From the UHGV virus genome UHGV-0158879: a DNA stretch of 14,220 nucleotides; one strand, written 5' to 3'. Source of the stretch: a virus. The number at the start of each line of letters is the position of its first letter. Position 1 is the stretch's first letter. The notes under the pieces were generated by a model. It did no database searches and was not told where the DNA came from. It saw nothing but the letters and a program-made list of their open reading frames with translations. The translations under genes were made by a program, and so were the position numbers. Shown here in pieces: positions 1 to 14,220 of this stretch.

Positions 1-49
1 TTATTACCTTATATTAATATTGGTAATATGTCTGCATGATGTTTTATAT

Positions 50-777
50 TTATTGCGTGAGCTTCGCATGATAGCTGGAGCATCTCTTGTCATCACTAAT
101 TAGCTCCGCTTTATCCGTTCTTGCCCATATTATATTTCTTTTTATTATTTTTGCTGGATTACCGGCTGCTGCACACATAGATGGCACATCTTTAGTTACA
201 ATACTCCCATACCCAATGACAGATCCGCTTCCAACAGATACCCCTTTCATTATAGAGACATTTCTCCCTACCCATACGTAACTAGATATAATGATATCTT
301 TTGCCCAATTAATCCTTTTTTTGCTATGAATATCAAATATAGGATGCCCATCTGATGCACGCAAAATAACATCTCTTGCTATCATGCAGTCATGGCCAAT
401 TGTAACATTGCACTTATCAGTGACGACTTCAAAACCTGCACCTATTGTCGTTCTTCTACCGATAATAACTTTTGAACCTTTTGTTGCGACAATATCACCT
501 TTAATCTTACTGTTTTTATGTATTCTTACGTAATTATTATCACCCCTAAATATTACGGTAAGCCATCGACACTCAACATCATCTTCTATAATAAGTTTGT
601 TATTGTTTCCATTGAACTGAACTTTATTCTCTTTGCTATTTACAAGATCTCCACATACAAAAATATTACCTGATCCATTATCATCAACGGAAAACGAGTC
701 TTGAGTCTTGAGTCTTGAGTCTTGAGTCTTGAGTCTTGAGTCTTGAGTCTTGAGTCTTGAGTCTTGAGTCTTGACAT
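50..777 (-). CDS. neuO: Hexapeptide-repeat sugar O-acetyltransferase (polysialic acid O-acetyltransferase NeuO-like), phase-variable; translationally OFF in this copy
   Basis: Minus-strand ATG at 777..775 with AGGA about 8 nt upstream, then TC plus 11 x AAGACTC (coding strand). The acetyltransferase frame (ORF track 50..385, open upstream through the repeats) shows left-handed beta-helix hexapeptide repeats (VWVGRNVSIMKGVSVGSGSVIGYGSIVTKDV). ATG to stop is 728 nt, not a multiple of 3; the ATG frame stops at TAA 642..640. AAGACTC heptads in the 5' coding region match what is described for neuO of prophage CUS-3 (from memory). Confidence 0.8.
696..772. repeat. 11 perfect tandem copies of heptanucleotide GAGTCTT (AAGACTC on the coding strand)
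   Basis: Counted directly: units begin at 696, 703, 710, 717, 724, 731, 738, 745, 752, 759, 766, with no mismatches. Unit length 7 is not a multiple of 3. Confidence 0.97.
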
Positions 778-793
778 ATTAGTATCCTACGTT

Positions 794-822
794 ATTTTAC
801 CACTAGTTACTTTTCTTGTCAT
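794..822 (-). promoter_or_regulatory. Putative sigma70 promoter for neuO
   Basis: On the minus strand ATGACA (822..817), a 17-nt spacer, then TAAAAT (799..794), followed by AGGA and the ATG at 777. By eye only. Confidence 0.35.
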
Positions 823-850
823 TAAAAAGCATTTAAATTTTTATATTTAA

Positions 851-926
851 TTTCGTTGACGTCAATGTTTTTTGCCAATGTACTTACTTCTTTATGTGAG
901 CAGTTCATATTTTTGACGCCAACGAA
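851..926 (-). repeat. 15-bp inverted repeat flanking a 46-bp spacer, between tailspike stop and neuO
   Basis: TTTCGTTGACGTCAA (851..865) and TTGACGCCAACGAAA (912..926) are reverse complements with one mismatch, which is a G-U wobble on the minus-strand transcript. 856..865 TTGACGTCAA is itself a perfect 10-bp palindrome. Confidence 0.5.
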
Positions 927-930
927 ACAT

Positions 931-3876
931 TTAGTGCTTCCCTTCTATTAAGTCTAACCTAGCTTTTATTCTTTCTATTTCTCTGCGCTGCCATGCCGCC
1001 TCGATATAGAATAAGAGATCAGGTCTGACCCCCCATCTAGATCCTGCTGGCGTTATTTCAACGCGCTCAATGATGTCTTCCATTACCATCACTGGATTAT
1101 CATCCTCATCAACAATGATGCTCCCGTCATTATCAGTCAGCGGCATTTCCCTTTGGCCAGTAATGACGTCATCATATACTGCGGGATAATCGTCATAGCA
1201 AAGAAACGCATAGCGGCATGTTGTGCTTTCTTCTTCCATGAGTCCGTGAGAAATAAGAACATCACGAAGTTGCTGCGCGATTACACCATGATGTATCCTC
1301 GCCCCTTCTTCCCCCTTTATAGCGACAGCGTTCAGCCATTTATAAGCGATATACCTGACGTCACCCCAGGCATCCAGCAATGCTTCGTCAGGAGAGACCG
1401 GCTCTGTCTTTAATGTTCCGTCACTGGTAACCACAGGATTGGAGCCAAGATAAACTGTCGAGAACCTGTTTCCCGGACCACCAAGAGCATTTACATTATC
1501 AAGATAAGGTTTAACATCTCCGTTCTCAAAAAGATGTTCGAGTGCGTTATATACCGCGCGACGTGGAGTACTGCTTCCGGAACCATGCAACGTTATCATT
1601 GCACCATCTGCTGAAGACGTTGTTTCACCGCCGCTAACGATTAATCTCTGAGCGGTAACATCATCAGACGGTACTTTCTTCGCAATAATGGCGTAATTAC
1701 CCTCAAGTTTGACTTCCGCGCGAACTTGTCCTGATGTACCTGCATGGACAGTCAGTGACTGGACGGCAACATCATCTGTGAAATCAACGGGTACAGGAAC
1801 CGTCCTCACGCCTGACGTCGACATAAAAGTAGGAAGCGTTCTGTTAGGAGTGGCTCCGTAGACAAAATCCCTTGAAACAAATTCTTCCTGTTTAATTTTC
1901 ACCCTGAAACAATACAAATCAGCCGGGTGACCATCGTGAACATAAGGATATTTTCTGTTGTTATCCCCTATGCTCCATGGGTTTAGAAAGTCTTCCCCAC
2001 CGAAAATGTAGTACAGCCAGTTGTCTTTGATACAAACTGAACCAACACCAACCGCAGAGTTAACTATTCCGCCCTGATAAATCTGATCAGTAACATTAAC
2101 CCACTCTACATTATCCAGACTCCACTCATTGACGTTAACTCTGGTCATAAATGTTCTTGGATAATTTCCTGCATAACGGTTATCAGGTTCTCCTCCTTCC
2201 CACTCACCAAATGCGCGCTCACTGCCAAAAATAATCAGCTCATCGCCAACTTTGGCAAAAGGAAGGTTTGAGTGATGAACATTATTTGGGAAGCGAAGAG
2301 AATTCCATGATGTACCTAAATCAGAGCTTCTGTGCAATGAACTACCGGGTTGAGTACTTAATGTCCCCCTGGTCGTCAGATACAGAATGCCATCATAATA
2401 TTTTACACATGGCTCAGATGCATTCGCCTCATATTCTACAGGTATGCGTCTGCGAACAAAGCTACCAGGAGAACCGAAAGCATCAGAGAAATAGAGTATC
2501 CCAAGCTCGCGTGGATCAATATCACCATTATGGTAGCCAACAGCAAAACTGTTATCGCTAATCGTCGCAAAACTGTGAATCTCAGTAACAGGAGTGCTTC
2601 CGTCAACAAAAGAAGGAATAGTTCCAAGACTGGTTTTTCTCCATGGTGACGAGTGAAATGATGTACCAAAACTCCAGTATCTACCCTCGTTATTCTGATC
2701 CACATCCTGGGTATTTTGCGTCGTAACTGTAAAAGTATTTTTATCAATAACAGTAGTCACCGTCATATTCCCGGTAACACCTGTAACACCAGAGTTTGAG
2801 AAGTTGACAAAATCACCAGCAAATAATCCGTGATCAGTAATGCGAATATAAGCGACTTGCTGATTTGCTGCTTTCGTTATACCACCATAAACGCGAAGGC
2901 TGCGACTCATTGGGCGATCCCACAACTCTGCAACCTGCAGTTTATTTCCGCTCACGGTCCGCGTCTCAATTACAGCAAAAAGGCGATTTCTGACAACCCC
3001 CATACTCATGCAGTGATAGTTAACTGTGGGATAGTTTTCATGTAAATCTGTAAGCCATTCCGGCGTTGTCCAGGTCTTCCCGTCATCTCCTGAGCGAACC
3101 CATGCAACATGGAGGTTATTTACACCATGGCGGTCTCCAGCCATAAAAGGCGCATAGATGACATTGTCATATACAAACGTTTTATCCTGCGTCCAGGCGT
3201 TGTACCACGGTGTATCTGTAATTTTAAATAACTCTCCCTGGATAAAATCTTCAGAAGCATAAAAAAGAGGCTGACCCGGTATTCTCTCAAATAAAAAACG
3301 AGCATTTTTAAATCGACTGACATCTGGAAGAGTTGATACTTTAAAAGTAAGCCCTCGCCCATCTATCTTTTCACCACCTGTTGCAACAGAAAGTAATTCT
3401 GATAGAGCTGATGTGTCATCATGAACACCATCACCAATAGCCCCCCAACCTCTTACATCATAACTGTCTCTCCATCTTGCTATCTGAAGTTTTGGGTATT
3501 TATTCGCTCCATCTGGGTCTTCTAATTGCTGCCGTAACTGATCAGGATCATACTTCAGCACATTAGGAAAATAGAACTGCTGCGCACCATACGCATCATA
3601 AACAGCCATAGAATGGCCTTGCACGGTAACGAATTTGGCAATCTGTCCGTTATATACCGGATATCCAGCAGCGTTAATGATTATTGGTTGCGAAACAGGA
3701 ATGTGAGAACCGTCTTCGTTCTCTACATAAACCTGAATCTGGTTTTCAGGATTTACCGGGTCAGTGTCAATTTTACCGATATAAATTTTGCCATTGGCTA
3801 CGGCTTTAAAAGAACGCGCCATAGTGAAGAGTTGCGAAGGCATACTCACTACAACATTGGCTGTAATGTCTGTCAT
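931..3876 (-). CDS. Tailspike: P22 gp9-type head-binding N-terminal domain fused to endosialidase-like body
   Basis: 981-aa ORF with GGAG 8 nt upstream of ATG 3876. N-terminus [11 protein letters not shown]...[33 protein letters not shown] matches the P22 tailspike N-terminus as I recall it. Two sialidase Asp-box motifs ([17 protein letters not shown]). The C-terminal ~150 aa resemble the auto-cleaving intramolecular chaperone domain of endosialidases (from memory). Confidence 0.9.
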
Positions 3877-3944
3877 TTAATTTGCTCCAGATACAAGGAA
3901 TCGCCGCAGCATTGCCACAGTGATGCATTATTAATCAAACAAAG

Positions 3945-3959
3945 AGACCACTGTGGTCT
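3945..3959. promoter_or_regulatory. Operator-like palindrome in the mnt/tailspike divergent intergenic region
   Basis: AGACCAC-T-GTGGTCT is a perfect 7-bp-arm inverted repeat; a related CCACAGTG lies at 3915..3922. It overlaps a possible -35 for mnt (a GATAAT -10 candidate at 3980..3985). The style resembles the P22 Mnt operator (GTCCAC..GTGGAC-like, from memory). Confidence 0.45.
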
Positions 3960-4022
3960 TATTGAGGATGCAACCAGCAGATAATAAGATGCCGATCCAC
4001 TCACAAAAGCGAGGCATCAAGA

Positions 4023-4274
4023 ATGGGAAGAGATGACCCGCAATTTAATCTGCGGCTACCTTACGAATTAAAGGAAAAACTAAAACAGCGAGCCAAATCC
4101 AATGGCCGCTCTCTTAATTCAGAATTAGTTCAGATAGTGACTGATGCTGTATCAAAGCCATCCAAAATTTCAGGCTATCGAGACGATGCGGAACGCATCG
4201 CTGATGAGCAGTCAGAGCTTGTTAAGAAGATGGTGTTTGATACGCTGAAGGATTTGTACAAAAAACCCACCTGA
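4023..4274 (+). CDS. mnt: Mnt-type ribbon-helix-helix repressor
   Basis: 83 aa, GAGG 8 nt upstream. The C-terminal two-thirds (NGRS.NSEL.QIV.DA.SKPS...GYR.DAER.ADEQSELVKKMVFDTLKDLYKK) closely matches P22 Mnt as I recall it. N-terminal strand DPQFNLRLP. Confidence 0.9.
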   Translation: MGRDDPQFNLRLPYELKEKLKQRAKSNGRSLNSELVQIVTDAVSKPSKISGYRDDAERIADEQSELVKKMVFDTLKDLYKKPT

Positions 4275-4290
4275 AGGTGGGTTAATTTTT
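4264..4290 (+). terminator. Rho-independent terminator after mnt
   Basis: AACCCACC-tgaa-GGTGGGTT 8-bp stem (4264..4283) followed by AATTTTT. The hairpin spans the mnt stop codon, and the A-run upstream allows bidirectional function. Confidence 0.6.
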
Positions 4291-4373
4291 GCATTTACCT
4301 GGGCCATATTGACTACTTATAAAATGAGATCAATATTTAATCGCCCAATAACGGGTGTATGTTGAGGTATATC

Positions 4374-4553
4374 ATGGCGAAAAAACCAGGTGAAAACACA
4401 GGAAAAAACGGCGGAATATACCAAGAAGTTGGCCCACGCGGCGGTAAGAAAGACAATTTTGCAACCGTCAAGGACAACGAAAGGCTTCCACCAACAACAA
4501 AGCCAGGTCATGGCTGGGTATTGGATAAGCGAACTCCAGACAGCAAAAAGTAA
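4374..4553 (+). CDS. Small conserved hypothetical protein (59 aa), Gly/Lys/Pro-rich
   Basis: ATG 4374 with GAGG 6 nt upstream, double stop TAATAA, terminator immediately downstream. Position and length match the small ORF between sieA and mnt in P22-like phages (from memory). A resemblance to YjzC-like small proteins is unverified. Confidence 0.6.
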   Translation: MAKKPGENTGKNGGIYQEVGPRGGKKDNFATVKDNERLPPTTKPGHGWVLDKRTPDSKK

Positions 4554-4559
4554 TAATCA

Positions 4560-4581
4560 AGCCGGGTCACTCCGGCTTTTT
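4560..4581 (+). terminator. Rho-independent terminator after the 59-aa gene
   Basis: AGCCGG-gtcact-CCGGCT stem followed by TTTTT. The T-run is on the plus strand only. Confidence 0.6.
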
Positions 4582-4932
4582 GATATGTCGCTCGCAGAAC
4601 TCAACAAGCCTGCTCATTAAGTAGCAGTAAGTCTCGTTGGCTCTTCCTGGTTCAACATCAACACCTACCCTTGAGCAGATATCGAATGCCATGTGAGCGC
4701 ACTCATGGGCAATAGTAGATAGTTTGCCATTGAACACGCCTATCACATGCAAAACACCATTCTCGCTACTCATTGTATGAGACGCTCCGTTGGCGTCCGA
4801 GTCATGCACGTCAACGCCAAGTTTTTGATGCAGGCGTTGCCATTCTGGAAAGTCTCTACAAAACACAATTGTACCGCTCTCAAAGAGCGGAACGAGCATC
4901 TTTGGTACGTTTCCAATGTTAACTTTTTTCAT
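4567..4932 (-). CDS. Hypothetical protein with HExxH motif (possible small zinc metallopeptidase-like)
   Basis: 121-aa ORF with AGGA 4 nt upstream of ATG 4932. Contains [11 protein letters not shown] (H-E-x-x-H) followed by a downstream Glu. The function is a guess from the motif alone. Confidence 0.5.
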
Positions 4933-4962
4933 GGTATCCTGCGCAAAACTAAGGAGGTTGGT

Positions 4963-5457
4963 GTGTCTGATTCTATGAGTTACGCTGTGCTAGTTGCCGC
5001 AACTCTATTTCTGGGGATAGGGTTGCAGATTGCGTGGTTCTTTTTTTCTAGTTTTATTAAACGTAAAAGAATTGAATCAAGGATATCTGAGATTTCTATT
5101 GCTATAGGGAAAAATGCTGAAAATCCAGAGAATGAGGCCTGCGCACTGAATTACCTTAAAGAAAAGTTTTCCCCTGAAAAATTTGAAAACAGAATTACTG
5201 ATGCTCTTGGATTGGTAATATCAGTAATTCATATGCCACTAAGTTTGCTGATAACAGTGTGGTACTTCGCCATGATCGCCGGAAGAATATTTGGTTTCAT
5301 GAATATAGAGCCTGTAGTTCTTTGGGTTCCAATGATACTGCAATTGTTGTTAAGCGTTGCTATCTTTATTTTTTCTGTTTTTATAAAAATTGTCTTCGGA
5401 AGATACCCCGGAGAAGCAAAGGGATTTAATAAAGAATTCATAAAAACTATAAAATAA
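4963..5457 (+). CDS. Small inner-membrane protein with 3 predicted TM helices, in the sieA (superinfection exclusion) position
   Basis: AAGGAGG at 4951..4957; start is GTG 4963 or ATG 4975 (the ORF-track start at 4747 overlaps the minus-strand gene and is rejected). Hydrophobic segments [48 protein letters not shown] and [30 protein letters not shown]-rich, antisense to the late genes. SieA assignment is positional only. Confidence 0.6.
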
Positions 5458-5479
5458 ATGCCGTCCTTGGCTTACAGTG

Positions 5480-7321
5480 CTACTGCCGGGTAGCTTCGTT
5501 AACTAAGAGCGGGCGCACGGCAGTAGCCGCCTGATTTAGCGCTCTTTCATAAGCTGGCGTTCCAGCTTTAGTGTTTGCCAGACGTAAGAGCGCATTCCTT
5601 GCTGCTTTGGATTCATACAAGCGCATCATTGCACCGAAACCAGCCTCAAGCCCCATTGATACGCCAAGAGTCGTAGTTGCGCCAATCGTCCTTATCCTGT
5701 TGGCTTGCGATTGCCCCGTCTGAGTTACTACATTTGCGGTGTCTGATCTTGCTGCTTGCTGTAGAACTTCATGAAGAGCATCAAGTTCTTTCATGTGCTT
5801 TCCAGAAAAAATAGTGTTGTAAATTTCACCGCCTGACTGAGATTTCAGCTTATTAACTTCCGTGATGAACTTGGCTGGAGAGTCACCGGCCTTTTCCGCT
5901 ATTTTGCTGACGTAAGCTGCACGCATAGCATCTTTCCCTTTATCATCCAATGCGCTCCAGATTCGTTTCACGTCAGATGGTTTTCTGCTTAATACAACAG
6001 TATTTATAAGTTCAGGACTGGCTTCACTGCTTGCCTTGTTGAGCTTGTTAGCAATGTTTTTATTAAGCACCTTATTATAAACGTTTGCATAATCGGAATT
6101 TGCTTTAAGGTATTTTGCTGCGTCTGAAGCACCGAGGTTTTTGGCAACTGCGTTACGAAGGTCTTTTGACATTGCATTCTCTACCATATTGGTAGCTGCT
6201 TTTGCCTGGTTGGGGAAGACCATGGCATCTCCCTGAACATTAGATCTAAATGCTGTTCTGTGCTGGCGCAAGAGATCAAACGTAACATCCAAATCAGTTG
6301 CAGGGTTTGCTAATTCTTCACGTAGGTTACGCAAGGATGTAAGCAGGTTTTGATTGGCAGAAGTCCCAAGCCGTTCCTGTCTTGCGATCGCTGTATTCAG
6401 AGCATTCATGGTATTTGTGGTATCAACTGCGGCATTACCCATTTTATTGGTGACGTCATTGATAACAGCGCCAGCGGCATCCTTCCGTCCCCTTAACGTG
6501 GTGGTCAGAGATCTCACCACATCATCAGGGTTGTACTCACCAAAACGGTCAAAATAATTGCTTACCAGCTTACTACGCGTTGCATATTGCTCCGCTCGCT
6601 TTGAGCCTGTCCCGAGCAAAGCCCCCTCAGCATCCTGAGTAAGTCCGCGAGTGAAAGCATTTTTCGGCGGGATAACATCAGATGTCATTGGTGTCACGCC
6701 CATCGATTCTGATGTGGCAATTTTCTTTGCCACTTCTGGCGCAATATCACCTTTTATAGCCGTTATTCCACGCCCTATTCCCTTTGCTGCTGCGGAAAGA
6801 ACACCCTGAGCGGCAAGGTTAACTCCGGCATTTTTAGCTGCATTTTGTGCGAAATCACCTTTCTGATTTGCGGCCTCTGCCAGTGATCCAATAGCCATGC
6901 TTCCTGCCGTTCCAACTCCTGGAACTAAATACCCGCCAATTGTTTCTCCAGCTTGAGCGTAGGGGTCTGTCGGTCTGTCTACTGGACGATAAACATCATC
7001 CAAAACCTTGGGGCCACCAAGCCCCTGACTGATTGCATTAATCAGACTTGCGCCGCCCTGTAATACGTCAAATGGTATGTTTACCAGACCACGACCAGCC
7101 TGTTCTGCAATTTGCCCTGCACTTTGACCACCAGTGAGCCAATCGCCAGCTTGTTGCATCAATGATGGTTCTTCCCGTGTTGGTGCATTATTGGCCTGAT
7201 TAACTGTTTGTTGCTGAACAGCCTGACCAGCAAAATACTCATCAATGGCGGTGCCAATATCTTCCGTGCTCGTACCATCAGGGAAGGTAAATGTCTTACC
7301 GTTTGCAGTTACTTTCATCAT
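5480..7321 (-). CDS. Ejection (DNA-transfer) protein, P22 gp16-like
   Basis: 612/613 aa, Ala/Gly/Gln-rich. N-terminus [22 protein letters not shown] as I recall for P22 gp16. ATGATG start overlaps the upstream stop (ATGA), and it lies directly downstream of the gp20-like gene as in P22. Confidence 0.8.
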
Positions 7322-8673
7322 TCCACCGTAAATTGAATGCCTGATTTTGACGTGTAGCTACCTCCTGCTGATTGCTGAGTAGCTGGCTGTTGCCTTGATG
7401 ATTTCTTCCCGCCATTACCGACATTAACGTTATATTGCTGGTTGTAATTGTCGGTATATTGCTGAATGTCGCGCATTGATTGTTGCAGTGCTTCAGGGCT
7501 TGAGAAATCAACCTGTGGCATACCTTGAAAATACATCTTTGCTTCTGCAACGGTGTTGATACCGGATGCCCCCATGTCTCTGGCTGCTGCAATGCCCTGA
7601 TTCTGCATCTTTCCTTGGATTCGCTGTGCAGCGTTGTATAGTTTCCTCTGATCACCACCAGATGCACGGCTACGAATATCTGCACCAAGAGCAGGAGAAC
7701 CTGAAGAGCCTGTAATGCCAGTCATGAAGCCAAGATCGTCAATTGATGCACCAGAAATTGCATCAAGATCTTTCTTCATTGCGTAATTCTGCGCGCTTGC
7801 TGCCGATGTAGCCGGAGCGGCAATAGAACCAGCAGGAACGCGAACCATATTCCCCTCGTTGTCGATACCTTCGTAGAACGCATTAGCCCCAGCGCCGTGA
7901 AGCTTCCCGCCTACCGTTACAGTTCTGCCATCTGCTAACTGAACTGTACGCTCATTATTCCCAACCGCCCCTTTCATTGATGCTCTCTGCATCGATAAAT
8001 CCTGACCGCGCATCGTGATATTCTGACCACGCGCTGTTAGCGCCTCGCCAGCCTGATTGCTGCGGATTGTCTCTGCCAGTCTGCCTCGGTCAATCTCACG
8101 ACCAGCTATCTTGTCCTGAACATTGAAGTAATCAATCGGACCAAGCGCAGCCATCCCAAGGTGATCAACAAACTCACCAAATCCTGAAGGATTCTGCTGA
8201 TACATCTGAGCAACGCTGTTAGGGTCAACACCGACGCGAGTCAGTTCCTTGGCGTTGTTTTGCAGCCATGATTGCATTGCTTCTGGAGACGATGACGCAA
8301 GGCGTGCGCCAGCCGCTAAGGTGCCGATAGAATTACGCTGGTCTTCATCAATGAATCCCATGCCTTTACGAACAGATTCAATCTGGTCTGGATATTGAGT
8401 AGCCAACTGACGCAAAGCACCGCGATCACCAGACGCATAAGCTTTAGCGTATGCCTGCTGAAATTCTTTCTGCCGCTGAGCCTGCTTTTCCTGCTGAAAA
8501 ACACCCGCAATACCTGAAAGGCCTTGCAAAGCAGTCAGCCCAACATTGTTAGCGCCTGAACGCTCAATATCATTGTTCTGCCTGATAAGCTGAAGCGTAT
8601 TGCCGATGTCATTTACGCTCGGAGCGTTTGAGTTGACACCACCGATACCAGCCAACAATCGGCATTTATTCAC
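7318..8673 (-). CDS. Ejection protein, P22 gp20-like; starts at GTG 1 nt after the terminase stop, possibly N-terminally truncated
   Basis: 451-aa low-complexity protein of gp20 size, positioned before gp16. The only start is GTG 8673; the frame is closed by a TGA about 13 codons upstream with no ATG. Confidence 0.65.
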
Positions 8674-8674
8674 C

Positions 8675-14220: not shown

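Follow-up and report, generated by a model that had tools for sequence, protein, structure and literature searches.

The first kilobase of UHGV-0158879, a viral sequence of 14,220 nucleotides that was analysed over its whole length (hereafter the window), carries on its minus strand a run of AAGACTC units close behind a start codon, followed by an acetyltransferase reading frame that this start codon does not enter. The locus raises two questions: which gene this is, and whether the number of units written in the assembly, and with it the OFF state, describes the bacterium. An earlier note made from the letters of the sequence had described a neuO-type contingency locus caught in the OFF frame with 11 units. 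For the assembled sequence this description is right; the state of the strain itself is uncertain, 11 being also the value that an assembler working at K~77 returns.

Identity of the gene and its known relatives

On the evidence of sequence comparison, window positions 50 to 777 (minus strand) are neuO, the prophage-borne polysialic acid O-acetyltransferase gene and contingency locus of E. coli K1. The catalytic body (50..695, minus strand), a left-handed beta-helix acetyltransferase running from FSVDD to KLTQ and closed by a TAA at 52-50, is identical to PDB 3JQY at 213 of 214 positions (residues 31-244; E=7e-142, 473 bits), the single difference being an Ile/Val exchange. The aligned span takes in Met134, Arg137, His147 and Trp171, which are the active-site residues according to PMC3046976. 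The next-best solved relative, OatWY (PDB 2WLC), is far more distant (E=3.8e-31, 111 bits). At the DNA level, neuO of CUS-3 and of 157 complete E. coli chromosomes is 99.4-100% identical to the first kilobase of the window. NCBIfam has no NeuO-specific model, and neuO matched only its generic hexapeptide acetyltransferases, far under the cut-offs; the neighbouring tailspike had no match in NCBIfam. The assignment to the neuO type made in the earlier note is thus upheld by the identity to 3JQY and by a repeat, a position and a tailspike context that all match CUS-3.

In CUS-3 neuO (E. coli K1 RS218; GenBank CP000711), the same AAGACTC unit likewise starts 2 nt after the ATG, follows the same divisible-by-3 rule and lies at the same site, directly downstream of the endosialidase tailspike gene siaK1, with 99.4% DNA identity over 1 kb. 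The CUS-3 record annotates a 'neuO poly(psi) domain; 19 copies of heptanucleotide repeat AAGACTC', as against 11 units in the window, and both numbers are OFF. The bases before the repeat read ATGTT in CUS-3 (L001:1724-1728) and ATGTC in the window (773-777) and all other fetched loci, so that the second codon is TTA in the former and TCA in the window, which makes the second residue of NeuO a Leu in RS218/CUS-3 and a Ser in the window.

The gene for OatWY lies in a capsule locus and not in a prophage, and the CAAT repeats of Haemophilus lic1A and the CTCTT repeats of Neisseria opa form intragenic simple-sequence-repeat contingency loci. As is generally known, these Haemophilus and Neisseria loci resemble neuO in having a repeat in the 5' coding region, a frameshift by slippage and a reversible, stochastic ON/OFF switch of a surface-modifying function. 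Unlike them, neuO has a 7-nt unit whose in-frame copies form a functional heptad domain that tunes activity, and it resides on an E. coli prophage. The OatWY enzyme of Neisseria meningitidis W-135/Y shares the left-handed beta-helix hexapeptide acyltransferase fold and also acts on a sialic acid capsule. Its 2WLC chain, of 215 residues, lacks any extension in front of the aligned region, and it has been described as NeuO's nearest homologue in structure, the poly-psi domain being unique to NeuO (PMC3046976).

Both the locus and its switching mechanism are already known (Deszo 2005 and later work), as the 3JQY match, the CUS-3 context and repeat annotation, and the variable tract in complete genomes together establish, and we found nothing against either the identity or the mechanism. 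In that mechanism, slipped-strand mispairing at replication would add units to the AAGACTC run that begins 2 nt past the ATG, or remove them from it. Since the 7-nt unit is no multiple of a codon, the ATG reads into the enzyme body (ON) only at a unit number n divisible by 3, and any other n leads to an early stop (OFF). In ON alleles, each three further units add one RLKTQDS heptad, and activity is reported in the literature to climb with heptad number. For the slippage, the O-acetylation phenotype and the activity rheostat we draw on published work; the gene identity, frame arithmetic, context, hypervariability and assembly-floor behaviour come from the present analysis.

Phase variation of neuO was reported by Deszo et al. 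in 2005, as cited in PMC3046976 and PMC13001214, and slipped-strand switching of K1 capsule O-acetylation has been established experimentally (PMC3046976, PMC13001214). The VNTR starts two nucleotides past the start codon, shifts in length by strand slippage and gives active enzyme only at multiples of three, with a catalytic efficiency that climbs linearly as RLKTQDS heptads are added (PMC3046976). In strain MS7163, fragment analysis found 21 units in 93% of cells, with 20 and 22 units as minorities, and O-acetylation confers more resistance to K1 phage and neutrophils (PMC13001214). Transcription of neuO is regulated by DsdC (PMC9659370).

Reading frames around the repeat

On the minus strand the locus reads AGGATACTAAT, ATG, TC, (AAGACTC)x11, GTTTTCCGTTGATGATAATGG. 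The start codon (775..777, minus strand), read directly from the sequence, heads an ORF at 640..777, and its context is common to CUS-3 and all related loci. Two nucleotides, TC, separate the ATG from the first unit (773..774, minus strand); they are also a partial copy of the repeat, which brings the periodic run to 79 nt (696-774); the eleven perfect units of the poly-psi VNTR occupy 696..772 (minus strand) and are homologous to the repeat_region annotated in CUS-3. Tandem Repeats Finder, applied to the 14.2-kb window, reports a perfect period-7 array of 11.3 copies at 696-774 with a score of 158, and all remaining tandem arrays in the window score 39 or less. A chance origin of the repeat is ruled out, since a three-unit AAGACTC probe matches the window nine times, while 200 dinucleotide-preserving shuffles predict 0.00 matches. 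The eleven perfect units of the earlier note are therefore borne out, both by Tandem Repeats Finder and by direct reading (772-696), with two corrections of detail: the note placed them directly after the ATG, from which the first unit is in fact separated by 2 nt, and it called them heptads. The units are heptanucleotides, and 'heptad' in the literature denotes the RLKTQDS peptide encoded by three of them.

With 11 units, the frame set by the ATG runs into a TAA at 642-640 and yields a truncated product of 45 aa (640..777, minus strand; ORF and frame analysis), in phase OFF. We found no such gene product in public gene calls. The NeuO body (695-53, stop at 52-50) lies in a different frame, and the distance from the ATG to the stop of the body is 728 nt. 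When the gene was rebuilt in silico with 0-39 units, a full-length product appeared only at n divisible by 3, with a length of 216+7k aa in general, 237 aa at n=9 and 244 aa at n=12. The n=12 product begins MS(RLKTQDS)x4 FSVDD, in keeping with one RLKTQDS heptad for every three AAGACTC units in ON alleles. The earlier note had given the same distance of 728 nt and the same stop (TAA 642..640) after about 45 codons, and all of its coordinates and arithmetic are correct. Frame analysis confirmed its claim of a hexapeptide-repeat body open through the repeats in another frame, and direct translation its rule that 12 or 9 units, and any number divisible by 3, restore full length; at these numbers the downstream frame can indeed be joined to the ATG.

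An alternative start that would rescue expression at 11 units is excluded. The body frame is shut upstream by a TAA at 781-779, one codon before the ATG; within that frame, no ATG, GTG or TTG was found in the repeat or in the stretch before the ATG at 385. Translation from this first internal ATG gives only the C-terminal 111 aa (50..385, minus strand), which start at Met134 in 3JQY numbering and are without the N-terminal half of the beta-helix. As written, neuO is translationally OFF because the ATG frame stops early and no other start serves the body frame. The assembled gene with 11 units is thus OFF, and the gain of one unit or the loss of two separates it from ON.

Public annotation hides this phase. 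The internal 111-aa ORF is what RefSeq/PGAP calls as an 'acyltransferase' in OFF alleles, and at n = 2 modulo 3 it is the only part of neuO to be called. At n = 1 modulo 3, the call is a near-full-length gene that starts at a non-canonical ATA, 8 nt before the real ATG, with a product beginning ILICQDS (L005:13092-13862; also L010 and L013).

Upstream of the ATG, a Shine-Dalgarno-like AGGA (785-788, minus strand; a consensus match only) lies at a distance of 7 nt. A candidate sigma-70 promoter (794..822, minus strand), composed of ATGACA, a 17-nt spacer and TG-n-TAAAAT with an extended -10, matches the consensus at 10 of 12 positions and sits 17 nt 5' of the ATG, in a region that gives 6 promoter-like sites against 4.6 expected, which makes the candidate a weak one. 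A scan for terminators over window positions 1-1100 found none. Some 10-40 nt past the window end, all related loci have a GC-rich hairpin (GCCCGT...ACGGGC) with an A/T-rich stretch, seen for example at ~13990-14020 of L011, which is likely to be the neuO terminator.

The prophage that carries neuO

Immediately upstream of neuO, and on the same strand and in the same order as in CUS-3, lies the gene for an endosialidase tailspike of 981 aa (931..3876, minus strand), a homologue of CUS-3 siaK1 according to its ORF, the CUS-3 annotation and Pfam. Its Pfam domains are Head_binding, End_N_terminal, End_beta_propel, End_beta_barrel, End_tail_spike and Peptidase_S74. The GC content of neuO and its upstream spacer is 34-36%, compared to 42-47% for the tailspike (window 1-1000 and the adjacent sequence), and the low value fits a foreign cargo ('moron') gene. 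The stretch that separates the ejection genes from the tailspike contains a gene for an Arc/Mnt-type repressor (4023-4274, plus strand) and one for the superinfection-exclusion protein SieA (4963-5457, plus strand); it is a P22 immI-like region, and no antirepressor gene is annotated in the lineage.

The part of the window that resembles CUS-3 and P22 extends only from the DNA-ejection gene to neuO (approximately 1-8670). The rest holds lysis genes, a KilA-N gene and the genes for the small and large terminase subunits, and it appears to derive from another phage type, because its large terminase bears a PBSX-family annotation and the matches of other CUS-3-type genomes are confined to the CUS-3-like part. 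The large terminase gene (10000-8675) abuts the P22 gp20-like ejection gene (8673-7318), and the CUS-3-like homology starts at this junction. Between the terminase and ejection genes we found no portal, scaffold, coat or head-completion gene, and gp4, gp10, gp26, gp14 and gp7 are among those missing. With the terminase abutting the ejection gene and the head genes absent, the prophage is a defective mosaic that keeps the tailspike-neuO module.

In EC931 and OZ040824.1, complete genomes that both match the window, the element lies between ybhC and ybhB/bioA, with a lambda-type integrase at its far end. The carrier is thus a deleted mosaic with IS5, in contrast to CUS-3, which is an intact P22-like prophage at argW. 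The region between pgl and bioA has been described as a second location of CUS-3-like elements (PMC9659370).

The final stretch of the window (14147..14220) is the terminal 74 nt, at the right end, of an IS5 copy, an element of 1195 bp that is delimited in EC931 by the terminal inverted repeats GGAAGGTGCGAACAAG / CTTATTCGCACCTTCC. Because the window stops 74 nt inside IS5, a typical stopping place for short-read assemblies, position 14220 looks like the end of a short-read contig, and a sister draft contig (L038) begins 3 nt from the IS5-side end of the window. The IS overlap at the ends of sister contigs is 71, 99 (IS5) and 321 nt (IS1), and for this reason the idea of reading the exact K of the assembler off the IS5 overlap was dropped. 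The opposite, low-coordinate end is not a prophage or repeat boundary, as homology among the loci runs on for a further 170-275 nt. Within the lineage, the IS5 insertion varies: L033, L034 and L036 do not have it, and in L035 it sits at another site and in the opposite orientation; this last draft has an IS1 end about 90 nt beyond the equivalent of window base 1 (L035:14257-14577).

Unit number, assembly and phase

Invariance of the repeat number was looked for across near-identical loci, and the number proved instead to be highly variable. Among 91 complete E. coli genomes it ranges over 3-53 units with a median of 23, in tracts whose flanks are at least 96.8% identical (at least 99.3% in most). 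Unit numbers in this survey were derived from the span of BLAST matches, and they agree with the annotated 19 of CUS-3, with the 21 published for MS7163 (PMC13001214) and with direct counts for EC931 (35), CP107284 (23) and CUVET21-H2 (11). Twenty-seven of the 91 genomes (~30%) are ON, and the three residue classes are not significantly different from uniform. A published survey of 64 genomes, with 3-53 units and 65.6% OFF (PMC13001214), gives the same picture. The commonest ON value among the 91 is 18 units (seven genomes), and numbers equal to 2 modulo 3 occur somewhat more often than their share (40/91). In some 'complete' hybrid assemblies, the counts may be k-mer floor values (8, 11, 14, 18) and not the true numbers.

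EC931 is the only complete RefSeq genome to cover the whole window. Outside the tract it differs from the window by one mismatch, at window position 10277; at the tract it has 168 extra bases, and direct counting gives 35 units. OZ040824.1, with 0 mismatches over 13,955 nt outside the tract, has 26 units. Since 11, 26 and 35 are all 2 modulo 3, these relatives are OFF too.

How an assembler treats such a tract can be calculated. Once a perfect tandem repeat exceeds K+6 in length, it becomes a loop of 7 nodes in the de Bruijn graph, and the shortest path through this loop gives a tract of K + ((L-K) mod 7) bases. For the loci of EC931 and OZ040824.1, the shortest path contains 11 units at every K from 74 to 79; at other values of K it contains 8 (K=55), 14 (K=99) or 18 units (K=127). 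The draft assemblies of the lineage behave as this floor would suggest. Three of the five break at the tract, one with a gap of 100 N (L033) and two by ending inside it (L036 and L038), and the remaining two (L035 and L037) have 18 units, equal to the floor at K=127. In contigs from metagenomes and IMG/VR, complete tracts have 3, 5, 8 (four contigs), 9, 11 (two), 12 and 13 (two) units, a median of 8.5 compared to 23 in complete genomes (Mann-Whitney p=1e-6). Five further such contigs stop within the tract, and both of those with SPAdes names have exactly 8 units. An exact look-up of ON proteins in public assemblies returned 12, 42, 79, 72, 55 and 87 contigs at 3, 6, 9, 12, 15 and 18 units, respectively, and only 10, 14, 8 and 7 contigs for the successive ON values from 21 to 30 units. 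The NeuO cluster also has members of 214-216 aa that are labelled 'partial' (24-68 contigs each), and these look like genes cut by a contig end near the repeat.

Our preferred reading, to which we assign a probability of roughly 70%, is that the 11 units of the window represent the short-read de Bruijn floor (K~77) of a longer tract, and that the real tract of the strain is longer. The unit number and phase of the strain are uncertain because 11 matches the floor, the relatives have 26 and 35 units, and the drafts break at the tract or show 18; if the tract was collapsed, the OFF call is uninformative, since collapse takes no account of the true n modulo 3. The counterpoint is that an 11-unit tract, at 79 nt, can be spanned by reads of 100-150 nt and would then have been assembled correctly. 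The same contingency locus may therefore have been recorded faithfully, the majority allele being a short OFF variant one slippage step away from ON. This is a rather unlikely alternative with some support: 79 nt is within reach of ordinary reads, four of the complete genomes, CUVET21-H2 among them by direct count, have 11 units, and natural alleles are reported to extend from 2 to 93 units (PMC3046976). Against it, the number coincides exactly with the floor for K=74-79, both window-matching complete genomes have much longer tracts, the five lineage drafts give only breaks or the K=127 value, and n=11 occurs in just 4 of the 91 complete genomes (~4%), with n<=11 in ~13%. Were 11 nevertheless real, three sequences that differ by 0-1 substitution in ~14 kb would have 11, 26 and 35 units, all in one OFF frame (n mod 3 = 2) and multiples of three units apart. 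Such a pattern might point to large jumps that keep the frame by moving whole 21-nt heptad blocks, or to selection for neuO OFF in this lineage with its defective prophage. We consider this improbable; if true, it would contrast with the single-unit slippage described so far.

The state of the carrier invites a further explanation, in which neuO is a relic decaying within a defective prophage and has ceased to act as a switch, either in a host without K1 polysialic acid or with the gene silenced. The window prophage is indeed a deleted mosaic, without portal, scaffold and coat genes and with an IS5 insertion, CUS-3-like prophages are prone to decay (PMC9659370), and the K1 kps/neu capsule locus falls outside the 14-kb window. 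The gene itself, however, shows no decay: apart from the repeat phase it is intact, with no other frameshift or stop and with its near-complete identity to 3JQY extending through the catalytic region, and the repeat is perfect. The same remnant lineage moreover has several tract lengths, including the 26 and 35 units of the complete genomes, which argues that the tract is still changing, and in strain CE10 a neuO allele in another, non-argW prophage location is functional (PMC9659370). We regard loss of the switch as very improbable.

For the biology of neuO, the window offers nothing new, since its phase variation is well characterised, in genetic, biochemical and structural work from 2005 onwards, and surveys of the repeat in complete genomes have already been published. 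The useful addition is a warning: the reported number of units, and hence the phase, probably reflects the k-mer size of the assembler. Short-read assemblies do not reveal whether neuO is ON or OFF. It is this k-mer size and not the bacterium that sets the number; K values of 55, 77, 99 and 127 lead to 8, 11, 14 and 18 units, of which the last is a false ON and those for K=55-99 are false OFF. Scoring of phase at neuO, or at other contingency loci with long simple-sequence repeats, thus needs long reads or fragment sizing.

Follow-up and report, generated by a model that had tools for sequence, protein, structure and literature searches.

The closest described relative of the tailspike encoded in the 14,220-nt stretch of viral DNA analyzed here (UHGV virus genome UHGV-0158879; hereafter, the window) is SiaK1 (endoN-CUS3; ABQ88383; CAJ29292) of the E. 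coli K1 prophage CUS-3, in which a P22-type N-terminus, an endosialidase body, and a chaperone domain are joined, as they are here; its gene neighbors neuO with its AAGACTC repeat and has a boundary sequence upstream, again as here. Stummeyer et al. (2006, Mol Microbiol) reportedly described an endosialidase body that carries a P22-type N-terminus. According to a review, the N-terminal domain is common to CUS-3, HK620, Sf6, and P22, and the CUS-3 body is an endosialidase (PMC5380687); moreover, the CUS-3 siaK1 record (CP000711) carries the GO term 'endo-alpha-sialidase activity [IDA]' (PMID 16689790). The tailspikes of P22 (gp9), Sf6 (gp14), and HK620 have an N-terminal head-binding domain that is homologous to residues 1-113 of the tailspike described here and docks on the P22-type tail hub; however, they carry O-antigen endoglycosidase bodies built as a right-handed parallel beta-helix and have neither a sialidase propeller nor Peptidase_S74. 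Conversely, endoNF of K1F (gp17; 1V0E, 3GVJ-L, 3GW6) shares the catalytic body, the stalk, and the self-cleaving C-terminal domain but its N-terminal adaptor (residues 1-245) is of the T7 gp17 type and not of the P22 gp9 type; compared with endoNF, the tailspike described here also has a 7-residue insertion in the propeller region (FVDGSTP, about residues 423-429). Finally, the tail fiber of vB_EcoP_ZX5 (Uetakevirus, epsilon15-like; QTH80017) shares both the endosialidase body and the chaperone domain (99.5% nucleotide identity over window positions 963-3355; 95.6% amino acid identity over residues 134-980), while its N-terminal adaptor of ~190 residues matches no Pfam profile and bears no relationship to the P22-type domain. 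The occurrence of the body at 99.5% DNA identity on an epsilon15-like phage implies very recent exchange, and the ZX5 fiber is a further case of the same endosialidase body on another virion chassis.

In the window, the tailspike gene corresponds to exactly one ORF on the minus strand, with its ATG at 3876 and its stop codon at 931-933 (Table 1); translation of the plus strand of the same interval gives many stops. The gene has 99.1% nucleotide identity to CUS-3 siaK1 (CP000711) over 100% of its length, and the two proteins, which are of equal length, are identical at 971 of 981 residues. The 10 substitutions are V9I, P43T, I59V, P121T, A207V, D454G, V480A, G767R, T807I, and A832T (window allele first), and none of them falls on the catalytic and cleavage residues that we checked (H250, E488, R503, R554, R804, S818, and K823). 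Domains were assigned using a Pfam profile search and a PDB sequence search; the domain E-values range from 1e-10 to 1e-233, and, at the level of these sequence comparisons, chance is ruled out as the source of the matches. No result in our analysis contradicts the identification as an endosialidase tailspike. Altogether, we consider it about 95% probable that the ORF encodes a CUS-3-type endosialidase tailspike (siaK1/endoN-CUS3), i.e., a homotrimeric phage receptor-binding enzyme, whose trimeric state and activity would be those of its homologs. The mosaic of a P22-type adaptor and an endosialidase is already known, because the protein is nearly identical to the assayed CUS-3 SiaK1, the architecture is published, and neuO is a known CUS-3 cargo gene. 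As a discovery, the locus matters little; the mosaic is a textbook case of modular tailspike evolution, and it has already been assayed. What is new are local details, i.e., the K1 locus of the host, the att-lambda carrier, an 8.5-kb deletion, and the phase-OFF state of neuO.

Table 1. Features of the tailspike locus; positions are those of the window, and residues are those of the tailspike protein
Feature	Positions	Strand	Residues	Basis or remarks
neuO, polysialic-acid O-acetyltransferase gene	50..777	-		start ATG 777-775; hexapeptide transferase; 99.6% nucleotide identity to CUS-3 1540-2313
poly-psi tract, slipped-strand phase switch of neuO	696..774	-		11 copies of AAGACTC (GAGTCTT on +); TRF period 7, 11.3 copies, 100% match
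Tailspike ORF (allele of CUS-3 siaK1, endosialidase tailspike)	931..3876	-	1-981	ORF call, 981 aa + stop
Intramolecular chaperone/autocleavage domain	934..1425	-	818-981	Peptidase_S74 PF13884 at 818-878, E=1.6e-10; 3GW6
Stalk, triple beta-helix/tailspike domain (End_tail_spike)	1426..1890	-	663-817	PF12219, E=7.5e-78
Six-bladed sialidase beta-propeller, catalytic (End_beta_propel)	1891..3240	-	213-662	PF12217, E=7.9e-233
Asp-box 2, SSDLGTSW	2305..2328	-	517-524	motif scan
Beta-barrel (lectin-like) inserted in propeller (End_beta_barrel)	2659..2907	-	324-406	PF12195, E=1.2e-46
Asp-box 1, SGDDGKTW	3070..3093	-	262-269	motif scan
Endosialidase N-terminal extension (End_N_terminal)	3241..3441	-	146-212	PF12218, E=8.9e-37
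Linker and mosaic junction of P22-type and endosialidase modules	3442..3537	-	114-145	P22/Sf6 matches stop at 115-127; endoNF matches start at 145
P22 gp9-type head-binding (virion adaptor) domain	3538..3876	-	1-113	Head_binding PF09008, E=1.2e-66, full length; PDB matches
Right edge of neuO-siaK1 cassette, last 47 CUS-3-like nt upstream of tailspike start	3877..3923			blastn stops at 3923 (CUS-3 5518)
19-nt filler at junction of 8.5-kb deletion	8661..8679			comparison with intact SW4848 sibling (L003 28745-37282 absent here)

As in CUS-3, neuO with its AAGACTC tract lies immediately downstream of the tailspike gene. A preliminary description of the locus from the sequence alone had proposed that the tailspike fits functionally with the adjacent capsule-modifying neuO; consistently, neuO is a known phase-variable cargo gene of CUS-3. 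According to the rule described in the literature, neuO is ON only if the number of heptad copies is divisible by 3. The gene in the window has 11 repeats, its body, although intact, is not in frame with the ATG, and neuO is, therefore, phase OFF. The RefSeq version of EC931 has 35 repeats, a difference that may reflect either real heterogeneity in the population or a collapsed assembly. The 99% match to CUS-3 is confined to a neuO-siaK1 cassette of ~4.25 kb (CUS-3 coordinates 1266-5518). The right edge of this cassette lies inside the CUS-3 'boundary sequence bsq1' (annotated 5471-5571), and at the other end, similarity to CUS-3 stops within a leftover 84-nt piece of its int gene.

The carrier of the cassette is a P22-like prophage other than CUS-3. 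Its integration site is att-lambda (between ybhB and ybhC) and not argW; the combination of the argW site, the CUS-3 integrase, and the CUS-3 backbone genes is not found in it, and the two prophages also differ in the immI region and the ejection-protein genes. Furthermore, the carrier, unlike CUS-3, is without morphogenesis genes. The locus is the CUS-3 cassette in another P22-like prophage and not CUS-3 itself. It illustrates how one capsule-specific cassette can occur on a second P22-like backbone with a different attachment site, and it is relevant for genome surveys in which neuO or siaK1 is read as 'CUS-3 prophage present', as the cassette can occupy non-CUS-3 or defective prophages. In this view, neuO and the endosialidase gene behave as a portable pair that moved from a CUS-3-type, argW-integrating phage to an att-lambda-integrating P22-like phage, with the 84-nt integrase relic as a scar. 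A more far-reaching scenario is that the stranded pair has since been kept and used by the host for capsule remodeling rather than as a phage part; we regard this scenario as very unlikely.

What remains of the carrier is a remnant of ~18.5 kb that is bounded by the att-lambda core repeats TTAGTATAAAAAAGC. Strain SW4848 has, at this site, an intact sibling prophage that encodes an identical tailspike protein together with all P22-type morphogenesis genes, and comparison with this sibling resolved the deletion junction and a second breakpoint at the base level. The 8.5-kb deletion removed the homologs of gp7, gp14, gp26, gp10, gp4, coat, scaffold, and portal and clipped the genes for the large terminase and the gp20-like ejection protein; a second loss affects the regulatory, replication, and late-activator region. 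In a prophage of which much was destroyed by these two large deletions and an IS5, the tailspike ORF is fully intact, and neuO is intact except for its phase switch. The remnant is, thus, a base-resolved case of prophage decay in which host-range and capsule-modification genes are left intact. The tail hub genes gp4, gp10, and gp26, which are present in the SW4848 sibling and CUS-3, are among those deleted here. Because the virion genes are deleted, this copy of the tailspike cannot be mounted on the virion of its own prophage. Hence, the preliminary proposal of a depolymerase on a P22-like virion stands for the design of the protein and for the intact relatives but not for the resident prophage, which has no portal, coat, or tail hub genes: The tailspike is a member of the P22 gp9-type (Lederbergvirus) family; however, the locus is not a functional phage. 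Most likely, the tailspike gene is intact but stranded, a fossil of recent origin that does not serve as a virion component, and presumably silent in the remnant.

Alternatively, the host may have domesticated the tailspike as a free endosialidase that acts with neuO in remodeling or shedding the host's own K1 capsule, or that is directed at other K1 strains or phages as a weapon or receptor blocker. This idea would account for an intact ORF amid two large deletions and an IS5, for an adjacent neuO with no defect other than its normal phase switch, and for the K1 genotype of the host. The latter was established by starting from neuS of BEN2908 and locating the kps/neu locus directly in the pheV island of EC931: the host, which is E. 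coli EC931 or a strain nearly identical to it, has the full K1 capsule locus kpsFEDUCS-neuSECABD-kpsTM. In the literature, we found EC931 only in papers on resistance plasmids and found no serotype for it. However, the sequences flanking the deletion are 99.98-100% identical between the remnant and the SW4848 prophage (2 mismatches in 7,965 nt and 0 in 4,840 nt), arguing that the decay is very recent and, therefore, that an intact ORF of 3 kb is expected in the absence of selection. Moreover, among 5,426 complete genomes of E. coli, only 1 has the deleted form, so that retention across a lineage is not seen. The late-gene activator region is lost, and a scan around the gene for an independent tailspike promoter gave 16 promoter-like matches versus 11.8±4.1 expected, so that no dedicated promoter stands out from the background. 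Given that the deletion is recent and confined to a single genome, we consider domestication highly improbable.

No better placed is the idea that the tailspike still functions as a virion component, in which case heads and tail hubs would come from another resident or superinfecting P22-like prophage and, head-binding domains being interchangeable, the spike would be taken up in trans. The conservation of the head-binding domain across P22, Sf6, HK620, and CUS-3 fits with this possibility, and 16 sites in the EC931 chromosome show matches to segments of the window, supporting that other lambdoid prophages exist in the host. However, the late activator would also be needed in trans, and the tailspike gene is cut off from the promoter of the late operon. 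Accordingly, we give in-trans use as little credit as domestication and favor the interpretation that the intact gene is stranded in a recently decayed prophage.

The architecture of the protein follows, in every element, the preliminary description (which gave no strand), in which the first ~110 residues were likened to the P22 gp9 head-binding domain and the remainder was described as a polysialic-acid depolymerase with two Asp-boxes and an auto-cleaving chaperone domain at the C-terminus. For the first module, the full-length PF09008 match (Table 1) is accompanied by PDB matches of residues 1-118 to Sf6 gp14 (7SG7; E=9e-65) and P22 gp9 (1LKT/2VNL/2XC1; E=1e-45 to 1e-50). The likeness to the ZX5 fiber starts at residue 134, i.e., within the linker. 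The endosialidase body (residues 146-817) is complete and has the features of the phage endosialidases (endo-N-acetylneuraminidase, GH58; endoNF/endoNE/CUS-3 type): Each of the four endosialidase-specific Pfam domains is matched over its entire length and far above threshold. A search against endosialidase structures, suggested earlier for residues ~120-830, returned K1F endoNF (1V0E/3GVL) over residues 145-817 with E=0, and the two proteins are collinear over 146-817, with 65.5% amino acid identity to K1F gp17 in this catalytic part. The two Asp-boxes are both present and are the only matches to S-x-D-x-G-x-x-[WFY] in the whole protein. In the alignment with 1V0E/3GVJ, H250, E488, R503, and R554 align with endoNF H350, E581, R596, and R647, respectively, the last of which is an Ala in chain 3GVJ. 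Glu581, Arg596, Arg647, and His350 are what we take to be the active site of endoNF (numbering presumably as in Stummeyer et al. 2005). That the body is instead an exo-sialidase or another glycosidase not acting on polysialic acid, i.e., an ordinary sialidase or a depolymerase of a different capsule, has close to no probability: Asp-boxes occur in every bacterial sialidase and in many beta-propellers of other kinds, and the BNR_2 profile matches only below threshold, but the four endosialidase-specific domains including the beta-barrel insertion and the stalk, the identity to the endoNF catalytic part and to the assayed CUS-3 SiaK1 (99%), and the close phage relatives, which among those listed are all K1 phages or annotated endosialidases, argue against it. 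A propeller of a non-endosialidase type was likewise rejected on the Pfam and PDB evidence.

In addition to the PF13884 match ('chaperone of endosialidase'), the C-terminal part of the protein, which includes an intramolecular chaperone autocleavage (ICA) domain homologous to endoNF 911-1064, matches the endoNF S911A chaperone construct 3GW6 over residues 698-979 (E=8e-95; E=1.3e-67 for the last 195 residues). S818 (codon 1423-1425) falls on the mutated A911 of 3GW6, K823 (codon 1408-1410) falls on endoNF K916, and R804 in the stalk aligns with endoNF R897; thus, the comparison with the auto-cleaving chaperone family places all three residues in the expected columns. The roles of the Ser-Lys dyad (endoNF S911/K916) and of the stalk Arg R897 have been described (PMC8326128). 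Based on this alignment, cleavage is predicted to occur N-terminal to S818, with K823 as the dyad partner. By homology with K1F endoNF and P22 gp9, we suggest the following mechanism. The C-terminal domain (residues 818-981) would act as an intramolecular chaperone for trimerization and folding of the stalk, and autocleavage dependent on Ser818 and Lys823 would then free this domain. Residues 1-113 would attach the mature trimer to a P22-like podovirus at its gp4/gp10/gp26 tail hub, and the beta-propeller, beta-barrel, and stalk would bind the capsular alpha-2,8-polysialic acid of E. coli K1 and cut it internally, allowing the virion to tunnel to the outer membrane. As a separate observation, we notice that T807, which is substituted relative to CUS-3, is located three residues from R804.

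The interval 931–3876 of the window contains exactly one ORF, on the minus strand (ATG at 3876, stop at 931–933), which encodes a protein of 981 aa; the plus strand of this interval carries stops throughout. In a Pfam-A profile search, the product matched six collinear domains (see the table). Based on PDB sequence searches, residues 1–118 match the head-binding domains of Sf6 gp14 and P22 gp9 (E = 9e-65 to 1e-45), residues 145–817 match the K1F endosialidase endoNF (1V0E, 3GVJ/K/L; E = 0), and residues 698–979 match the C-terminal chaperone construct of endoNF (3GW6; E = 8e-95); the catalytic part is 65.5% identical to K1F gp17 (tblastn). The preliminary description had proposed a P22 gp9-type head-binding domain over the first ~110 residues, a sialidase body with two Asp-boxes, and a C-terminal auto-cleaving chaperone domain. 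The profile and structure searches recovered each of these putative parts, and the S-x-D-x-G-x-x-[WFY] pattern is present in the protein only at the two Asp-boxes quoted. Altogether, the observation is confirmed, and its interpretation is supported.

Features of the tailspike protein and of the surrounding prophage genes
Feature	Tailspike residues	Window position	Strand	Pfam-A E value	Remark
Head_binding (PF09008)	1–113			1.2e-66	
End_N_terminal	146–212			8.9e-37	
End_beta_propel	213–662			7.9e-233	
End_beta_barrel	324–406			1.2e-46	inserted within propeller
End_tail_spike	663–817			7.5e-78	
Peptidase_S74	818–878			1.6e-10	'chaperone of endosialidase'
Asp-box SGDDGKTW	262–269	3070–3093			
Asp-box SSDLGTSW	517–524	2305–2328			
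neuO		50–777	minus		downstream of tailspike; AAGACTC poly-psi tract two bases after ATG
Arc/Mnt-fusion repressor		4023–4274	plus		within immI-like region 3877–5479
gp20-like ejection protein (PF16928)		7318–8673			N-terminally clipped by 9 codons; now GTG start
Large terminase		8675–10000			C-terminally clipped by ~31 codons; at deletion junction

In the PDB alignments, E488, R503, R554, and H250 of the tailspike occupy the columns of endoNF Glu581, Arg596, Arg647, and His350, which we take to be the catalytic positions of Stummeyer et al. 2005; the Arg647 column is Ala in the mutant chain 3GVJ. At the stalk/chaperone boundary, the tailspike continues SDGTLK from S818 and, in the alignment to 3GW6, S818 lies on the S911A position, K823 on K916, and R804 on R897. 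In endoNF, S911 and K916 form the Ser-Lys autocleavage dyad, and R897 is a stalk residue coupling cleavage to correct folding (PMC8326128). By homology, and from the sequence features seen here, we infer that (i) the C-terminal domain would serve as an intramolecular chaperone for trimerization and stalk folding and would then be released through S818/K823 autocleavage; (ii) the mature trimer would dock via residues 1–113 onto a P22-like podovirus at its gp4/gp10/gp26 tail hub; and (iii) the propeller, barrel, and stalk would bind and endo-cleave α-2,8-polysialic acid, which would let the virion penetrate the K1 capsule.

Over its full length, the tailspike gene is 99.1% identical at the DNA level to siaK1 of Enterobacteria phage CUS-3 (CP000711), which is labeled 'endosialidase tailspike protein' and annotated with the GO term endo-alpha-sialidase activity (IDA, from PMID 16689790). 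The CUS-3 product also has 981 aa and differs at 10 positions (9, 43, 59, 121, 207, 454, 480, 767, 807, and 832), none of which falls on E488, R503, R554, H250, R804, S818, or K823. Judged by sequence, the window tailspike is an allele of CUS-3 siaK1; together with the endosialidase Pfam series and the endoNF match, this identity supports a predicted polysialic acid depolymerase. The N-terminal domain is common to the tailspikes of CUS-3, HK620, Sf6, and P22 (review PMC5380687; see also PMC6966330), and the idea of a P22-type adaptor on an endosialidase is stated explicitly in that review, with 2006 work cited there. Given the near-identity to siaK1, this review, and neuO as known CUS-3 cargo, the finding is therefore already known, as is every part of the tailspike interpretation. 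The added value is modest: the carrier is a non-CUS-3 prophage at att-lambda, an int fragment remains as a scar, an epsilon15-like phage carries a twin, and the decay of the carrier prophage is resolved to the base.

The window matches the chromosome of the E. coli urine isolate EC931 (NZ_CP049118.1) with one mismatch (an SNP at 10277) plus a neuO repeat-number difference. At pheV, EC931 has the whole K1 capsule locus (kpsFEDUCS, the polysialyltransferase gene neuS, neuE, neuC, neuA, neuB, neuD, and kpsTM), and the host therefore has the expected capsule type. The carrier prophage sits between ybhB and ybhC, not at argW; a copy of the lambda att core, TTAGTATAAAAAAGC, lies on either side of it, the two being ~18.5 kb apart.

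The stretch shared with CUS-3 at ~99% is restricted to CUS-3 coordinates 1266–5518 and comprises an 84-nt int relic, neuO, siaK1, and 47 nt of upstream 'boundary sequence'. Just left of the window start in EC931 (14727–14810 of the chromosome stretch L002), an 84-nt piece matches the 3' end of the integrase gene of CUS-3 at 99.7% identity. This int fragment lies between the att-lambda core and neuO and is a scar that marks the transfer of the cassette from a CUS-3-type phage to a P22-like phage integrating at att-lambda. Beyond 3923, the immI region and the ejection-protein genes are unlike those of CUS-3. Thus, the neuO-siaK1 pair is a cassette moved onto another P22-like backbone. The immI-like region lacks the antirepressor gene (ant) present in CUS-3; it also contains a strong bidirectional terminator hairpin at 4264–4283, and several of its small ORFs (e.g., 4567–4932, minus strand) have no Pfam match. 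At the position of P22 gp16, 5480–7321 encodes a 613-aa protein labeled hypothetical in RefSeq, which had no match in a Pfam search and whose gene resembles that of CUS-3 only in patches (93% nt identity across 246 nt).

The spike also occurs elsewhere. 'vB_EcoP-720R6' (ON470605.1) has the same spike (99.6% nt) at the same site but lacks neuO and has a different short ORF instead; because the record includes host uvrB, bioABCDF, and ybhB, it represents a prophage region at att-lambda. The epsilon15-like phage vB_EcoP_ZX5 (Uetakevirus) has the same endosialidase body (99.5% nt over window 963–3355). Its tail fiber of 1039 aa (L004 3972–7091, in the phage's own coordinates) carries this body and the chaperone domain at residues 193–1039, whereas its N-terminal adaptor of ~190 residues is unrelated to that of the window tailspike and has no Pfam match. 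The likeness to ZX5 implies that podovirus genera exchanged this module very recently.

Strain SW4848 has an intact sibling prophage at the same site, with an identical tailspike protein (WP_058905271.1) and the full P22-type set of gp7, gp14, gp26, gp10, and gp4 homologues, coat, scaffold, portal, and terminase. The window is 99.975% identical to SW4848 over 696–8660 and 100% identical over 8680–13519; the 8.5 kb between these stretches in SW4848 (L003 28745–37282, in its own coordinates) are missing and replaced by a 19-nt filler at 8661–8679. Every head and tail-hub gene (portal, scaffold, coat, and the gp4, gp10, gp26, gp14, and gp7 homologues) is lost with this deletion, which fuses the clipped terminase almost directly to the clipped gp20-like gene. 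Mounting on a P22-like virion, as initially proposed, thus holds for how the protein is built, but the spike encoded here cannot be assembled into virions of its own prophage. At a second breakpoint (13519/13520), a truncated lambda-family holin is joined to the anti-RecBCD gene abc2 and a DUF5405 fragment, and the Q-type antiterminator, nin, replication, and immunity regions of the SW4848 sibling are therefore lost; in EC931, an IS5 follows the DUF5405 fragment just past the window end. The deleted configuration occurs in just 1/5,426 complete E. coli genomes, and its flanks hardly differ from those of the intact sibling; the decay is therefore recent, and the intact 3-kb tailspike ORF needs no selective explanation.

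The functional fit with the adjacent capsule-modifying gene holds: the downstream gene is neuO (99.6% identical to that of CUS-3), described in the literature as encoding a phase-variable polysialic acid O-acetyltransferase and as a cargo gene of CUS-3. Phase-ON NeuO O-acetylates the same polymer that the tailspike is predicted to cleave. O-acetylation by NeuO is reported to lower susceptibility to a lytic K1 phage, which has been read as superinfection exclusion (PMC13001214). According to the literature, neuO is ON only if the heptad copy number is divisible by 3. The window neuO has 11 heptads (696–774), placing the ATG at 777 out of frame with an otherwise intact NeuO body. RefSeq EC931 has 35 copies of AAGACTC, SW4848 has 23, and CUS-3 has 19; each of the four is a phase-OFF number. 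The disagreement between 11 copies in the window and 35 in RefSeq EC931 could reflect real slippage heterogeneity or assembly repeat collapse. The copy numbers 11, 23, and 35 are spaced by multiples of 12.

Follow-up and report, generated by a model that had tools for sequence, protein, structure and literature searches.

An orphan Mnt repressor with an Arc-like reading residue and a single predicted operator beside the tailspike gene of a defective P22-like prophage

The window analyzed here, the whole 14,220-nucleotide stretch (14.2 kb) of virus genome UHGV-0158879, matches a defective P22-like prophage (Lederbergvirus, CUS-3-related), the match being 100% to E. coli EC931 beside bioA/ybhB. 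At its center of interest, a mnt repressor gene and an endosialidase tailspike gene, the latter about 99% identical to CUS-3 siaK1, are transcribed away from each other across an intergenic region that was found, as predicted from the letters alone, to span 146 bp (3877..4022). The bidirectional terminator at the end of mnt overlaps the mnt stop codon, and a further terminator lies at 4559..4578. The gene neuO starts at 777 on the minus strand, contains 11 AAGACTC heptad repeats and is out of frame in the window, that is, phase-OFF. The features of the locus are collected in Table 1.

Table 1. Genes and predicted regulatory features of the mnt/tailspike locus in the window
Feature	Position	Strand	Description
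Endosialidase tailspike gene	931..3876	-	981 aa; Pfam Head_binding, End_beta_propel, End_tail_spike; divergent neighbor of mnt
Tailspike 5' leader hairpin	3904..3920	-	7 bp, CUGUGGC-AAU-GCUGCGG; conserved pairing
Predicted Mnt operator	3945..3959		Palindrome AGACCAC-T-GTGGTCT (AGACCACTGTGGTCT); position homologous to the P22 operator
Predicted Pmnt	3962..3990	+	-35 TTGAGG (3962..3967), 17-nt spacer, -10 TAAGAT (3985..3990)
Decayed Pant remnant	3967..3995	-	-35 equivalent TCGGCA (3995..3990), -10 equivalent TGCATC (3972..3967)
Putative mnt leader hairpin	3988..4018	+	GAUGCC...GGCAUC; overlaps the Shine-Dalgarno sequence GAGG
mnt, Gln-class (Q-type) Mnt repressor	4023..4274	+	83 aa (MGRDDPQFNLRLPYELKEKLKQRAKSNGRSLNSELVQIVTDAVSKPSKISGYRDDAERIADEQSELVKKMVFDTLKDLYKKPT); Pfam and PDB matches, P22 alignment
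Bidirectional intrinsic terminator	4264..4283		8-bp stem AACCCACC/GGTGGGTT; T-runs on both strands

Judged from its sequence, the protein encoded by mnt is a genuine and full Mnt that carries an Arc-like reading residue. It contains an N-terminal ribbon-helix-helix (RHH) DNA-binding domain (residues 3-50; Pfam Arc PF03869, E=2.8e-22) and the C-terminal coiled coil through which Mnt forms tetramers (residues 53-80; Pfam Repressor_Mnt PF11423, E=2.2e-18). The same two-domain organization is seen in P22 Mnt, whose structures 1mnt (residues 3-77) and 1qey (residues 53-83, E=3.1e-12) are both matched; the protein is far nearer to Mnt (1mnt, E=2.8e-34) than to Arc (E=1.3e-06). Alignment with the proteins translated from the P22 record gave 76% identity to P22 Mnt, in agreement with the original prediction that the body of this 83-residue protein is that of Mnt. 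An identical (100%) protein in vB_EcoP-720R6 is already annotated as Mnt.

The same prediction held that the N-terminal strand resembles Arc more than Mnt, and quoted the two P22 strands. Both were quoted correctly, and the alignment bears the comparison out: the window strand, PQFNLRLP, is identical to that of Arc (PQFNLRWP) at seven of eight positions and to that of P22 Mnt (PHFNFRMP) at five of eight, so that its residues are not the ordinary Mnt ones. The N-terminal arm (GRDD) and all residues past the strand are Mnt-like. The base-contacting residues of P22 Mnt, which are, from the established work of the Sauer laboratory, Arg2, His6, Asn8 and Arg10, correspond in the window to Arg2, Gln6, Asn8 and Arg10 (mature P22 numbering). 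Thus, the Arg, Asn and Arg are kept and only His6 is replaced, by Gln, a change that bears on P22 operator specificity and not on membership of the Mnt family. The core-facing residues of the strand also differ from those of P22 Mnt, being Leu9 and Leu11 instead of Phe and Met. The outward-facing Gln-Asn-Arg set is common to the window protein and Arc. However, Arc has 53 residues, an arm of the sequence MKGMSKM and no tetramerization domain, whereas the window protein has 83 residues, a Mnt-like arm with Arg2 and the Mnt C-terminal domain. Arc also uses a 21-bp operator built of TAGA boxes; in the window the Mnt core, CAC-N-GTG, is retained with unchanged spacing, and no Arc-type operator is present. 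A more speculative point of resemblance is an AGA core, which occurs both in the outer portion of the predicted half-site, (A/T)AGAC, and in the TAGA boxes to which Arc binds.

The perfect palindrome that had been predicted in the intergenic region is present, and its position is that of the Mnt operator of P22. The intergenic layout of the window aligns base for base with the mnt/ant promoter layout of P22, and in both cases mnt is flanked by the gp16 ejection gene and the tailspike gene and ends in the same terminator. The homologous P22 palindrome, AGGTCCAC-C-GTGGACCT, the operator established experimentally by the Sauer laboratory, ends just before the -35 element of Pmnt. In the window the 3' end of the palindrome likewise lies 2 nt before the -35 hexamer TTGAGG, in the same register as in P22, which places its center at about -45 relative to the predicted mnt transcription start. 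With up to two mismatches allowed, nothing else in the window matches it (0.05 expected by chance), and the complete Gally genome (38.7 kb) also contains a single such palindrome, between mnt and the tailspike gene. The arms of the conserved core, GACCAC-N-GTGGTC (3946..3958 in the window), are kept in 51 distinct sequences from four genera, and the center base is free (G in 18, C in 12, T in 11 and A in 10); the flanks vary among E. coli, Salmonella, Klebsiella and Serratia while the arms stay invariant. Among the exact palindrome matches listed from viral contigs, at least 47 are sites of the Pmnt type and at least 73 are others, and no RHH gene was found near those 73. A scan of species-representative genomes returned eight matches, all attributable to chance, in unrelated MAGs. 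These observations suggest that a Mnt tetramer would bind a single operator, with a specificity unlike that of P22 Mnt.

A second, related site had been proposed at 3915..3922 (CCACAGTG). The sequence exists in the window allele, where it has an 8-nt complementarity to the operator core that is confined to this allele. As an operator it was rejected: related loci do not conserve it, and it makes up one arm of the conserved tailspike-leader hairpin. In that hairpin 95.5% of cells are paired among 22 distinct sequences, with changes on both sides at two pairs, and the element occurs in P22 and CUS-3, which carry ant, as well as in orphan loci. The putative hairpin in the mnt leader (fold of -11.7 kcal/mol, z=-1.9) has two arms that are conserved in sequence across all genera, and it offers no covariation.

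Related loci were gathered from viral contigs, phage records and assemblies, and they fall into three Mnt classes. The P22-like His/Asn class has the strand PHFNFRMP, the half-site GTGGACC and arc next door (7 distinct sequences). The Gln/Asn class, to which the window belongs (Q-type), has PQFNLRLP, the half-site GTGGTC(T) and the tailspike gene as neighbor; its palindrome is perfect in 51 distinct sequences and imperfect in six, and the mismatches in those of the six that were inspected affect one or a few positions in the arms. The Lys/Thr class, from Salmonella and Serratia, has PKFTFRMP, the half-site GTGACCT and both arc and an antirepressor gene (3 distinct sequences); elsewhere in its intergenic region, the sequences of the two hosts have diverged. 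All three palindromes stand at the same distance from the -35 element of Pmnt, the center being followed by 7 nt and then TATTG. The operator change follows the strand type without exception in the 51, 7 and 3 distinct sequences. The half-site positions that vary across classes are 4, 5 and 7; the window differs from P22 at positions 5 and 7 (GTGGTCT versus GTGGACC), and position 5 is A with His, T with Gln and C with Lys.

In the work of Sauer and Stormo, residue 6 is reported to read the operator around half-site position 5. Studies of an Arc-Mnt hybrid and of Mnt His6 mutants (by Knight and Sauer in 1989, Youderian in 1983 and the Stormo laboratory) reportedly established that the N-terminal residues, notably residue 6, set operator specificity. 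The natural classes vary at this same residue and at operator positions adjacent to those studied. The engineered proteins differ in being laboratory-made, whereas the natural classes are pairs of protein and operator that co-evolved; the hybrid swaps the whole N-terminal arm, whereas the natural classes swap residue 6 alone, together with residue 8 in the Lys class. That the strand change accompanies a predicted change in operator specificity, as originally proposed, is well supported by the three classes, each strand being paired with its own palindrome at the same register, although the co-variation rests on three lineages and thus on few independent events. No description of it was found in the literature searched, as far as the text of those sources was available.

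The commonest Mnt class is not that of P22. The Gln class is widespread: among the protein-search matches listed it accounts for at least 82 of 120 clusters, one Salmonella Q-type cluster occurs on at least 1000 contigs, and the full module was found in 111 of 5426 complete E. coli genomes. Q-type mnt was observed in E. coli, Salmonella, Klebsiella and Serratia, and the PQFNLRLP genes all have a tailspike (Head_binding) gene as immediate neighbor, at a distance of 132-148 bp; this adjacency holds in every context examined, for all 57 distinct sequences. A Salmonella prophage, L226, has Q-type mnt beside its tailspike gene in addition to a separate antirepressor module with RHH regulators of its own and different palindromes. 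Most Q-type clusters of the four genera have an intact mnt reading frame of 82-84 aa, and hardly any variation is seen in the first 19 residues among orphan alleles. Values of dN/dS among these alleles are 0.07-0.10, with dS from 0.5 to above 2, meaning that synonymous sites are heavily diverged or saturated between genera; therefore, the gene is maintained by selection. Sequence comparison thus indicates strong purifying selection on orphan mnt and its operator.

An arrangement with mnt alone is not new. The mnt-only ant moron has been published for ST64T, ST104 and Para1 (PMC2629481) and for phage L (PMC8022706), in accounts by Villafane et al. (2008) and Zaworski et al. (2020). The orphan modules of ST64T, ST104, phage L, SE1, ST160, Gally and vB_EcoP-720R6 share with the window the same module, operator and divergent tailspike arrangement, and differ only in their flanks: the window has a K1 endosialidase tailspike gene, P22-like genes downstream of mnt and a defective prophage around them. 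The window Mnt is 92% identical to that of ST160, in addition to its identity with that of vB_EcoP-720R6, and the Gally module is 97% identical to the window in DNA. The published accounts describe the orphan gene as a poorly conserved mnt homologue or a possible remnant, and a change in reading head or operator is not mentioned in the text examined. The mnt-only arrangement is therefore already published, whereas the pairing of strand and operator classes is the part without a description in the literature searched.

What does an orphan Mnt regulate? The best candidate is its own promoter. In a simple -35/-10 weight-matrix scan, Pmnt was the top promoter-like site of the intergenic region, with a score of 11.0, above the background 90th percentile (10.4; background median per 186 bp, 7.5). 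It is the positional homologue of P22 Pmnt (TTGAGA-17-TATCAT), which scores 13.6. Its hexamers and the mnt leader are conserved across genera, and the tailspike-side spacer is poorly conserved. A Mnt tetramer on the single operator would act on Pmnt, probably the only promoter that Mnt can directly influence, so that the core circuit would be an autoregulatory loop. The link is drawn from position: there is a single operator, and Pmnt is the only promoter adjacent to it. Self-regulation, of either sign, is therefore probable. On balance, we favor the reading that the Gln-class module is an orphan, specificity-shifted repressor system that is autoregulated through one operator at about -45 of Pmnt. 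A circuit with its own promoter as the only target has no obvious selective value, yet selection on it is strong, which makes a further target or function likely, such as one at host sites, in other prophages or in incoming phages.

Expression data are available for the Gally prophage. Its mnt RNA was at background in overnight LB and increased 40-fold in macrophages, where mnt was the most strongly induced Gally gene (PMC9928086). Transcripts of the Gally tailspike gene and of its downstream neighbor increased in parallel with mnt, while the upstream late ejection genes remained silent, at background, in the lysogen (PMC9928086). Some transcription in the lysogen thus reaches the tailspike gene independently of the late operon. 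Deletion of mnt did not affect macrophage survival (PMC9928086). The positive correlation between mnt and tailspike RNA does not fit simple repression, or effective blockage, by Mnt. Since orphan mnt is both conserved and regulated, it must do something other than antirepressor control.

Any further output of Mnt would have to pass through the same single site, which separates the tailspike gene from all upstream transcription. The most likely one would be hindrance of RNA polymerase that has leaked through terminators toward the tailspike gene in the lysogen, rather than repression of a dedicated tailspike promoter. In a possible though tentative account of this kind, operator-bound Mnt acts as a roadblock or insulator against polymerase arriving from upstream, from moron promoters or by leakage past 4559..4578 and 4264..4283, and either holds down the level of the tailspike depolymerase in the lysogen or adjusts late read-through into the tailspike gene. 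The operator is placed as this account demands, and 57 of 57 Q-type sequences adjoin the tailspike gene. The position is kept even where an antirepressor module lies elsewhere in the region: L226 retains Q-type mnt at the tailspike gene despite its separate module, which ties Mnt to the tailspike junction and not to antirepressor control. An effect of Mnt and Arc on late read-through into the P22 tailspike gene was suggested by Villafane et al. (PMC2629481). However, an efficient block is hard to reconcile with the joint rise of the mnt and tailspike transcripts in Gally. A broader version is rather unlikely, namely that Gln-class Mnt is a re-purposed stand-alone regulator at the tailspike junction that would gate the tailspike depolymerase and downstream conversion genes by host conditions, the three classes forming a natural recognition code of RHH beta-sheets.

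In a second account, resident Mnt would act in trans, repressing the ant promoter of incoming P22-like phages of the same operator class and shielding the prophage from induction by antirepressor. This is half of the role of P22 Mnt in established immI biology, and it would explain both the selection on an orphan repressor and the diversification into specificity classes. However, among the loci listed no Q-type operator precedes arc or ant, and all 57 Q-type sequences face a tailspike leader. The 73 or more other palindrome matches from viral contigs, with no RHH gene nearby, offer no such target either, and the antirepressor module of L226 uses other palindromes. The region before CUS-3 ant was considered as a Q-type operator and rejected: it differs, containing direct repeats GGTACGCAT and a different RHH type. 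Since a Q-type operator was found at no antirepressor promoter among the matches listed, trans-immunity is less likely than hindrance of read-through, and we regard it as improbable.

The original prediction was correct that arc and ant are missing and that the neighbor across the 146 bp is the tailspike gene; no open reading frame for either was found between mnt and the tailspike gene in the window, or in any of the 57 distinct Q-type sequences. It went on to propose that the former ant promoter now reads into the tailspike gene and neuO, placing both under Mnt control in the lysogen. In P22 the Arc operator fills the promoter spacer, and the strong divergent Pant starts transcription into the Mnt operator. 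A Pant-like promoter overlapped by the operator would thus let Mnt repress both genes, and the operator is indeed located where P22 Pant transcripts start; moreover, the Gally transcripts imply that promoter activity or read-through must reach the tailspike gene (PMC9928086). However, the immI trait of a strong divergent Pant with its start covered by the Mnt operator is absent from the window. P22 Pant (TTGACA-17-TATATT, score 16.0) aligns with the degenerate TCGGCA-17-TGCATC, in which the -10 equivalent lacks both the A at -11 and the T at -7. This element varies among Q-type loci (TGCATC, TGTATC, TATATC, TATAAC) and always ends in C, against a near-invariant T. The Pant remnant is absent from the top-scoring minus-strand sites of the weight-matrix scan, the best window site facing the tailspike gene scores 5.1, below the background median, and no sigma-70-like promoter scoring at least 9.5 was found on the minus strand from 3877 to 5600 (about 1.7 kb). 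A consensus promoter scan of the intergenic region likewise returned no tailspike-facing promoter. The Arc operator is also gone: the spacer at 3968..3984 (ATGCAACCAGCAGATAA) has neither a dyad nor paired TAGA boxes, and in Salmonella alleles only a remnant, AGTAGA, persists.

As for neuO, promoter-like sites of its own lie at 822 and 865, just upstream of its ATG, and it therefore needs none upstream of the tailspike gene; in the window it is in any case frame-shifted. The common rise of mnt and tailspike RNA in Gally also speaks against repression of the tailspike gene through such a promoter. Control of the tailspike gene and neuO by Mnt through a Pant-like promoter is accordingly quite unlikely, and the proposal is not upheld. 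Compared with P22 immI, the window lacks arc, ant, sar and the Arc operator, and its Pant is decayed; with ant gone and Pant decayed, the classical task of silencing the antirepressor cannot apply. An antisense RNA of the BTP1 tailspike gene was considered as a parallel and set aside, BTP1 seeming to lack mnt there according to the description in the paper (PMC7067206).

Could the palindrome be an RNA hairpin or weak terminator of tailspike-sense transcripts and not a protein-binding site? It is listed as terminator-like on the minus strand (AGACCACAGTGGTCT followed by CTTTGTTTGA), and a T-rich tract follows it in several lineages. However, only six stem pairs are usable, Salmonella alleles have no T-tract, and what stays constant within a class is the very sequence of the arms, beyond their pairing, which changes along with the reading residues of the protein; together with the experimentally established role of the homologous P22 site as a Mnt operator, this makes the reading very improbable. 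That mnt and the palindrome are functionless leftovers of a deleted immI, a remnant being one of two options raised for phage L mnt (PMC8022706), is scarcely tenable, since the selection data largely refute it already. In its favor, the prophage of the window is itself defective, and arc, ant, Pant and the Arc operator have been lost or have decayed. Against it, dN/dS is low at saturated synonymous sites, the reading frame is intact in most Q-type clusters, the operator is invariant amid diverging flanks, and Gally mnt is expressed and regulated.

The autoregulated, specificity-shifted orphan repressor remains the favored reading, and the window holds an ordinary representative of this widespread, previously annotated module, within a defective K1-type prophage. 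It does not put the tailspike gene or neuO under a Pant-like promoter. The selection on orphan mnt argues against the degrading remnant considered for phage L, and the question raised for phages L and ST64T is sharpened accordingly: the orphan mnt is not decaying, but is strongly conserved, always adjacent to the tailspike gene, paired with a single site in its phage genome and regulated by conditions in at least one lysogen. For specialists, the natural classes and the fact that an orphan repressor is so strongly conserved hold moderate interest. Mnt and Arc are textbook models of DNA recognition by a beta-sheet, and what is known of them comes mostly from laboratory mutants of P22. At least three natural Mnt classes, in which residue 6 (and 8) and the half-site change together, provide ready pairs of protein and operator from which recognition rules may be derived.

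The Mnt of the window is a member of the Gln class. Its ribbon-helix-helix (RHH) domain is matched by chain G of PDB entry 9pio (E=1e-06), a structure that was deposited recently as an 'Arc family DNA-binding protein' of 79 aa. A third Mnt class, with the strand PKFTFRMP (Lys6, Thr8), was found in the Salmonella loci L206 and L207 and the Serratia locus L208. In these three loci, mnt (at 3001) is preceded at a distance of about 75 nt by the palindrome AAGGTCAC-C-GTGACCTT and adjoins arc and an antirepressor of P22_AR_N or Bro-N type. In comparison locus L209 (3001..3261), a fourth N-terminal type (MMYSKYDEAQFHLRLT...) is joined to the Mnt C-terminal domain. Like the Gln-class mnt, this gene faces a tailspike, and no palindrome of at least 6 bp was found upstream of it.

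At the Salmonella prophage locus L226 (3306..5565), an orphan Mnt of the Gln class lies next to the tailspike, and a Bro-N antirepressor module is present separately. This module encodes two RHH proteins, of 53 and 104 aa, and its palindromes, such as AAGGCAAATTGCCTT, differ from those at the Gln-class Mnt. Phage CUS-3 (L001, 6466..7495) is unlike the window: besides an antirepressor it carries two mnt-like genes in tandem, of which one has the strand PQVNLRLP and the other is P22-like with His6. Its upstream region carries direct repeats, GGTACGCAT, in place of the Mnt-type palindrome.

The tailspike-leader hairpin is common to P22, CUS-3 and all orphan-Mnt loci; 95.5% of cells were paired across 22 distinct sequences, with G-U and compensatory changes. 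The hairpin may stabilise the leader or serve as an element for processing or translation. On the mnt side, the predicted stem would partly bury the Shine-Dalgarno sequence GAGG, and the sequence of both arms is kept from E. coli through Serratia.

Features of the window
Feature	Position	Strand	Remarks
Tailspike-leader hairpin CUGUGGC-AAU-GCUGCGG	3904..3920	-	7 bp; ~25 nt upstream of tailspike start codon
Predicted mnt leader stem GAUGCC/GGCAUC	3988..4018	+	fold -11.7 kcal/mol, z=-1.9
Bidirectional terminator	4264..4283	both	
neuO start	777	-	
Promoter-like site ATGACA-17-TAAAAT	-35 at 822	-	just upstream of neuO
Promoter-like site TTGACG-17-AAAAAT	-35 at 865	-	just upstream of neuO
Ejection-protein gene	7318..8673	-	
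Terminase large subunit gene	8675..10000	-	directly after ejection-protein gene
Terminase small subunit gene	9997..10524	-	

The prophage is defective. Its ejection-protein gene directly abuts the terminase genes; the gene order at 7318..10524 thus lacks the portal, scaffold, coat and head-completion genes. The matching EC931 chromosome has a truncated holin, with IS5 close by. In neuO the heptanucleotide AAGACTC occurs 11 times (696..774, minus strand), and the frame of the gene is broken into a 45-aa ORF (640..777) and a hexapeptide-transferase part in a different frame (50..385). neuO is phase-OFF in the window, and one extra AAGACTC repeat would regain the frame.

A mosaic joint was observed at 4176..4283: the window is Gally/720R6-like over 3600..4283 (97-99% identity) and P22-like over 4176..4700 (97%). 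Because the two stretches overlap here, the conserved 3' third of mnt and the bidirectional terminator together act as a recombination linker common to the modules.
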